Assembly (NCBI GenBank): GCA_965218095.1 | Contig: OZ244587.1 | Location: 256,001-320,000, forward strand | Reading direction: 5' to 3' | DNA length: 64,000 nt | Source: Candidatus Poribacteria bacterium | GTDB taxonomy: Bacteria > Poribacteria > WGA-4E > PCPOR2b | Part shown: positions 1-64,000 of the stretch, one piece after another | How the letters are laid out: each line of letters opens with the position of its first letter | How positions within the stretch are numbered: position 1 is the stretch's first letter | Translations under genes and position numbers: made by a program | The notes under the pieces: generated by a model | Databases searched by the model: none | Told to the model about the DNA's origin: nothing | Seen by the model: the letters and a program-made list of their open reading frames with translations, nothing else

Positions 1-430
1 GGAACAACTAACGTCGACCACGTCAAGCTCGAAATCGAGAGAGTCGCCGCGGATAATCTAGTCTACCTCCTGACAAGTCAGAATTGGGACGAATGGACGG
101 GGGAAGCGTTCATGGTTCGAGAGGAGCTCCAGATTGACCTAGTGCGAAATGAGGAGATTGCCATCTCGATTCCGCTGAAAGATTATCTCGCTGACGACCA
201 GGCCGGCATTTTCCGGGGCACGGCTCGTGATGCAAACCATCGGTGGCGTCATGCGAACCTCCACTTGATGATTACTGACCTGGGCATCATGGCAAAAGAG
301 ACGCGTGATGAACTATGGGTGTGGGTCAATTCGCTTTCGTCGCTCAAGCCGATCGCCAATGCAGAGGTCAAACTGATTACCCAGACCAACCACATCACCC
401 ACAGTGGCACAACCGACGACGCCGGACTAG

Positions 431-1237
431 GTTCTGTTGACATTTCAACGGGGCCATATAAGAGTGGAGACAAAGCTGAGAAATCCAAAATAACGGACAG
501 CTAGCTTCTCAAACCGAGAGAAGATACGACGATACCATTTTATCTTGTTGATGAAACATTCAACCCGATGTCTCTCTTTGTATAAGTGTTTGTCATACGT
601 TCTTTGGTCAACACGATGACTTTTTGGCGGTATCACCGCAATCGCTCCATTCGCCTTGATAACCGCGATAAAAGCGTCCGAATCGTACCCCTTGTCTCCA
701 ATCACATATTCACTGTTATATCCGATTATCAACCCGTCCGCCTCAGTTATGTCATGTCTCTGACCGGGTGTCAGATGAATTCTTAGGGGATTGCCTAGTC
801 CGTTAACTGTGATGTGATTTTTTGTACTGAAACCGCCCCGAGACCGACCTAATGCTTGGTTTTCAGTGCCACCCTTTTTTTTAAGGCGCCCGCCGCACAC
901 GGGAGATGGTACTGTCCACAATAAGCGACTCGATATCGGGGTCAGAGGCGAAGTGGTGGTGCATCTGTGTGAAGAACCTTTGTCGCACCATCGAGCAAAC
1001 CGTTTGTAGCGGGTGTTCCATTTGCCATAGGTGTCTGGTAGAAGTCTCCATTGAGCCCCACTACGAGTCACCCACAGAACCGCTTCGACGAAGCGGCGTG
1101 TAGCAGCTTCGTCGCCAACATAGATGGTGGGACAGCTTAGAAGAAACCGGTATATCTTATTCCATTGTTCATCAGGTAAGGTTATTGGCGTCATTCTTCT
1201 ATTATGCCACAACCTTATACTCAAATGTCAACAGAAC
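431..1237 (-). mobile_element. IS5-family insertion sequence (~807 bp) with CTAG target duplication
   Basis: GTTCTGTTGACATTT (431-445) and AAATGTCAACAGAAC (1223-1237) are perfect inverted repeats; CTAG at 427-430 and 1238-1241 (boundary ambiguous by 1 nt if the TSD is TA). Confidence 0.93.
445..1194 (-). CDS. IS5-family transposase, probably damaged in the middle
   Basis: SGAQWRLLP..YGKWNT.YKRFARW, ALGRSRGGFSTK, GDKGYDSD, YKERHRVECFINKIK.YRRI..RFEK; A8G slippery run near 872-884; segment between DKG and KKG reads out of the expected frame. Confidence 0.88.
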   Translation of the reverse strand: MTPITLPDEQWNKIYRFLLSCPTIYVGDEAATRRFVEAVLWVTRSGAQWRLLPDTYGKWNTRYKRFARWCDKGSSHRCTTTSPLTPISSRLLWTVPSPVCGGRLKKKGGTENQALGRSRGGFSTKNHITVNGLGNPLRIHLTPGQRHDITEADGLIIGYNSEYVIGDKGYDSDAFIAVIKANGAIAVIPPKSHRVDQRTYDKHLYKERHRVECFINKIKWYRRIFSRFEKLAVRYFGFLSFVSTLIWPR

Positions 1238-4200
1238 CTAGTCAAGTTTGAAACCAAATCCAAGCCATTTCTCATCACCGCGTCAAAGGGGAATGATCTC
1301 GCATTCTTCCAGTTGAACCAGAGCCACATTTCAACGGCCGATTTCAATGTCACCGGCGCGCCGTATCCGGGCGAGGGTTACGATGCCTACATTTACCCTG
1401 ACCGCGGGGTCTATCGCCCCGGTGAGACCGCCAACCTCGTGAGCGTCGTGCGCGGAAAGAACAACGTCACACCGCCATCATTCCCGGTGCTGTTGCAGGT
1501 GCTGGGTCCTGATCAACGCATCATGCGGGAATTTCGCACCCAAATCAACGCGGAAGGCGCCGCCGAATTTAACATCTCGTTCCCGGTCTACGCGAAAACG
1601 GGCGGATACACGGCGAAGTTGCTCGTGGCGAAGGTTGAAATCGGACGGGCGACTTTCAACGTTGAGGAGTTCATGCCCGACCGAATCAAGGTGAAGGTTA
1701 AGACAGACAAACCGAGCTATGACCTCGCTGACGAAGCGACGATAAGCGTGGAAGTAGTGAACCTCTTCGGCCCACCGGCAGCAGGGCGAAAAGTAGTCGC
1801 TACGTGCGATATTGAGGCGGAAGCATTTTCACCTGAGAAATGGCGTTCGTTTAGTTTCTCCAACGAAGGTCTGATGTTTCAGCGACAGCGGATTGAACTC
1901 GGCGAATCGAAGACAGATGAAAATGGTAGGGCTACCTACACCGTCACTTTGCCGAAAGCCCTGAGACCGCCCTCATCGTTACGCGGTATCCTCACGGTGA
2001 CCGTTAGTGAACCGGGGGGAAGGGCAGTCAACGCGTACAAACGCATCACCGTTCACCCTTATTCGCACTACGTTGGCATCCGCCGAGCGGGTGAAGGCTA
2101 TGCCAATCCCGGCGAGGAGGTCAAGCTAGAGTACATCGCTCTTGATAAGGAAGGGAGCCCTGCGCCCGGACGAAGTTTGGCGCTCACCGCTTACAAGATT
2201 CACTGGAACACCATCCTCCGTCGTGACAATCGAGGCCGTTATCGATACATCTCCGAGCAGCAGGCGGTGAAGCTGAAAACCCATCAGTTGACCTCGTCGG
2301 ATAAGATTGAGACGTTCATCTTCACACCGACCAGCTATGGTGAATATCGCATTGAGGTTCGCGATGTGGCATTGACGGCGTCCGCTTCGACGACATTTCA
2401 TGCCACCGGTTGGGGCTACGCGCCGTGGGCAATGGCAAATCCAGACCACCTGGAAATTGACCTCGACAAAGCATCGTACCAGCCGGGTGATGTTGCGAAG
2501 GCACAGATCAAAGCCCCCTTCCCCGGTAAGTTGCTGTTGACAATTGAACAGGACACTGTGTGTGAGCATCGAGTTGTCACAATGAAGGAGAACACAGCTA
2601 TGATTGACATCCCCATCAAGGCGGAATACAAGCCCAATACCTACATCTCCGGCAGCCTCATCCGCTCGACGAAATCGTTGGAGAAACACGCCCCTGCGCG
2701 AGCCTTCGGTGTTTCACCGTTGAAGATCGACGCAGAAAGCAACCGACTTGCGGTCGAGCTCGACACGCCGGAGACCATCCGTCCAAACCGTGAAGTTGAG
2801 ATTTCCTTCCGTGTGGCCCCCCTTCCTCCCCTCAAAGTTGGGGGGAATAAAGAGGGGTATCACGTCACGGTTGCAGCGGTTGATGAGGGGATTCTGCAAT
2901 TGACTAACTTCCGGATGCCTGACCCGCACAAGCATTTCTTCCGACAACGGCGGCTTGGCGTCGATACCTACGACCTCTATTCTGCGATTCTGCCAGAAGT
3001 CGAAGACACCGCCAGAAGGAAGTCAAGCACCGGCGGTGACGGGGTCGAGGCGGGGCGCAAAAGGCGTTTGAGCACCGTTAGTGTGACACGGGTCAAGCCA
3101 GTTTCGCTCTGGTCTGGGATTGTCCAAACCGATAACGCTGGTCGCGGGGTTGTTCGGTTCAACGTGCCGCAGTTCAATGGTTGACTGCGGGTGATGGCGG
3201 TCGCTTTCGCGGGAGACCACTTCGGCACCGCAGAGAAGTTCGTCACTGTCCGCGATCCGATTGTCCTGACGCCGACCTTCCCTCGCTTCATCTCCGGCGG
3301 TGACCAATTCAAAGTGCCTGTCAGTGTGTTCAACGGCACGGGAAAACCGGGCGACTTTGAGATCGAACTGAGCAAAGTAGGGTTTGTCGAAATCACAGAC
3401 GAAAGCGTGCAGACCGTGAGCCTTGAAGTCGGACAGGAGAAACAGATCTTCTTCGACGTTGCTGCTTATAATGGCATCGGAAAAGTCACGTTTAACCTCG
3501 CTGCATTGGGGAATGACGAGAGCGCCATGATGGCCGCAAACCTTCCGCTTCGGCCCGCTGCGCCGCCTGTGACGAAGACGGGCATCGGCGTCGTGAAGGA
3601 AGGGGAGGCGGCGGATTTTATCTTCCCATCAAACTACATCGAAGGAACAGATGGCTTTAACCTCTCGATTTCGTCGTTCCCGGCGATTAAGTTTGCAGGA
3701 GGGATTTCGTATCTCCTGCGGTATCCATATGGATGAATAGAGCAAACTACATCGGGAGTTTTCCCGTTGCTCGCTTTTGATGACATTACCGAATCCATTG
3801 ACCCCGAATTCTTCCAGAAGGGCAAAGCCGATTACTTCATCAATGAAGGTATCGCCAAGCTGGAGAGCATGCTGCTGCCGTCTAACCATTTCGCTTTTTG
3901 GCCCGGCGGGACGTACTCTCTTACTTGGGGCAGTATCTATGGCGCACACTTCCTCGTCGAAGCGCGAAAGGCAGGCTATCAGGTCTCCGATCGGGTCTAC
4001 AACGCAATGATTGAAGGTCTCAAGGAGACCGCGAGGCAGAGTACAGGCGGTGGACGTGCGCCGCATGAACCGCAGCCGTGGGGCGGAAGTTATGAGACGC
4101 AGCAAATCGCTTACGCCATCTATGTCCTCGCGGCGGCTGGACACCCTGACAAGAGTACGATGCTCTACCTGAAAAACGAGCGTCTGAACGACCTCGCTGA

Positions 4201-5231
4201 TTACAGCCGATTCCAACTCGCAGGCGCCTTCGCGCTCTCCGGTGACCTGAACACTGCGCTCTCGCTGCTGCCTTCGACGATTAGCCCACGCATTAACAAT
4301 CGGCGCGAATCCGGCGGTAACTTCAATTCCTCCGCCCGGGCGCAAGCAATCATGCTCGACATGCTGGCGGAGGTGCACGCCGAGCATCCATCGGTTCCGA
4401 CGCTGGTCAAAAATCTCACCAACGCCGCGTCGGGTAGCGGTCGCTGGTACACGACGCAGGAGAACGCCTTCGCGTTTCTCGCACTCGGCAAGATGCTCAA
4501 AAAACAGATCAATACCCAATACACCGGCACAATCATGGTGGACGGGAAAAAGTTCACCGACTTCGATTCGACTGAGCATCAATATTCCAGCGAAGATTGG
4601 AGTGGAAAACGGATACAGTTGAGCATCGAAGGCGCCGGAACCGCTTACTACTACTGGACTGCTTTCGGCATTGAGACCGGTTCGTTCATCCCAACCTGCG
4701 ATAAGGATTTGCAGGTACGACGCCGCTTCCGCACGGAAGATGGTGCTCCGGTCACCAACGGTGAGTTCAAGCACGGTGGCCTGTTTGTCGCAGAGATCGC
4801 CGTCAAACCGTTGACCGAAGATTTGGAGAACGTCGCTGTTGTTGACATGCTGCCCGCAGGGTTTGAGATTGAGAACCCGCGTCTGGAGTCTCGCGCCGGG
4901 ATTCCGTGGATCGCCGACAGGAGCTTCAAGCCAAACCACATGGACATCCGCGATGACCGGATCATCTTCTTCGGGAAGTTTTAGCGAAATCGTGAGCAGA
5001 AGATCTACTACGCCCTCCGCGCTGTCACGCGAGGTGAGTTTACGCTTCCGCCGGTTTCCGCCGAAGCGATGTATGATCCGGCGAAGTCGTCGGTGGCGTC
5101 AAGTGGGAAGATCAAGGTGGTCGAGTGAAGCATAAAACGTAAAACGTGAAACATAAAGCAATCACTCTTGAACTAGCAGATAGAATGATGATATAATTGA
5201 ACGCGACAGCGCAACAAATCCAGACTTTTAT

Positions 5232-5343
5232 GAATTCTCCATAAGGATAGTGCATTACGTTGTAGTAGCAACTTCAGTCGCTGTCATCAGCGCTTAAAAT
5301 CGCTACTACGGTTTAATGCACAATTTGAAAAGAGAATTGGTAT
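5232..5343. repeat. Nested palindromic element (MITE/REPIN-like)
   Basis: Nested inverted pairs AATTCTC/GAGAATT, GTGCATTA/TAATGCAC, GTAGTAGC/GCTACTAC. Confidence 0.6.
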
Positions 5344-5405
5344 TCTATGGACGAATATCTATGCTTCAGCGCCAATAAGGAGACCGGCCCGATAGGCCTC
5401 TTGTT

Positions 5406-5890
5406 ATGAACCCCATTTTCGTCTCGCTTGTTTTTCTACTTGCAAACGTGGTAATCTTGCTGCTGATCCTGGTTCTGAATCGGTTGCCTGGAACCAGACA
5501 CAGTTAGCCAACCCTGCCACCACAGGAAATCTCAGGGCAGAACACCCTAAACGCATCTGATATTCTCGGCTGGGAGTTTGAGTGCGCCCGCACTACGTCC
5601 AGCGAGGGCGCGACCGGCATACCATGATCGACTTCTATCTGTTGGCCATGGGTATCGTCGCGGCAGGGGTTGTCAACGTCCTAAAAACGGATGGTGATGC
5701 CCTGCCGGTCATCGGAACCGTGCTCCTGTGGCTACTGTGTGTCGTCGGGTGGCTCTATTTTTTTGAAGATCATTTATCTACGCCGGGCGTGGTATGACAG
5801 CGCTCAAGCGATGAACCAGATTAAGGAATTCTACATTCAGCATGCAGAAGGATTCGGCGCTGATGTCTTGCGCACGGCCTTCGCTGACCG
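5406..5890 (+). pseudogene. Fragmented hypothetical membrane protein
   Basis: MNPIFVSLVFLL...*...DILGWEFE / DRHTMIDFYLL...WLYF / LKIIYLRRAWYDSAQAMNQIKEFY across a stop and two frameshifts. Confidence 0.55.
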
Positions 5891-5959
5891 TTTGGACAAA
5901 TGTGGCAGCAACAGCATTCAGGGCGCCAGTGGAATCCGGGGAATTGTTCTGGTGGCTAC

Positions 5960-6762
5960 CGCTAGGTCGAATAGGGATTTTTGCTTTCCGCCTCACCGCA
6001 ATTGACCAAGCCAACCATGAGAGCAAAAGTATCGTCACCGTCAATGTTTTGGCTCCTATGAAAAGGAAAGATGGCGGACTCTCCAGTTCATCGGACGGTG
6101 AGGCGTCTCTCTACGTCCCACCCAACAGCCTCCCCCAAGACACGATCATCACCATTAACCCCGTTCCCGAAGACAGAATTCAGCCGCACCCCAACAATTT
6201 GGGAATTGCTTACGATCTTGCGCCGGCAGATCGCCAATTCAACAAAATCAAGCCCGCGACCCTCACCATCTCCTATCGGGGCGGCCATACCAGAAGGGAA
6301 ACAGGTCATGATCTTCAGGTGAGAAACGGATGCATGGAAGGCGCTTGGTGGCGCCGTAGACGGTAAAGCCGAGACGGTTTCCACCGCCGTCGGTCAGTTG
6401 GGGCGTTTCGCCCTGATGGCGGTGGATGCCCCAAGGGCAGACGACGGAGCAAAAATTGCCAAAGGTAGCTTGACCTGTCAGCCCCGTGCGTTTTCCCCAC
6501 GGGGTGGGACTTTCAGCACGCGCGCAACTATCTCGTTTACACTGGACAGTCCCGCTTCCGCCACCGTCACCGTTACGGTCTACACCGTCGCCGGTGGGTG
6601 AAGCTGATTGCCCATGAACGGCTGCTGTCCAACGGAACCAACGCCTTTACGTGGGACGGCAAGGACGACAACGGCGACATCGTGCCGACAGGATTGTACA
6701 TCGTCGTCGTCCAAGTCGGTCAAAGCACCGAGACGAAGGTTGTGAGCGTACATAATCGATAG
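5960..6762 (+). pseudogene. C-terminal remnant of a secreted protein with FlgD-Ig-like sorting domain
   Basis: LYVPPNSLPQD, LGRFALM, PRAFSPRGG..ATISFTL, FTWDGKDDNGDIVPTGLYIV in three frames. Confidence 0.7.
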
Positions 6763-6776
6763 AAAGAGGAACGAAA

Positions 6777-9246
6777 ATGATCTACATCCTCCATTCCAAA
6801 CAGATCCGTTTTTTCCTTTATACCCTTTTAGGAACAGTGCTTCTTCTTGCGCTGCTGTTCATGATTGGCAATTGGCTGTTCCCCCTGCCGGTCGAAAAAC
6901 TCTATCAACCACCATCAACGCTGGTGCTCGATCGGGATGGTGAATGGCTCAGAGCCTTTACCGCACCGGACGATTCTTGGCGCATTCCCGAACCGTCGTT
7001 GAATGAAATCTCGCCGAAGCTGCAAACCGCCGTACTGACGTATGAGGATCAATGGTTCTACCACCACTTGGGGATCAATCCGATCTCAATCATCCAGGCG
7101 GGGTTCGACAACATCAAGGCAAAACGGGTTGTCCGGGGCGGATCGACCATCACGATGCAGGTAGCGCGGATGATGGAGCCGAAAGATCGCTCCGTGCCGA
7201 ACAAACTGATCGAGATGTTCCGTGCCATCCAGCTTGAACTTACCTGCTCCAAAGACGAAATCCTCACGCTCTACTTCAACAAACCGCAGAACCGCCTCAG
7301 CTTAGGTGAGGCCGCCTTGCTCGCTGCCATCCCCAATTCACCGACGCTGCTGCGTCCAGACCTCCACTCCGAAAACGCACGGAGTGCACGTGAGAAGGTC
7401 TTGAGACGCTTGCTCAAACATGGGAAGATCAATGAGCAGGAGTTTCAGGAAGCTGCCAGTGAGCCAATTCCTACAAAGCGGTACCCGATGCCGTTCAAGG
7501 CACCGCACCTCACTCGTTTGCTCAGACAGACGTATCTAGACTTCTCCTTTCGCAATTTAGCTTCTCTCCTCTCTCCTCTCAGGCCTACTCCCTTCTCCTC
7601 GCAGAGCCTGCCCCGATTCATCGGGGGGAGGGGCCGGGGGAGAGATCGGGCGAATTCACTCGACCATCAACGCTGAAATTCAGGAGCTATCGGCGTGCAT
7701 CCTGCGGGAGCATCTCGCCCCGTTGCGACGTGAAGGCGTCTCAACGGGCGCGATTGTGGTGATGGATACCAAGAGCCGCGAGGTCCTGGCGATGGTCGGC
7801 TCTTACGGTTTCTTTGATCGGACCGGCAAAGGGCAGGTCAACGGCGCGACTGCACCGCGCTCGCCGGGGTCAGCGCTCAAGCCTTTTATCTACGCGCTCG
7901 CCTTGGATCGGGGATTCATTACCCCCGAAAGCCCGCTGCACGATGTCCCCGTCGATTACTCAGGATACAGCCCCGTCAATTATGATGGGGAGCATCGTGG
8001 CTATCTCACGGCGCGGGAGGCGTTGGCGCACTTACTCAATGTGCCCGCCGTGAACCTGTATGCCCAATTGGGAAATGATGGCATCTACTCGTTTCTCAAA
8101 CGCGCGGGGGGCTCTACGCTGTCTGAGTCAAGAGCACACTACGGATTAACGCTGATATTGGGTGGATGCGAGGTCACACTGCTGGAACTGACGACGCTTT
8201 ATGCGGGGCTCGCCAATTTTGGAAAATTTGCGCCCTACCGATTGACAAAAAGGCAAGGAGACGGAAGGGAAGAATGGAAGGAAAGGAAGGACGGAAGTAA
8301 GGGAAGGACGGAAGGATCGAACCATAATACGCAATACGCAATACGCAATACACAATTCAAACAACTCCTGAGCAAAGAAGCCTGTTTCATTCTCACCGAA
8401 ATGCTGACGGAAGTCCGACGCCCTGATCTGCCTGCTGCCTTTGAAGCGTCGATTAACCTTCCGAAAGTCGCATGGAAGACGGGGACTTCCTACGGACACA
8501 GAGACGCCTGGAGCGTTGGTTATACCCCTAAGTACACAATCGGGGTTTGGGCAGGCAATTTTGACGGACGTGGCGCCCCATCCCTCGTCGGATCCGAAGT
8601 CGCCGCGCCGATTCTGTGCGCACTATTCAACGCTCTGATGACCCCTACCACAAACCGATGGTTTACACGTCCCTATCAAGTGCAGACGCGCAAAGTGTGT
8701 GCGTTAAGCGGCATGCCGCTATCGGCTCACTGTCCGACCGCCAAAATCGATTCCTACATCCCCAGTGTCTCCCCCAACACGCCCTGTTCGAGACACAAAC
8801 TGATCACCATCGATGATCAAACCGGGACAACCCTCTGCTCACATTGTCGGATCGGACGGACTTATCAACGGGTTATCTTTGAGGAGTGGCCTGCGGAAAT
8901 CGCCACATGGTTGAACAGAAACGGCTTCGCGATTCAACCCATTCCCCCACACAACCCAGATTGCTCTGGCGTTGTTGCTAGACAGGGGCCCATCATTCGC
9001 TCGCTGTCAGGAGATAGCGAATATCATATACGGGCGGGTGTACCGCTTGCATATCAAAAGATCCTTTTAGAAGCATCTGTGTCCAATCGAACGAAGGAGA
9101 TCTTCTGGTTTGTTGATGGGCAGTTGATTTTTAAGGGGGATCCCACCGAGCCGGTGTTTCTCACGCCCATTGCGGGGAAGCACCTGCTGACCTGCGTTGA
9201 TGATGAGGGGCGTTCAACGAGCCGGACGCTTGCTATCAAGGGTTAG
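6777..9246 (+). pseudogene. pbpC: Penicillin-binding protein 1C, frameshifted near 7560-7650 and internally deleted near 7280
   Basis: EDQWFYHH.GINP, GGSTITMQVAR, RSPGSALKPF, KTGTSYGHRDAW; lies downstream of A2M; transglycosylase segment after LYFN missing. Confidence 0.88.
8263..8355 (+). repeat. Octamer (GGAAGnnn) and heptamer (AATACGC) tandem repeats in frame within pbpC
   Basis: ggaagggaagaatggaaggaaaggaaggacggaag...; aatacgc x3 + aatacac. Confidence 0.85.
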
Positions 9247-9328
9247 CCGTACCTCATTCCCTCGCAACAATACCATTATCACGAAGGCCAGTGTGCGCCA
9301 ACACCCAAAATTTGAAGGAGGGCATTTA

Positions 9329-10100
9329 ATACGCAAGGAAGTTTACGGCATTCATCATGTCACTGCGATTGCAGGTGACCCGCAAGCCAATGTTGACTTC
9401 TATGCTGGCAGTTTGGGCTTGCGAATGGTCAAGAAGACAGTCAATTTCGATAATCCGGGGACATATCACTTTTATTACGGCGACGAATACGGCAATCCGG
9501 AGACAATTCTCCCCTTTTTCCCGTCGACTGGGCGGGTGCCTAAAGGTCGCGCTGGCAATGGACAATTGACCATCATTTCGTTCTCAATTCCAGAAAATGC
9601 GATAAGCTACTGGACGGAACGCCTGAAAAAGTTGGATATTGATTTCACGGGACCTTATACCTGTTTCGATGAAGAAGTGATTGGTTTTCATGATCGGGAC
9701 GGGATTGAATTGGAGTTAGTCGGTTCAGCAGCGGATTCGCGGAAGGAGTGGGAGAATGGGGTGATTTCCCCCGAACATGCGATTCGCGGATGTTCAACGT
9801 ACTGCTCTCCGAAGAAGACTACGACCGAACCACCGATTTGATGATGACAACACTCGGTTTTCGTTTGGTAAAAAAGAAGGGCAATCGATTTCGCTACGAA
9901 TCCGGCGAAGGCGGCATCGGCACTTATGTCGATTTACTGTGTCAACCGTCGGGGCATTCTGGGCAGATGGGCGTTGGCGCAGTCCATCATGTCGTCTAGC
10001 GCACAGAGAACAATAACACACAACGTGAGTTGCGACGAGAATTGGCACAGCAGGGCTACAATGTCAGTCTATTCATGGATCGGACCTACTTTCATTCGAT
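9329..10100 (+). pseudogene. Ring-cleaving dioxygenase / glyoxalase (MhqO-like) remnant
   Basis: GIHHVTAIAGDPQ, KKTVNFDNPGTYHFYYGD, GAVHHVV*R; start ATA after GGAGG, frameshift ~9790, TAG 9997, truncated. Confidence 0.85.
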
Positions 10101-10184
10101 GGGCTAATGTCACCGCCGTGGTTAGAGAAAGAACGTGCATCCCTTGAGCAGATCTCGTCATCAATCACCATGCCAACTTTTTCC

Positions 10185-10228
10185 TTGACGCCTTAACTTG
10201 TGTATAGTATATTAAAGGCATCTATACA
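10185..10228 (+). promoter_or_regulatory. sigma70 promoter of lexA with overlapping inverted repeat
   Basis: TTGACG(10185)-17 nt-TATATT(10208); TGTATAG-N14-CTATACA at 10201-10228. Confidence 0.6.
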
Positions 10229-10246
10229 TTATGTTAGGAGAAAATC

Positions 10247-10855
10247 GTGCGAAAACCATTGACGAAAAAACAGGAACGGATATTTGAATTCGTTCGGAAT
10301 CATTTGCAAGATACAGGCTATCCGCCAACCGTCCGTGAAATCGGGACATCGTTCGGAATTTCTGAGAAGGGCGCCCATGATCACCTGAATGCGATTGAAA
10401 AGAAAGGCTACATACGGCGCAGCCCCAAAAAACCGCGCGCCATCGAAATCTTGGAATTTGTGCCGAAAAAGCTGCCGCAAGCAGCAATTGAGGTGCCAAT
10501 CGTTGGACGAGTTGCCGCCGGTGAACCCCTATTGGCTTCCCAGAATATTGAGGGAACTTTACCCCTTCCGCGGGAGGTCGTCAAGGACGATACCTGTTTT
10601 GCTTTGCGTATCAAAGGGGAAAGTATGATTGAAGCGGGCATCTTTGAGCGCGATCTCGTAATCGTGAGATTACAAAATTACGCGGATGCCGGAGATATTG
10701 TTGTCGCGTTGCTCGGTGAGGAGGCAACGGTGAAGCGATTCTTCCGTGATGGTACGAAGATTCGCCTTCAACCTGAAAACGGCGCTATGTCTCCGATGAT
10801 TGTCGATGATGCGCAGATTTTGGGAAAGGTTGTTGGGCTTTTCCGCAAGATGTAG
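10247..10855 (+). CDS. lexA: LexA repressor
   Basis: GYPPTVREIG, VGRVAAGEP cleavage site, GESM (Ser), ATVKR (Lys). Confidence 0.96.
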   Translation: MRKPLTKKQERIFEFVRNHLQDTGYPPTVREIGTSFGISEKGAHDHLNAIEKKGYIRRSPKKPRAIEILEFVPKKLPQAAIEVPIVGRVAAGEPLLASQNIEGTLPLPREVVKDDTCFALRIKGESMIEAGIFERDLVIVRLQNYADAGDIVVALLGEEATVKRFFRDGTKIRLQPENGAMSPMIVDDAQILGKVVGLFRKM

Positions 10856-10981
10856 GCACTGGAGCTCACTTCAATTTCTTGCTTATACCCGTTCTAAATT
10901 CAAATCGCGCATTCAAATGTCCCTCTGTGCCCCGCCGATAAATCTATGAGAAATCTGTTTTCAAGCAGCCTTTTGCACTAG

Positions 10982-11420
10982 CGGAGGGAGATCCTTCGGG
11001 CTTTTCGGGAAGTCCAACACACGACGACATCAGCCGTTACGCTTGAGGGGATAGAATCTGGGACAATTCGGATCCGGTTTGACAAGCGATTATCGAAAGC
11101 AGGTCTTGCAACGGATGAGAGAATAATTGTCAATCGAACGATGAATTTAGATGACATTCTTGCAACGATTGTCCATGAAGGGCGTCATCGTTTGGATCTG
11201 GCATCCGGCTTGATTCCACTGGCAAGTCAAGTGACGACTGAACAACGACCATGCTGCTGAATTTGCAAAGCTCAATAGCTTGACAAGGTCTGCTGCATTT
11301 GTTCATTCGCAGATGCATCCCGCCTAGTTGCTGGAGAGTCTCATTCAAACATCTTCTTATGGCTTTGGGCAGATTTCTGATGATGTATTCAGCCGGGTTC
11401 TCAAGGGGGTATGGAAATGA
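10982..11420 (+). pseudogene. HExxH metallopeptidase (polymorphic-toxin-like) C-terminal remnant
   Basis: My translation from 10982: ...ERIIVNRTMNLDDILATIVHEGRHRLDL (HEGRH 11174-11188); after a frameshift ends ...VLKGVWK* with ATGA overlap on the next gene. Confidence 0.5.
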
Positions 11421-12639
11421 GAGCTAAGTATATAAAGGTGGCGAATGTGGCATTCGGTAAGGGGGATTTGGTCGTTCAACAGGAAGATTTTGTTGGAACA
11501 GATGCCTACGAGGATGGAAACGTTCCGGAGCCGGCGTATGAGCGATTCCTTAAATACTGCGACGAAAAAGGAGAAACTTTATGTGCGTTTCTGTGTAACA
11601 AGATGTAATGGGGGTTAGAATCCCCTAACGATAACTTGCAATTGTTAGCCTTACCTTAACTGCTTTGCTTGAAAAGGCAAAGTGGGAAGCAAAGGAAAAC
11701 GGCAAATGCCCGCGAGAGAATGTAGACCCTCAGACGGCATGTCAGGCTAAGAACGTCATGGCTAAAACGAAAGTTGAACTGATGTAAGCCTCGTTACTCC
11801 TGATTAGGTGAATCTACAAGAGGGAAACTGGAGTAGTCCCTTATAAACAGCCTGTAGACAAAATGTCAAAGTGCTTTGGACAACATGTATAAGTTATGTT
11901 GTCAATAGAAGGTATAGTATATTTTTATACCTTCACGCAAGTCATACAGCATCGGGGTAAAGTCAGAGCCTAAAACGTTCACGACGTACATCTTGTGAGA
12001 ACAGGAAAGTCCCTAAGTTTCTCACTGAGAAATATGGGAGAGGAGATTCGTTATACTTTATAAGTAAAGCCGAATCAGAGTCATGGCTTTTGAAGGATTC
12101 TGAAATAGGTTTACCACTACGGAGATAATCAGGGACTGCAAACCTGTCCACCGAGCGGATTAGACATCTCGTCTAAGAATCTATAGGAATCTTGATAAGG
12201 CGGTTGAAAATGATGATAATAACCTGTAAGGAAAGTCAAAAGGCAACTCAGCCTATCGTAACTTTTGAACCCTCAAACCTTTCATAGTTAGTCATCATTT
12301 ATGACTGGGCAAGCCGTGTGCGGTGAAAGTCGCACGCACGGTTTTGATGGGAGGAAAATTCCGCAAGGAATCTACCTATCCATACTAGAGGGACTGAAGA
12401 ACCTCAAGCGATTGGCAGATTACCTGAATTTGGATCTGACAGCGCAAGTTGCCCAACGTCCCGGCGATTATGCTATTCTGTTCTGTTTTCGTCTTATCTG
12501 TGCTCAGACTATGGGATTTGCTTGGAGAACCACACACCTCGCCTTGAGAAGGGTACACTCCGCTGCCTTATTTTTGCTGCTAGCCTTGAAACGGTGCAAC
12601 CACCGCTTTGGGATGTCAGGTGGCAATTGGTTGACATGA
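11417..12639 (+). CDS. Hypothetical (immunity-like) protein split by a group II intron; exons 11417-11582 and 12386-12639
   Basis: Joined exons total 420 nt (139 aa) and read ...YCDEKGETL-L-EGLKNLKRLADYLNLDL...; 3' end of exon 2 uncertain. Confidence 0.6.
11583..12385 (+). ncRNA. ORF-less group II intron (IIB-like), 803 nt
   Basis: 5' GTGCG; 34-nt domain V AAGCCGTGTGCGGTGAAAGTCGCACGCACGGTTT (12311-12344) with AGC triad, GAAA loop, AC bulge; domain VI with bulged A12378 eight nt from a terminal AC; short domain IV closed by AAATGATGA/TCATCATTT; no RT ORF. Confidence 0.9.
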
Positions 12640-12724
12640 GCTACCATAAAAAAAGAATCCGTCCCCTCCAGAAAAAGTGAAGGGGTTGAAACGGGCGGGG
12701 AAGTTAGGACATAGAAACGCACAA

Positions 12725-15700
12725 ATGGAAACGCCAGAAAAGTTGAGATTTTGCCGTATTATCTTTCTCACCCTTTCTACATTTCTCCGGTCTTCGACCG
12801 AGAGTCCGAAACCTTCCCTCCTTCCATTCTTGCTTTCTTTCCTCCTTTCCTTCTTCATTCCCACTTTGCTTGATGCTTTACCTGAGTTCTGGACGGCGGA
12901 ACACCGCTATCTCTTGGTTCCGCTCAATCAAATGCGCCGGCAATCTGTGCAAGGGGCTCGGAGATTTTCGTTGCCTGGAGCGATAACCGACTGGGCAGGT
13001 GGGAAATCTTCTTTCGATATAGCCCTGATGGTGGGCTGACGTGGCAGCCGGAAGAACGTGTCACAACGACTCGCACGGATTCCGTCCAACCGGCGATTGC
13101 CTGCGATCAGGAGCAGATCCATCTTGTGTGGCAGAGCCTGCCCCGAGCTATCGGGGAACGCAGCGCAACGCAAACGCAAATCGGCTACAGTTCCTGGGAG
13201 GGCGTGGCTTGGAGCCCAACCCAGATTTTATCGCAACGGGGTATCTCCACCCGTCGCCCGAAGATTGCAACGACAAAGATCTTTCCCGGCGGGTTGGTTT
13301 ACGTTGTCTGGGAAGGTCAGCCGGACAATGGGCCGGGAGTAACAGCCTATCTCACACGCAACAGCGATGGCGGCCGAACATGTTCAAACCCACAGCCGAT
13401 TGTGTCGGAGGACTGGGATACGCGCGAACCGGATATCACGGGCGGGGTTCGCGCCGCTTATGTCACATGGCAGGACGGACGAGAGGCGACTTCGCAGATC
13501 TATGTCAAACGTTGGGATGAAGTGACGGTCAGCGCGGATTTTCGCCTTGCAGCAGTCGGGAATTGTCGGCGCCCATCGATTGCTGTTTTAGAGCCACAAG
13601 TATTCATGGCGTGGGAATGCAGCCTGAGTGAAACCGCGCCGGTGAACATCTTCGCGTCGGAAAGCAGGAATCGGGCGGAAACGTGGGGCCCCGCTGAACA
13701 AATTTCGTTTAATACAGCGGAATCAATCGTGCCACAAATCCTTGTGCATCGAGATGATGCGTGGGTACTCTGGCAGGACGGGGAGTCTGGCGTCCGGGAG
13801 GTTCACTTCGCACAACACCTGCAAAGCGCCTGGACACCCATAGCGCAATTCACTGTCGACGGAAGCCGACAATCCCATCCACCTAGTTTGGGTAGAGCTC
13901 ACAGATACAGCGCAATCAACCATATTTTATACCCAACGTGATACAATACCTCCCGGACGTCCCGCTCAATCGGTCCATCTTGACTTTGACTTATCTTCTG
14001 GCTTTGACAACGATTCACGTCTTACCTTCTCCTGGGAAGCCTCTACAATCCTCCCCTCTCCGTTTCAGGGAGTGGCCGGGGGAGAGGTCCGGTACCATGT
14101 TTTTGCGTCGATCGATGGCGGCGCGTTGACCGAAATTGGTTCGACGAATGACACGACCTTTACGTTCAACAGTGAGGATAACAAATCTTATCGCGTCGTG
14201 ATTCAAGCCGCTGATTCAGTCGGCAACCGGAGTGAATTCTCTAAACCGTCGGCGCCCGTATTCGTTGATCGGTCACCGCTAGACCTCGAAATTCATCTTC
14301 CTACCTCAAACATCGTAATCACGCGTCCCATTCCTGTGATCGCGACCTGTCTTGATACCAATCTGGTTGAATGCCGCCTTCAGTTTGGAGCAACGCGCAC
14401 ACTGAGCACTTGGACGTTGCTGGGCGAACCCATCCGTATTCCATTTCAAAGGGAATGTCTAATCGTGTGGAATACTAGCAACCTGGATGGCATTTATACG
14501 CTCGCGCTGACCGCAATTGATGAGGCTGGCAATCGTGTGACAACGCAAACGCCGCTCGTTATCGATAACACGCCGCCATTATCGATTGCGGGTGGGATGC
14601 AGACATCACTTCTGACCGATGAAAACCTGGAGGTTTCTTTCCGCACTCCTGTCTGGTCGCCCGATGGGGGTAAGATCGCTTTTTCCAGTAATGAAGGGGG
14701 CGCTAAAGACATCTGGTTACTAGAGCTTCCGTGACAATACACGCCATCGCCTCACCCACGACGCCGCAATCGACTTGAATCCCGCGTGGCATCCAGATTC
14801 GGATCGGCTTGCCTTTCAATCACAACGAAACGGTCGGTGGGAGATTTGGACTGTCCGATCTGATGGCAGTGATCACCACCCCTTGATTACCGTGGACAAC
14901 ACCGACAATCGTCCATCCGCGAATATCAATTTCGAGACGCCCACATGGTCACCTACAGGAGTGCAACTCGCCTTCGCCGCAGACCTTGATGGAGATTTGG
15001 AGATCTGGGCGGTGCAGAATGCTGATGATGTTTTGTCCGGCACAGTTTCCGATCTCTTCCAATTGACCCGAAACACCGCTCAAGACCTCCACCCAACATG
15101 GGCGCCTGATGGAACACAGTTAGTGTTTCAATCAGTCCGCACGGGAAATTGGGAGCTCTGGCAAATTAACATTGACGGTTCGGATGAAAAACGGGTATAT
15201 CAGAACTTCGCCAACGAAACGCTTCCGCGGTGGTCTCCCAATGGGAAGTTGCTGCTCTTTCTCTCCGATCAGTTGGGGCGCACGCCAGCCGCCTTCATTA
15301 TCAACCTGCGGGATGGAAGCCTCCCAACTCAGATTTCCCCAATCGGCGTTCCGACTGATAGTGTTGATTGGTCCCCCGATGGACGGGAAATCATCTATCA
15401 ATCCGGCGATCGGTTGCATCGGCTGCCGCTCGAATTTCCTGCGCCGCCGATTGAGGCGATGATTACCCATCCTTATACAGGCGAGCAATTGAGCGGCAGA
15501 GTCGATCTCTTTGGACTTGCTCGTGGCACACTGTTTCAGGAATACCGCTTAGAGTATGCGTCAGTTTATGCGGGCGAGGCAAGCATCGCCCCGCCGACGT
15601 AGCATCGGATTGGTGGGCGATAACCACCCCGGTAACGCAGATTGAAAATCCCGATTTTATTGGGAAGGGTTTTCTCGGACGGTGGGATACACAGCAGTTG

Positions 15701-18051
15701 CGTGGAGAATACTTAATACGGCTTGTTGTGGCTTCAGCAAATGGGGATGAAATTGAGGACCGTATCTGCATCTCTATTGAGAACGAACGCCCACGCCTTG
15801 AGATTTTCGATCCGCCTGAAGATCTGTTGACGTTAAACACACAAATAACAGTGCGTGGGGGAACAGAGAAATTGAACACTATCATTCTCAAATCCGAACA
15901 GATTGAAATGCCCTTACCCCTCGACCAGAACAGCGGCTTTGTTGTACAATTGCTTCTGAGCGAAGGTGCAAATCAGATTGAGATCAAGGCAACAAACCCA
16001 ATCGGCCTAGAGACGCGCGTGATCCGAACCGTACAGCGTGACAGCCAACCGCCGCAGATTATGTTGAATTCGCCGCAGGATTTCGCCATTTCTGAAGTGC
16101 CTTACGTCACCGTGTCAGGTCAGGTAGATGACTCCGATGTACAACTCTCGATTAACGAGGTGGTCGTACCGCTCAAAGCGGATGGGCGTTTTGAGCGGAC
16201 GCTGCTGCTAAAGACAGCGGATGCCGTTAATGGCACGGAAGGGGAAGTGACCAACCTCATCCGCGTGGCAGCCGTCGATCAGCTTGGTCGCAGGACAGAA
16301 GTCCAACGCCGTGTCATTTATGAAAAGAAAGGACGTTCCCTCCGGACAGATCTCAATTCGCCGGCAATTGCGGAAGTGTCGCCCCCCGATGGTGCGTCTC
16401 TGGATGGATCGGCGGTAAAAATCACAGCAATCTTAATTGATGATGTGGCAATTGATCCGTTGACAATTCGTTTCAGCTTCGACGATGAAGAATTTGTGTT
16501 TGACAGGACGGAGGAGGCTGCAAGCTTTGATGGAAGAATTTTTGATTTTCGCCCTGAAACGGATCAATTCACGTATACACCGCCAATTCAATTGATCGAT
16601 GGCTCCCATCACTTCACGTTGGAGGTTCAAGATACAGCCGGAAATTCGGCTGCGCCAATCGATTTCACGTTTGTCATCGACACGCAACCATTTCAAGCGT
16701 CAATTTCGGCGGAACGGATTGAAGGGGAGAATAACACCCTCAAAATCACGATGACAACGAATAAGCGGTTGGCGGTGATTCCTGTCGTTGAAGCTCTCCC
16801 ATCTGGCTCAACATTGGGGTATACGCTCAACCTCGATCAGTTCAGCAAGGAACAGATCAACATCGGCGCTGAAATCGAACCTCGGACTGTTACCATCTTT
16901 CGGTATGAAAGCGATTTTCCTGTTTCTCCCTCCCAGAGTAGGTTCACCCTTTCTACCCGCATTTGCCCTCTTAACGCGGATGCGCGCGCTGTACGCGGCT
17001 ATTTCACCGATCAAGATCAGTTTCCGGATGCCCCCCTTGTTCCGTTTCGGCAGGCCATTCGTGGGCAGTCTTCTCCGCTGACGGCGACCCTTCTCGCTAT
17101 CGACGGGGGGGGCAGTGTTATGTTCGTGGGAGGTGGTTCAACGTTTCGTGCGACCTTGCGCAGTCAAGGCGGATTGGATCAAAATACGATTCTCGCACAG
17201 CGACAGAACGCCGAGAATCGAAAGCTCACCACACTCCACCCCGTCTACGTTGTTGAATCTCCTGCGGAAGGACAGGAAATTTCATTTCGGATTGCACTCC
17301 CCCTTCCTCCAGAGCAAAGTAAAAAAGAGGATGGGGTTGCAATGTTCCAGTGGGATAGCCAATTCCAGCGATGGCGACCGCTTGACGCAGGCATGAATCC
17401 GTCCGGCATGCTCGAAGCTATCGCCAACCAGTTTGGGAGTTACGCGCTGCTCGTGGATCGAGTCCCGCCAATCATACGCGCGGTTTTTCCCGAGGATCGA
17501 GCCGAAGTTCCTCTTGACTACTTTCTCATTGTGCATGAGATTACCGACGAAGGTTCTGGTGTTGATGCCATTCAATTGTGGGTGGATGATCAGCCCGTGC
17601 AATTCCTTTATGAGAAAGCAGCGGAACGCTTGACCTACCTGCCGAGCAACCTCGATCCGGGCAGGCATACCCTTGAAATTCGTACGACGGATCGAGCGGA
17701 CAACGAAGCGCGACAAACAATGGTTTTCTTTACGCGCGATATTTTCGACTTTGCCGATAAAGTTGTCGCCTATCCAAATCCGGCTTCACACAATGTCATC
17801 ATTACATTCAAGCTCACCAAATTTGCCGACGTTGAGTTAAAGATTTATGATGTCACCGGGGGTTTGCTCTATACGGATGCGTTGCGCAATGTCGTCGGTC
17901 AACGGTCAGAATCGCTGGACGAAGCCTTCGTCTAGGATGTGAGAATCAGTCGGGTGAGCCCGTCGCAAGCGGCGTTTATATCTACAGCCTGGAAGCAGAA
18001 CGGGAAGGACGAACAGTCCGCCGGTTCGGGAAGGTCGCGGTTGTTCGATAA
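12725..18051 (+). pseudogene. Large secreted protein (sialidase/BNR-like, FN3, TolB-like PD40 repeats, Ig-like, FlgD-like C-terminus), multiply disrupted
   Basis: ORFs 12677, 13126, 14072, 14775, 15698; PVWSPDG repeats; VAYPNPAS; AFV*D..ENQSGEPVASGVYIY; several frameshifts and TAGs at 15600 and 17933. Confidence 0.8.
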
Positions 18052-18144
18052 ATGAGTAAATAGTTCAGGAGTTCATTTACGCATTAGGTATCAGGTGCTC
18101 GCTCATTTCTAAGACCTGAACCTAATACCTGCACATTTTTGCTA

Positions 18145-18174
18145 TTGACAGAAAGCGACCTTATCTTTTATACT
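18145..18174 (+). promoter_or_regulatory. sigma70 promoter
   Basis: TTGACA-18 nt-TATACT upstream of the 18290 gene. Confidence 0.6.
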
Positions 18175-18289
18175 AAGACACGATTAACCCTACTGATTGA
18201 ACGATCCAATGACTGATCCATCTATCCTACCCTAAAATTATGGTAGTGTTTTGTGAGATTATTTAATTTGGCTGAAAACAAAGGACAAA

Positions 18290-21200
18290 ATGCAGACAAT
18301 TCCTGAATTTTTTCATGATAAAGTAATACTGATCACCGGTGCCACAGGCTTTCTCGGCCAGGCGCTCGTCGCTAAAATTCTCACCGATCTCCCCGGTGTG
18401 AAAAAGATTTACCTGCTCATCCGCAATCGGACTGAACCCAATGGAAAAATCCACACCGCCGAAGATCGTCTGGACGATGAGTTTTTCACCTCCAGCGTCT
18501 TCGCAAAACTGCGGCAGACGCATCGGGAACAATTTGACGCATGGATTCGTGCAAAAGTCTATGCAGTAGAAGGCGACCTGGCTTACGAGCGGCTTGGTAT
18601 GTCTGATGCTTCCTATAAGAAGTTACAGCGTGAGGTACAAATCTTCATCAACAGCGCAGCCTTCGTCAGATTTGATCCCCCAATTGATGAGGCTGCCCAA
18701 CTCAACACCCTTTCGGCAAAATATGCGGTTGAATTTGCCAGAGGCTGTAACGATCCAGTTTTTCTTCACGTATCGACCGCATACGTTTGTGAGAATCGAC
18801 CGGGGGAGATCGCTGAGGAATTGCATCCACCGTATGAAACTTTCGCCGCGCAGTATTGCAAGGGAGCAGGAGAGCGCATTCCGATGACTCTCGAAGCGGA
18901 AGTCGAAGAGATGTTCCGTATTAGTGAAGAAATAAGGAGAGAAGCAGAACAACCGGAACGAGTCGATCAATTTCGACGGCAAGCCTTACGACAGATCGGG
19001 AATAGGAAAGAGAATCGCCGTCCGCTTGATGAGGAGTTTGAAAATATTCGGGAAAAATGGATTGAGTGGCGTCTCATCAATGAGGGTTTGAAACGCGCGC
19101 ATGCGCGCGGCTGGAACGATACCTATGCTTATACCAAAGCCCTTGGCGAACAGACGATCGCGAAGGTGCGAGGCGATTTGCCGACGGCAATTATTCGCCA
19201 ATCAATTATGGAAAGTAGCCTTGAGGAGCCAGAGCCAGGCTGGCTCGGTGGATCTCTTCGCATGGCAGATCCAATTATCGTTGGCTTCGGAAAAGGACGC
19301 TTGCCCGACTTCCCCGCCGATCCGGATAGTATCCTTGATCTTATTCCTGTTGACTTTGTTGTCAACGCGATGTTAGCCGCTGCCGTGCAGACCTATCACA
19401 ATCGTGGTATTGAAGTCTATCATATTGCGAGTGGATCAGTCAACCCCCTCACTTTTGACGGAATCGTCAAGACAACCCACGAATACTTTGTGAAGTATCC
19501 GATGTTCGACAAAGGGAAGCCGATACCCGTTCCCGTGTGGAAATATCCGAGTGAAAAAAAATTCCGACGTAAGTTGCGCCATAAGCTTTGTGTGCTTAAT
19601 ACAGTAAGCTGGTTACTCAATCGAATTCCAGCGAAATGGGCAAAGCGGAAAAATCGCCGTATTGCGGCGGTACAGACTGCCATTGAGGCATTGCAATATT
19701 ACATTCAGATTTATGGGCCCTACACACGTCTTAGCTTTGAGTTTGAAACAAGCAAAACGCAGCAACTGTATCGTTCACTCTCGCCTTCAGATCAGCAGCG
19801 CTTCAATTTCGATATTTCACGAATTGATTGGGGGTATTACCTCAAAGAGGTCCACATTCCGGGTGTTAAACGGCACGCTCTTAAGCTAGGGGAGGAATCA
19901 GCGAGCCAGCGAATCAGCGAACCAGCGCAAGATTCTCCCCTTTACGAAGGGGACGCTAGAGAGGGTAATGAACCTACGCATCAACAAATTGGCGAATCGT
20001 CCAAATCTCTGGAATATCGAACAATTATAGACCTAGTTGCCCAAAAAGCTGAATCCATCCCGGATAAGACCGCATTGCAGATAAAACGAGCGGACAAATG
20101 GGTACGCTATTCTTACCGTCAAATCCATGATGTCTCGCGAAAGATTGCATTTTCACTGTGGGAACGCGATTACCGAAAAGGCGATCGGGTCATCCTCTTT
20201 GCCGAAAATCAGCCTGAATGGGGCCTCGCTTATTTAGCCGCCGTGCAGATTGGTCTCATTGTGGTTCCAATAGATCGGCAGACTGCTGAAGGGGAGATCT
20301 GTGCACTTGCCAGGTTTACTGAGGCGAAGGCGATCTTGACTTCCGAAACTCTGGTTGACCGTCTACACAACGCTGAATGTCTGCAGAACACCACAGATCA
20401 ACCACCAGAACTTTTGAACATCAATCAGTTCTGCCAGCCTTTTGAAGTCGGACAACCAGAGCAACTGGCAGAAGTATCAGAGAATTTCCCCGACGTCGAA
20501 ATCGACCCGGATACGATCGCTTCGATTATCTTCACAGCCGGTACAACCGTGGATGCAAAAGGCGTGATGTTACCCCACAGGAGTTTCGTCGCCAACGTCT
20601 GTGCTGTTGCAGAAGCGCTGCCTCCCTGCGATACGGATCGATTCCTCTCCGTGCTGCCGCTGTATCACGCCCTGGAGTTTACATGTGGCTTCCTGATGTC
20701 GATTTATGCCGGTGCAACGGTGACCTATCTGAGGACGCTCAAACCGACTGCAATTTTGGAAGCAATGCAGGAAACAAAGACCACGGTTCTCATTGGGGTG
20801 CCGCGTCTGTTCAAGCTGCTCTACGATACAATCGAACGTTATGTGGTCCGATATTCTGAGGCGATGGAGACGCCCATTGATGCAGAAGTCGTCGAAAAGG
20901 TTCAATCCGCGTTGGGGGGGCATATTCGTGTCCTCGTCAGTGGCGGCGCCGCCTTGCCGAATGAAGTATACAATGCATTCCAGCAATTCGGGCTAACAAT
21001 CTACCAGGGCTACGGTATGACAGAGACAGCTCCTGTTCTGAGTGTCAATCCCTACGACAAAAGCAAGTGCGGGTCTGTTGGGCCCGCTGTGCGAGGGGTG
21101 AAACTCCGGATCGTCAACCCTGACAGTGATGGAATTGGTGAAATTGTGACCAACAGCCCAGGTGCCATGAAAGGCTACTATCGGAATCAAAGTGCGACAG

Positions 21201-22729
21201 AGAAGGTGATTCGAGATGGTTTGCTCTATACCGGAGATTTGGGGTATTTCGATGAAGAAGGGTATCTGTACATCACCGGACGCAGCAAAGATGTAATTGT
21301 GTCCGGTGCAGGTAAAAATATTTACCCGGTTGAAATCGAAGAGCTCTATCGGCACAGCCCCGATATCGCAGAGATCTGTGTTGTGGGTATGAGCGGGGAG
21401 AACTCGGTTGGTGAGGAAGTTCACGCGGTCATCGTTCCAACTCATGGTGATGACCAGAATCCCGCCAACATTGAAAAGGCTATCCGCGAACACCTTCAGG
21501 AGCGTTCACGGAATCTGCCGACATATCAGCGCACCCATAAAGTGCACTTTTGGGAGACCGAATTACCCCGGACATCAAACTTTGACATCCATCGACGACG
21601 GGTTAAGGAGCGGCTACAAGAACAATTGTCTGAGCAGCCACAGGGTGCTTTGGATCCCGACTCTATCGACAAGAACAGCGCTGCAATAGCAGGAGAAGCG
21701 CCCCAATCTGCGACGCCTGCTGATGAGGGAACTACAGAAATAGACATGCCTTCGGCCTGGGAGAGCGCAATTGTCTCTGAACTGAGTCGTTTGACGCAGG
21801 CGCCTGCTGATCGGATATGCTTGAACAGTAGGTTAGATTTAGATCTCGGGTTGGACTCGCTTGCACGAGTGGAATTGCTTCTTTTTTTGGAAATCAAACT
21901 CCAACAAACAATCCCTGACGAGATGGTTGCCCAGATTCAGACCGTCAGCAACGTAGTCAAAACAGTCAAAACCTTGCAATCTCAGCCCGCGCCCCACAAC
22001 ACGGATGCAGAAATATCTTACCCCATCCGTGTTGAACAACCCCGCTCTGTTCAATCTGAAACCGGACCTTTATTCATAAAACTTGTGGGCTTACTCCGGT
22101 TCGGTATACGTATCGTCTATCGGCATTATTTCTCAATCAAGTGCGATGGGCTGGAGAATATTCCACGCGCCCAACCGTATATCATCGCTGCTAATCACAC
22201 GAGTCATCTTGACACTCCTGCAATCATAACTGCTTTAGAGGACGAATCCAGACGTCTGAGAGTTCTTGCTGCAAAGGACTACTGGTTTAATACCCGTTTC
22301 AAATCATGGTTTTTTGGGAAATTGCTTAACTTCTTGCCATTTGATCGGACAGCCAACTTCCTAGAAGGTATCCGAATTTCGCAGGAGGTCCTGCAACAGA
22401 ATCAGTCCTTGCTTATCTATCCTGAGGGGACGCGTTCTGTCACAGGTGAGCTTCAACCGTTCAAACCAGGGCTGGGGCTGTTGGCTTATGAAACCGGTGT
22501 TCCGATTGTCCCGGCTTATATTGACGGTACTTACCGCGCCTTGCCTAAAGGCAAAAACCTGCCCCGTAAGAGCCGAATTCAGGTTGTTTTCGGCGAACCC
22601 ATCACGTCGGCTCCTTCTCAAATCGGAGGAAAGGGCACAAAAAGTCACGAGACGTACAGAGAAATCACCCGAGAAATCAGATCCAAGATTGAAGCTCTGC
22701 GATTTGATTGCCTGAACCGTGAAACGTAA
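18290..22729 (+). CDS. Multidomain fatty acyl reductase - adenylation - ACP - PlsC acyltransferase (ElbD-like lipid synthase)
   Basis: TGATGFLG, HVSTAYV, YAYTKALGE; IIFTAGTT..AKG, QGYGMTE, YTGDLG; DLGLDSL; NHTSHLD, YPEGTRS. Confidence 0.9.
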   Translation: MQTIPEFFHDKVILITGATGFLGQALVAKILTDLPGVKKIYLLIRNRTEPNGKIHTAEDRLDDEFFTSSVFAKLRQTHREQFDAWIRAKVYAVEGDLAYERLGMSDASYKKLQREVQIFINSAAFVRFDPPIDEAAQLNTLSAKYAVEFARGCNDPVFLHVSTAYVCENRPGEIAEELHPPYETFAAQYCKGAGERIPMTLEAEVEEMFRISEEIRREAEQPERVDQFRRQALRQIGNRKENRRPLDEEFENIREKWIEWRLINEGLKRAHARGWNDTYAYTKALGEQTIAKVRGDLPTAIIRQSIMESSLEEPEPGWLGGSLRMADPIIVGFGKGRLPDFPADPDSILDLIPVDFVVNAMLAAAVQTYHNRGIEVYHIASGSVNPLTFDGIVKTTHEYFVKYPMFDKGKPIPVPVWKYPSEKKFRRKLRHKLCVLNTVSWLLNRIPAKWAKRKNRRIAAVQTAIEALQYYIQIYGPYTRLSFEFETSKTQQLYRSLSPSDQQRFNFDISRIDWGYYLKEVHIPGVKRHALKLGEESASQRISEPAQDSPLYEGDAREGNEPTHQQIGESSKSLEYRTIIDLVAQKAESIPDKTALQIKRADKWVRYSYRQIHDVSRKIAFSLWERDYRKGDRVILFAENQPEWGLAYLAAVQIGLIVVPIDRQTAEGEICALARFTEAKAILTSETLVDRLHNAECLQNTTDQPPELLNINQFCQPFEVGQPEQLAEVSENFPDVEIDPDTIASIIFTAGTTVDAKGVMLPHRSFVANVCAVAEALPPCDTDRFLSVLPLYHALEFTCGFLMSIYAGATVTYLRTLKPTAILEAMQETKTTVLIGVPRLFKLLYDTIERYVVRYSEAMETPIDAEVVEKVQSALGGHIRVLVSGGAALPNEVYNAFQQFGLTIYQGYGMTETAPVLSVNPYDKSKCGSVGPAVRGVKLRIVNPDSDGIGEIVTNSPGAMKGYYRNQSATEKVIRDGLLYTGDLGYFDEEGYLYITGRSKDVIVSGAGKNIYPVEIEELYRHSPDIAEICVVGMSGENSVGEEVHAVIVPTHGDDQNPANIEKAIREHLQERSRNLPTYQRTHKVHFWETELPRTSNFDIHRRRVKERLQEQLSEQPQGALDPDSIDKNSAAIAGEAPQSATPADEGTTEIDMPSAWESAIVSELSRLTQAPADRICLNSRLDLDLGLDSLARVELLLFLEIKLQQTIPDEMVAQIQTVSNVVKTVKTLQSQPAPHNTDAEISYPIRVEQPRSVQSETGPLFIKLVGLLRFGIRIVYRHYFSIKCDGLENIPRAQPYIIAANHTSHLDTPAIITALEDESRRLRVLAAKDYWFNTRFKSWFFGKLLNFLPFDRTANFLEGIRISQEVLQQNQSLLIYPEGTRSVTGELQPFKPGLGLLAYETGVPIVPAYIDGTYRALPKGKNLPRKSRIQVVFGEPITSAPSQIGGKGTKSHETYREITREIRSKIEALRFDCLNRET

Positions 22730-22757
22730 AACGTAATCAACAAAGGGGAAGTACAAT

Positions 22758-23063
22758 ATGCCACGCATACATGACCGCGGCGGATGGCCTGACGCTGGTC
22801 CCATCAATACAACTGAGCATGAACTTTCGATGTGGGAGAAAAATTTGATGGGCGTTCTCGCTGTATGCCCTTCTTATTTTAATGGAGATGAGTTCCGTCG
22901 GGCAATCGAGAACATCGATTCGAACAGATACGAGCGGTTGAGTTACTTCGAGCGATGGGGCGTCGCGCTTGAGACCCTCCTGATCCAGAAAGGTGTACTG
23001 ACGCTTGAGGAAATTGATCAGAAGATGGAGGCGTTAGAAGAATCTAATCTTTCAAAGGTTTAA
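22758..23063 (+). CDS. Nitrile hydratase beta N-terminal-like / thiocyanate hydrolase ScnB-like protein
   Basis: IHDRGG, WEK, DEFRRAIE, YERLSYFERW, LIQKGVLT.EEI. Confidence 0.8.
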   Translation: MPRIHDRGGWPDAGPINTTEHELSMWEKNLMGVLAVCPSYFNGDEFRRAIENIDSNRYERLSYFERWGVALETLLIQKGVLTLEEIDQKMEALEESNLSKV

Positions 23064-23128
23064 ACTTTGCGAAGGTTTCAAACCGATCTTTAATCGGGGT
23101 TGGACGAATGCCGGTCAAGGAGACCACA

Positions 23129-23626
23129 ATGGCTGCAAAATTCAAGATCGGGGACAGCATCCGGGTTCGGATACGCGTTGCCTCCGGACACTGCCGGACG
23201 CCTGCATACATTCAGGGCAAAATTGGCTCAGTTGAGGCGATTCACGGTACGTTCCCGAATCCGGAATTGCGTGCGTACGGCAGCGATGGTTCGCCGGCGC
23301 AGGTGCTTTATCTGGTCAGTTTAGATCAACCCCACACCTGGAAGGAACCGATTGAGCTTGTCACTGAAGCGGTGCATGAACGCACATTACAAGAGGAGGT
23401 GGAAAAAATGCGACAAACAGGTGCGGAATGGTTGATGCAACGCGGCCAAAAACGAGGTGAACTGCAAGCGAAACGAAAGATTTTATTGGATTTGATGACC
23501 ACGAAATTCGGCGCCGTTCCTCCCGCCGTTACCGCAAAATCAGAGCGACTCGCAGCACAGGGGGCGCTTAGGCGCTCTGCTGAAGAAGGGGTATACCGCC
23601 AACACCATCAAGGAAATCGGGATTGA
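23129..23626 (+). pseudogene. NHase beta SH3-like (ScnA-like) fragment fused to an Rpn/DUF4351-like C-terminal fragment
   Basis: FKIGDSIRV, GHCRTPAYIQGKIG, FPNPELRAYG, LYLVSL; then MRQTGAEWLMQRG..RGELQAKRKILLDLMTTKFG. Confidence 0.65.
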
Positions 23627-23635
23627 AGAGGCGTC

Positions 23636-24358
23636 ATGATGCTAGTAGAGGGCCAAAAAAAAACGGCTGCCTTCTTCGATGTTGATGGCACGATCGTGAG
23701 CACGACCATTGTCCATTACTATGTCCGGTTTCGTTCCCTTCTGCTTCCTTCTCTCTTACATCCCTTCTGGCTAGCCTGGTTCGCGCTGAAAGTTATCTAC
23801 TATTTTTTCCTGGATAAGGTGAGCCGTACACGATTCAACCGGGTTTTCTACCGCAACTATCGAGGGCTGAAGACCGCACGCGTCAAACAGCTTGCGCATG
23901 AGCAATTCAGTGTTTATGTTCGCCCAAAAATTTTTCCTGCCGCATTAGATTGCATCCGTGAATACCAAAATCGGGGAGATCTGATTGTGCTTGTCACCGG
24001 ATCACTCGATTTTATCATCCAACCCCTTGCCGATTATCTCCAGGCTGATCACGCCTTGACCGTGCGCCTTGATGAAGCAAATGGAAAATTTACAGGCGAA
24101 TTGACAACACCGCCGTTGGGTGCACAAGAAAAGGCTCGTGCAATCAAGGATTTTGCTGAACGGCACAGGATTGACCTCACCGCAAGCTACGCCTACGGCG
24201 ATAGCCGCGCAGATTTGCCAATGCTGCAATCCGTTGGCAATCCCGTTGTCGTCAATCCGGCCAAAGCGTTGCGACAGGTTGCTACAGAATCTGGGTGGGA
24301 AATCCAAGAGTGGACGCATCATAAAGGAAGAAAATCAGGAAATCAGGAAATTGGGTAA
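23636..24358 (+). CDS. HAD-IB family hydrolase (SerB-like)
   Basis: AFFDVDGT, LVTGS, YAYGDSRADLPML, VNP. Confidence 0.9.
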   Translation: MMLVEGQKKTAAFFDVDGTIVSTTIVHYYVRFRSLLLPSLLHPFWLAWFALKVIYYFFLDKVSRTRFNRVFYRNYRGLKTARVKQLAHEQFSVYVRPKIFPAALDCIREYQNRGDLIVLVTGSLDFIIQPLADYLQADHALTVRLDEANGKFTGELTTPPLGAQEKARAIKDFAERHRIDLTASYAYGDSRADLPMLQSVGNPVVVNPAKALRQVATESGWEIQEWTHHKGRKSGNQEIG

Positions 24359-24407
24359 ATGGGTTCATTTACCCAATTTCCTGTATCTTTGTGCATTTGG
24401 AGGAACT

Positions 24408-24620
24408 ATGAAAGTCACTCGCTATTTTGAGTCTCACGAGGAACCGAATGACACGATGTTTGTCGAAATCGATAATTGGTACCGTTTTACCGGTCGCGGC
24501 GCCAATTGGGGAAAATTTCGAGAACACCTTATCAAGGTTATCAAGGACACTATCTCTGATGAACTCGCTGACGAATTTGGAAAAGAGACCGAGGATTGGG
24601 TGCTGACTCCTGAAATCTGA
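24408..24620 (+). CDS. Hypothetical protein, 70 aa
   Basis: GGAGG RBS then MKVTRYFESHEEPND... Confidence 0.7.
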   Translation: MKVTRYFESHEEPNDTMFVEIDNWYRFTGRGANWGKFREHLIKVIKDTISDELADEFGKETEDWVLTPEI

Positions 24621-24631
24621 AAGGATCGCAA

Positions 24632-25663
24632 GTGGACAAAACTTTCATATTCGACAAAGCCAAGATTCGCGCCCAGTTAGATCAGTTTATCAATTACGCC
24701 CAGGCGATGAAAGAACCAAAAGACCTCGCGAAGGCGATCCAAGCCTGGGATACCGTTGTGTCTGTTGCCTCTACCCCCACTGTACTCGCTCAAGCCAACT
24801 TCCAGCTTGGGCGAATCTACCGGGAGTGGGATGAGTTGTTCACAGCCCAAAGGTTCCTTGGGAAAGCGCATCAATTAGAGCCCGCTGATCAGACAATCCG
24901 GTCGGAATTAGAAGCCCTCAATCGCCATATTGCTGACAATCAAGCGGAGGTCTTTGATGAAAGGGTTCGGAAAAACAGCGACTCAATCGTCTCGCTCTTC
25001 CGAATTGCCACAGGGCTCAAGCTGCTTCAGATGAACAAAGCGGTGCAAGCCTATCCTTTAATGAAAAGCCGCACCAAAATTTATCCGAATGCGGCGGTCG
25101 CCAAGCACCTTCTCACCGACATCATTATCACAGATGATGAAAAGAATTCTGCCATTGAGTTTCTGGAGGCGGGGGGATGGTTGGCAAATACACAGCATGA
25201 GTTGTACGCCATCACCGATAGCGGGTTGTATATGTTTTATACGGAGTTAGCCAAACTGCACGTTGCCAATGAAGCCTATGACGAGGCGGCTGCCTGCTAT
25301 GAGCAAGCGTATTGGCTCGATGATTCGTCAGCAGGTCTGCTGTATCACAAGGTGATTTGCGATGCGAAGTCCCAAGCGTGGGAAGTTGGATTGGCGCTTC
25401 TCGGTTGGCTCTCCGATGAACTGCCAGAAGGCATCGATCCGATGGAATACAACAGCGCTGCTGCAACAATCTGCGGCGTCGCTTATCAATCTACGCGGGA
25501 TAAAACGATCGGACTGCGCGCCGTCACGGCGTGCGAAGTGGTATTAGCGACTGACAAAAGGCATAGAGAAGTTTCAAATCTTCTAAAATCCTTGCGATCC
25601 GAAAAATCCCTCCAGGCAGACCTGCCAGCCGCCAAGACGAAAAGACGATGGTGGCGTCGGTAA
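24632..25663 (+). CDS. TPR-containing hypothetical protein
   Basis: Helical TPR-like repeats (ANFQLGRIY, YDEAAACYEQA). Confidence 0.75.
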   Translation: MDKTFIFDKAKIRAQLDQFINYAQAMKEPKDLAKAIQAWDTVVSVASTPTVLAQANFQLGRIYREWDELFTAQRFLGKAHQLEPADQTIRSELEALNRHIADNQAEVFDERVRKNSDSIVSLFRIATGLKLLQMNKAVQAYPLMKSRTKIYPNAAVAKHLLTDIIITDDEKNSAIEFLEAGGWLANTQHELYAITDSGLYMFYTELAKLHVANEAYDEAAACYEQAYWLDDSSAGLLYHKVICDAKSQAWEVGLALLGWLSDELPEGIDPMEYNSAAATICGVAYQSTRDKTIGLRAVTACEVVLATDKRHREVSNLLKSLRSEKSLQADLPAAKTKRRWWRR

Positions 25664-25715
25664 AGCGCGGTACTACTGGGATGCTTTTCAGAGTATTCCA
25701 AGCAGATGTATAGAA

Positions 25716-26015
25716 ATCCCCACATTTGAAAAAGTTGTTGAATTTTGGCGCGAAAAGTGTCTACAGTCTCTGGGAAACCAAATAAGCCCTGTGGACTTTG
25801 AAGTGATTGTTGTGGACAGTTCCAAAGATGGGACTGCCAGGATCGTGGCACAGCAGTTTCCAAACGTCAAGCTGTACGCATTTTCAGAACGCAAATTCCC
25901 AGGGGATACCCGTAACTTCGGGATTTCACAGGCAAAGGGTGAAATCCTGGCATTTACTGACGCAGATTGTATCATCGATCAGAATTGGGTCAATGAAATC
26001 TTATCGATATTTTAG
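25716..26015 (+). pseudogene. Glycosyltransferase family 2 N-terminal fragment
   Basis: FEVIVVDSSKDGT, RNFGISQAKGEILAFTDADC, then truncated. Confidence 0.8.
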
Positions 26016-26067
26016 TTCCTGAATGTTAAGCGATTCATGCTCCGGCAGACGCCATTTGTTCGTGCGA

Positions 26068-26736
26068 TTAAATCTGCCACTGCTCTCGGTTGTACGACAT
26101 CTCCCAGAAGAGGTATTCGTAGCGACTGCTCGTCAGAAAATAATTTGCCAATCGCTGTTTCTCGGCGTCGGGACTTTCTGCCGTTAGACGATTCAGGAGG
26201 TCTCGCAACCACCCTCCCAATGCGCTAAACTCATCGGAGGAATACATCTCGATCCACTCCTGATAGAGCGGTTCAGGGGACTTCCCCCATTTTGCCAAAT
26301 GGGTGGCGACTTCCCAATATCCCCACTGACACGGCAACACGCCTGCAACGAGATCAGCGAGCGTGCCAACCTGCGCGACATGTAGGAGATGTCGTGTGTA
26401 AGCGTGTGTTGTTGGAGCCATTGGCGTGGCCTCCATCTCGGCCGGAGAGATGCCAAATTTTTGGCTGTACCCGCGATGCAGATCCATTTCGGTGTTCAGC
26501 GTTTCGTTCAAGAGTTGGGCAAACTTCGCCATCGTTGCTTCATCCGGCGACTTAATCGCGCCATAAGCAAAGACTTTGCTGTAATCCAGCAAGAAGAGAT
26601 AGTCCTGGCAGAGATAGTATTTGAACTTATCCTTCGGTAGGCTTCCGTCCGCGATGCCAAGCACAAACGGGTGTTTGAGTTTCGCCTCCCAGATCGAGGC
26701 GGCTTTCGATCTAAGCGCATCGGTGAAATCTTTCAA
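26068..26736 (-). CDS. tenA: Thiaminase II
   Basis: HPFV, YLCQDYLFL, LPCQWGY, YQEWIEMYSS, EYLFWEM. Confidence 0.92.
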   Translation of the reverse strand: MKDFTDALRSKAASIWEAKLKHPFVLGIADGSLPKDKFKYYLCQDYLFLLDYSKVFAYGAIKSPDEATMAKFAQLLNETLNTEMDLHRGYSQKFGISPAEMEATPMAPTTHAYTRHLLHVAQVGTLADLVAGVLPCQWGYWEVATHLAKWGKSPEPLYQEWIEMYSSDEFSALGGWLRDLLNRLTAESPDAEKQRLANYFLTSSRYEYLFWEMSYNREQWQI

Positions 26737-26813
26737 ATTTTCTCAACCTCCTAAACATGATGCGTGAAACGTGAAGAATGTTGTGTATAGTAAACAACAA
26801 TATGGAACAGGTG

Positions 26814-27452
26814 ATGAAATTAAAAATACTCAAACTCTTCAAAGGTTCAAAACAGGAGATAGCAACCTCGGCGGTTCATGATGAGACACAACTCATTAAA
26901 CAGCCCGAACCCTTTGATCCAAATTGGCCCCGATACTACCCGAAGCTCCCTTTTCCTCCTTACCGCCATGTGCCGGGGGTAACGCCGCACCCGATCAGAG
27001 ATCCGCAGGGACATAGCTACGGACTAGAGGGAGATGACATGCCGGTTTCCTTGCCGGAAGATTGGCGTCAAACCAAGGACTACTTGTACGGTGTTGATCT
27101 CTACAATTTTGCCTATTGGTGGGAAGCCCACGAAGCGTGGGAGGGACTATGGAATAAAACGGAGGATGATTGTCGAATGTTCCTGCAAGGGTTGATTCAG
27201 ATTTCGGCTTCGATGATCAAATACCATATGCGGATGCTTCGTGCCATCCGAAGCCTTTCAACTGCTGGGCGTGATAAGGTGCACCAGGTACTGCATAACC
27301 TCGATGACCCAACGGGAATGTACATGGGGATAAACCTCAATGAGTTTCTCACCTGTGTTGATATGTTCTTTGAGCGATTCTTTTGCGATACAGTTTCGGA
27401 GCAAACTTATTCTCGCGTGACGATTAAACCTCTCATTCGCCTGCATTTTTAG
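26814..27452 (+). CDS. DUF309 family protein
   Basis: GVDLYNFAYWWEAHEAWEGLW, LQGLIQI; start uncertain. Confidence 0.85.
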   Translation: MKLKILKLFKGSKQEIATSAVHDETQLIKQPEPFDPNWPRYYPKLPFPPYRHVPGVTPHPIRDPQGHSYGLEGDDMPVSLPEDWRQTKDYLYGVDLYNFAYWWEAHEAWEGLWNKTEDDCRMFLQGLIQISASMIKYHMRMLRAIRSLSTAGRDKVHQVLHNLDDPTGMYMGINLNEFLTCVDMFFERFFCDTVSEQTYSRVTIKPLIRLHF

Positions 27453-27483
27453 GACGCGCTATCCTGCCCGATAACCATACAAA

Positions 27484-27774
27484 ATGGAAATTGTACCGTT
27501 CTTGCTCTTCGTTCTATGCTGTTTTGTGATTGTGGGTCTAATCTGCGGGCTCTTCTACATCCTGGTACGTTTCGGGCAAGGTGAATCCGATGGATTGCGC
27601 TCCGTTCGCTGCCCACAGTGCCAAACCCAACGAAAACCCCGAAAAACCGGGGTTATCAGAAATCTTGTCGAAGAGGAGTTGCGATGTCCGGAGTGTGGCT
27701 TTATTTCGTGGGATATTCCGCCCAAAACAGACCTCTCAACTCGCCTAGTGGATAAAACGAGACGTGAAACGTGA
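27484..27774 (+). CDS. Small membrane-anchored zinc-ribbon protein
   Basis: Hydrophobic N-terminus; CPQC...CPECG. Confidence 0.65.
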   Translation: MEIVPFLLFVLCCFVIVGLICGLFYILVRFGQGESDGLRSVRCPQCQTQRKPRKTGVIRNLVEEELRCPECGFISWDIPPKTDLSTRLVDKTRRET

Positions 27775-27787
27775 TATGTAATAACCA

Positions 27788-27820
27788 ACCTTGCGAAGGT
27801 TTGAAACCTTCGCAAGGTTC
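27788..27820. repeat. Palindrome between convergent genes (degenerate copy near 23045-23077)
   Basis: AACCTTGCGAAGGTTTGAAACCTTCGCAAGGTT. Confidence 0.75.
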
Positions 27821-27828
27821 AGTTCTTT

Positions 27829-28890
27829 CTAAACCTCCCCGTCCCAATAGCTAACATTATCGTCCTTGCGAAAAATACGCTTGGCAACGTAGGGATAAAC
27901 TTTGTTGGCGTCGGGATATTCACTGACATCGTGGGGTATCACGGTTCCAACTGCGAGCAGCGTACACGGTGCATCTCCCATGTTGACAAACTTGTGGGTG
28001 CCCGCCTCCCCCGGTGGAAACGCGATGAAATCTCCCTCCGTAACAGTCAGATCGCCTCGCAGGGTTTTGAGGGTGCATTCCCCTTCCATGACATAGAACA
28101 TCTCTTCCCCAAAATGGTGCAAGTGCATTGGAAAACTCACCTTGTTGGGCTGTAAATAAATCAGCCGATAGCCCAAGCGTTGCGCACCAATGAGCGGGTC
28201 AATGTCCTTGTCTTCAAAATCGTAGGGTTCAGGGGCATTTCGTTTGACCCAATCGATTTCGTCAATGTTGATTCGATTGATGTAAATGTCCGTCCGCCGT
28301 TGCAGGCATTCCACCAACCTTTGGCGAGCATCTTGGAGGATTGAGTGTCCGTCTCCGACAAGAATTGCATCGAATGGCAACGCGAGGATCTTGCGAAGTT
28401 CCAACGCCGCCTTCGGTGGATCTGCCAACTTCTCATCCGCCAGCAGCATCAATAATCCAATTGGTTCGCCAACGACAAGATCTCCTGACAGCACCGCACG
28501 CTTTTCAGGAAAGTGGAGCGCGATTTCTCCCGGGCTTTTTCCGTAACACAGGTGGATTGCCTGCAACCCCGGCACGATTTCCTCCTCGTCGGCGATTCGA
28601 CGGTCTGCCGGAATTTCTAACCCATCCGCATCCGCCTCATGGATGACAATCTTTGCCCCTGTGCGCTTGCGAAAGGATTCAGCCTCCCGTTCATGGTCCC
28701 GATTGGTGATCACGATCAGCGCAGCCCCACCAAGTTTGTCGAATTGATCCAGATCCGAATCGATCATCGGCACAGGGTCTATGAGAATGTTACCTTCAGG
28801 GCGAACCCATAAATGTCCGTTGAAGTCAATCTGACGCATCTCGCTAAAAATCGACCAACTGTAGATGTCATTGAAGATAAGTCGTTTCAT
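27829..28890 (-). CDS. MBL-fold + cupin fusion protein
   Basis: ILIDP, TNRDHER, KSPGE, SGD, VGDG; cupin HLHHFGEEMFYVMEG, FPPG..GTHKF. Confidence 0.85.
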   Translation of the reverse strand: MKRLIFNDIYSWSIFSEMRQIDFNGHLWVRPEGNILIDPVPMIDSDLDQFDKLGGAALIVITNRDHEREAESFRKRTGAKIVIHEADADGLEIPADRRIADEEEIVPGLQAIHLCYGKSPGEIALHFPEKRAVLSGDLVVGEPIGLLMLLADEKLADPPKAALELRKILALPFDAILVGDGHSILQDARQRLVECLQRRTDIYINRINIDEIDWVKRNAPEPYDFEDKDIDPLIGAQRLGYRLIYLQPNKVSFPMHLHHFGEEMFYVMEGECTLKTLRGDLTVTEGDFIAFPPGEAGTHKFVNMGDAPCTLLAVGTVIPHDVSEYPDANKVYPYVAKRIFRKDDNVSYWDGEV

Positions 28891-29063
28891 TGTCATACCC
28901 TTTTGCAATTGAAGTGAGAGGCATGAAAAGCAATGCGCAAAACGTGAGTTCAAGAGTCCAAGTACTCAGGCGTTCAATGAACCCATCAACACCTGAACGA
29001 GTGAACTTCTTTGTCCGTTGCTGCTTTTCCTTCGTTTGTCGATTCGCAAATTCGCCCATTCGT

Positions 29064-31235
29064 CTACTGCCCAATTTCCACAATCCATCCTTTCGTCTTG
29101 GCAGGTTTGTACTCCCCGCCGCGCAGATATTCCGAGGTATGCCATAAGCACAGACGTTTTCCATCAGGCAGCCATGTGACGGAGGTCAAATTGATTGTCG
29201 TCCGCGCAATTGACAGGGCGCGATTTGTTTGCAGATCCAGAACCCACACCTTCCATCGCAGTCCCATGCAATCCTCCCGCTCCATGTATGCAAGCCGATT
29301 TCCTTTCGGCGACCACGCGGGTGAGGTATGTTTGAGAATTTGCGCTTGGTTTGGGGCGTCCACAGAGATAACATGGAGTTGTTTATCGAGCGTCTCATCA
29401 GGTCTGGGATTTCCCCGGAGGACATAAGCCAGTTGTGAGCCATCAGCCGACCATATAATCTGCTTTACGCGCTGAGACTGTGTTGGGATTTCCTCTAATT
29501 TTGTGCCATCAATATGATGAATGTGAATGCGGGAATGCCCTGATTTGTAGTGCTGATGGTCCAGGCCGATCGCGATATGCTGCCCATCAGGGGACCATGA
29601 TGGCGGGTCCAGATAACTGAACGATCCAACTCGTCCATTGATAGGAATCCGTGCAATCGGTGTCAGACTCGTTTGGTCAATGTTAATCCGATAAACAATG
29701 TCAACCCCTTCTTCCCAGCGTCTAAACGCAATTTGATTCGCTGTCGGCGACCATGCGGGCGCGTCTCCCTGCACCAGCTTAATCAAACGCAAAGTCTTCC
29801 AATCAATAGCCCACACATAGCTTTCATTTGACTCGTCGTAAGCCTCAAAAGCGATAAAGTTACTATCGAGCGACCACGATAGATGCGGATTATAAAAGAG
29901 CCCCTTGTGAAGTTTCCGAAACTGCTTTGCGCGACCATCCGCCATCCAGAGCTCGTTTGCTCGCCAATACTGTCCAGAAAGGTTGGTTCGCTTCAAAAAC
30001 GCAATCGTTTTGCCGTTGGGGGACCAGTGAGGATATTCCGCTCCTTCAATCAGCGTCAATGTCTGGTTGTTCGCGCAGATTGCAGTGTTGAACTGGATGT
30101 CATCCGTTTTTACGAACACACCAATCCCAAACCCATCGATCCAACCCACCTCACCGTTTGGGAGCTCAACCTGATACCATCCCTCCGTTTGGTTCAGAAT
30201 CGGGAGTTCCACGCCATCGTTGAGTGTCAGTCTGACAGCAGATTCCCGATCTTTACCCGTATAAACGGGAACTTGATCTCGCACGACCGTTCCGATTAGA
30301 TGTTCGTCCTGCTGGGCTTGGGGCGGCTCAGTATCTTGATTGGTAAAGGCGTACACATACCCATCATACGATGTCACGTAAAGCACCCCATCCGAGATAG
30401 CTGGGGCAGAATCGATAAAGCCTTTCGTTTTGTAAGACCAGATCTCCTTTTGGGACTCGATGTCTAAGGCATGGATTTGACTATCCCGTGCACCGATGTA
30501 CACTACGCCGTTGGCGGTTGCGGGGTAACTATAAGTATAGGGTGTATGGCTTCTCCAAAGATCGACCTGATGTTGCGGTTCGATGGGGCGCAACTGCCCT
30601 TGCGAACAACCGTATTCAACCCCGTTGATACGCACCCGTCCCTTTGGCTGCGATTCCAGTTCGCCTGTCATCGCATTGATAACATGGATCTTCTGGGTAT
30701 ACGCTCCGATATAAAGTCTTCCGTTCGATAGAACCGGAGGGGAATCCATCCATGTCCCCGACTCAAAATCCCAGAGCTGCTCACCGGTTGCAGCATCAAG
30801 TGCGTACACACGATTGTCTCGTGCACTGAAATAGACGCGATTATTCCAGACGGTTGGCGCATATTGAATCGCCCCGCCGGCTTTGAAGTTCCATTTGAGT
30901 CCCCACTGCTTTGCGTCGAGGGCGTATAGGACGTGGTCAGTCGATCCAACGTATACCACGCCGTTGGCGACGGCAGGGCTCGCTTGGATCTGTCCTCCTG
31001 TCTTGTATTTCCAAAGCAGCTTGAGCGGCGGTTTAAGGGTCTGATCTGGGCTCTTGCCTGAGAAGTGCAGGTCATACATGAACATGGGCCAATCCTCAGG
31101 GTGGGTGGGAGAAGCGGTAACACGCTGTTGATTTTCGGGCTGGTTTTCAGTTCCGGAAGATTGTGGCGTATCCTGGGATTGGCATCCCCATAGCAGGAAG
31201 GAACTCATGAAAAACAGAACAACCGTTCGATTCAT
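29064..31235 (-). CDS. Lipoprotein with PQQ-type beta-propeller, SH3 and TolB-like repeats
   Basis: LLWGC lipobox; DWPMF, SPAVANGVVYVGS; WYQVELPNGEVGWI; PAWSP repeats. Confidence 0.88.
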   Translation of the reverse strand: MNRTVVLFFMSSFLLWGCQSQDTPQSSGTENQPENQQRVTASPTHPEDWPMFMYDLHFSGKSPDQTLKPPLKLLWKYKTGGQIQASPAVANGVVYVGSTDHVLYALDAKQWGLKWNFKAGGAIQYAPTVWNNRVYFSARDNRVYALDAATGEQLWDFESGTWMDSPPVLSNGRLYIGAYTQKIHVINAMTGELESQPKGRVRINGVEYGCSQGQLRPIEPQHQVDLWRSHTPYTYSYPATANGVVYIGARDSQIHALDIESQKEIWSYKTKGFIDSAPAISDGVLYVTSYDGYVYAFTNQDTEPPQAQQDEHLIGTVVRDQVPVYTGKDRESAVRLTLNDGVELPILNQTEGWYQVELPNGEVGWIDGFGIGVFVKTDDIQFNTAICANNQTLTLIEGAEYPHWSPNGKTIAFLKRTNLSGQYWRANELWMADGRAKQFRKLHKGLFYNPHLSWSLDSNFIAFEAYDESNESYVWAIDWKTLRLIKLVQGDAPAWSPTANQIAFRRWEEGVDIVYRINIDQTSLTPIARIPINGRVGSFSYLDPPSWSPDGQHIAIGLDHQHYKSGHSRIHIHHIDGTKLEEIPTQSQRVKQIIWSADGSQLAYVLRGNPRPDETLDKQLHVISVDAPNQAQILKHTSPAWSPKGNRLAYMEREDCMGLRWKVWVLDLQTNRALSIARTTINLTSVTWLPDGKRLCLWHTSEYLRGGEYKPAKTKGWIVEIGQ

Positions 31236-31319
31236 TGACGACCTCTTTCCATTTATCGTAGGAGTTGCGCACTTGGACAAAAAATAGGTTAATAGTGCAG
31301 AGTGGCGAGTGGCTGAGTG

Positions 31320-31440
31320 TATGTACTACACTGTTAATATCAGCCCTAATACCCTGTGCAGCTATCTTATCTACGTTTACCGCCCCAGAAATTTGTGAAG
31401 TCAGACCGCCAAAAAGGTCTAATATTATTTTATCTTTCAA
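31320..31440 (-). pseudogene. Short orphan fragment, possibly from a polymorphic-toxin C-terminal domain
   Basis: IILDLFGGLTSQISGAVNVDKIAAQGIRAD; AT-rich; recalled similarity only. Confidence 0.3.
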
Positions 31441-31529
31441 GGCAAACCTACTCTTTGATTATCGACTCTAACATTTCGGTTTACCCTCGCGCGTTTGCCG
31501 GCGAAGTGCTGTGGTGGCGTCTTTATCTA

Positions 31530-31670
31530 CTGCCCCTGCTTCATGCAATTTCGCCTCTCACGTATCGCAAAGCGCAACCAGTTCCATGCCAACAAACTTA
31601 GCACCCTGCGCAAATCCCATTCCGCGTCCGACCCCAACGACGCCAACGTGGATCTTATTTTCGTTTGTTT
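31530..31670 (-). pseudogene. Gfo/Idh/MocA oxidoreductase N-terminal remnant
   Basis: KIHVGVVGVGRG...MELVALCDT*EAKL. Confidence 0.7.
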
Positions 31671-31705
31671 TCTTTGTAGTGAGGTTGTCTCTGACTACGA
31701 CTTGG

Positions 31706-33613
31706 TCAATTTTGTGGGACGATTTCAGTCGATAAAACTTCGATGAGTTCATCTAAGTGGACATGTCGGAAAAACTCCGAAAGCCGCTTCTGCTTCGGTT
31801 TCATCGGGAGCAAGATGAAATCTGAGCAACGCCCCTGGATGGATTCAAACACCTTGCGATAGGCTTGGCTTGTGGCATATCCGACAACCAGAGCATAGTG
31901 GTCACCGTGCTTATCAAGATAGGCGTTGAACCGATCAACGGCTAGCTGTATCTGCGCCGTGTTTCTGGGAGACAACTGGAAATCATAGCGCACGACCGGT
32001 TCCTCAGATTCAAATTCTTCCGGCACGGGCCCGTAGAGCCCCGAAAGGGTAATTTTGTGAATCGCTCGTTGATTCTCCCCGAAGGCGGTCTGAAGCTTGG
32101 TGTTGATGATAGTGTGTGTACGTGAAAGTGAATACGGCTTTTTCCCTGCACAGGGAATTGTCAAAAGGACCCTTTTATCCTTTGGAGGCGCGTAATTTGA
32201 TGGAATGGCAAAGGAATCCGGCGTATAATCCAGCGAAATAGTCGGCTGTTCTTTCTGAAGATATGAAGCCGTTTCCTCTTTCAAAAGTGCCGGGAAAAGT
32301 TCCAATTGATAAGGGTTTCTCTCGACCGTACGCCGATTTTCTGACGTGGAGACATCCACAACCGTTTTTGCCATCCGGCTGGCAAACGCTTCATTATTTT
32401 TGATTAACCAGTCCACCGCCTTGCGGATGCCCCGCCCTGTCGAAGCATGATGGACTAATTCTTCGAGTGCGTCATCGGCTTCAATGGCGTCCTTCATACG
32501 AGAAAGCAGCCCCGCTTCCAACTCGAAATTATGCAAGGCGATCGCCGCATAACATTCGCTCTTGTATTTTCCGGTCGAAGTCCGTTTATAGCTTGTCGCT
32601 TCCATTAACGTGCGTTGCATTTCATCAAGTGAAACCTCCCGGCAGATGCGGCAGGTACAAGTCAGCTCGTCTAATTCCATGAGTTTTCGCTTCGCTCGCG
32701 TCAGTGAATCTGAATAGTTGAGGCCACGTGCTGCTTGAATATAGCTGGTGCTGTCAAAGCTATCGACACCCATGTAAGCCAGTATAGGTGCCAATTCACC
32801 GGAGACGCCGAAGGCGTGGATGGGGGTATGATGCCGCTCTGAATCTGGAATCGCTTTTTGAACTCCGCAGATCCGCTCAAGCACCGCCGAATCCTGTTTC
32901 CCCCGCAGTGGTACTAAAGAGCCGACCGCAAGTCCAAATGAGGGCAGTACGCCCAAAAGCCGGTCGAAAACCTGCCTGACATAACTCTCAATATCCGATT
33001 GGGATTGTCCATGACAGCAAACGTATAGAAAGGGAGGGCGCGCTTTGGCTGTGAGCAACGTAGCCACGCGACAGGCATTCTCCAGACTTAGGTTCATCCG
33101 TTTCTCAGCTTCGGAGCGTTCTAAACCCGGTGGTAACGGATAATCTAAAGAAGCAATAATTTCTCCCCCAAAGTCTTCTTGAAGTGCGAGAATATCATCG
33201 GCTTCGGTTTCCTTTTCAATTCCAAATTCCTTTAGGTCTAACCCTGTGTTGTAAAGCAACTTAAATCCACCAGAGTCGAGAAACAGGGGGGCATTATAAA
33301 CACCGTTTACTTCTTGATACCATTCGCGCATTGTTTTTTGACGCCATTTTCTTAAATGTTTGCCCTCAAACGGGAAGTCCAAAAAGTGCAGGACTTGGGA
33401 TAACATCGGCGCATCGTGCTTCATCAAATCACGGAGAAGGTACTTCCAGATGCCACCGCCGCGCGGTGTTGAACCGGTCATAAATGCAATGACAGGGTAC
33501 AGAATCGGCGTTAATAAAGGTGACAACGGTTCGCCATTGCGTTGCAAACGAAGTTCACCGATTCTACCGCCTTTTCTCTGAACGGTTGTATGGTAAGTTG
33601 GAACTGTGTTCAT
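31706..33613 (-). CDS. tRNA-guanine transglycosylase-like protein (archaeosine-TGT/DpdA-like) with DUF5591-like C-terminal domain
   Basis: LDSGGF, LDYP, CHG, AVGSLVP, IHAFG, GVDSFDS, Zn site CTCRIC...HN; C-terminal PCAGKKPYSLSRTH, SGLYGPVPEE. Confidence 0.88.
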   Translation of the reverse strand: MNTVPTYHTTVQRKGGRIGELRLQRNGEPLSPLLTPILYPVIAFMTGSTPRGGGIWKYLLRDLMKHDAPMLSQVLHFLDFPFEGKHLRKWRQKTMREWYQEVNGVYNAPLFLDSGGFKLLYNTGLDLKEFGIEKETEADDILALQEDFGGEIIASLDYPLPPGLERSEAEKRMNLSLENACRVATLLTAKARPPFLYVCCHGQSQSDIESYVRQVFDRLLGVLPSFGLAVGSLVPLRGKQDSAVLERICGVQKAIPDSERHHTPIHAFGVSGELAPILAYMGVDSFDSTSYIQAARGLNYSDSLTRAKRKLMELDELTCTCRICREVSLDEMQRTLMEATSYKRTSTGKYKSECYAAIALHNFELEAGLLSRMKDAIEADDALEELVHHASTGRGIRKAVDWLIKNNEAFASRMAKTVVDVSTSENRRTVERNPYQLELFPALLKEETASYLQKEQPTISLDYTPDSFAIPSNYAPPKDKRVLLTIPCAGKKPYSLSRTHTIINTKLQTAFGENQRAIHKITLSGLYGPVPEEFESEEPVVRYDFQLSPRNTAQIQLAVDRFNAYLDKHGDHYALVVGYATSQAYRKVFESIQGRCSDFILLPMKPKQKRLSEFFRHVHLDELIEVLSTEIVPQN

Positions 33614-33726
33614 AGTATGGTGTTTTTCCGCCGGTCCATTTAAGAACTAGCGATGCAATGGGATTGAGCAGAATCCGTTCTAATTATCGAATCCATAGTG
33701 TCTTCTATGCAATTAGTTTCGTATCT

Positions 33727-34338
33727 TCAGAGGGACGAAAAAATGAACTGCTTGAGAAAAGTGGTTCTTGCATAAAAAGCCCTCGTTATACTGCCATGTC
33801 CCTTGCCTTTGGTCCTTGGCTGAATATATACTCCCATTTTTCCGGTTAAAGTTGAAAAACCCTTCGTGCGAATTGTCTCTCTTACGAGATCATAATCGGT
33901 TCTGATTTGATCGTAGATCTCGGGATTATCTAAGTCGAAGGCTTTCACGGTATAAAGTATAGATTGCTTTTCTTGTTTGCTCTCCCAAATTCTGGCAGCA
34001 ACGATTAGTTTCCTCAATTTGGCTAATAAATGGCTATTCTCAAAATCAGTACTTTTAACATTGTAGGCATCAATCATCGTAATTGCCATTGTTTCCTTGA
34101 CCGTCAGCTTTCCACTTTTTAGATACTTCAGAGGAATGATTTTTAGTTCCCAAGAGCCAAAATTTGGAGATTGAGAGGAGTTAATTGGTAAATTAAGGTG
34201 ACGTTCAAGAACGTGCCCTGCCCAACCTTTATTTGGTTTTCCTTCTTTGAAAACCGTTACCTCGTATTTATCAGCCAACAATCGAAGGTCTTGCCCGATA
34301 AGCTCAGACAATTTCAAGAGTGCTTCTTGTCTCTGCAT
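33727..34338 (-). CDS. MutH/Sau3AI-family endonuclease-like protein (single domain)
   Basis: NKGWAGHVLE..L...NS...PNF..WELK.IP, KETMAIT, YIQPRTKG, RAFYARTTFL. Confidence 0.85.
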   Translation of the reverse strand: MQRQEALLKLSELIGQDLRLLADKYEVTVFKEGKPNKGWAGHVLERHLNLPINSSQSPNFGSWELKIIPLKYLKSGKLTVKETMAITMIDAYNVKSTDFENSHLLAKLRKLIVAARIWESKQEKQSILYTVKAFDLDNPEIYDQIRTDYDLVRETIRTKGFSTLTGKMGVYIQPRTKGKGHGSITRAFYARTTFLKQFIFSSL

Positions 34339-34366
34339 ATTCAATTCCTCTACAATGAACGCCTAA

Positions 34367-35368
34367 TTACTCCGCGGGTAGCTCATTGAGGCGCTTTTGA
34401 GCAATCTGGTTATACAATTCCTCTTTCTCAATCATCACCCATTTTCGGTTATACTTTTCCGCGGCGATTCCGGTTGTCCCGGTCCCGGCAAATGGGTCGA
34501 GAATAAGGTCATCTTCATTGGTTCCCGCTAAGACGAGCCGCTCAACCACTGCCAACGGCTTTTGCGAAGAGTGTTTTCCATATTTTCGTTCGGAGGGCTT
34601 AGTCAGCGGAATTTCCCACATATTCCGCATCTGCTTGTTACTGTTCATCGCTTTCATCGTATGATAATTGAACGTCCAATTTTTTGCCTTCTTACTTTCA
34701 TTGTTGACTGCCCATAAGATGAACTCGGTAGACTCCGTAAACATCCGACAAGTAATATTGGGCTGTGCATTCGGTTTATACCAGACAATTTGGGTAATAA
34801 TCCGCCGGTCAAATATATTTTGAAGAATAAACCCAAGTGTAAAGATGCTGTGAAACGACCCAAAAACAAAGATATTCCCGTTTTCCTTGACAACTCTCAG
34901 GACTTCGGTGACCCAATCGAGTGTGAACTGGAAATATTCGTCTTTTGAAAAAATATCCCAACCTTCCTGCATGGTAATATGGGAACTGAACGCCCAGCCC
35001 AACCCCCTCTTTTGGGACATATTGAACGGAGGGTCAGCGATGCAGCAATCGAAGACGCTGTCCGGCAAAGAAGGCAGAATACTCAGGCAATCGCCGCATA
35101 AAATCTGATTGACGGAAAGATTTTCAAGTGTCGTGTCCGAAGATAAGGTGAGAACGGCTTTCGATGGGGCTGTCTGTATCTGATTTTCTGACGCGACTGT
35201 GGACTCCGCTCCCCGATCTGGGTCGAGAACAGGCTTCGGTAGGAGTGGATGGACTCCCGTTGCAAGATATTGAATCAGTTGGGCTTTATTTAACAACGAG
35301 TATCCTCTTAATCCACGTTTTTTCGCTTCTTTTCTCAGATCTTTGTCTCGCATTTGATGGAAATTCAT
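34367..35368 (-). CDS. Beta-class amino DNA methyltransferase (DpnA/MboIB-like) with N-terminal Rho-N/HeH-like domain
   Basis: ADPPF, WYKPNAQPNITCRMFTESTEFILWA, FNY..MK..N.NKQMRNMW, GKHSSQKP, ILDPFAGTGTT. Confidence 0.92.
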   Translation of the reverse strand: MNFHQMRDKDLRKEAKKRGLRGYSLLNKAQLIQYLATGVHPLLPKPVLDPDRGAESTVASENQIQTAPSKAVLTLSSDTTLENLSVNQILCGDCLSILPSLPDSVFDCCIADPPFNMSQKRGLGWAFSSHITMQEGWDIFSKDEYFQFTLDWVTEVLRVVKENGNIFVFGSFHSIFTLGFILQNIFDRRIITQIVWYKPNAQPNITCRMFTESTEFILWAVNNESKKAKNWTFNYHTMKAMNSNKQMRNMWEIPLTKPSERKYGKHSSQKPLAVVERLVLAGTNEDDLILDPFAGTGTTGIAAEKYNRKWVMIEKEELYNQIAQKRLNELPAE

Positions 35369-35402
35369 TGATTTTCACTCCCTCGATTCCTTGATAGACA
35401 GG

Positions 35403-37142
35403 TCAATCTTTTGATTCACCACAATCCATCTGTTGACGTAGTACCGTCGTTGCTTCTTCGTCTACCGACAGCGTTCCCTCGTCCAACACCACGCCATACG
35501 CATCCCGTGCTGCTTCAAGCGAAACCTTGCTGTTCTTGACGTCGCGGGCCACATCGGCCGGAGGACGTAAAAGCGGGTCGCCCCATCCCCCACCGCCAGC
35601 CTGACGATGATAAATCCGCTCACCGGCCTTCATTGATGTGGAGATCATTGTCCGCAACACTTCATCGCTCTCATTGGTGTGGTGGAGCAGGTTGATCGAA
35701 CCCCTACCCGGCTTCCCACCGTAGAGCCCGTAGGGCAGGTGGTCCCGTCGGTCAGACCGGATCACCAGATGCGCTTCGCCAGACAACAACTGCCATTCGC
35801 GTTCAAGGCCCAAGCCGCCGCGGAATTTTCCGGCACCGCCACTGTCCTGTACATACCCGTAGCGTTCGATGTGCACCGGATATTCGCATTCCGCCTGCTC
35901 AATTGGGATATTGCTCGCAACGTTGGCGGGGTTGCACAGTCCGTCGTTTCCATCACGGTCGGGGCGCGCTCCCCAAGTACCGGACATCAGTTCGTAGTAG
36001 ACATATGGCGTCCGATCCTCCCGCTGCCCGCCAATGATAACCAGGGTATTGCCCCCCTCGCCGGCGGCTAAAACACGGTCCGGCAGCAGCCCGGCTAACG
36101 CGCCAAAGACGGTGTCCGCCAACCGAAACCCGGTGATGCCGCGCATTGAGGAAGCCGCTGGCATGACGCCGTGAACCACTGTGCCTTTCGGCGCGATGAT
36201 TTCCAGCGGCTTGAACATGCCGGCCGTGTTCGGAATATCCTCACGCATCACCGAGCGGACGCATAGCGCAACCACCGATGCAGTGAAGGAGAGGGTATTG
36301 TTGATGGCGCCACGGACCTGTGGGTTTGTGCCGGTAAAATCAGCGGTAAGGGTGTCACCTGCCACCGTCATCGTTACCTTCAGGCGCACGGGTGGCCCGC
36401 CGACGCCATCGCTGTCCATGTAGTCCGTGAAGGTATGGCTGCCATCGGGCCAGGAGGCGATTTCTGCGCGGACGAGACGCTCGGTATAATCGATGAGGTC
36501 AACAGCACAAGTGGCAAACGTTTCCAGCCCATAACGTTGGATCAGCGTGTGCACCGCGCGCTCGCCGATGTGGCAGGCCGCCAGTTGCGCGCGTAAATCT
36601 CCGATAGCCATCTGCGGCACCCGGACATTCGCACGCAGGAGCGTGAAAATTGCCTCATCGGGTTCGCCACCACGATACAGTTTCAACCAGGGGATGCGGA
36701 AGCCATCCTGGAAGATTTCGGTATTATCACAGGCAGAGCTGCCAGGCAGGCGTCCGCCCAGGTCCAAATGATGAGCGGTGCTCACGGCGAATGCCACACG
36801 CTGGTCATCCCAGAAGACGGGTTTAACGATGAAGATATCCGGGATGTGCATCCCGCCGTCAAAGGGGTCGTTGAGGATAAAAACATCGCCGGGCTGTATA
36901 TCTCCGTCGAATTTCTTAAACAGTGTTTCCATCGCGAAGGGGACCGAACCAAGATGGAGGGGAATCGTGATGCCCTGCGCAATCATTTCGCCATTGGTGT
37001 CACACAGAGAGGTCGAGTAGTCCAGACAGTCCCGCACGATGGTCGAGTAGGCAGTGCGATATAGGGCCATTGCCATCTCATCAGCTGCTGATGCCAGTGC
37101 ATTCTGCATAATCTCGCGTGTAATCGGATCGATCTCAGACAT
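35403..37142 (-). CDS. Hydantoinase B / oxoprolinase family protein
   Basis: RTAYSTIVRDCLDYS, NDPFDGGMHIPD, HHLDLGG, DSGGAGKFRGGLG, GGGGWGDP. Confidence 0.93.
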   Translation of the reverse strand: MSEIDPITREIMQNALASAADEMAMALYRTAYSTIVRDCLDYSTSLCDTNGEMIAQGITIPLHLGSVPFAMETLFKKFDGDIQPGDVFILNDPFDGGMHIPDIFIVKPVFWDDQRVAFAVSTAHHLDLGGRLPGSSACDNTEIFQDGFRIPWLKLYRGGEPDEAIFTLLRANVRVPQMAIGDLRAQLAACHIGERAVHTLIQRYGLETFATCAVDLIDYTERLVRAEIASWPDGSHTFTDYMDSDGVGGPPVRLKVTMTVAGDTLTADFTGTNPQVRGAINNTLSFTASVVALCVRSVMREDIPNTAGMFKPLEIIAPKGTVVHGVMPAASSMRGITGFRLADTVFGALAGLLPDRVLAAGEGGNTLVIIGGQREDRTPYVYYELMSGTWGARPDRDGNDGLCNPANVASNIPIEQAECEYPVHIERYGYVQDSGGAGKFRGGLGLEREWQLLSGEAHLVIRSDRRDHLPYGLYGGKPGRGSINLLHHTNESDEVLRTMISTSMKAGERIYHRQAGGGGWGDPLLRPPADVARDVKNSKVSLEAARDAYGVVLDEGTLSVDEEATTVLRQQMDCGESKD

Positions 37143-37331
37143 TTTCAGGTTCCATAAACTAAAACGTAAAAAATGTGATAAATGCTAAAAGGTACAGTTG
37201 AAAAACGTCTACAAAGCATTAGGGAGGAAGATGGGCTGATTGTTTATCTAGCTTTCCATTCTTCCTCCCTTTCTGCCGATTCGTCTACTCATCGGCTTCC
37301 CTCTGGACACTTGTGATAATCCCTGTCAGCC

Positions 37332-37445
37332 TTATGAATTTTGACGTTTTTGTTGCAGTGCTAGCTTCTTCCTTTTGAGACACCGTTTTTGTTGATGTCG
37401 AATTTGTGTTCGTCGCCGAACCTTTCCACTTTTACTTCGTGCCAT
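37332..37445 (-). CDS. Small basic protein, 37 aa (not in ORF track)
   Basis: AAAGGAGGT RBS; MARSKSGKVRRRTQIRHQQKRCLKRKKLALQQKRQNS*. Confidence 0.65.
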   Translation of the reverse strand: MARSKSGKVRRRTQIRHQQKRCLKRKKLALQQKRQNS

Positions 37446-37681
37446 TGAATTACCTCCTTTAGCTTTCAGCTTATTAGGTGTAGCTCAACTTTCTAAATAA
37501 TTTTCAAAAAGAAAGTAATGGTTTGTATTAAGGCGATTCATCGCTGTCCCAAATGCGCAATGAATTGCGCTACTACAAACGGAATGTATAGTTTAATACT
37601 GAAAATTACTTAGTTGGCAAAGATTGGGTAAAACCAAGATAGAATCTTAGGCTACCTTACTTTGCAAATCGCAAATTGGTA

Positions 37682-38761
37682 TTATCCATCATCAACTGTT
37701 TTCGCTAGATAAAATAGAGCGTCACCGCACAGCTCTTCGACCTCTTCCATTGCAGCTTCCAACTGTTCTTTCGAGGAACATTGCAGTAGGAGCCGATCCG
37801 CGGTAAGTGTGATGTAACGCTGCGGATCTGTATAAAGGAACTCTACCTGCAGATTGGTCTCCTTGACAACCCGATACCCATTTCCTACCGAAATCGCATC
37901 ACGAATTTCCAATCCATGAAAATTATTGTATAACACTTTTGCCCGTAGATCTTCCGGCGAAACCTCCGGGAAAGGCTGGTCTGATTCCGCTTCGGCCGCC
38001 TGCTCCTTCGATTCGCGGAGTGCATCTTGATCGCTTGCCGAATCAACGATGTCTTCTTCATCACCAACTTTCGCTTCTTCCGAATCATCCGCCAATTCCT
38101 GTTCGTCAGCAGTTTCTTCCGCTTGACTCAACTTCAGTACATCAGAAAGGACGCTCTGCACCGTGTCAGGTGTTTCTGGCATCGGCTGTGGGTGTGCCAG
38201 TATTTGCTCAAGAGTTCGCGCACAGAGTTTGAAGACAAATGGATGAAACGCAAGCGCCTCTGGGTCAGCGATTTCAAAAAGCGATCTCGCAACGAGCGCA
38301 ACTTCCGCCTTCTCCCGGTACCCCATCCGTGTTAGGCGTGTTTCACATGCTTTGAGCGAATGCAACATGGTGCTGATAAAATCCGGGGTAATCAGTTCAG
38401 GCAACACTTCAAAACGGAACCTGTCGCTGATTTCTTCAGGGTCCTCCTCATCTTCTCGTATTGATTTGGTGTCATCTACATTGTCTTCATCTTCCAGGAA
38501 GGGGATATCGGACGCAAGCAATTCCAGCGTCTTTTCGCACAACAGATCCTGATCAAAAGTTACATTTTCAAACTCAGGTTCATCAAGCAGTAGTTTGCTC
38601 TTCATGATTTTGTCCTGTAACATTTCTTCATCGGACCTCGCGGTTTGTAATGCCCGTTGCTTTTGAAGAGCCAACTGCTTGCGCCTGGATTTTTGATTTT
38701 GTTGACGCTTTTCTCGTTTACGTGCAATGTTGAGACGCCGATTTTTCTTTTTTTTAGCCAT
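37682..38761 (-). CDS. Hypothetical protein, basic N-terminus and acidic linkers
   Basis: 359-aa ORF. Confidence 0.75.
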   Translation of the reverse strand: MAKKKKNRRLNIARKREKRQQNQKSRRKQLALQKQRALQTARSDEEMLQDKIMKSKLLLDEPEFENVTFDQDLLCEKTLELLASDIPFLEDEDNVDDTKSIREDEEDPEEISDRFRFEVLPELITPDFISTMLHSLKACETRLTRMGYREKAEVALVARSLFEIADPEALAFHPFVFKLCARTLEQILAHPQPMPETPDTVQSVLSDVLKLSQAEETADEQELADDSEEAKVGDEEDIVDSASDQDALRESKEQAAEAESDQPFPEVSPEDLRAKVLYNNFHGLEIRDAISVGNGYRVVKETNLQVEFLYTDPQRYITLTADRLLLQCSSKEQLEAAMEEVEELCGDALFYLAKTVDDG

Positions 38762-39262
38762 CTTTGACCTGATTTTCGACTGTGTGGGATGAAATCATTC
38801 CGAGAAAGAGTTTAGACTCAGGAAAGTATACAGAAAGAAGCTGGAATTGTCAACACCGATCAAGAGATACTTCTATCTTGTCTTTCCTTTCCCCAAAAAA
38901 TGTAAAATTTCTTTTTGAAAAGTCAGCAAGTAAGCAAGTTTAAAAAATATCTGTGCCTTTTTATCCAGTCCACCAAGAACTGGGAACTCAGAACTAGGAG
39001 TTGGGGAAATGGATCCCGCTAGATCCAAGCTCCTAGCACCCCGTACCATCTTTGGCAATGAAAGTGGAAAATCTTAATTCGAACGTAACTGTTCAGATGG
39101 TGAAAACGAAGAAGAGCTTTGACGCAATCCTTCGACAAGCTCAGAGCCTATCCCCGATGGATCGGGAGACAAGTTCTAACAGATCGCGCAACAACGCTAC
39201 AGATTATACTTGCGCTGCCTACCTGAACGGTTACCCTGACACCTTAATGGCGAATTTAATGA

Positions 39263-39292
39263 TTGACAAATTTTGGGACAGGCTGATACAAT
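39263..39292 (+). promoter_or_regulatory. sigma70 promoter
   Basis: TTGACA-18 nt-TACAAT with TG extension. Confidence 0.5.
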
Positions 39293-39352
39293 GTACAAAA
39301 TGAATGAGATTCGTCAGCAAACACAATCTGGTCACAAAGAAAGATAATCAGC

Positions 39353-39925
39353 GTGAAAGGCTTTTTCGTTTATTTCCTCATATTCGTTGGCTTGTCGATT
39401 ATTTTGCCTTTGGCGGTGCTATAGGCCCAAAATCCGCAAGCGACAGCGAAACCGTCTCAAATTTTCGACTTGAGGACGTTTCTCAGTGTTCTGTTACCGG
39501 TGACGGTGCCAATCGTTGCAGCGGCGATTATCGGTTATTTCGGGATTAAGCCTGATCTGAAAGTTGTTCAGCGTGATGTGGGGTATATGCAAGCAAGCAT
39601 TGGTCAAATCGAGAGCAGACTGGAAAGATCAGGTAAGCGGGCGGATGAATTTGAAGCAAGGATGCACAGATTTGAAGTCGCTTTTACAAAGGTTATCGAT
39701 GGTATTGAACTTTTTGACCAAAAGTTTACCATTAGTCTTGAAAATCTTGACCAAAGGCTTGAAAGCGATATCGCCCACCTGAACGGGAAGATTGACACGT
39801 CTATTAAGCATCTTGGCCAAAAGTTTACCGCTAGTATTGAAGGGTTGAACCAAAAAATCAATAGTAATACTGAACTCCTGACCCAAAAGCTTGACATGCT
39901 AATAGAAGCATCGAAAGGCGGCTGA
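39353..39925 (+). pseudogene. Membrane-anchored 11-residue-repeat coiled-coil protein; in-frame TAG at 39422 after the signal peptide
   Basis: GTG start MKGFFVYFLIFVGLSIILPLAVL*AQNPQ... continuous with ORF 39470; repeats FDQKFTISLEN/LDQRLESDIAH/LNGKIDTSIKH/LGQKFTASIEG/LNQKINSNTEL. Confidence 0.6.
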
Positions 39926-39964
39926 CGACCGAAGCGCTGCGTCATGAGGTCGGCGCAAACACCG

Positions 39965-40003
39965 AAAGAGCCCAACAGGGAATATCCCTCCGGGCTCTTT
40001 TTT
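39965..40003 (+). terminator. Intrinsic terminator
   Basis: AAAGAGCCC...GGGCTCTTT TTT. Confidence 0.7.
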
Positions 40004-40017
40004 AATGGAGGTTCGCA

Positions 40018-40281
40018 ATGACAATAGATGAAGCCCGAAAATGGATTGAGCAGAAGGTACTATGGGAAGTTCCAGGAGGCAAAGAATACAATGATCATGT
40101 TCGGCTTGTGATAGAGACCATACGAAGTTTTTCCGCCTTTGATGCAGTTCGAGATGAGGCTGAGAGTCAGGTGTTTACAGCTCAATCTCTTGAGGAAAAG
40201 TCAGATTTCCTTCCCTTTCTGATCGATTGCTCACGACACAAAGATTATGCAGGTTTGGCTTATGAAATCCTGTCCCAATAG
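40018..40281 (+). CDS. Hypothetical protein, 87 aa
   Basis: GGAGG RBS; overlaps the lnt start. Confidence 0.65.
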   Translation: MTIDEARKWIEQKVLWEVPGGKEYNDHVRLVIETIRSFSAFDAVRDEAESQVFTAQSLEEKSDFLPFLIDCSRHKDYAGLAYEILSQ

Positions 40282-41845
40282 CTGGATACTCGCCGGGTTA
40301 TCCGGTGTCCTACTCACCCTTAGCTTTCCGAGTTTCAACCTCTTTCCGCTTGCGTGGATCGGTCTAATTCCCCTGCTGATTGCCCTCAAATCCGCTTCGA
40401 GTTGGAAATCTGCTTTTTGGCACGGCTATGTCACCGGGGTGGTCTTTTTCTTCGGATTGGTTTACTGGATTATCCTGCTTTATCCCTTCGCGAACATCTT
40501 CGTAACAACACTCGGCTGTGTGCTGTTGGTCGGCTATCTCGCAGTTTACATCGGCGTTTTTTCTGCACTGCTATATCAACTTCCGTGGAAATCTGGTCTG
40601 TCTTTCATCTTCATAGTGCCTGCAATCTGGACGGGGTTAGAGTGGGTGCGAAGCTGGATGTTGACCGGCTTTCCGTGGGGGAGTATGGGATATTCTCAAT
40701 GGAACAATCTGCCAGCGATTCAGGTCGCGTCGATCGCCGGTGTGCATGGCGTGAGCTTCGTTGTTGTTCTCTTCAACGCAGCAATTGCTGATTTCATCCG
40801 CACTTATCCCGCTTGGAAACGCCAACAGACTGCAACACCCCTGCGCTTTGTGATGACTGAAAAACGTGGCATTATCATACCGATTGCCATTGTTATTGCT
40901 TCCTTTGTTTATGGTGTGTCTTCCCTGTCTAATCCCGTTGATACAACCACAAATATTAAGATTGCCCTCGTGCCCGGTAATGTACCGCAGCTTGAAAAGT
41001 GGAATCCCAAAAATCTCTCCTCAATCTTCAAGCGGTATGTCAAGCTGATCGAGAAAGCAGACGCTGCCGAGCCAGATCTAATCATCTTGCCTGAAACCGC
41101 TATCCCCGGCGCAATCTTTTCCGGCGGACAAAATCGATACCGTCGAAAGCTAGAACAACTGTTAAAAGATCAGCAAATCTACCTGCTGACGGGTATTCCA
41201 CACCTTACGCCTGACGAGAAAATATACAATAGAGTGTTTCTGCTGTCCCCGGCCGGCAAACAACTCGGAAGCTATTCCAAAATGCACCTTGTCCCTTTCG
41301 GGGAATATGTGCCTGTGCCGTCGTGGTTGAGTCGCTATCTCCCAAACCTGATCCAATTTGCGCCATACGAACCGGGCAAGTCAATAGATCTTTTTCCCGT
41401 CCCGTCCACTGAAAACGCGCAGATGGGTATTGCAATCTGTTTTGAATCCTCATTTCCGGATCTTTTCCGCAAATTTGTCAAAAAAGGGGCAAACGTGATG
41501 GGGATTCTGACAAACGATGCCTGGTACGAGGGAACGACGGCACCAGAGCAGCACCTTGCTATGGCGCCATTCCGTGCCGTCGAGAATCACGTGGCGGTTT
41601 TCCGTTGCGCCAACGGCGGCATATCGTGTATAATTGATGCGCTCGGCAGGACAATCACGACGCCGATTCCACCCAGTGATACTCAGGGTTTTCTCATTGA
41701 GAACCTCCCGTTAAACAGTCGGGGCAAAACGGTTTACACGCGCTATGGTGACTGGTTTCCGATTCTCTGTTTTCTCGTGAGTGTCCTTCTGGTCCTTTAC
41801 TATCATCGGATCTGGTTTATCTCAAAGTTCAAACGCGGTTCGTAA
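40262..41845 (+). CDS. lnt: Apolipoprotein N-acyltransferase
   Basis: TGFPWG, LPETA, YSKMHLVPFGEYVP, ICFES, TNDAW, RAVE, ANGGIS, YTRYGDW. Confidence 0.95.
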   Translation: MKSCPNSWILAGLSGVLLTLSFPSFNLFPLAWIGLIPLLIALKSASSWKSAFWHGYVTGVVFFFGLVYWIILLYPFANIFVTTLGCVLLVGYLAVYIGVFSALLYQLPWKSGLSFIFIVPAIWTGLEWVRSWMLTGFPWGSMGYSQWNNLPAIQVASIAGVHGVSFVVVLFNAAIADFIRTYPAWKRQQTATPLRFVMTEKRGIIIPIAIVIASFVYGVSSLSNPVDTTTNIKIALVPGNVPQLEKWNPKNLSSIFKRYVKLIEKADAAEPDLIILPETAIPGAIFSGGQNRYRRKLEQLLKDQQIYLLTGIPHLTPDEKIYNRVFLLSPAGKQLGSYSKMHLVPFGEYVPVPSWLSRYLPNLIQFAPYEPGKSIDLFPVPSTENAQMGIAICFESSFPDLFRKFVKKGANVMGILTNDAWYEGTTAPEQHLAMAPFRAVENHVAVFRCANGGISCIIDALGRTITTPIPPSDTQGFLIENLPLNSRGKTVYTRYGDWFPILCFLVSVLLVLYYHRIWFISKFKRGS

Positions 41846-41880
41846 AGGATCAGACCACAAGTCAAGGGACATGTATTACT

Positions 41881-42034
41881 TTGACTTTGTTACATTTGGG
41901 CGTAGAGCCTGCTGCTAGCTGGTTCATGAAGTTGACCTTGAAAGGATGGAACAGGCTCCGAAGGATCGGGATTCTCGGAACGGAACTTGGCAGCCCGCTC
42001 TACTTCGATTCTAGCTATAATCTAACAAAGTCAA
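41881..42034. repeat. Nested inverted-repeat element upstream of recA
   Basis: TTGACTTTGTTA / TAACAAAGTCAA outer pair; GTAGAGC (41902) / GCTCTAC (41997) inner pair. Confidence 0.65.
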
Positions 42035-42111
42035 GTTACTTTACTCTTTGGAACACATGATTACGCTTCAAGTAGTTCAAAACTGAAACATATTATACAA
42101 GGAGATTTAAC

Positions 42112-43170
42112 ATGGCAAAAGACGAAAAGGACAAAGCAATAGATCTCGCGATTTCGCAAATAGAACGGCAGCACGGTAAAGGCGCGATCATGCGTTTTAG
42201 CAGTGACGATATCTTGCCAGTTGAAGTGATTCCAACAGGCTCGCTCGCACTCGACATTGCGCTTGGCGTTGGCGGTGTTCCTCGTGGTCGGATCATTGAG
42301 ATCTTCGGTCATGAATCCAGCGGCAAAACCACGCTCGCTTTACATGTCATTGCTGAAGCTCAGAGGATGGGAGGCACAGCGGCGTTTGTCGATGTTGAGC
42401 ATGCGCTTGATCCGATGTACGCCAAACAGATTGGAGTGAACATGGAAAGCTTGCTTATCTCTCAACCCGATACCGGCGAGCAGGCGTTAGAAATTGTTGA
42501 AACCTTAATTCGCAGCGGGGCGATCGACGTTGTTGTAATTGACTCTGTGGCGGCACTGACGCCCCAGGCAGAAATTGAGGGGGAAATGGGCGATGTCCAT
42601 GTGGGGTTATTGCCTCGTTTGATGTCTAAAGCCTTGCGAAAGCTTTCTGGAGTTGCAAGCAAATCGAAGGCATGCATCATTTTCACGAATCAGATTCGCC
42701 AAAAGATTGGCGTTATGTTTGGCAACCCAGAAACGACGCCTGGCGGACTTGCGCTCAAATTTCATGCTTCGGTGCGACTTGAGACTCGACGGGCTGAAAC
42801 CCTCAAGGTTGGGGACGAGATGGTCGGAAACCGTGTCCGTGTCAAGGTTGCCAAGAACAAGGTGGCGCCTCCCTTTACGCAAGCTGAATTTGAAATGACC
42901 TTCGGAGAGGGAATCTCCAAGATTGGAGATCTACTTGACGTGGCAACGAATCAGGAAATCATACAGAAAAGCGGAGCCTGGTTCTCCTATAACAGTGAAC
43001 GTCTCGGACAGGGCAGAAATAACGCGAAAGAATATCTGATCCAGCACCCGGAGGCTGCTGTTGAAATCGAAGCCAAAATCCGCGAGAATCTTGGCATTTA
43101 TGCCCAATCTGCTCCCGCATCGATTCTCGGTGTTGATGACGACGCTTCTGATGAAGGATCGGATGCGTAG
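42112..43170 (+). CDS. recA: Recombinase A
   Basis: [43 protein letters not shown]. Confidence 0.99.
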
Positions 43171-43283
43171 ATGAGGGAAGTTAAGAAGATCGGAAATTGG
43201 GAGATCAAAAGATCAGGAATTAATCTCCATGAATTTCCTTTCCTTTTCTCATCTATCCTTCTGTAAAATGAGGAGACCCCTCA

Positions 43284-44135
43284 ATGAAACTCAGTTGCTG
43301 CGCGGGACTTGCGTCCTTCGTTCCTCCAACGGTCGATGCCAGACAGTTAGATACGAGCACAATTTACAGATCCAAACTTGAGAAAGCACCCGCTGTGCTT
43401 AAAACTTTGTTAGATGCTGGATGCGATTTTTTTGAGTTCGGCGTAGGTATGCTATGTCCCGAAGCCCCGATATCGCTCTTCGAGGGATTCAAAGAAGTGG
43501 TAAACAATTACCCACTTCGAGCAGAATGCTTTAATAGTTTCATCCCTGCCGACTTAAAGATTACCGGACCCCGTGTTGACAATGCGCGGCTGACCAACTA
43601 CATCGCCCAAGCGACACAACGCGTGGCCGAACTTGGCGGGGAGGTCATTGTGTTCGGCAGCGGCGGTGCACGTAGCGTGCCAGAAGGGTTTTCACGTCAT
43701 CGAGCGCGTGCGCAGATCCTTGAGTTTTTGGCTATCGGAGCGGAGCATGCGCGGAAACATGGCATCGTAATTGCCATCGAACCCCTGAACCGCTTGGAGA
43801 CAAACCTGATTAATAGCATTGCCGAAGCCGTGCAGTATGCTGATGAAATTGCGCGACCGGAAATCAAGGTGCTTGTCGATTTTTATCACTTGATGGTTGA
43901 AGGGGAGCCTTTTGATCAGATTGTCAACGCTGGAGAGCGGGTTGCTCATGTGCATGTAGCGGATACCGATCGGCTCTATCCGGGCAGCGGCAAATACGAT
44001 TATCAGGGCTTTGTGCGAAGCCTCGCTGATGCTGGATATGACGAGCGGCTTTCTGTTGAGTGCAACTTTAGAGATTTTGATCGGGAAGTGCCTCAATCGA
44101 TCCGTTTTCTGCGGGATGTGTTCGACGCAGGTTGA
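43284..44135 (+). CDS. Sugar phosphate isomerase/epimerase (xylose-isomerase-like TIM barrel)
   Basis: IEPLNRLE, DFYH, HVHVAD, PGSG, SVE. Confidence 0.9.
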   Translation: MKLSCCAGLASFVPPTVDARQLDTSTIYRSKLEKAPAVLKTLLDAGCDFFEFGVGMLCPEAPISLFEGFKEVVNNYPLRAECFNSFIPADLKITGPRVDNARLTNYIAQATQRVAELGGEVIVFGSGGARSVPEGFSRHRARAQILEFLAIGAEHARKHGIVIAIEPLNRLETNLINSIAEAVQYADEIARPEIKVLVDFYHLMVEGEPFDQIVNAGERVAHVHVADTDRLYPGSGKYDYQGFVRSLADAGYDERLSVECNFRDFDREVPQSIRFLRDVFDAG

Positions 44136-44339
44136 GATGGCAAAAGGAGCTGCCACGCCCATCTTCCGCACGATCTGAAAGGGTTTGGCCGTACTTCCAT
44201 GATGTGCGTGTGAATTTCTGTTTTGCTCCCGTCCATTTGTCCCGATAGATCGGGATGCAAGCACTTGATTGCTTGATTGCAAATTTGCATAAACGCCTGT
44301 ATATACTGGTAAAAGCCCTGTAATTGTGGGATATTTTAC

Positions 44340-44368
44340 TTGACACGATTATAGTCCAATGCTATAAT
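44340..44368 (+). promoter_or_regulatory. Consensus sigma70 promoter
   Basis: TTGACA-17 nt-TATAAT with TG extension. Confidence 0.8.
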
Positions 44369-44452
44369 CTAAACTATTCTTGAGCAGTGAAGAGATGCTA
44401 GCCTCGTTGGGCAGTGACCTTCAACTATGACCATTTGGTTGCTACCAGGAAT

Positions 44453-45747
44453 ATGGTGATGTCTTTTCCAAGACGAATCATGACAATCTTTATGAGCATT
44501 AGCTGCATTACTCTGGCAGGTTGCTTTCTTAAAGTTCCTGTAAGTGAGCAAGAGGCAGCCGGTCGGCTTTATTTGAAGCCAATGAATTTACAAAACGATG
44601 AGGAGTACAATGAAGCCGCAACCGAGTTTAAGCAGTTCGTCGCGAAGTATCCCAAGAGTGATGATGTTGACAACGCTCAACTTCAGATTGGCAATAGCTA
44701 TCGCAACCAAAATGATTACGAAGCAGCAATTGAGGCGTATCGGCTGGTAGATCGCGATGGTGACGCAGTTGATGAGGCAACATTAGCAATTGGAGATGCT
44801 TATCTAATGTTAGGGCGTCAATCTGATGCGCTTGTGTCTTACCGTGAACTCGCCGACAAATATCCTTATTTCAACAATGATTTTGCCCACGCTGCTCAGG
44901 ATCGGATTGATACCCTCATACAACTTGATACACTCCACAAAGATTTAAAGACCCCTCCTTCAGCACATCAGATAGCAAAGCTTTACTTTAACATCGGTCA
45001 CTACGATACAGCCAGCCGCGAGTTTGAGAAGGTTTATATCGACTATCCTGACAGCGAACTCGCTGACGATGCCTTATGGATGCGAGGTGAATGTTATTGG
45101 CAGAAAGCACGACAAAAGCTAGTACCCTCCTTCCAAACACCTGAGCAGGAAGCCTTTATTCGGGTACAGCGGATCGCTATCCGCAACTTGCTGAACTTGA
45201 TCGATATGAGGTTGACGGCTATCCACACGCACCGGCTGGCAAACGTGGCGATCAATATGAGTTTTTCTACGCTGAAACACGTCGCTTATTGAATCGTTAC
45301 CCTGATTTGAAACGTTGGCGTTTAGAGGGTTTTTTGTCCCCGGATGATACAGCAGCGTTTGAGATATGGTCTGACCTGTTTTATAAATATCCCAATACGA
45401 ACATAAAAGAGGTTGCGCCGCAAAGAATAGCGGAACGTCTGATTCAATTGGGAAATATTTATCGCAATCTTTCAATGGACGACTTTGCAAGCCTTCTTTT
45501 CAAAAAATCACTGGAGGTTTTTCCAAAACCAGAAGCGCACATTGGGCTTACCCGCTATTACGCCGATGTGCATAGCGAAGTTCGCTGGACGTACTACCGC
45601 TCGCGCATTTTTCACCACTTTCAGCGGGCGGCATCAATGGTGACTCCTGGCAGTGAACTTGCCATAGAAATTAATCAGTTCAAGGTCTGGATGCACTATC
45701 GATTGCGAATTGAAGCTTTAGAAGCAAAATCCTATCGGAGGAAATAA
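44453..45747 (+). pseudogene. TPR/BamD-like lipoprotein, frameshift near 45172
   Basis: LAGC lipobox, YPKSDDVDNAQ, YPDSELADDAL; alternative frame DRYPQLAEL...RRLLNRYP continues into ORF 45289. Confidence 0.7.
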
Positions 45748-45795
45748 AGATAAATAATATCTTTACAAAATCTAGTATCGAGGTAAAGTGACGTT

Positions 45796-47616
45796 ATGGC
45801 AGCCATCAAAGAATCAGCCGGAAAAAAAGATTCGGGAGCTCCCTTTGAAGATATACGAGAGGGATCTGATTTATCCCCACGTTCATCGGAGCGGATCTCT
45901 TACGAAAGACAGATTCGTGAACTCCAGTTTACTATCGAATCTCTGGAAAGTGAAGTCGATAATTTGAGAAGGCAGTTAAACGCTGCCCCTTCCGACGATG
46001 TTGAAATTCGCCTCTATGAGATGACACGTGAGTTAATGCAAGCCCACCGTCGAAATCGGAAGTTGACCAGCACCCTTCAAGAAGCGAAAGAAAAACTGGA
46101 ACACTTGAAGGAAAAAGTTGAGCAGTTAAGTGCTCCTCCCAATAACTACGGCGTCTTTCTCCAATCAAATGATGATGGAACGGTTGATATCGACCTTTCT
46201 GGCAAAAGGTGGCGTGTCAACGTGGATCCGGAGATTAACATTGAGCAACTCCAAAAGGGTCAGGAGGTCATCGTCAATGGCGTAATGAACGTCGTGAGTG
46301 TGAGAGAATTCGAGCGGCAAGGTGACGTGGTTAAGGTCAAGGAGGTGCTTGATGATAACCGGGTGCTTATAAACCTGCGCGTAGATGAAGATCGGGTCGT
46401 GGAAGTCTCTGATCCGCTCAACGAGGAGGAACTTAAGTTTGGGGATAATGTGATGCTCAACCCGATCACCGGAATGATTATGGAGAAACTCCCCAAACTT
46501 GAAGTCGAAGATCTCCTCCTTGAGGAGGTGCCAAACATCAAGTATTCGGATATTGGTGGGTTAAATGATCAGATTGAAGCGATTCGTGATGCCATTGAAA
46601 CGCCCTATCTCTACCCCGATGAATACAAGGAATTTCAGTTAACGCCTCCGAAGGGCATCCTGCTCTATGGTCCGCCAGGCTGTGGAAAGACTTTGGTTGC
46701 CAGGGCGGTCGCCAATAATCTGGCAGCAAGGGTCCGGAAACAAACAGGTAGAGACGATGTGAAGAGTTATTTTATCAATATCAAGGGTCCAGAATTGCTC
46801 AATAAGTATGTCGGCGAAACGGAACGAAAGATTCGAGAGGTTTTCCAGAAAGCCAAGGACAAATCCAAGGAGGGTGTTCCGGTCATTATTTTCTTTGATG
46901 AGATGGACTCCCTTTTCCGATCCAGGGGCATAGGTATCTCGTCCGATATGGAGTCAACGGTGGTGCCGCAATTTCTCTCTGAGATCGATGGCGTTGAAGG
47001 GCTTAGGGATGTGGTTGTGATCGGCGCGAGCAACCGCCAAGATCTCCTGGATCCCGCCGTTTTACGCCCCGGTCGGTTAGACATCAAGATTAAAATTGAT
47101 CGCCCTGCGGAAGAAGGCGCAAAGGATATCTTCGCTATATATCTGACGCCGGACTTGCCAATCGCCCCCTCAGTGTTGAAAAAGTTTGATAACGACCGAG
47201 AAAAAGCGGTTCAAGATTTCATTAATCAGGCGATCGAGGAGATGTATGCAACTACCGATGGGAACAAATTCATCGAAGTGACTTACAACCGTGGGGAACA
47301 TGAGACTCTCTACTTCAAGGATTTTGTGAGCGGTGCAATGATTAAAAACATCGTTGACCGTGCCAAGAAAATGGCAATCAAACGGCTGATTGATTCTGAA
47401 AAGCAAGAGAAGGGAATTATCTTCGATGACCTCGATAAGGCGATCCGAGAAGAATATAAAGAGAATGAGGATCTGCCCAACACAACCAATCCTGACGATT
47501 GGGCGAAAATATCAGGGCGCAAAGGAGAAACAATCGTCAGCATCAAAGCGTTGAAGCACGAGCCAGACCGGAAAAAGAAGGATGTAAGAACCGTCAAAGG
47601 CGGCGCGTACCTTTAA
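45796..47616 (+). CDS. arc: Proteasome ATPase (ARC/Mpa)
   Basis: N-terminal coiled coil, PPNNYG, GPPGCGKT, FFDEMDS, DLPNTTNPDDWAKISG, C-terminal GAYL. Confidence 0.96.
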   Translation: MAAIKESAGKKDSGAPFEDIREGSDLSPRSSERISYERQIRELQFTIESLESEVDNLRRQLNAAPSDDVEIRLYEMTRELMQAHRRNRKLTSTLQEAKEKLEHLKEKVEQLSAPPNNYGVFLQSNDDGTVDIDLSGKRWRVNVDPEINIEQLQKGQEVIVNGVMNVVSVREFERQGDVVKVKEVLDDNRVLINLRVDEDRVVEVSDPLNEEELKFGDNVMLNPITGMIMEKLPKLEVEDLLLEEVPNIKYSDIGGLNDQIEAIRDAIETPYLYPDEYKEFQLTPPKGILLYGPPGCGKTLVARAVANNLAARVRKQTGRDDVKSYFINIKGPELLNKYVGETERKIREVFQKAKDKSKEGVPVIIFFDEMDSLFRSRGIGISSDMESTVVPQFLSEIDGVEGLRDVVVIGASNRQDLLDPAVLRPGRLDIKIKIDRPAEEGAKDIFAIYLTPDLPIAPSVLKKFDNDREKAVQDFINQAIEEMYATTDGNKFIEVTYNRGEHETLYFKDFVSGAMIKNIVDRAKKMAIKRLIDSEKQEKGIIFDDLDKAIREEYKENEDLPNTTNPDDWAKISGRKGETIVSIKALKHEPDRKKKDVRTVKGGAYL

Positions 47617-47629
47617 AATTGAATATGTT

Positions 47630-49120
47630 ATGACCACACCAACGATTATGGGGACCGAAACTGAATATGGAATTTCGGTCAAGAATGCACGAGACCAGGA
47701 CCCCGTCGCGGCCTCGACGCTTGTTGTAAATATTTATAAAGATCGCGGGATAAAGGGAATCACCTGGGACTATGATCAGGAGAGCCCCTTGATGGACGCA
47801 AGGGGGTTCATGTCCAACGGGGAGACTGACATTCCAGATCAGGAGAATAACAGTCTCATCAATGATGTCCTCATCAATGGTGGTCGATACTACGTTGATC
47901 ACGCTCACCCTGAATACTGTACGCCTGAATGCACAAATGCGCGGGATCTCGTCAAATATGAGAAAGCGGGGGAATTGATATTAGATTTGAGCCGCCTGGC
48001 TGCTGAAGAACTGTTACCTGCAAATCAGGAGATTATTATTTATAAGAATAACAGCGATTATAAAGGTCACAGCTACGGTTCCCATGAAAATTACCTGATG
48101 TCTCGAAGCGTCCCCTTCCAGGATATCGTTGATGGCTTAACCCCTTTCCTCGTTGCGCGACAGGTTATCACAGGCAGTGGTAAGATCGGCGCGGAAAACG
48201 GAGCGGAGGAAACAGACTATCAAATCTCTCAGCGTGCTGATTTTTTTGAAACTGAAGTTGGATTAAGCACCATGGTGGCGCGTCCAATAATCAATACACG
48301 GGATGAGCCCCATGCTGATGAAACGCTGTACCGTCGTTTGCACGTCATCGTCGGCGACTCCAACATGTCTGAGTGGTCCATCTATTTGAAGGTGGGCATC
48401 ACGTCGATTGCGCTGCAACTCATTGAACAGAATGTTGTTGGCGATCGGTTCAAACTTTCTGACCCCGTTGCAGCGATCAAATCGGTGTCACGCGATCTCT
48501 CCTGTAAAACACCTTTGGCGTTAGAAGATGGTCGCAAATGGACGCCGATTGAAGTTCAGCGTGCATATCTTGAGTTAGCCCACAAACATATTCCTTCAGC
48601 GGATTTGTCTGAGGTGGTGCGAGACGTGATGGCGAAGTGGGAATTTGTTCTCGACCGTCTCGAAGATGATCCGATGAGCCTGGATCGACATCTGGACTGG
48701 GTGATTAAGAAGAGACTGATTGATGCGTACTTGCGACGCCACGGTTTAAGCCAGTCAGATCGCCAGGTTCGGATGGTAGATCTGCAATATCACGACCTCC
48801 GTCCGAATAAAGGACTTTACGCGAGGTTGCTGAAAAATGGACGTATTGAGCGACTTCTCAACCAAGAGGAGATCATTCATGCGATTACGAATCCGCCCGT
48901 CGATACACGTGCCTATTTTCGTGGCATGTGTTTACAAAAGTTTCCCAACGAAATTCACAGTGCAAGCTGGAATTCAATGATTTTTTGTATGGATGATTCT
49001 TCGATAGATAAAATCTTAATGGATCGCCCGCACTTCGGTACTCGAGAGATTGTTGGCGATTTGTTGAAAGATTGTACGGCTGCAGAACTTGTTCAAGCGA
49101 TTCTTGCATCCAACAACTAG
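47630..49120 (+). CDS. dop: Pup deamidase/depupylase
   Basis: MGTETEYGI, NGGRYYVDHAHPEYCTPE, YKNNSD.KG.SYGSHENY, QISQRADFFE. Confidence 0.93.
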   Translation: MTTPTIMGTETEYGISVKNARDQDPVAASTLVVNIYKDRGIKGITWDYDQESPLMDARGFMSNGETDIPDQENNSLINDVLINGGRYYVDHAHPEYCTPECTNARDLVKYEKAGELILDLSRLAAEELLPANQEIIIYKNNSDYKGHSYGSHENYLMSRSVPFQDIVDGLTPFLVARQVITGSGKIGAENGAEETDYQISQRADFFETEVGLSTMVARPIINTRDEPHADETLYRRLHVIVGDSNMSEWSIYLKVGITSIALQLIEQNVVGDRFKLSDPVAAIKSVSRDLSCKTPLALEDGRKWTPIEVQRAYLELAHKHIPSADLSEVVRDVMAKWEFVLDRLEDDPMSLDRHLDWVIKKRLIDAYLRRHGLSQSDRQVRMVDLQYHDLRPNKGLYARLLKNGRIERLLNQEEIIHAITNPPVDTRAYFRGMCLQKFPNEIHSASWNSMIFCMDDSSIDKILMDRPHFGTREIVGDLLKDCTAAELVQAILASNN

Positions 49121-49135
49121 AAGGGGGGTAGAAAT

Positions 49136-49333
49136 ATGCCAGCCGAAAAGCAGCAGGAACAGAGAAACAAACGGACTCAGGATACTGAGGAGATTCAACC
49201 GAGCCAAGAAGTCATAGAGCAGGGCGAGGAGATTAAAGAAGATCTTGACCAGCTTCTCGATGAAATCGACGAAATCCTAGAAGAAGATTCAGAAGAATTT
49301 GTCGAAAATTACATTCAAAGAGGAGGAGAATAG
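49136..49333 (+). CDS. pup: Prokaryotic ubiquitin-like protein Pup (GGE end)
   Basis: DQLLDEIDEILEEDSEEFVENYIQRGGE; position in operon. Confidence 0.93.
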   Translation: MPAEKQQEQRNKRTQDTEEIQPSQEVIEQGEEIKEDLDQLLDEIDEILEEDSEEFVENYIQRGGE

Positions 49334-50196
49334 TGTTCTTTAACCCCTCCGATTATAGGATTTCCGATTTCCTTGACATCCTGAAACGTGAACGCCCGGA
49401 GCTCCTGTCAAGGTTTGGTATAGAGATGTTCCGTGCAACGCCTCTACCAGACGCACTTCCCACAAACTGGACAGGACAGCATGTTTCAAATAGGGGTTCA
49501 ATTAATCAAACCCTTACTCATGATAACCTGCTCGAGGGTACAACAATTTTAGCCGTGGTTTATAAAGATGGGGTTATTATTGCCGGAGACCGTCAGGCCA
49601 CAGTAGGATTTCAAGTGGGGGAACGGCGTATCCAGAAAGTTTATGAGGTGGATACCTATTCAGCTATTGCAATTGCTGGAGTCGCTGGACCATCCATGGA
49701 AATGGCGAAACTTTTTCAGGTTCAGGTTGAGTTTTATGAAAAAATAGAAGGCTCATCTTTAAGCCTGGAAGGCAAAGCCAATTATCTGTCAAGCATGGTG
49801 AAATCCAATTTACCTATGGCATTGCAAGGGTTGGTTGTCATCCCAATCTTTGCGGGGTATGATCCGAGACGGAAACGTGGAAGGATCTTCAAATACGATG
49901 CGGTAGGGGGGCAATATGAAGAGAGCAACTACTATGCCACGGGGTCCGGTGGTAAGGATGCGCAAGCTACGTTGAAAAAGTTGTATAGCTCCGATATGCC
50001 CCGCGATCAAATTTTGAAGATAACTGTCGAGGCGCTCTGGGATGCCGCCGATGAAGACTTGGCCACGGGAGGTCCTGATTTGATTCGGGAGATTTTTCCA
50101 TTGGTTAAGGCCATTGATCAGACGGGGATTTCAGATGTTCCAGATTCAGAAATCAAAGAACGCTACACCGAGCTGTTTGATAGGCTCCGTAATTGA
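49333..50196 (+). CDS. prcB: Proteasome beta subunit
   Basis: Propeptide then G|TTILA, AGDRQAT, SLEGKAN, ATGSGG, AADED.ATGG. Confidence 0.95.
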   Translation: MFFNPSDYRISDFLDILKRERPELLSRFGIEMFRATPLPDALPTNWTGQHVSNRGSINQTLTHDNLLEGTTILAVVYKDGVIIAGDRQATVGFQVGERRIQKVYEVDTYSAIAIAGVAGPSMEMAKLFQVQVEFYEKIEGSSLSLEGKANYLSSMVKSNLPMALQGLVVIPIFAGYDPRRKRGRIFKYDAVGGQYEESNYYATGSGGKDAQATLKKLYSSDMPRDQILKITVEALWDAADEDLATGGPDLIREIFPLVKAIDQTGISDVPDSEIKERYTELFDRLRN

Positions 50197-50315
50197 CAAT
50201 TGAACATTGACAATCGACAATTTTCAATTGTAACTGTTCAGACCTAGCTGAAACGAGCGCTGGTTGAATAGGCGAAGCCGTATCGAAACCAGGAAACCAA
50301 TCAAGGGAGGCGTGG

Positions 50316-51026
50316 ATGCCCGCACCATATTACGTTTCGCCAGAGCAAATCATGCAGGAGAAAGAGGATTTTGCTCGGAAGGGGATCGAAAAGGCGAAAG
50401 AGGTTATTGTTCTGGAATACCAGCATGGTATTGTGATGGTCGCGGAAAATCCCCTGGCGACGGTTTTCAAGATTTCAGAAATCTATGATCGCATCGCGAT
50501 CGCAGCTACAGGGCTCTATCCGGACTACGAAGCGTTACGATATGCCGGAATTCAGGCTGCCGAGGTCAAAGGATTTACGTTCAACCGCGAAGATGTCACG
50601 GCGAGATGGCTTGCGAATCAGTATTCACAGCAGATTGGCGCGATTTATCGGCAACCCGATGCAAAACCACTGGAGATCGAACTTCTCCTTTGCGAGCTCC
50701 GAGAGGATTCCTCATCAAATAACAGAATCTATCATCTTTCTTTCGATGGCACGTTTTGGGAAGACAATCAATATGCGGTCATCGGCGGGAGGGCAGATGA
50801 AATTGGGGGCATCCTCGAAGATGAGTATACTGGGGGTTTGGATCTGAATGGTGCTGTGAAACTCTCGGCGAAAACTTTTGAAGCTATCGAAGCGGAAGTA
50901 GACGGAGAAGATCGATACGAAATTACGGCGGATACGATAGAAGCAGCCGTACTTGATGAAACAAGGAATCGGCGCAAGTTCAGGCGTTTGCTTCCTGGCG
51001 AATTGAATGAGATTTTGAGTGCATGA
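50316..51026 (+). CDS. prcA: Proteasome alpha subunit
   Basis: PYYVSPEQIMQEKEDFARKGI, KISEIYDRI, KPLEIE. Confidence 0.95.
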   Translation: MPAPYYVSPEQIMQEKEDFARKGIEKAKEVIVLEYQHGIVMVAENPLATVFKISEIYDRIAIAATGLYPDYEALRYAGIQAAEVKGFTFNREDVTARWLANQYSQQIGAIYRQPDAKPLEIELLLCELREDSSSNNRIYHLSFDGTFWEDNQYAVIGGRADEIGGILEDEYTGGLDLNGAVKLSAKTFEAIEAEVDGEDRYEITADTIEAAVLDETRNRRKFRRLLPGELNEILSA

Positions 51027-52381
51027 ATCGAAGAGTTTATGGCCTGGAAAATGAATATGGTATCATCTGCACGTCGGATCGGCGAGGTGGAAAAGCACTA
51101 TCGATCCAAAATGCCGTGATGTATCTCTTTCGTGAGATTATTTCCGGACGGATGTATCCAGACGTTTTCCTGGAGAATGGCGCTCGGTTTTACCAGGACA
51201 TCGGCTGCCACCCCGAATATGCGACGCCGGAGTGCGATAGCATGATCGATCTCGTTGCCCATGATAAAGCCGGTGAACGGATCATTGAACGGCTTTCTAT
51301 TTCGGCGGAGCGAAAAATGCGATCCGACGGGTTTCTCGGACGGATCTCCGTTTTCAAAAATAATACAGATACGCCCGGCAATACTTATGGCTGTCACGAG
51401 AACTACCTGATGGATCGCCGCGTGAGCTTTCGCCAGCTCGCTTCGCAGCTTATCCCCTTCTTTGTTACGCGCCAGGTCTTTGCAGGCGCAGGAAAAGTCA
51501 AACCAACCAACCACGGCGGATACGCAATCTCCCAGCGGGCGCAGCATATCCGCGAGGAGATTTCAATTGCAACGACGACCGCACGAGGCATCATCAATAC
51601 ACGCGATGAACCGCATGCAGACCGAGAGAAATATCGGCGGCTGCACGTGATTGTCGGCGATTCCAATATGTCGGAGTTTACCACCTACATCAAGGTTGGC
51701 ACGACGGCAATCGTCCTGCGTATGATCGAAGATAACTTTATCAAGCAGCGTTTGGCTTTGCGTGATTCCGTTCGGGCAATTCAGCAAATTTCGGAGGACA
51801 TAACCTGCACTCAAAAGATTGAATTGGAAAACGGTAAACGGCTTTCAGGCGTCGAACTCCAGTGGGAGTATCTGGAGTGTGCCAAGCGGTATTTTGAGGA
51901 GGTAGAATCGGATCCAATTACCGATCAGATTATGGCACGGTGGGAATATGTTTTGACCTGTTTGGAAACCGATCCCATGCAACTGGATCGAGAGCTCGAT
52001 TGGATAATCAAGAGAAAATTAATCGAAACCTATGTCATAAGCCGGCAACTCAAGTGGAATTCCGCAAAGGTCATGATGCTTGATCTCCAGTACCACAATA
52101 TTCGGCCAGAGTTTGGATTGTATTACAAGCTCGAAAAAGAGGGGTTCGTTGAACGAATTGTCACCGATGACAAGATTGAATATGCGATGCATCACCCGCC
52201 TGAAACCACCCGTGCGAAGTTCCGCGGGCGTTTTGTAAAACTGGCAAATGAGCGAAAGATTCTTTGTGGCGTTAATTGGAGCTATATCCAGCTTTACGAA
52301 CCCTACCAAAAACTCTTCCTTTCCACGGATCCCTTGCAAGCAGAATATGAAGAAGCCAGCCGGATGATTTATTCGATTTAG
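51023..52381 (+). CDS. pafA: Pup--protein ligase
   Basis: RRVYGLENEYG, FLENGARFYQDIGCHPEYATPEC, GCHENY, PPETTRAKFRG. Confidence 0.94.
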   Translation: MNRRVYGLENEYGIICTSDRRGGKALSIQNAVMYLFREIISGRMYPDVFLENGARFYQDIGCHPEYATPECDSMIDLVAHDKAGERIIERLSISAERKMRSDGFLGRISVFKNNTDTPGNTYGCHENYLMDRRVSFRQLASQLIPFFVTRQVFAGAGKVKPTNHGGYAISQRAQHIREEISIATTTARGIINTRDEPHADREKYRRLHVIVGDSNMSEFTTYIKVGTTAIVLRMIEDNFIKQRLALRDSVRAIQQISEDITCTQKIELENGKRLSGVELQWEYLECAKRYFEEVESDPITDQIMARWEYVLTCLETDPMQLDRELDWIIKRKLIETYVISRQLKWNSAKVMMLDLQYHNIRPEFGLYYKLEKEGFVERIVTDDKIEYAMHHPPETTRAKFRGRFVKLANERKILCGVNWSYIQLYEPYQKLFLSTDPLQAEYEEASRMIYSI

Positions 52382-52408
52382 AGTGCTGTTCAAAATGAAG
52401 GCGAGGAA

Positions 52409-52891
52409 ATGACTGCCGTGTATACAGTAAAGATAGGAACGGTGTTCCTACTCGTCGCCGGGCTCATGTTTGGATGTGGAGGTGATGACGACGCAACAGG
52501 CCCCGATACAAACGGACATACGCATGGTTATGATGATGACCACGAATTTGAGGATGCCGTCAATGACCTCGGCTTGGTATTTGACAGCCCCGCGGATGGG
52601 GGGAGACCCAGGACCTCTTTTAACGTCAATATTTCACCTATCCTTACAAACGGATGCGCCATCGCAGGGTGCCATGTCGCCGGGGGACCGCGCGGTATTG
52701 ATCTCCGCACGTATGACACCCTCAAAGTGGGAGGAGAACATGCGGCTATCATTATTGCAGGCGATGTGAGAGAGAGCGAAGTCATCAAACAGATTGTTCA
52801 AGGCAAAATGCCTCCTGATGGGCCACCTCTGGAGGCAGACCAGATCCAGCTCATCATTGATTGGATTAATGAAGGCGCCGAGAATAACTAG
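52409..52891 (+). CDS. Lipoprotein with planctomycete-type cytochrome c domain
   Basis: FGC lipobox, CAIAGCH, GKMPP, WINEGA. Confidence 0.8.
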   Translation: MTAVYTVKIGTVFLLVAGLMFGCGGDDDATGPDTNGHTHGYDDDHEFEDAVNDLGLVFDSPADGGRPRTSFNVNISPILTNGCAIAGCHVAGGPRGIDLRTYDTLKVGGEHAAIIIAGDVRESEVIKQIVQGKMPPDGPPLEADQIQLIIDWINEGAENN

Positions 52892-53009
52892 ACCTTTTTG
52901 GTATCGTAGAAGCGGTTTCTGTCCGATTCACCCTCCCCAACATCTTCCGATAGAGGTGTAGGGGTTCGCCTAACTGATGAACACGTAGGTTCATCCCTAC
53001 TTACCAAGT

Positions 53010-53038
53010 ATCCCTCCCTTCGTGGAGGGATTTTCTTT
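53010..53038 (+). terminator. Intrinsic terminator
   Basis: ATCCCTCC-cttcgt-GGAGGGAT TTTCTTT. Confidence 0.7.
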
Positions 53039-53188
53039 GTTCAACATCCTTTTGTTAATATCGTGGCAGTCGGAGATTAGTCATTGGACAGGGTGGGGAT
53101 AACCGAGCCACCCGATTGAAAGCAAGATAACACTTCTTAATCATATTGCTAAGGAAATGATGTTCCCGAATTATTAAGGAGGTCTTTA

Positions 53189-55822
53189 ATGTCTCAAGGT
53201 AAATATGTTTACTTCTTTGGTGGCGGCAAAGCTGATGGAAGTGCCGAAATGAGGAGCCTACTCGGCGGCAAGGGGGCAAACCTCGCCGAGATGACGAACC
53301 TCGGGGTACCAGTGCCCCCCGGCTTCACGATCTCCACTGAGGTTTGCAAGCTCTACTACAAAAACGAGAAACGCTATCCCATTGGGCTTGACGCACAAAT
53401 TGACGAGAACTTACAGAAATTGGAAGCGGCGATGGATGCGAGGTTCGGCGATACTGAGAATCCGTTGTTGCTTTCTGTCCGCTCCGGTGCGGCGGCCTCC
53501 ATGCCGGGGATGATGGATACGATTCTCAACCTCGGTTTGAACGATGATGCCGTGAAAGGGCTTATCGCCAAATCAGACAACGAAAGATTTGCTTACGATG
53601 CGTATCGCCGCTTCGTTCAGATGTTCGGGAACGTCGTCTTAGATGCCGACCACGCCGCATTTGAGCATCTGTTGGAAGCAAAGAAGGAGGCGAAGGGTGT
53701 TACGTTAGATACTGAACTTGATGCAACAGAGCTATCGGCACTCGTTGGCGAATTTAAACAGATTATCAAGCAGGTAACAGGACACGATTTCCCAGATGAA
53801 CCCCGGCAACAGTTGAATATGGCAAGAGATGCGGTCTTTGAGTCCTCTGGAAATGAACGGGCAACGATCTATCGCCGCCTCAACGATATTTCGGAAGAAC
53901 TCGGACGCACAGCCGTTAACGTACAGGCAATGGTTTTCGGGAATATGGGTGGCAACTCCGGCACCGGTGTCGCGTTTACCCGGAATCCGTCAACCGGTCA
54001 GGACCAGTTTTACGGCGAATTTTTGATGAACGCACAGGGCGAAGACGTTGTTGCCGGGATACGGACCCCGCTGCTAATCGCGGAGTTACAGCATATCTCA
54101 CCAAACGCCTATACAGAGTTGGTTAATATCGGACAAACGCTCGAAACACACTACCGGGACATGCAGGATGTAGAGTTCACGATCCAAGACGGACAGCTGT
54201 TTATATTACAGACGCGGAACGGCAAACGGACGGGGCAGGCGGCAGTCCGCATCGCTGTTGAGATGGTTGAAGAGGGCTTAATTGATAAAACGACCGCCCT
54301 CACCCGGGTGCCACCGAACGACCTTGACCAGCTATTGCACCCCCGCGTTGATGCCAACGCGCAGGTCGATATTATTGCGCAGGGCTTGCCAGCGTCGCCC
54401 GGGGCAGCTATCGGCAAAGTAGTCTTTACAGCAAACCGTGCCGAAGAACTTGCGTCCGCCGGCGAAAAGGTGATTTTAGTGAGAACTGAAACATCGCCAG
54501 AAGATATCGGCGGAATGGACGCCGCGGAAGGCATTGTCACGGCACGCGGCGGCATGACCAGCCATGCTGCGGTCGTCGCAAGAGGGATGGGAAAATGCTG
54601 TGTCGCTGGGTGCGGCGCACTCTTTATCAATGAAGAGGCGTTGGAATTTTACGCCGGCGGGAAACGGTACGCTGAGGGAGATTTCATCACACTGAACGGT
54701 TCGACAGGAGATGTTATTAGTGGGCAAGTCGCCCTGATACAGCCCGAATTGAGCGGGCACTTCGCAACGCTGATGGAATGGGCTGACGATGTCCGAACGC
54801 TTGAGGTTCGCACCAATGCAGATACACCCGACGATTCCCAAGCCGCCCGTGAGTTTGGAGCAGAAGGTATCGGGCTCTGCCGCACCGAACACATGTTTTT
54901 TGCCAGCGGGATCGACGCGGTGCGTGAGATGATCGTTGCCGACGACACCACAGGGCGTGAACAAGCGTTAGCGAAATTGCTCCCATACCAAAGATCAGAC
55001 TTCATCGGTATTTTTGAGGCAATGGCGGGCTATCCCGTCACCATCCGAACACTTGACCCACCGCTCCACGAATTTTTGCCGAAGACGAGCAACGAAATCG
55101 AGGAGCTCGCGACACGGATCAGGATACCGGTTCAGAAATTGCGTGAGCGGGTCGAAGAATTGGTGGAATTTAACCCGATGCTCGGACACCGTGGATGCCG
55201 ACTCGGGATCGCCTACCCTGAGATAACGCAAATGCAGGCGCGCGCGATCTTTGAAGCTGCTATTGATGTGACAAAACGCGGGATTCAGGTCCTACCTGAA
55301 ATTATGATCCCACTTGTCGGACATCTCAATGAGTTCAGCTTACAGCGCGAGGTCATCGTCGAGACCGCTGAAACTGTCTTTAAAGAACTCGGAACACGTG
55401 TAGAGTATCTCGTCGGCACGATGATTGAACTGCCGAGAGCCGCCTTAACAGCCGATAAAATCGCTGAAGAAGCGGAGTTCTTCTCTTACGGCACCAATGA
55501 TCTCACACAGACAGTCTTCGGGATGAGTCGTGATGACGCGGAAAAATTCCTCGGCGACTATGTGAGAAACGGCATCCTTGAATATGACCCATTCCAAGTG
55601 CTCGATCAGGCGGGTGTCGGTAGCCTGATGGAAATCGGTACCGAGAAAGGGCGTTCGACCCGATCTGACTTGAAAATCGGCATCTGCGGCGAGCACGGCG
55701 GCGAACCAAATTCCGTGAAGTTTTGCCACGGATTGGGATTCAACTATGTATCTTGTTCCCCATTCCGTGTGCCAATCGCCCGACTCGCTGCGGCGCAAGC
55801 TGCCATTACTGAAAAATCCTGA
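53189..55822 (+). CDS. ppdK: Pyruvate, phosphate dikinase
   Basis: LGGKGANLAEM, SMPGMMDT, GGMTSHAAVVARG, GIGLCRTEHMF, CGEHGG. Confidence 0.98.
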   Translation: MSQGKYVYFFGGGKADGSAEMRSLLGGKGANLAEMTNLGVPVPPGFTISTEVCKLYYKNEKRYPIGLDAQIDENLQKLEAAMDARFGDTENPLLLSVRSGAAASMPGMMDTILNLGLNDDAVKGLIAKSDNERFAYDAYRRFVQMFGNVVLDADHAAFEHLLEAKKEAKGVTLDTELDATELSALVGEFKQIIKQVTGHDFPDEPRQQLNMARDAVFESSGNERATIYRRLNDISEELGRTAVNVQAMVFGNMGGNSGTGVAFTRNPSTGQDQFYGEFLMNAQGEDVVAGIRTPLLIAELQHISPNAYTELVNIGQTLETHYRDMQDVEFTIQDGQLFILQTRNGKRTGQAAVRIAVEMVEEGLIDKTTALTRVPPNDLDQLLHPRVDANAQVDIIAQGLPASPGAAIGKVVFTANRAEELASAGEKVILVRTETSPEDIGGMDAAEGIVTARGGMTSHAAVVARGMGKCCVAGCGALFINEEALEFYAGGKRYAEGDFITLNGSTGDVISGQVALIQPELSGHFATLMEWADDVRTLEVRTNADTPDDSQAAREFGAEGIGLCRTEHMFFASGIDAVREMIVADDTTGREQALAKLLPYQRSDFIGIFEAMAGYPVTIRTLDPPLHEFLPKTSNEIEELATRIRIPVQKLRERVEELVEFNPMLGHRGCRLGIAYPEITQMQARAIFEAAIDVTKRGIQVLPEIMIPLVGHLNEFSLQREVIVETAETVFKELGTRVEYLVGTMIELPRAALTADKIAEEAEFFSYGTNDLTQTVFGMSRDDAEKFLGDYVRNGILEYDPFQVLDQAGVGSLMEIGTEKGRSTRSDLKIGICGEHGGEPNSVKFCHGLGFNYVSCSPFRVPIARLAAAQAAITEKS

Positions 55823-55948
55823 GCGGATGGTGTCTTGTCTAAACTATTTGCGAGTGACACATAATTAACTGTTCGTAGTGGCGCAATTCATTGCGCGTTA
55901 GGTTCGACGACGTTACCGTAGGCTTGATAACTTTTTTATGACAAAAAA

Positions 55949-58900
55949 ATGCCATCCCTCACCCTCAAACCCACCCACAAACCCATCAAAGCCTACTATG
56001 AATCGCTCAAGCAATTTGACCGGCTCAGCGTTACGCATGAAACCGCTGTCTGCTCGGCGTTCCAATTCCTACTCGAATACTGCGGACGGCAATTTAACTG
56101 GACCCTGGTGCCTGAACATTCGATAACCTCCCTTGATAAGAGGGGCCGGGGGGGTTCCGGTCAAAACAAGCGCATCGTCGTTGATGGCGCGTTGATTGAC
56201 GATTTCCAGTTGACCCACGGCTATTGGGAGGCGAAGGATATCCACGACGACCTGCCCTCTGAAGTGGCCCGCAAGTTTGAGGCGGGCTATCCCCGCGACA
56301 ACATCCTCTTCCAAACCCCACAACGTGCCATCCTTTGGCAGAACAATCAGCGCGTGCTCGATGCCGATCTGACCGATCCGACGCAACTGATCGAGACGAT
56401 CCAAACCTTCTTTGCCCACCGTCCGCAAGAATACGCCGAATGGGAGGAGGCGGTGTCACAGTTCAAAGGCAAAGTGCCCGTGCTTGGAGACAGCTTGGCA
56501 GCCCTGATCCAAAAGGAACGGGGGGCCAACCCCCGCTTTACCACAGCGTTTGGGGATTTTCATGAGAAGTGCCGTCAATCGATCAACCCCAATCTCTCCG
56601 AAGCGGCGGTTGAGGAGATGCTCATTCAACATCTGTTGACTGAGCGGATTTTCCGAACTGTCTTTAGCAATCCTGACTTCACCCACCGTAATGTCATCGC
56701 CCGCGAGATCGAGACCGTCATCAACGCGCTCACATCGCAGTCGTTTAGCCGCGATGATTTTCTCCAAAGCCTTGACCGTTTCTACATTGCAATTGAGCGG
56801 ACAGCGAAAACAATCAACGACTTCTCCCAAAAACAGGGGTTTCTCAACACAGTTTACGAGCAGTTTTTTCAAGGCTTTTCGGTCAAGGTCGCCGATACGC
56901 ACGGGGTTGTCTACACCCCGCAACCGATTGTCGATTTTATGGTGAGAAGCGTTGCGCACATCCTACAGACCGAATTTGGAGGCGGGCACCGGGGGCGGGC
57001 AGCCACAAGGGCTGCCCCTACGATTTCGGATAGGGATGTGCACATCATCGACCCGTTTGTGGGGACGGGCAATTTCATCGTGCGGACCATGCGCGAGATT
57101 CGCAGAACCGCGCTTGCGGAGAAGTACACAACCGAACTTCACTGCAACGAGGTGATGCTACTCCCGTACTACATCGCAAGCATGAACATCGAGCATGAGT
57201 TTTACGAGGCAATAGGTCGCTATCAGCCGTTTGAGGGGATTTGCCTTGTTGATACGTTTGATCTGGCGGAAAACCGACAGTTACCGCTTTTCGCTCCTGA
57301 GAATACCCGCCGCGTTGAGGAACAGAAGGGGACGCCGATGTTTGTGATTATCGGCAATCCGCCCTATAACGTCGGTCAGGTCAACGAAAACGACAACAAC
57401 AAAAATCGGAAATACGAGACGATGGACGGGCGGGTGAAGGATACCTATTCGCAAGACTCTCGTGCGACCAATAAAAACGCATTGGCCGATCCGTATGTGA
57501 AGGCAATTCGGTGGGCATCGGATCGGATTGGAGAGGAAGGGGTTGTCGCTTTTGTGACAAACAACAGTTTTCTTGACGGTGTGGCGTTTGATGGGGTACG
57601 AAAACACCTCGCAGACGATTTCGACGCGATTTACATTCTGGACTTGGGCGGGAATGCGCGGAAGGGATTGAAGGTCTCGGATGCCAATGTGTTCGGGATC
57701 CGGGTCGGCGTGAGCATCAACCTGTTTGTGAAGACCGTAGGGGACAGCCCCCGTGCTGTCCCGACAAAATCCCGTATCTTTTACTATCGCACCGATGACC
57801 TGTGGAACAAAAAACAGAAATTCGATTTTCTGAAGGAACGGCAACACATCGGCACTATCGAGTGGCAAACCATTCAACCGGATGCACGATACACATGGCT
57901 GACCGAAGGACTCCACGCCGAGTTTGAGACCTTTATCCCGATGGGGACCAAGAAAGCGAAAGCAGGAGATGATAAAAGTGTGATTTTTGAGATGTATAGC
58001 CGGGGGCTAGAGTCAACAAGAGATGCTTGGGTATACAATTTCGGTCGCAAAGGGTTGGTAGACAATGTTGATCGGTTTATAGGCACGTACAATTCAGAAG
58101 TCGATCGATGGCACAATCGTACAGATCGAAGTGTAAGTCTGGATGCATTCCTAACCACAGATGAAAGAACCATCAAATGGAGCAGCAATCTCAAGAGTTA
58201 TCTTAGGCAGAGACGTAAAGCCATATTTGAATCACAGAATATACGTGTGGCTTACTACCGACCATTCACGCGCCAGTTCCTGTTTTTTGATGAAGTTCTT
58301 AACCATCGTCAAGGACACTACCCCCGAATTTTTCCCACACCGGAGACCGAAACAGAAAATAGAGTGATGATCGTCAGCGACCACGGTTTCCGTGCAGGCT
58401 TCAATACTCTGATGGCGAATCTGATTCCCGACCTTCACACACTCGCGGCAAGTGACAGCTTTCAATGTTTCCCATTCTACACCTACGACGAGGACGGGGG
58501 GAACCGCCGGGAGAACATCACCGATTGGGCGTTGGCACAATTCCGGGCACATTACCGAGACGAGGCAATCACCAAGTGGGACATCTTTCATTATGTCTAC
58601 GCGCTCCTGCATCACCCGGAATATCAGGAGCGGTATCAGGCGAACCTCAAGCGGGACCTGCCGCGCCTGCCATACACGCCGGACTTCTGGGGGTTTGCCA
58701 AAGCAGGGGCACGGTTGGGGGAAATCCACATCGGCTATGAAGACATGGACGAATATCCGATCAAGAAGGTCGAAACGCCGGGGAAGCCCCTCGACTGGCG
58801 CGTCGAAAAGATGAAACTATCCAAAGACAAAACACAGCTTGTGTACAATGATTTCCTGACCCTCGACGGGATTCCCCCGAAGGCGTTTGAATATCGGCTT

Positions 58901-59098
58901 GGGAATCGGTCGGCGTTGGAATGGGTGATGGATCAGTATCGCGTCAAGACGGACAAGCGGACGCAAATCGTCAATGACCCGAACCGTGTGGATGACCCGC
59001 AGTACATCGTCAAGCTCATCGGGCGGGTGATTGCGGTCAGTTTGGAGACAGTGGGGATTGTGGAGGGGTTGCCGGAGTTGGGGATTTCTGACCAGTGA
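55949..59098 (+). CDS. Type ISP-like restriction-modification enzyme without helicase (nuclease-MTase-TRD)
   Basis: GYWEAKD, GVVYTPQPIVDF, DPFVGTGNF, IGNPPY, YRPF, YALLHHPEY..RY..NLKR.LPR, YRLGNRSALEW. Confidence 0.9.
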   Translation: MPSLTLKPTHKPIKAYYESLKQFDRLSVTHETAVCSAFQFLLEYCGRQFNWTLVPEHSITSLDKRGRGGSGQNKRIVVDGALIDDFQLTHGYWEAKDIHDDLPSEVARKFEAGYPRDNILFQTPQRAILWQNNQRVLDADLTDPTQLIETIQTFFAHRPQEYAEWEEAVSQFKGKVPVLGDSLAALIQKERGANPRFTTAFGDFHEKCRQSINPNLSEAAVEEMLIQHLLTERIFRTVFSNPDFTHRNVIAREIETVINALTSQSFSRDDFLQSLDRFYIAIERTAKTINDFSQKQGFLNTVYEQFFQGFSVKVADTHGVVYTPQPIVDFMVRSVAHILQTEFGGGHRGRAATRAAPTISDRDVHIIDPFVGTGNFIVRTMREIRRTALAEKYTTELHCNEVMLLPYYIASMNIEHEFYEAIGRYQPFEGICLVDTFDLAENRQLPLFAPENTRRVEEQKGTPMFVIIGNPPYNVGQVNENDNNKNRKYETMDGRVKDTYSQDSRATNKNALADPYVKAIRWASDRIGEEGVVAFVTNNSFLDGVAFDGVRKHLADDFDAIYILDLGGNARKGLKVSDANVFGIRVGVSINLFVKTVGDSPRAVPTKSRIFYYRTDDLWNKKQKFDFLKERQHIGTIEWQTIQPDARYTWLTEGLHAEFETFIPMGTKKAKAGDDKSVIFEMYSRGLESTRDAWVYNFGRKGLVDNVDRFIGTYNSEVDRWHNRTDRSVSLDAFLTTDERTIKWSSNLKSYLRQRRKAIFESQNIRVAYYRPFTRQFLFFDEVLNHRQGHYPRIFPTPETETENRVMIVSDHGFRAGFNTLMANLIPDLHTLAASDSFQCFPFYTYDEDGGNRRENITDWALAQFRAHYRDEAITKWDIFHYVYALLHHPEYQERYQANLKRDLPRLPYTPDFWGFAKAGARLGEIHIGYEDMDEYPIKKVETPGKPLDWRVEKMKLSKDKTQLVYNDFLTLDGIPPKAFEYRLGNRSALEWVMDQYRVKTDKRTQIVNDPNRVDDPQYIVKLIGRVIAVSLETVGIVEGLPELGISDQ

Positions 59099-59122
59099 AG
59101 AATCAAAAGGAGTAATCCGTAG

Positions 59123-59974
59123 ATGAGTTATGATGCAAAAGTTTTTAATGTAATGATTGCTTCTCCTAGCGATGTTGCATCTGAAAGATCTATTGTCCGA
59201 GAAGTGATCTATGATTGGAATGCCGTTCATTCGGAAAGAGAAAGTATTGTATTGCTTCCCGTTGGATGGGAATCACATTCGTCTCCAGAAATGGGAGACA
59301 GAGCACAAGCAATTATAAATAGGCAAACGTTGGATAAATGCGACCTTTTAGTGGGGATATTTGGAACTCGAATAGGAACAGATACCGGTGAATACCCTAG
59401 TGGAACTATCGAAGAGATTGAACTGCACATTGATTCAGGGAAACCAGCGATGGTCTATTTCTCAAAGCAGCTTGGGGGTTCGGATAACTTCGATAAGAAT
59501 CAGTATGCCAAGCTCGAGGAACTGAGGAGGGACTACGAAGGTCGTGGTTTATATGAGATCTACGATGGCGATGCGGACTTTAAAGACAAGTTTTATCGTC
59601 AGCTTGAAATTAAAGTGAATGAGCATGAGGTTTTCCAGTTTCGAGATGAAGATATTAACTCTGGTATAGGGCTAGAGGAATCGGAAGGAAATATCCCTCG
59701 GTTAAGTGATGCGGCAAAAATTCTCCTAAAAGAGGCTAGTCGAGATAATCGTGGATATGTTATGTATGATGTTACCATGCAAGGAATTAGCATTGAGACT
59801 AATGATAAGAACATCATCCCTGATCGAAACCCTAGAATTGTGGCGCAATGGGTGGCAGCGCTGCAGGAATTGGTGGAGGCTTATCTTTTAGATAATAAAG
59901 GTCCCCGAGGTGAAATACTTCAAGTTACACCCCGCGGATACGAAATCGCTGATATGATTGAAGGGACAACATAA
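59123..59974 (+). CDS. DUF4062-like protein (nucleoside deoxyribosyltransferase-like fold)
   Basis: VMIASPSDV..ER, VGWE, CDLLVGIF..RIGT, SGTIEEI. Confidence 0.8.
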   Translation: MSYDAKVFNVMIASPSDVASERSIVREVIYDWNAVHSERESIVLLPVGWESHSSPEMGDRAQAIINRQTLDKCDLLVGIFGTRIGTDTGEYPSGTIEEIELHIDSGKPAMVYFSKQLGGSDNFDKNQYAKLEELRRDYEGRGLYEIYDGDADFKDKFYRQLEIKVNEHEVFQFRDEDINSGIGLEESEGNIPRLSDAAKILLKEASRDNRGYVMYDVTMQGISIETNDKNIIPDRNPRIVAQWVAALQELVEAYLLDNKGPRGEILQVTPRGYEIADMIEGTT

Positions 59975-60054
59975 CAAGCGCATGCGTGCAGATGCCAATT
60001 TAGCTGTGCTGCATTACTGTGTATCTATGGAATAAAAAATCTATTTTGACAAGC

Positions 60055-60245
60055 CTTGCATACACATGTCGTCCCTCTGGGGCTGTGTTAGTTCATTTTT
60101 GTTGGGTTTCACGGTTCGCGTTCAACCCAACCTACAACGCTGTGATGTGTAGATGGATAGAGTCGCGATTCGGAGATCGCTCCTACAGGTTCTTGTCGTG
60201 ATTCGGAGGGTACGCCGTGTAGGAGGGAATTCCGATTCCCGATTA
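60055..60245. repeat. Cluster of REP-like palindromes
   Basis: TTGGGTT..AACCCAACCTAC; GCGATTCGGAGATCGCTCCTAC; GTAGGAGGGAATTCCGATTCCCG. Confidence 0.65.
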
Positions 60246-60273
60246 TTTCAATTCTCATTGGCGAAGGGGATTT

Positions 60274-60969
60274 ATGGAAAGATCAAATATCAAAGCACTC
60301 ACATTCGATCTATTCGGTACAATTTTGGATCTAGGAGGGAGCCTGACACCCTACATCGCGGAGTTCTTAAAGGCGAAAGGAGCTGAGGTGTCGCCGGATC
60401 GGTTTTGGGACCAATGGCGGGCGCGGCAGCGCATCGAGCAGTATCAGGACACCCTCGTGATGCTGGGGCATAGCGGCTATCTGGAAACAGTGCGCCGGGC
60501 ATTTGTTTACACGCTCAATTTGAATGGGATTCAAACGTCGAGTGATGAGGTGAAGGATTTCATGCGGTCTTGGGATCAACTCTCTCCGTTTCCTGAGGTC
60601 CTTCCGGCGTTAGAACGGCTCAAATCCCACTACCAGTTGGTGATTCTGTCGAACGGCGATCCGCACTTCCTCGACCATCTTGCAAACAATCGTGTCCAGT
60701 GGGATTTTGATGATATCATCTCGGTGACGGATGTCGGTGCGTTCAAGCCGCACCCCGCTGTCTACCGTTACGCTGCCATCAGTAGGCTCCGCCTTGAGGT
60801 GGGTGAGTGCCTGATGGTCTCCGCAAATTCGTTTGACGTGATGGGCGCGAAAGCCTGCGGTTACAAAGCCGCGTTTGTCAACCGCTATCAACTTCCGTAT
60901 GAGGATTTGCCGTATCTGCCGGATGTGACGGTTGCGGATTTCACGGAATTGGCGGATGTGCTGTTGTGA
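60274..60969 (+). CDS. Haloacid dehalogenase type II
   Basis: FDLFGT, LSNG, FKPHPAVY, VSANSFDVMGA. Confidence 0.9.
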   Translation: MERSNIKALTFDLFGTILDLGGSLTPYIAEFLKAKGAEVSPDRFWDQWRARQRIEQYQDTLVMLGHSGYLETVRRAFVYTLNLNGIQTSSDEVKDFMRSWDQLSPFPEVLPALERLKSHYQLVILSNGDPHFLDHLANNRVQWDFDDIISVTDVGAFKPHPAVYRYAAISRLRLEVGECLMVSANSFDVMGAKACGYKAAFVNRYQLPYEDLPYLPDVTVADFTELADVLL

Positions 60970-61241
60970 GTTTGTCTGAATCGCGGATTGGGCGGATTAA
61001 AGGATTGCACGGATTAAATTGTCTGAATCGTGGGTTAAGCGGATTCGTACAAGATTTATTTCAGGAGTCACATATTGCTCCTTCCCGATAAGATCGGGAT
61101 TCAAAGCAACTGGAGCGAAAGGACATCTATACACCTATCGCCCCGTTGGGACTTTGGGTGGCAACTTGTGTTATGTTAATAACCTAAAAGGGTGAGGTAG
61201 ATGCGCTGCCTCAACACGAATATTATTACGGAGGTGAAGAG

Positions 61242-62168
61242 ATGATTGGAAGCCTGCAAAGGGTTTCTTTACGTGAGGTTTGGCCCCATGAAGCACGCGA
61301 TTTCACAAAGTGGCTTGAGAACAACATTGATGAGTTGAATAACGCGATTGACCTGTCACTCTCAATCGTAGAACGTGAGCATCCAGCAGGTGATTTCAGC
61401 GTAGACCTCGTCGCAGAAGATGAATCGGGGAATCCTGTTATTATTGAAAATCAGCTTGAGCGGAGTAACCATGACCACCTCGGCAAGCTAATCACCTATT
61501 TGGCCGCAATCGGTGCCAAAGCCGCTATCTGGATTGTCGCTGATCCCAGGCCCGAACACGTCGGCGCGATTTCTTGGCTGAATGAATCGTCTTCGGCCTC
61601 CTTCTATCTGCTTAAGCTTGAAGCAGTTCGGATCGGAGATTCGCCACCAGCACCGCTGCTAACACTGATTGTTGGTCCCAGTGAGGAAATCCGGGAAGCT
61701 GGCGAAAAGAAGAAGGAACTCACAGAAAAGCACATTCTCTGCCGCCGGTTTTGCACACAGTTGTTGAAACAGGCTAAAGAAAGAACCCAACTACATGCCA
61801 ACAGTTTACCCAGCCAGAGGGGAGAGATATGGACAACAGAAAGTGGGTTATCCTTTGGATACGTTATCCGGCAACATAAATCTAATGTGGAGCTGTACAT
61901 CGATCGAGGCGAGGGTGCGGACAGGGAGAATAATGAGATCTTCGATACGCTCGAAAAAGCTAAAGGAGAGATTGAAGAAGCCTTTGGTAAACCTCTCGAA
62001 TGGCTTCCCCTCGAAGACAAGCGTGCTTGTCGAATTGTAAAACGATTTTCTCTGGGCGGTTACCGAGACGATGAAGAGAAGTGGCCGGAGGTACAGGACG
62101 CCATGATTGATGGGATGATTCAGTTGGAGAAGGCATTCAGATCTCATATTGACAAGTTACCGGTGTAA
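61242..62168 (+). CDS. DUF4268 domain protein with N-terminal endonuclease-like domain
   Basis: LREVWPHEARDFTKWL, VDL, IIENQL..SNHDHLGKLITY, FGKPLEW, KRACRI. Confidence 0.85.
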   Translation: MIGSLQRVSLREVWPHEARDFTKWLENNIDELNNAIDLSLSIVEREHPAGDFSVDLVAEDESGNPVIIENQLERSNHDHLGKLITYLAAIGAKAAIWIVADPRPEHVGAISWLNESSSASFYLLKLEAVRIGDSPPAPLLTLIVGPSEEIREAGEKKKELTEKHILCRRFCTQLLKQAKERTQLHANSLPSQRGEIWTTESGLSFGYVIRQHKSNVELYIDRGEGADRENNEIFDTLEKAKGEIEEAFGKPLEWLPLEDKRACRIVKRFSLGGYRDDEEKWPEVQDAMIDGMIQLEKAFRSHIDKLPV

Positions 62169-62217
62169 TTATCATCACGGGTTTATCCCCCACCATATAG
62201 CAAGGGGGCAATTGAAT

Positions 62218-62547
62218 ATGGCATTTCCATCACACGGTGTTACTCACCGTCCAACCGTGACCGGCACGCACGGCATGGTTTCCAGCGCGCACCCCCTCGC
62301 AAGTTTGGCGGGTGCGCGGATATTACTTCAGGGCGGCAACGCTTTCGATGCAACCGTTTTCAAGACGCATAGGACCGAGGAAGTAGAGAAACAGTTACAC
62401 GACATCTACGGGGTGATTGACCAAGTTGTCATACGTCTTTATCTTGAGGTTGCACACGAAAGCGGTGGGTCTGAGGAAACAGTCGAGGAAATTCCGATGA
62501 GTTACTCCACCGCTTCTACAATTGAAACCAATTTTCTTTGTGGGTAG
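62218..62547 (+). pseudogene. Gamma-glutamyltransferase N-terminal fragment fused to unrelated sequence
   Basis: GMVSSAHPLASLAGARILLQGGNAFDA; similarity lost near 62357. Confidence 0.8.
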
Positions 62548-62632
62548 CTTTTGGGAAATTTAGATAAAAAAAGCCATGTAGAACAATCTACATGACTTTT
62601 TATGTATATCAGAACGATAAGATCTGCAGAAT

Positions 62633-63193
62633 CTATCGGCGATCAGGGCGACGGCGGATTTGTTCCCGCCGTGCTTTGCGTTCCTCATCAACCTCCGTAT
62701 CTCTGTCCGGTAGATGGCGCCGCTGTTTCAACCGCCGCCATGTTTCCCTCCCGTTCTCTCGACGTTCACCCGATGACGTTTGCCGGCTCCGATTCCCCGA
62801 CCGTTGGAAAGAGTTATCTTCTCGCTGCCCTACGCGTCGGCTATTCTGGCGATTCGAGTTCGTAGGTTGGACTGAATCTTGGGTTGGTGCACGCCGGATG
62901 GGAGCCTCATCCTCGGTGTAGCTATCATTCGGATTTGGGGCAATCGCGTAGCCACCATAATGCAGGTCTTCCGCATATTGATAGTAGTGTGACATGTGCC
63001 AAGCGTCATAGGAGTAATGTGGTGGGGGACTGCCGTAACCTCCAAAGTAGTAGCCATCGTACACAACTTCCTCCCGTTCATCAACCGCTTCATAAGGTTG
63101 GTCTAGAGGGACGAGGCGAGCACTACACCCTGTCAAGCCACTAAAGGCGAACACCCCAAGCACGATAGCGTAGATGAAATCGCGAGGTTTCAT
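62633..63193 (-). CDS. Hypothetical lipoprotein with Tyr-rich and Arg-rich low-complexity parts
   Basis: LTGC lipobox. Confidence 0.7.
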   Translation of the reverse strand: MKPRDFIYAIVLGVFAFSGLTGCSARLVPLDQPYEAVDEREEVVYDGYYFGGYGSPPPHYSYDAWHMSHYYQYAEDLHYGGYAIAPNPNDSYTEDEAPIRRAPTQDSVQPTNSNRQNSRRVGQREDNSFQRSGNRSRQTSSGERRENGRETWRRLKQRRHLPDRDTEVDEERKARREQIRRRPDRR

Positions 63194-63261
63194 AGTATCC
63201 CCCTATTTCGCCGTTGGCAGATTATCAGCTATCTGTACTACTCGCTTGTTGAAACGACGGG

Positions 63262-64000
63262 TTAATCTCCCCATGCCTCTCCACGAGGCACCCACAACGA
63301 TTGCCCTTCATAGATGCGATCGCGATCAAAGTGATAATCGTCTTGATTTGCTTCGACTAGCCTTGGCCAAAGCTTGGCATTGTCGTAGACTTCTGGACGT
63401 GAAGCAATTATTGAAAGTGTATCGCCTTTACGCACACGATATTGGTTGACTTTCTTTGGAGAAGTGATTGTAAAACTAAAGCTGTGGCCCGAAGCAAGGG
63501 TGTTGGCGGCGGCGGAAGTATCTTCGACGTCTGATATGCTAATGGTATATTTGCGCCCCGCCCGAAATCGATCATTGGGAGTAAATGTAATTGTGTTTCC
63601 GCTACCAGAGACACTACCAGCAATCTCACCAGATTGTTGGCTTACCGATAAAGAACCCGATGCGCTGTTAACATCTTCGCTGAAGGTGATTGAAATCGGA
63701 ACACCCACACTCAGGGAGTCTTCATAATCAGATATGACTGTTCCATCTGAGGGATTTGTTCCCGTGATTGTCGGGGGCGTTGTATCGGTGTAGGTGAATT
63801 TCTGGGACATTGTGACAATACCTTCTGGCTCGGTATTGCCCTTGTTGGTTACAGCAACCGAAACCGATTCTCCCGCTGTCCCCGGCGGCGTCATTGCTGT
63901 AATCTCGGTTTTACCTGGGACATTTACATTTGTGGCATCTTTCCCACCGAATTTAACCATAACGCCCTTTTTCATATCAAATTTCTCGCCTGTAATTCGG
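63262..64000 (-). CDS. IPT/TIG + Ig-like + LysM protein (5' end outside window)
   Basis: VKFGG..AT, ITAMTPPG, DTTPPTITGTNP, YRVRKGDTLSIIA..VY....W..L..AN. Confidence 0.85.
   Translation of the reverse strand, partial: RITGEKFDMKKGVMVKFGGKDATNVNVPGKTEITAMTPPGTAGESVSVAVTNKGNTEPEGIVTMSQKFTYTDTTPPTITGTNPSDGTVISDYEDSLSVGVPISITFSEDVNSASGSLSVSQQSGEIAGSVSGSGNTITFTPNDRFRAGRKYTISISDVEDTSAAANTLASGHSFSFTITSPKKVNQYRVRKGDTLSIIASRPEVYDNAKLWPRLVEANQDDYHFDRDRIYEGQSLWVPRGEAWGD

Follow-up and report, generated by a model that had tools for sequence, protein, structure and literature searches.

The locus described here raises the question of whether a protein-coding frame interrupted by 803 nt of DNA carries a working intron whose splicing controls a gene, or instead a mobile element lodged in a gene which has already begun to decay. 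The second explanation is preferred, and we put at roughly 75% the probability that this is a decaying gene with a resident non-autonomous IIB intron and not a splicing-controlled gene. Taken alone, a non-autonomous group II intron in an already decaying gene would be ordinary. Positions are those of the window, i.e., the whole 64-kb stretch of DNA analysed, and the features are collected in Table 1.

Table 1. Positions of the intron domains, exon recognition elements and host gene segments
Feature	Position	Strand	Remarks
5' exon	11417..11582	+	55 codons and first base of codon 56; P0003/P0004 orphan family
IBS2 AGGAG	11569..11573 (exon -14..-10)	+	5-bp complement of EBS2 loop
IBS1	11577..11582	+	last 6 nt of 5' exon; pairs with H1 loop positions 3-8
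Domain I	11583..12010 (intron 1-428)	+	predicted; 98 pairs in family consensus, 59 compensatory
alpha ACUUGC	11634..11639	+	pairs with alpha' GCAAGU at 11937-11942
EBS2 CUCCU	11797..11801 (intron 215-219)	+	hairpin loop of domain Id; pairs with IBS2 (5/5)
Hairpin H1	11879..11903	+	9-nt loop; EBS1 AUAAGU at 11889-11894
Hairpin H2	11908..11934	+	second EBS1-type stem-loop; no complementarity to host exon
Coordination-loop segment GUAAAGU	11957..11963	+	conserved; A11960 is EBS3
Domain II	12011..12038	+	short hairpin, predicted; 10/10 consensus pairs, 6 compensatory in family
Domain III	12045..12076	+	predicted; 6/6 consensus pairs, 5 compensatory
Domain IV	12079..12305 (intron ~497-723)	+	~227 nt, no ORF; minimum-free-energy fold, predicted
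Domain V	12311..12344	+	34 nt; AGC triad, 2-nt bulge, GAAA loop; 14/14 consensus pairs
Domain VI and 3' end	12347..12385	+	RF00029 alignment; 13/13 consensus pairs; branch A 12378
IBS3	T12386	+	pairs with EBS3 A11960
3' exon	12386..12483	+	frame continuous with 5' exon; P0003 residues 56-88; profile A1 positions 64-101
Tandem duplication CTGTT CTGTT	12478..12487	+	5 bp; shifts host frame, 92 nt downstream of intron
Host C-terminal part, out of frame	12488..12680 (stop 12678-12680)	+	A1 positions 113-175, E 1.2e-18

Identity and fold of the intron

Group II introns begin with GUGYG and end with AY. The element at 11583-12385 (plus strand; 42% G+C, against 50% for the genome) begins with GTGCG (GUGCG in the RNA) and ends with AC at 12384-12385. 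The Rfam model of domains V and VI, RF00029, is the sole family above threshold within the window and aligns over its full length (model 1-77) at 12309-12385 with 65 bits (E 1.6e-10; gathering score 40), leaving A12378 as the bulged, unpaired A of domain VI, 8 nt from the intron 3' end. There is no stop-to-stop frame of at least 100 aa, the longest on the plus strand being 55 and 50 aa. A GUGCG start, a canonical domain V, a branch A at -8 and the lack of an RT had all been reported in the first-pass annotation, and each was recovered here. With domains V and VI, both termini, a six-domain fold and EBS/IBS pairing present, and with no RT/maturase ORF in domain IV, this is, on sequence grounds, a genuine group II intron of the IIB type, complete in structure but with its ORF deleted; what is new is one more member of a known IIB1/CL-like class of ORF-less introns.

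The consensus fold of 14 ORF-less members of the intron's family has 142 core pairs, in 83 of which both partners have changed in a compensatory way; 96% of its cells are paired (1904/1980), as opposed to 37-42% paired and 18-28 compensatory pairs in a control with slid partners. Of these pairs the intron has 133, within the range found among family members (126-142), and in domain I it has 90 of the 98 predicted; the incomplete domain I which the first-pass annotation had named as a refutation was not borne out. The Rfam D1-D4 models matched weakly, the best (D1D4-7 at 11627-11769) scoring 26.8 bits, below its gathering score of 34. The two sides of the alpha-alpha' pairing co-vary in alignments of the copies, as ACUUGC/GCAAGU or as GCUUAC/GUAAGC.

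The boundaries of domains II to IV are predictions, and the fold of domain IV comes from a single sequence, the family alignment being unreliable for this part of the intron. A length of about 90 nt had been given for domain IV, which falls far short of the ~227 nt predicted here. At ~12188-12223 the domain still carries, in decayed form, part of the sequence that once coded for the IEP N-terminus. Intron positions 608-637 are 87% identical to codons ~66-77 of the IEP frame in a relative, c598; tblastn with the family IEP found only remnants of 12 and 17 residues in the intron (E 0.014 and 0.19), and the flanks of the domain align with ORF-containing relatives. The intron would thus descend from an ORF-containing ancestor through the deletion of ~1.6 kb of domain IV. 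The suggestion of a non-autonomous mobile ribozyme fits this remnant and the existence of a multi-copy family.

Pairing with the exons

Exon recognition would follow the standard IIB scheme, in which EBS2 pairs with IBS2, EBS1 with the last six bases of the exon (5/6) and EBS3 (A11960) with T12386, and A12378 would be the branch point used for splicing. The EBS2 loop is complementary to its own exon, with a run of at least 5, in 25 of 28 family copies (3 were not parsed); among 16 representatives the loop matched its own exon in 14 cases, compared with 49 of 210 for the exons of other copies. IBS2 lies just upstream of IBS1 and, as a separate observation, its AGGAG is Shine-Dalgarno-like, yet it lies within the host ORF. 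The IBS1-EBS1 pairing includes one G-U and has its mismatch at -6. Positions 3-8 of the H1 loop are also EBS1 in relatives, and form a 6/6 complement in c598, c707, c2598 and L068, the last of which combines a near-identical target with a perfect EBS1 match.

The GTAAAGT at 11957-11963 had been put forward as a possible EBS1. It is indeed complementary to the exon end ACTTTAT, but the role was rejected, as the segment is conserved in copies with unrelated exons; one of its three As is EBS3, and EBS1 lies at 11889-11894. The motif GGGGUAnAGUCAG is kept whatever the exon. Among 28 copies, 21 have an n that pairs with base +1 of the 3' exon, as A-U, U-A, C-G or G-U, while 4 lack the pair and 3 were not parsed; pairing between the n of GGGGUAnAGU and +1, together with the placement of IBS2, is that of a IIB intron.

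Two tandem EBS1-type hairpins are present in many family members and, by comparison of pairings, H2 acts as EBS1 in c468, c1598, c5526 and c5863. Near-identical two-hairpin copies at different sites were sought in G017 and G022 and not found, 19 further loci being single-hairpin or belonging to other sub-families. A narrow search of the literature yielded no description of two, alternative or duplicated EBS1 elements, nor, in those parts of the sources that were available, of start sites targeted through an SD-like IBS2.

The host gene and its splice junction

The intron occupies phase 1 of codon 56, counted from the ATG at 11417. The unspliced frame stops at 11606-11608, in agreement with the stop at 11608 noted earlier, and joining T11582 to TA12386-87 creates TTA (Leu) in a frame open for 139 codons to a stop at 12637-12639 (141 from an alternative ATG at 11411). 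Openness of the frame was rejected as weak evidence of splicing, because two of the three plus-strand frames remain open for more than 80 codons downstream of the junction. What does support the junction is a homologue without the intron, the metagenomic protein P0003 (169 aa), residues 1-88 of which align without a gap over the in-silico junction (11417..11582 joined to 12386..12483) with 52% identity. The 5' exon matches P0003 residues 1-53 (HMMER E 7.7e-8; 53% identity in tblastn), and its codon-usage score is 0.246, real genes scoring 0.217 +/- 0.074. As judged from this alignment, precise excision rejoins an authentic host frame, and the earlier claim of an ORF-less intron within a protein frame was upheld, P0003 joining the exons at exactly that point. 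Of the intron-less alleles proposed as a check, the protein homologue was found, but scans of metagenomes and genome contigs gave no intron-less DNA; the one locus from the metagenome scan, L051, was spurious.

Although colinear with its homologue across the junction, the host frame shifts before its natural stop. Residues 84-163 of P0003 resume in another frame from 12474 (46% identity), the C-terminal part lacks ~15 residues found in P0003 and P0004, and some 52 residues at the end of the 139-aa frame are read in a frame other than that of the homologues. The Leu junction and the 139-codon open frame of the first-pass annotation therefore hold as described, but the final part of that frame is not that of the gene. 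The two open frames of exon 2 have codon scores of 0.027 and -0.040, against a 5th percentile of 0.091 in real genes, an ambiguity attributable to the frameshift. Because the 5-bp duplication shifts the frame, the host gene is probably dead, and a spliced mRNA would give a protein without the conserved C-terminal half. On the preferred reading, the duplication would have broken the gene independently of the intron. The frameshift could be recent or strain-specific; it is present in the RNA-library contigs of one study.

The host gene itself has little to identify it. No Pfam family was found for the protein, an Atlas search gave no usable match, and its AlphaFold model (pLDDT 64.7) found no match in the PDB with Foldseek (best E 0.23). 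Its homologues are two only, P0003 and P0004, both hypothetical; no paralogues were found in the source genome, and searches with exon 2 alone or with a longer exon 1 returned the genome's own ORF or nothing. A profile of P0003 and P0004 (A1) matched three pieces in the source genome but had no match in any of 175 further genomes of the phylum. The gene sits in an islet of ~1.2 kb that is unique to the source genome. The islet is flanked by lexA and, downstream, by a conserved gene, and these two are 2014 nt apart here vs 135-373 nt in 5/5 relatives fetched. An upstream DUF6782-like "metallopeptidase" frame was rejected as a 92-aa fragment scoring 21.9 and 18.9 bits, below the cut-off of 27.

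These results bear on the proposal, made in the first-pass annotation, that self-splicing or maturase-dependent splicing controls a functional gene, putatively one for immunity. Restoration of a homologous frame by excision, the gene-like codon usage of exon 1, the intact ribozyme core and the cover of the intron by RNA-library contigs would all be expected of a working intron of this kind. However, the frameshift leaves the conserved C-terminal half untranslated, conserved residues are missing, the protein is without family, fold or name, the neighbouring metallopeptidase is a sub-threshold fragment, and the genome as assembled has no intact maturase. We thus consider such control very unlikely; as the host gene is frameshifted, a target for such regulation probably no longer exists.

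The RNA libraries also speak to the sequence itself. Going by the label of these runs, the source is a sponge-associated bacterium. Four metatranscriptome runs of one study contained 62-68% of the sampled words, and their assembled contigs were compared with 10800-13200. These contigs contain no 11582>12386 joint, with an exon depth of only 0-4, and are uninformative on splicing: contigs are absent from exon 1 (11448-11528) and none spans the 5' splice site with 31 letters or more, while the two that cross the 3' splice site (12312-12770 and 12312-12545) show 5 differences and both begin in the repeated domain V. All copies of the element contribute to contig depth over domain V, and the depths do not allow intron and exons to be compared. 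That the intron or the frameshift is a mis-assembled repeat might be suspected from this summed depth and from the 38 matches to the element in the source genome. However, no other copy exceeds 86% identity to this one, and independent contigs follow the window without a difference over 11578-11765, 11736-12019 (including H1) and 12365-12570; over 11990-12328 they differ from it at two places. The duplication is covered without gap or difference by the contigs over 12365-12570 and 12358-12663, and 74-96% of the words sampled from 11300-12700 are present in six further runs. An assembly artefact is accordingly an extremely improbable explanation.

The intron family and its maturase supply

The search for sister copies proposed earlier was productive, the source genome having 23 domain V/VI matches and at least 11 related full-length copies, this intron included. 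The other copies are ~69-86% identical to the intron. The outcome for a cognate RT was the reverse. GIIM has a single match in the source genome, in an RT frame at C1:598220-600671 which, as assembled, contains one TGA and a frameshift; the genome's second RT is DRT4, a defence enzyme. If the assembly is correct, the genome thus has no intact related IEP to act in trans, and the maturase help envisaged in the first-pass annotation becomes doubtful. The defects of the maturase gene are those of the assembled sequence. The genome is 93.9% complete by markers, and an intact IEP may lie on an unassembled replicon. Among the relatives, G014, G024 and G001 have open frames of 583-598 aa with the maturase domain. 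With no intact maturase in the source genome as assembled, any present splicing would be self-catalysed or host-assisted and probably inefficient, and mobility has probably been lost. On the other hand, the ribozyme core is as well kept as in the relatives and may still splice well.

The class assignment was taken from c598, which is 73-95% identical to the intron in the alignable parts of the RNA and whose IEP carries RVT_1, GIIM and HNH domains; the CL/IIB1 label is therefore that of a relative's protein. By sequence comparison the fragment of this IEP appears closest to that of the CL/IIB1 intron TeI4h (PDB 6ME0, E 2.5e-57), other group II RTs reaching at best 1e-13. The intron resembles the mobile CL (IIB1) introns of the EcI5/TeI4h type in its 5' GUGCG, its 34-nt domain V, its recognition of IBS2, IBS1 and IBS3, the last by an EBS3 placed in the coordination loop, and the RT, maturase and HNH endonuclease domains of the family IEP; unlike them it lacks an IEP of its own, and the likeness is one of features, not of IEP phylogeny.

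The nearest counterpart is found in Thermosynechococcus elongatus, where the IIB1/CL introns TeI3 are ORF-less and their TeI4 relatives are ORF-containing (Mohr et al. 2010; PMC2882425). In both cases a single genome has a multi-copy family, deletion in domain IV has produced ORF-less members from ORF-containing ones, and the copies have diverged into sub-families that differ in EBS/IBS; among solved structures, moreover, TeI4h is the nearest to the relative's protein here. However, the T. elongatus copies are 85-100% identical, compared with ~69-86% to the intron here, and 8 of 25 intact introns have an IEP, compared with a single IEP gene, broken as assembled. Tandem EBS1-type hairpins in many members and a sponge-associated host (by run label) further set the present family apart. 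ORF-less group II introns also split a protein-coding frame in dnaN of Trichodesmium erythraeum, where, according to PMC12584367, they are spliced with the help of a related intron's RT, depend on that protein and must splice, the gene being an essential housekeeping one; the intron here instead interrupts an orphan gene that is frameshifted, and nothing suggests that its splicing is under selection.

The preferred reading differs from one in which no splicing occurs in vivo, and in which intron and gene have both been left inert after an earlier burst of intron mobility. The four nearest relatives (c707, c5863, c4389 and f4272; 76-86% identical) are all split by unrelated repeats of ~0.85-0.95 kb, EBS1 is only 5/6 paired, the sole IEP gene is broken, and the host gene is already frameshifted, hence no selection for splicing would be expected. 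Against this, all consensus pairs have been kept in domains II, III, V and VI (Table 1) and 90 of 98 in domain I, and a 5/6 EBS1 is within the span of working relatives, c4703 and L067 likewise having 5/6. In addition, C.te.I1 of Clostridium tetani is, according to the review PMC4424553, an ORF-less intron which self-splices in vitro although its genome has no IEP gene; for bacteria in general, that review describes ORF-less group II introns as rare and a related IEP as present alongside them in nearly all cases. The present case is similar to C.te.I1 in being ORF-less in a genome without a usable maturase; C.te.I1 is a lone intron, whereas here there are at least 10 full-length relatives and 23 domain V/VI matches. 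A dead relic is a possible account of the locus but, on balance, a doubtful one.

A resident non-autonomous intron in a decaying gene could also be the decayed witness of something larger. It is conceivable, though we rate it as unlikely, that the lineage keeps a large and diversified population of ORF-less IIB1-type introns, with tandem guides and SD-like IBS2, which persists or spreads with little or no maturase. Were this so, persistence without a cognate maturase would imply host-assisted or unusually efficient self-splicing, either of the two tandem EBS1 hairpins could define the 5' exon, and an SD-like IBS2 in many members would lead to placement at translation starts, where splicing would gate translation. 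The setting is less ordinary than the locus: with 23 domain V/VI matches to one broken IEP gene, and a ratio of ~10:1 in the relatives, the lineage is a candidate natural system for ORF-less persistence, retargeting and splicing, and the exact EBS/IBS map of the present intron makes tests of splicing and retrohoming straightforward. Across 29 genomes of this bacterial family, ~150 domain V/VI matches stand against 15 maturase-domain matches, roughly ten per maturase domain, and one closed relative genome holds 6 near-identical ORF-less copies with no maturase match.

A complete ORF-less IIB intron and its family

The stretch from 11583 to 12385 on the forward strand is a complete ORF-less group II intron of IIB type, with exactly the boundaries and most of the anatomy proposed in the first-pass annotation. 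It begins with GTGCG at 11583 and terminates in AC, its branch-point A lies at -8, and the Rfam model of group II domains V and VI (RF00029), the sole Rfam family above threshold in the 64-kb window, aligns over its whole length with a score of 65 bits (gathering score 40). Within its 803 nt no frame between stops reaches 100 aa, and its G+C content is 42%, compared with 50% across the source genome (G000), a single contig of 6.35 Mb.

Features of the intron and its exons (window positions)
Feature	Position	Description	Basis
EBS2	11797-11801 (intron 215-219)	CUCCU; hairpin loop, opposite AGGAG 11569-11573	Alignments
EBS1	11889-11894 (loop 11887-11895)	Third to eighth bases of the loop, which is 9 nt long (Y-U-N6-U) and directly 5' of alpha'	
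alpha/alpha'	11634-11639 and 11937-11942	Covary among copies	Alignments
Domain V	Within 12309-12385	AGC triad, 2-nt bulge, GAAA loop	RF00029 alignment
Domain VI	A12378	Unpaired A at -8	RF00029 alignment
Tandem CTGTT CTGTT	12478-12487	Coincides with the frame switch in the P0003 alignment	

Sister copies, for which a genome search had been proposed, were found: G000 gave 38 BLAST matches to the intron and 23 RF00029 matches, and the pairing of 5' with 3' matches identified 11 full-length copies. Five of these are ORF-less and 715-803 nt long (the window intron and c468, c2598, c4426 and c4703, named by position), the other six are longer (1.5-2.5 kb), and many more copies occur in relatives of the same bacterial family. 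An alignment of 14 ORF-less members (five from G000, nine from relatives), picked among 30 full-length copies (11 from G000 and 19 fetched from relatives), gave a consensus fold of 197 pairs. As domain IV does not align across sub-families, its pairs were left out of the core, defined as the 142 pairs in domains I-III and V-VI of the window intron. Changes on both sides were found in 83 of these 142 pairs, and 1904 of 1980 cells in the core alignment were paired; when the 3' partners were shifted by one or two columns as a control, compensatory pairs fell to 18-28 and paired cells to 731-815. The window intron makes 133 core pairs (family range 126-142; domain I 90/98, II 10/10, III 6/6, V 14/14 and VI 13/13); its ribozyme core is preserved as well as those of its relatives.

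All of the closest relatives of the window intron (76-86% identical) are interrupted by unrelated repeats, which fits an old, dying sub-family. Two unrelated repeat elements sit at differing positions in four copies (G000:C1:708070-709010, 5863905-5864862, 4273119-4274068 and 4389855-4390700), one of ~940 nt, matched 36-37 times in G000, the other of ~850 nt, matched 158 times; no convincing ORF was seen in either. The ORF-less copy at G000:C1:4426125-4426839 is found at the same target (…AAGTGCG/TAA.TCCTAA) in two other genomes as well (L070 in G014, L072 in G018), three genomes in two genera, which suggests either an ancient insertion maintained by vertical descent or conservation of a homing site. 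A second ORF-less sub-family in the relative G022 (L076-L082; ~694 nt) begins with GTATGC or GTGTGC, not GTGCG, and occupies a common target, GGTTACGGCATACGGA/TACT, in at least six places.

Recognition of the exons

The EBS2 loop contains a complementary run of at least five bases with its own exon in 25 of 28 copies, the other three not being parsed by the pattern; among 16 representatives with distinct targets, the match is to the own exon in 14 cases, compared with 49 of 210 for exons of other copies. The six EBS1 bases of relatives are the full complement of the last six exon bases, and here AUAAGU (11889-11894) makes five of six pairs with the exon end, one of them G-U, with a mismatch at -6. 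In an intron from another genus (L068), whose target is nearly the same, this loop matches perfectly over 8 bp. The first-pass annotation had suggested GUAAAGU (11957-11963) as a possible EBS1; this was rejected, as the segment lies within a motif, GGGGUAnAGUCAG, that is unchanged in copies whose exons are unrelated. The variable base (n) of this motif pairs with the first 3'-exon base in 21 of 28 copies (no pair in four, not parsed in three), so this base is EBS3 (A11960 with T12386), a IIB feature, and the match of GUAAAGU to this exon is a matter of chance.

Tandem EBS1-type hairpins, both with the 9-nt loop, were observed in eleven family members (the window intron, at 11879-11934, c468, c598, c707, c1598, c2598, c5526, c5863, L067, L068 and L073). 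Four copies have a perfect match between the six guide bases and the 5' exon in the first hairpin and four others in the second, none in both, and the sister copies c2598 and c5526 each use a different one. Seven of the 11 G000 copies have a Shine-Dalgarno-like IBS2 (AAGGAG, AAGGA or GGAGG; G000:C1 468785, 598220, 1598536, 2598356, 5526113 and 5863431, and window 11569-11573), and several copies are positioned at a start codon: c1598 precisely separates the ATG of a Gfo/Idh/MocA-like oxidoreductase frame from its Shine-Dalgarno sequence, the ATG is interrupted after its A by c598 and c5863, and L071 directly follows the ATG. The frames downstream of start-codon copies are short (17-73 aa), that of the oxidoreductase shifting after 17 codons.

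A frameshifted host gene

Pfam gave no family for either exon and G000 no paralogue, and word-based searches with the exons returned only the genome's own ORF. HMMER, run in full with exon 1, yielded a single relative, P0003 (169 aa, E 7.7e-8), which as a query led to P0004 (193 aa, 69% identical), both metagenomic hypothetical proteins. With the intron removed in silico, residues 1-88 of the intron-less homologue P0003 align at 52% identity and gap-free with 11417-12483, spanning the junction; precise excision thus rejoins the authentic frame, as had been proposed. However, the open 139-aa frame described previously is a chimera, its last ~52 residues being out of frame: residues 84-163 of P0003 align in another frame (12474-12668, 46% identity, ~15 residues missing), and the switch coincides with the CTGTT duplication. 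A profile of both homologues matches the same three pieces in G000; the remaining 175 genomes of the phylum that were searched gave no match. The duplication is reproduced with zero differences in RNA-library contigs (12365-12570 and 12358-12663) and therefore did not arise as an assembly error; downstream of the intron the host gene is frameshifted. No support was found for the immunity function once suggested for it.

All five relatives compared lack the region 10856-12868: there, lexA and the conserved gene that follows it are 135-373 nt apart, compared with 2014 nt here. Directly upstream of the host gene, a 92-aa stop-to-stop frame (10982-11260) with an HExxH-like motif, scoring 21.9 bits against DUF6782 (a putative metallopeptidase; cut-off 27), is probably a gene fragment. 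Most of the locus is represented in four metatranscriptome runs, labelled sponge metagenome; their contigs track the intron, lack the 11582-12386 joint and barely cover the exons, and so have no bearing either way on splicing.

Loss of the intron ORF and of an intact maturase

In a single-sequence fold, a helix closes intron positions ~497-503 with ~717-723, giving a predicted domain IV of ~227 nt rather than the ~90 nt first estimated. The alignment of ORF-containing relatives to the window intron breaks off after position 535 and resumes at 709 (c1598) or 710 (c598); positions 608-637 are 87% identical to the c598 stretch encoding residues ~66-77 of its intron-encoded protein (IEP); in translation, a 12-residue match has an E of 0.014 and a 17-residue match 0.19. 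This IEP-like remnant and the flank alignment thus indicate that the intron descends by deletion from an ORF-containing ancestor.

The search for a cognate reverse transcriptase, also proposed earlier, gave one match of the maturase domain PF08388 in G000, inside c598; the IEP gene there (G000:C1:598220-600671) is not intact as assembled, its RT domain extending over two frames with an in-frame TGA. RVT_1, GIIM and HNH lie in its C-terminal frame of 374 aa, whose nearest solved structure by a wide margin is the TeI4h protein (6ME0), at E 2.5e-57 against 1e-13 for the next best, an affinity suggestive of the CL/IIB1 lineage. The only other reverse transcriptase is a DRT4 defence enzyme; as assembled, G000 has no intact maturase. 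We infer that the locus comprises a decaying orphan gene and a resident non-autonomous intron whose present splicing, if any, would be self-catalysed or host-assisted, and whose mobility has probably been lost. The DRT4-family protein (507 aa) is encoded at G000:C1:1094736-1096260 (L075:737-2260; PADLOC E 2.9e-161).

According to a review (PMC4424553), group II introns that lack an ORF are rare in bacteria and usually occur alongside related IEP-encoding introns; C.te.I1 is the lone exception cited there. Examples are the 17 ORF-less and eight ORF-containing, closely related IIB1 introns of Thermosynechococcus elongatus (PMC2882425), and in Trichodesmium dnaN four ORF-less introns are reported to be serviced by the RT of another intron (PMC12584367). 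The window intron belongs with these; however, its context differs in the many diverged copies alongside one IEP gene, broken as assembled, in the tandem EBS1-type hairpins of many members and in the frequent Shine-Dalgarno-like IBS2.

Across 29 genomes of the same family (G000-G024 and G064-G067) there are ~150 RF00029 matches and 15 PF08388 matches; four genomes of the genus g5 have no introns. The relative G023 (one contig, 97% complete) has no maturase matches and eight domain V/VI matches, among them six near-identical 742-nt ORF-less introns at a common target, AACCYAAGTTGCTAG.

Follow-up and report, generated by a model that had tools for sequence, protein, structure and literature searches.

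A predicted transglycosylase-ArcS C1 fusion encoded beside a type II restriction-modification pair in a Poribacteria genome

Three closely spaced genes in the genome of a sponge-symbiont member of the Poribacteria raise the question of whether their products form a single machine acting on DNA or belong to separate units. The genes lie in a window of 64,000 nt, the whole stretch of DNA analysed here (assembly GCA_965218095.1, contig OZ244587.1, genome positions 256001-320000). A sequence-only reading of this DNA had described three intact, close open reading frames on the minus strand, which we confirmed: M (34367-35368, 333 aa), R (33727-34344, 205 aa) and T (31706-33613, 635 aa), separated by gaps of 22 nt between R and M and 113 nt between T and R.

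Layout and composition of the locus

The flanks were also as first described, with hydantoinase B (35403-37142) 34 nt upstream of the cluster and a decayed Gfo/Idh/MocA gene on the other side. The latter is a 48-codon remnant on the minus strand (31534-31677), detected by tblastn with the 417-aa protein of a relative as query (residues 2-49 matched, 81% identity, E 3e-10); in relatives the Pfam-assigned Gfo/Idh/MocA gene of 417 aa is the next after T. The first intact gene beyond the remnant encodes a 738-aa PQQ/PD40 beta-propeller protein (29064-31280). R is AT-rich, as had been noticed, with a GC content of 39.5% compared to 45.4% for M, 48.8% for T, 58.1% for hydantoinase B and 50.0% for the genome. 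Flanking repeats, looked for around the three-gene stretch as a signature of a mobile cassette, were not found, and terminator-like sites in the two gaps were not above chance. A whole-genome search placed every QueC, QueD and QueE-like match outside the window, consistent with the earlier statement that queCDE are missing from it: QueC is at genome position 1768156, PTPS/QueD at 4048180 and 1272827, and the QueE-like gene at 4157946.

Domain architecture of T

From its sequence, T is an ArcTGT-like transglycosylase fused to the catalytic C1 domain (DUF5591) of ArcS, a fusion that is undescribed. Pfam assigned a TGT domain to residues 106-387 and DUF5591 to residues 472-596, and the same search found no PUA or C2 domain. 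Among NCBIfam models only the superfamily model tgt_general passed (58.6 bits, cut-off 47.6), while all equivalogs failed: ArcS (90.9 bits, cut-off 440), TgtA (79.5, cut-off 350), DpdA (25, cut-off 200) and Tgt (24.5, cut-off 306.75). A separate Tgt is encoded at genome position 4888672 (550.9 bits), supporting the earlier view that T is a predicted TGT-fold base-exchange enzyme other than the housekeeping one. A PADLOC search, bearing on whether the system was already known, matched T to no described system, its sole match being DpdA at 23.4 bits.

The AlphaFold2 model of T (pLDDT 90.2, pTM 0.88) is divided into two domains. Residues 1-419 (32357-33613, minus strand) form the TGT catalytic domain, with Asp113 in LDSGGF, Asp287 in GVDSFD and a Zn site of C319, C321, C324 and H361. 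Aligning 34 family members at 30-73% identity showed that D113, S114, G116, D157, D287, C321, C324 and H361 are invariant and that C319 is at least 90% conserved. The catalytic and Zn residues align with the DSG, GVDLFDS and CSCPVC stretches of Pyrococcus horikoshii ArcTGT (1iq8), and the top Foldseek matches of the model were the ArcTGT structures 1j2b and 1iq8 (E 2.7e-20). Residues 420-454 (32252-32356, minus strand) are a disordered linker with pLDDT <50, gapped and variable in length among family members.

The C-terminal domain, residues 455-635 (31709-32251, minus strand), is of the ArcS C1 type (Pfam DUF5591) and contains PCAGKKPYSLSRTH as well as LSGLYGPVP. Within its PCx3KPYx2Sx2H motif, C488, K492, P493, Y494 and S497 are conserved in the 34 members and across 41 C-domains. 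Conservation of the motif, as of the catalytic and Zn residues, is complete or no lower than 90% over a set of members that reaches down to ~30% identity. PMC10516641 and PMC5699537 cite PC-X3-KPY-X2-S-X2-H as the catalytic motif of ArcS C1. The domain matched AF0587 (2q07) by profile (E 3.4e-12), and its model (pLDDT 93.7) gave 2q07 as the single significant Foldseek match (E 5.1e-6), so the only solved relatives of T by sequence, ArcTGT 1iq8 and AF0587 2q07, are also its top matches by fold. The C-terminal domain further aligned to a DUF6884 cluster by hhalign (probability 81.5%, E 1.1e-5). Since DUF6884 is, according to the Pfam authors, related to YaaA/PF03883, and PF03883 is named as the DpdC family in PMC12839542, an indirect link from DUF5591 to DpdC is suggested; YaaA was not among the Foldseek matches of the C-domain model.

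Gene neighbourhoods, predicted chemistry and substrate of T

We examined the neighbourhoods of T in 55 lineages, using 5 kb as the search distance for both preQ0 genes and reference partners. Genes for preQ0 supply (QueC, QueD, QueE or YhhQ/Vut_1) were within this distance in 13 lineages, and the T start follows 1 nt after the end of a PTPS/QueD gene in the paralogue group of Poribacteria. DUF6884, a ~415-aa TGT and/or a GHKL ATPase adjoin T in 16 lineages, DpdJ-like (184.8 bits) or DpdK-like genes accompany it in seven, NurA-like and HerA genes are directly beside it in three, and a PLD-SNF2 helicase occurs with it in one. T is found on megaplasmids of two cultured haloarchaea, within islands of DpdJ/K-like and DUF6884/TGT/GHKL genes. 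Genome G000 itself carries a DUF6884-NurA-HerA-TGT locus in split form, the arrangement in other lineages being NurA-like-HerA-T. Many Poribacteria lineages have purely metabolic neighbours (epimerase, PSCyt2/PSD1, Fe-ADH), and 16 of the 55 lineages, part of them represented by short contigs, have no reference partner within 5 kb. No relatives of T were found in phage records or IMG/VR. Within Poribacteria genera the gene is patchy (12 of 65 genomes in g14, 16 of 20 in g4, 0 of 40 in g8), a distribution that fits an accessory gene. The recurrence of T relatives with preQ0 supply and restriction or defence genes makes a role in DNA modification, as was first proposed, plausible.

The explanation we favour, and consider reasonably likely, is that the locus holds two units, an ordinary restriction-modification pair (M and R) and T as a two-step 7-deazaguanine modifier. 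Judging from the conserved residues, the TGT domain would remove guanine via a covalent Asp intermediate (Asp113/Asp287, with the Zn site being structural) and insert in its place preQ0 from the host QueC/D/E pathway. The conserved ArcS C1 motif suggests a second step, in which the C-terminal domain would attack the preQ0 nitrile to give an amidine, an amide or a lysyl adduct, in parallel to ArcS on tRNA and to phage ArcS2 and DpdC on DNA. Such chemistry would be a variant of that known for DpdA with ArcS2 or DpdC, and T, if this is true, would be a self-contained 'writer' that serves various restriction modules or works alone.

The closest precedent is Vibrio phage nt-1, whose DpdA2 and C1-only ArcS2 produce dG+ in DNA in E. 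coli (PMC10516641). Like T, this pair combines a TGT-family exchanger with a PUA-less C1 (DUF5591) domain carrying PC-X3-KPY-X2-S-X2-H (PMC10516641), but it consists of two proteins, whereas T is one 635-aa chain found on cellular chromosomes and megaplasmids, with a predicted product and substrate. In bacterial Dpd systems, DpdA/DpdB put preQ0 in DNA, DpdC converts it to ADG and DpdD-K restrict (PMC10164549), a sequence of G to preQ0 followed by nitrile conversion that resembles the logic proposed for T. Context is shared as well, through the DpdJ-like and DpdK-like genes near T relatives and the alignment of the C-terminal domain to DUF6884. In contrast to Dpd, T scores only 23-25 bits on DpdA models, no DpdB-like gene was noticed beside it, and the window carries a type II restriction-modification pair instead of Dpd restriction genes. 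HerA/FtsK-centred systems related to BREX (PMC12839542) have also enlisted TGT homologues next to HerA, putatively to mark DNA, and HerA adjoins T in three lineages. GNAT genes, another point of likeness to those systems, flank T in two Poribacteria clades. The PglZ, DUF6079, STAND and DUF4007 components given for those systems in PMC12839542 were not seen adjoining T, and where the authors state there that DpdC homologues are lacking, T has its own predicted nitrile-modifying domain.

Gene neighbourhoods make DNA somewhat the likelier substrate than tRNA. Counted against DNA are the best models of the two domains, TgtA and ArcS, both tRNA enzymes; the TGTs of clearly defence-type loci likewise score highest on TgtA, however, so this score is little guide to substrate. 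It is possible, although we think it unlikely, that T is an accessory archaeosine-like enzyme that inserts and converts preQ0 in tRNA or other RNA, unrelated to the restriction-modification pair. The best profiles (TgtA 79.5 bits, ArcS 90.9 bits) and structures (ArcTGT, AF0587) agree with such a role, as do the several Poribacteria clades in which T has no defence neighbour, and adjacency to QueD or YhhQ suits tRNA and DNA equally. T also shares the catalytic Asp pair, the Zn site and the C1 motif with archaeal ArcTGT (TgtA) and ArcS. T lacks the C2 and PUA tRNA-binding domains of these enzymes, which argues against tRNA, but ArcTGT activity in vitro reportedly survives removal of the PUA domain. 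The scores of T are far under both equivalog cut-offs. The N-terminal TGT-like domain of ArcS is not known to have base-exchange activity, whereas T retains all catalytic residues in its TGT domain. Haloarchaea already have chromosomal ArcTGT and ArcS, and their T is an extra, megaplasmid-borne copy among the Dpd-like and DUF6884/TGT/GHKL genes noted above; T is also found in bacteria. Its patchy distribution within genera and its NurA-like-HerA neighbours in three lineages likewise speak against a tRNA enzyme. Two statements on ArcS in one paper (PMC11298593) bear on the balance: a preQ0 nucleoside can already serve ArcS as substrate, so that the choice of polymer is not set by a C1 domain, a point for tRNA, and the Thermococcus kodakarensis enzyme is inactive without RaSEA, a point against the reading of T given here.

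The restriction-modification pair and its relation to T

M is predicted from its translation, which contains a DPPF motif, to be a beta-class N6-adenine DNA methyltransferase (Pfam N6_N4_Mtase 169.6 bits; PADLOC MTase_II 246 bits), and it carries an additional ~85-residue N-terminal region and a weak SAP match at residues 3-21. Its earlier description as DpnA-type was correct at the level of the family (beta-class N6_N4) but not for the closest solved relative, which is CcrM (6pbd, 165.7 bits) rather than the DpnA-labelled chains (109 bits). The nearest NCBIfam model is also CcrM (222.7 bits, cut-off 830), a GANTC and not a GATC enzyme. R is a predicted single-domain MutH/Sau3AI-family endonuclease and candidate restriction half of the pair, with matches to Pfam MutH (50.4 bits), PADLOC REase_II (47 bits) and the structures of Sau3AI (4pxg) and MutH (2aoq); NCBIfam Sau3AI (70.2) and MutH (56) both fell below their cut-offs. 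R keeps E-x-K, but Asn replaces the metal-binding Asp of MutH/Sau3AI, which leaves its predicted nuclease activity uncertain. At least 92 of 120 R homologues share this Asn, most of them in contexts without T.

M and R resemble type II systems with MutH/Sau3AI-family endonucleases in pairing a beta-class N6-adenine methyltransferase with a small PD-(D/E)xK endonuclease and in recurring alone. They differ in that R is one 205-aa domain whose first catalytic acid is replaced by Asn, where Sau3AI has two domains, and in the CcrM-like affinity and N-terminal region of M. M would mark host DNA and R would cut or nick sites left unmarked; judged solely by the family of R, the site is probably GATC.

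Counts over 176 Poribacteria genomes showed that M and T are mostly apart. M was present in 63 genomes and T in 54, with 44 having M without T, 35 having T without M, 19 having both and only 16 having the two adjacent. Genus g8 has M in 31 of its 40 genomes but no T at all, and in g14 M (13 genomes) and T (12 genomes) never share a genome. Among 20 M loci away from T, a MutH-like gene directly following M was intact in 12, fragmented in three and absent in five, and order and spacing were unchanged in those 12, indicating that M and R are a free-standing pair. The slot of R beside T is in turn variable, holding a MutH-like gene, a DUF6996/6997 REase_II or nothing. In genus g11, identical flanks enclose T with M and R (L043, L044, L046), M only (L045) or neither (L048-L050), and M of this type occurs in three of the 55 T lineages, all Poribacteria. 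M and R are an autonomous, ordinary type II restriction-modification module, and the three genes are probably two separable units joined in one Poribacteria lineage, with T a neighbour in the defence-island sense and not an obligate partner.

These counts do not support the sequence-only proposal of one minimal system of three parts, with T steered by methylation state and by the MutH-like subunit to exchange or excise a base at GATC, and leave such an integrated hybrid quite improbable. In its favour are the shared strand, the short gaps free of terminator-like sites beyond chance, and the 16 adjacent M-T pairs, which are limited to two related families yet kept across at least five differing flanking contexts and could reflect more than chance neighbourhood. 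Among the 4-bp palindromes of the genome, GATC ranks second in under-representation (observed/expected 0.68), and the Asn of R would be in keeping with a function in binding or targeting, although its prevalence in homologues outside the T context weakens that point. GATC as a DpdA target, mentioned in the same proposal, was not found in the available text of two papers: the DpdA of phage CAjan modifies GA and GGC (PMC7544227), the first of which would take in the G of GATC, and Salmonella DpdA modification was mapped within a PvuII site (PMC10164549). Finally, T is most improbable as a restriction-type glycosylase, an effector and not a writer, that strips foreign DNA of guanine or a modified form of it and puts no 7-deazaguanine in its place, for even though TGT chemistry starts with base excision via a covalent intermediate, restriction enzymes acting by base excision reportedly exist (PMC10273834) and nucleases adjoin T in several lineages, the C1 nitrile-modifying domain and its motif are conserved along with the TGT domain, which is sensible only if preQ0 is installed, and preQ0 synthesis or uptake genes lie near T in 13 of the 55 lineages.

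Gene content of the locus and its restriction-modification pair

Three intact minus-strand genes with a conspicuously AT-rich middle member had been picked out by the sequence-only reading, and ORF, spacing and base composition analysis together with the remnant of a flanking gene showed these details to be correct. The window covers genome positions 256001-320000 of a 6.35-Mb single-contig assembly (G000). Within it, the minus strand encodes T, a 635-aa protein that fuses a TGT domain to an ArcS C1 domain (DUF5591; 31706-33613), R, a 205-aa MutH/Sau3AI-like endonuclease (33727-34344), and M, a 333-aa beta-class N6-adenine methyltransferase (34367-35368). Gaps of 113 nt (T-R) and 22 nt (R-M) separate the genes, and hydantoinase B lies 34 nt upstream of M. 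GC content is 39.5% for R, 45.4% for M and 48.8% for T, compared to 50.0% for the genome. Downstream of T, 48 codons of a Gfo/Idh/MocA gene survive as a remnant (31534-31677), followed on the same side by a gene for a 738-aa beta-propeller protein. A repeat search around M-R-T returned only short repeats at chance level, and thus no mobile-element boundaries. Promoter and terminator scans of the same region gave the same counts as shuffled sequence, so they do not decide whether the three genes form a single operon.

M-R-T and the first 49 codons of Gfo are kept together as a block in G000. In relatives, M-R-T is flanked by SDR, amidohydrolase and Gfo/Idh/MocA genes; here these sit together at genome positions 867737-871442, ~580 kb from the window locus, with frame breaks in two of the genes. 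The Gfo stub beside T and this distant group point to a local rearrangement, or to a duplication followed by loss.

M matches the N6_N4_Mtase profile over its whole length (Pfam, 169.6 bits) as well as PADLOC MTase_II models, and its translation contains FAGTGT together with a catalytic motif of the N6-adenine form, DPPF. It therefore has the (D/S)PP(Y/F) and AdoMet motifs that define a type II methyltransferase. The label 'DpnA-type' holds at the family level only, because the closest characterized relative in the PDB is CcrM (6pbd, 165.7 bits) and chains labelled DpnA score 109 bits; M reaches 222.7 bits on the NCBIfam CcrM model, which has a cut-off of 830. Next to M, R supplies the adjoining restriction-family endonuclease, matching Pfam MutH and a PADLOC REase_II model. 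Its NCBIfam scores (Sau3AI 70.2 bits, MutH 56 bits) are all under the equivalog cut-offs; on the two equivalog models for the MutH mismatch-repair nickase, R reaches 56 and 39.6 bits vs cut-offs of 243 and 229.9. In alignments R keeps the E-x-K motif of PD-(D/E)xK enzymes (as E-L-K), with Asn ('SPNF') in place of the metal-binding Asp found in MutH ('eqDf') and Sau3AI ('kpDm'). The same Asn occurs in six of seven aligned Poribacteria copies of R, the seventh (locus L064) having Ser, and at least 92 homologues out of 120 from the database share it. This substitution is not peculiar to the window copy, and activity of the subfamily as nucleases is putative.

Independent distribution of T and the M-R pair

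The sequence-only reading had proposed a three-part hybrid system of M, R and T. We counted T and M (the latter at E <= 1e-80) across 176 Poribacteria genomes and found T in 54 and M in 63, with both in 19, M without T in 44 and T without M in 35. Coordinates placed the two genes adjacent to each other in 16 of the 19 shared genomes, far apart in two (G075, G076) and on separate contigs in one (G048). Of the 40 genomes of one genus (g8), 31 carried M and none carried T, while another (g14) had M in 13 of 65 and T in 12 of 65 with no shared genome in the sample searched. At 20 M loci not adjoining T, the next gene was an intact MutH-like gene in 12, fragments were found in three and nothing in five, and the 12 intact pairs had the same order and spacing as in the window, so that M and R recur as a unit.

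The slot between M and T is also variable. It holds a MutH-like gene in the window and at L024, L029, L043, L044 and L046, is empty at L019, L032, L045, L047 and L071, and at L023, L042 and L073 is occupied by a 259-272-aa DUF6996/DUF6997 protein on the opposite strand that matches PADLOC REase_II (106 bits), showing that two unrelated nucleases pair with one M family. In one genus (g11), identical flanks enclose T with M and R, T with M alone, or T with neither. Taken together, the co-occurrence counts, the 20 M loci, the variable slot and the g11 flanks show that M and R are a free-standing type II restriction-modification module and that T is independent of them.

Adjacency of M and T is nonetheless old: families f1 and f3 both show it, and its flanks take at least five different forms. 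Related genomes are non-independent samples, so we count this adjacency as one or few ancestral events. We rate the proposed triad as a juxtaposition and not a new system; the restriction-modification pair is ordinary, and the three-part framing is downgraded. A PADLOC search found no system-level match of the triad to described systems.

GATC as the site of M and R is only a guess from the family of R. In G000, GATC has an observed/expected ratio of 0.68, the second-lowest among 4-bp palindromes, vs 0.88-0.95 for GANTC, but this depletion is weak and non-specific support, as GGCC is lower still (0.42). About 25 tblastn matches to beta-class methyltransferase were also found in G000, which seems rich in restriction-modification genes.

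Domains, relatives and predicted activity of T

Pfam assigned T a TGT domain (106-387) and DUF5591 (472-596) and nothing else, hence no PUA domain, with the C-terminus 39 residues past DUF5591. T failed all NCBIfam equivalog models: ArcS (NF040592) gave 90.9 bits with a cut-off of 440, TgtA (TIGR00432) 79.5 with 350, DpdA (NF041059) 25 with 200, and bacterial Tgt 24.5 with 306.75. Only the superfamily model tgt_general was passed (58.6 vs 47.6), and the PADLOC DpdA model gave 23.4 bits. A separate housekeeping tgt, whose presence had been raised as a check on the role of T, was found elsewhere in the genome (550.9 bits).

An exhaustive profile-free search recovered 667 cluster representatives related to T at E <= 0.001, of which 104 reached E <= 1e-30; many are full-length at 33-47% identity. 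Neither a phage collection nor IMG/VR yielded a relative of T. When 34 family members with 30-73% identity to T were aligned, D113 (DSGG) and D287 (GVDSFD) proved invariant and D157 conserved. The zinc site is likewise kept, with no variation at C321, C324 or H361 and at least 90% conservation of C319. P493 and Y494 of the C1 domain are invariant and C488, K492 and S497 at least 90% conserved in the same alignment, and a 41-sequence alignment of the C domain agrees. These residues belong to PCAGKKPYSLSRTH, the segment of T that fits PC-X3-KPY-X2-S-X2-H, given as the ArcS C1 motif in the portions of PMC10516641 and PMC5699537 consulted.

By sequence, the only solved relatives of T are Pyrococcus horikoshii ArcTGT (1iq8; E 3.6e-11) and AF0587. 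An AlphaFold2 model of T (pLDDT 90.2, pTM 0.88) contains a disordered linker at 420-454, and the best Foldseek matches were ArcTGT for the whole protein, in a listing swamped by Tgt entries, and AF0587 for the C domain. Alignment to 1iq8 shows that T shares the catalytic Asp pair and the CxCxxC...H zinc site of ArcTGT/TgtA, but where TgtA has C-terminal C1-C2-PUA tRNA-binding domains T has only DUF5591, and it falls under the TgtA equivalog cut-off. Likewise, T shares the C1 motif with ArcS, including the conserved C, K, P, Y and S, but not its PUA domain or a passing score. T is also under the DpdA cut-offs, and its neighbours in the window (M, R, HydB, the beta-propeller protein, an MBL-cupin protein and an unassigned 359-aa protein) do not include dpdB, dpdC or dpdD-K of the Dpd system, the bacterial DNA 7-deazaguanine system; DpdJ/K-like genes adjoin only distant relatives of T. 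The TgtA model is the best-scoring one for all of the divergent TGTs, even where the locus is plainly of defence type, so the likeness of T to an archaeal tRNA enzyme is no argument for tRNA as its substrate.

Profile-profile comparison linked the C domain of T to the DUF6884 proteins found next to small TGTs (probability 81.5%, E 1.1e-5), with C-x3-K and LSGxxG in register. In the text of PMC11701544 available to us, the DUF6884 motifs are CxxxK and LSAxxG and the Pfam authors relate the family to YaaA/PF03883, which the consulted part of PMC12839542 identifies as the DpdC family. Two DUF6884 proteins of G000 match PF03883 at 27.4 and 21.5 bits, under the cut-off. AF0587 alone was returned by Foldseek for the C domain and YaaA was not among the matches, so this search does not show a direct structural link to DpdC. 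Relatedness of DUF5591, DUF6884 and DpdC is therefore suggestive, not proven.

The conserved residues suggest that the TGT domain of T would swap guanine for the 7-deazaguanine precursor preQ0, after which the tethered C1 domain, given its conserved motif, could convert the preQ0 nitrile; M and R would act alone as a type II pair. Both proposed steps have precedent on DNA. According to the consulted portion of PMC10516641, DpdA2 of phage nt-1 alone produces dPreQ0 on E. coli plasmids and DpdA2 with the C1-only ArcS2 produces dG+, and that of PMC10164549 describes conversion of preQ0-DNA to ADG-DNA by DpdC. Among ArcS enzymes themselves, the part of PMC11298593 consulted reports ammonia or amide donors in M. 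jannaschii and lysine transfer requiring RaSEA in T. kodakarensis. We rate T as a putative fusion of known DpdA and ArcS2/DpdC chemistry in one cellular protein. The neighbourhoods of T, its missing PUA domain and its patchy distribution lead us to lean modestly towards DNA as the substrate. If T had the GA-type preference of phage enzymes (described in the accessible part of PMC7544227), it would, speculatively, also mark the G of GATC.

In four sponge metatranscriptome runs from one study, short contigs matched stretches of T and M, in some cases at 99-100% identity and in some with 0-1 differences. These are compatible with expression, although DNA is possible in such libraries and the contigs show no transcript. 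No contig in the four runs covered ~33243-34186, most of R, which proves nothing.

The T family and its genomic neighbourhoods

Besides the window, we gathered 134 loci, of which 15 came from named Poribacteria MAGs, 39 from sampled Poribacteria genomes and 80 from metagenomes. T fragments shorter than 550 aa were set aside, and the remaining 130 genes grouped into 55 lineages when clustered at 80% identity. Neighbours within 5 kb were identified by BLASTP against reference proteins that we had chosen by their Pfam and PADLOC matches, so unknown partners would be missed. QueC, QueD or QueE (preQ0 synthesis) or YhhQ/Vut_1 (uptake) occurred within 5 kb of T in 13 of 55 lineages. DUF6884, a ~415-aa TGT and/or a GHKL ATPase did so in 16 of 55, a count reduced from 20 by dropping four lineages flagged only by a second full-length T (L099, L100). 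DpdJ-like (PADLOC 184.8 bits) or DpdK-like genes were found within this distance in seven of 55, a PLD-SNF2 helicase in one of 55, and window-type M in three of 55, all Poribacteria. NurA-like and HerA genes directly adjoined T in three of 55 lineages. Another 16 of 55 had no reference partner within 5 kb, some being on short contigs.

In a Poribacteria paralogue group, PTPS/QueD ends one base before the start of T. A recurrent island combines QueC-QueE-QueD, T, and DUF6884 with the ~415-aa TGT and a ~515-aa GHKL ATPase on metagenome contigs (L103-L113, L117-L142, L149-L156) and haloarchaeal plasmids (L162, L163), often with DpdJ-like helicase, DpdK-like PLD, NucS-like or GIY-YIG genes. We found no description of this island in the literature searched. 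Full-length T (35% identity) is encoded on megaplasmids of Haladaptatus sp. YSMS36 (NZ_CP119784) and Natrinema sp. SYSU A 869 (NZ_CP082247), in both cases amid genes for DEAD/DEAH helicase, PLD-like, DUF6884, small TGT and ATP-binding proteins. Both are annotated only as 'tRNA-guanine transglycosylase'. As these two haloarchaeal carriers are cultured, the question of T's substrate is directly testable.

Across the family, the only annotations are 'tRNA-guanine transglycosylase' or '7-cyano-7-deazaguanine tRNA-ribosyltransferase', which makes it invisible to defence-system finders. In the main texts of the literature searched, no TGT-C1 fusion was described from bacteria or haloarchaea, and DUF5591 appeared in only two papers, versions of one work on phage ArcS2. 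In the parts of PMC10516641, PMC5699537 and PMC10164549 examined, Dpd systems account for the only 7-deazaguanines of cellular DNA, dPreQ0 and dADG, and dG+ and other derivatives come from phage and virus DNA. A broader joint reading, which we hold only tentatively and consider rather doubtful as a whole, is that T represents an undescribed, widespread family of single-chain, portable 7-deazaguanine DNA writers in which a DpdA-like exchanger is fused to an ArcS/DpdC-like nitrile converter. Such a family might give the chromosomes of Poribacteria (sponge symbionts), other bacteria and haloarchaea DNA bases of the archaeosine type or related to it, with type II restriction-modification, NurA-HerA, DpdJ/K-like and PLD-SNF2 modules as interchangeable back-ends, and in the window it could add a second, GA-type mark over GATC sites methylated by M. 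If true, a fused exchanger-converter in bacteria and haloarchaea would extend this chemistry to cellular genomes, and T would be a one-gene tool to install 7-deazaguanine bases.

Other genes also lie beside T. A conserved 121-124-aa ORF sits just upstream of T at L018, L022 and L026, in both orthologue and paralogue groups, and has no Pfam, PADLOC or NCBIfam match. GNAT genes (164-aa Acetyltransf_1, 445-aa Acetyltransf_9) flank T in two Poribacteria clades, downstream at L042-L050 and upstream at L031, L054, L066 and L075. The consulted part of PMC12839542 (2026) describes GNAT+TGT modules in HerA-centred BREX-related systems, and the resemblance may be coincidence.

G000 itself contains queC, queD and queE-like genes. 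A second copy of T outside the window (L080, G000:C1:1272773-1275081) is 69% identical, with PTPS/QueD directly upstream and IS4/5-type transposase-like ORFs on its flanks. One in-frame TAG and, near residue 568, a change of frame break this copy, which probably represents a decaying paralogue. Two further loci, both of defence type, pair smaller TGTs with DUF6884 proteins. At L164 (G000:C1:674029-679261) the order is DUF6884/YaaA-like, PIN_4, a 282-aa protein, a BrxC/ORC-like AAA ATPase and TGT (393 aa), and at L165 (G000:C1:3554559-3559625) it is DUF6884, NurA, HerA and TGT (344 aa), the latter being the split counterpart of the NurA-like, HerA and T arrangement. With T, these two loci give G000 three candidate 7-deazaguanine systems, apart from its housekeeping tgt.
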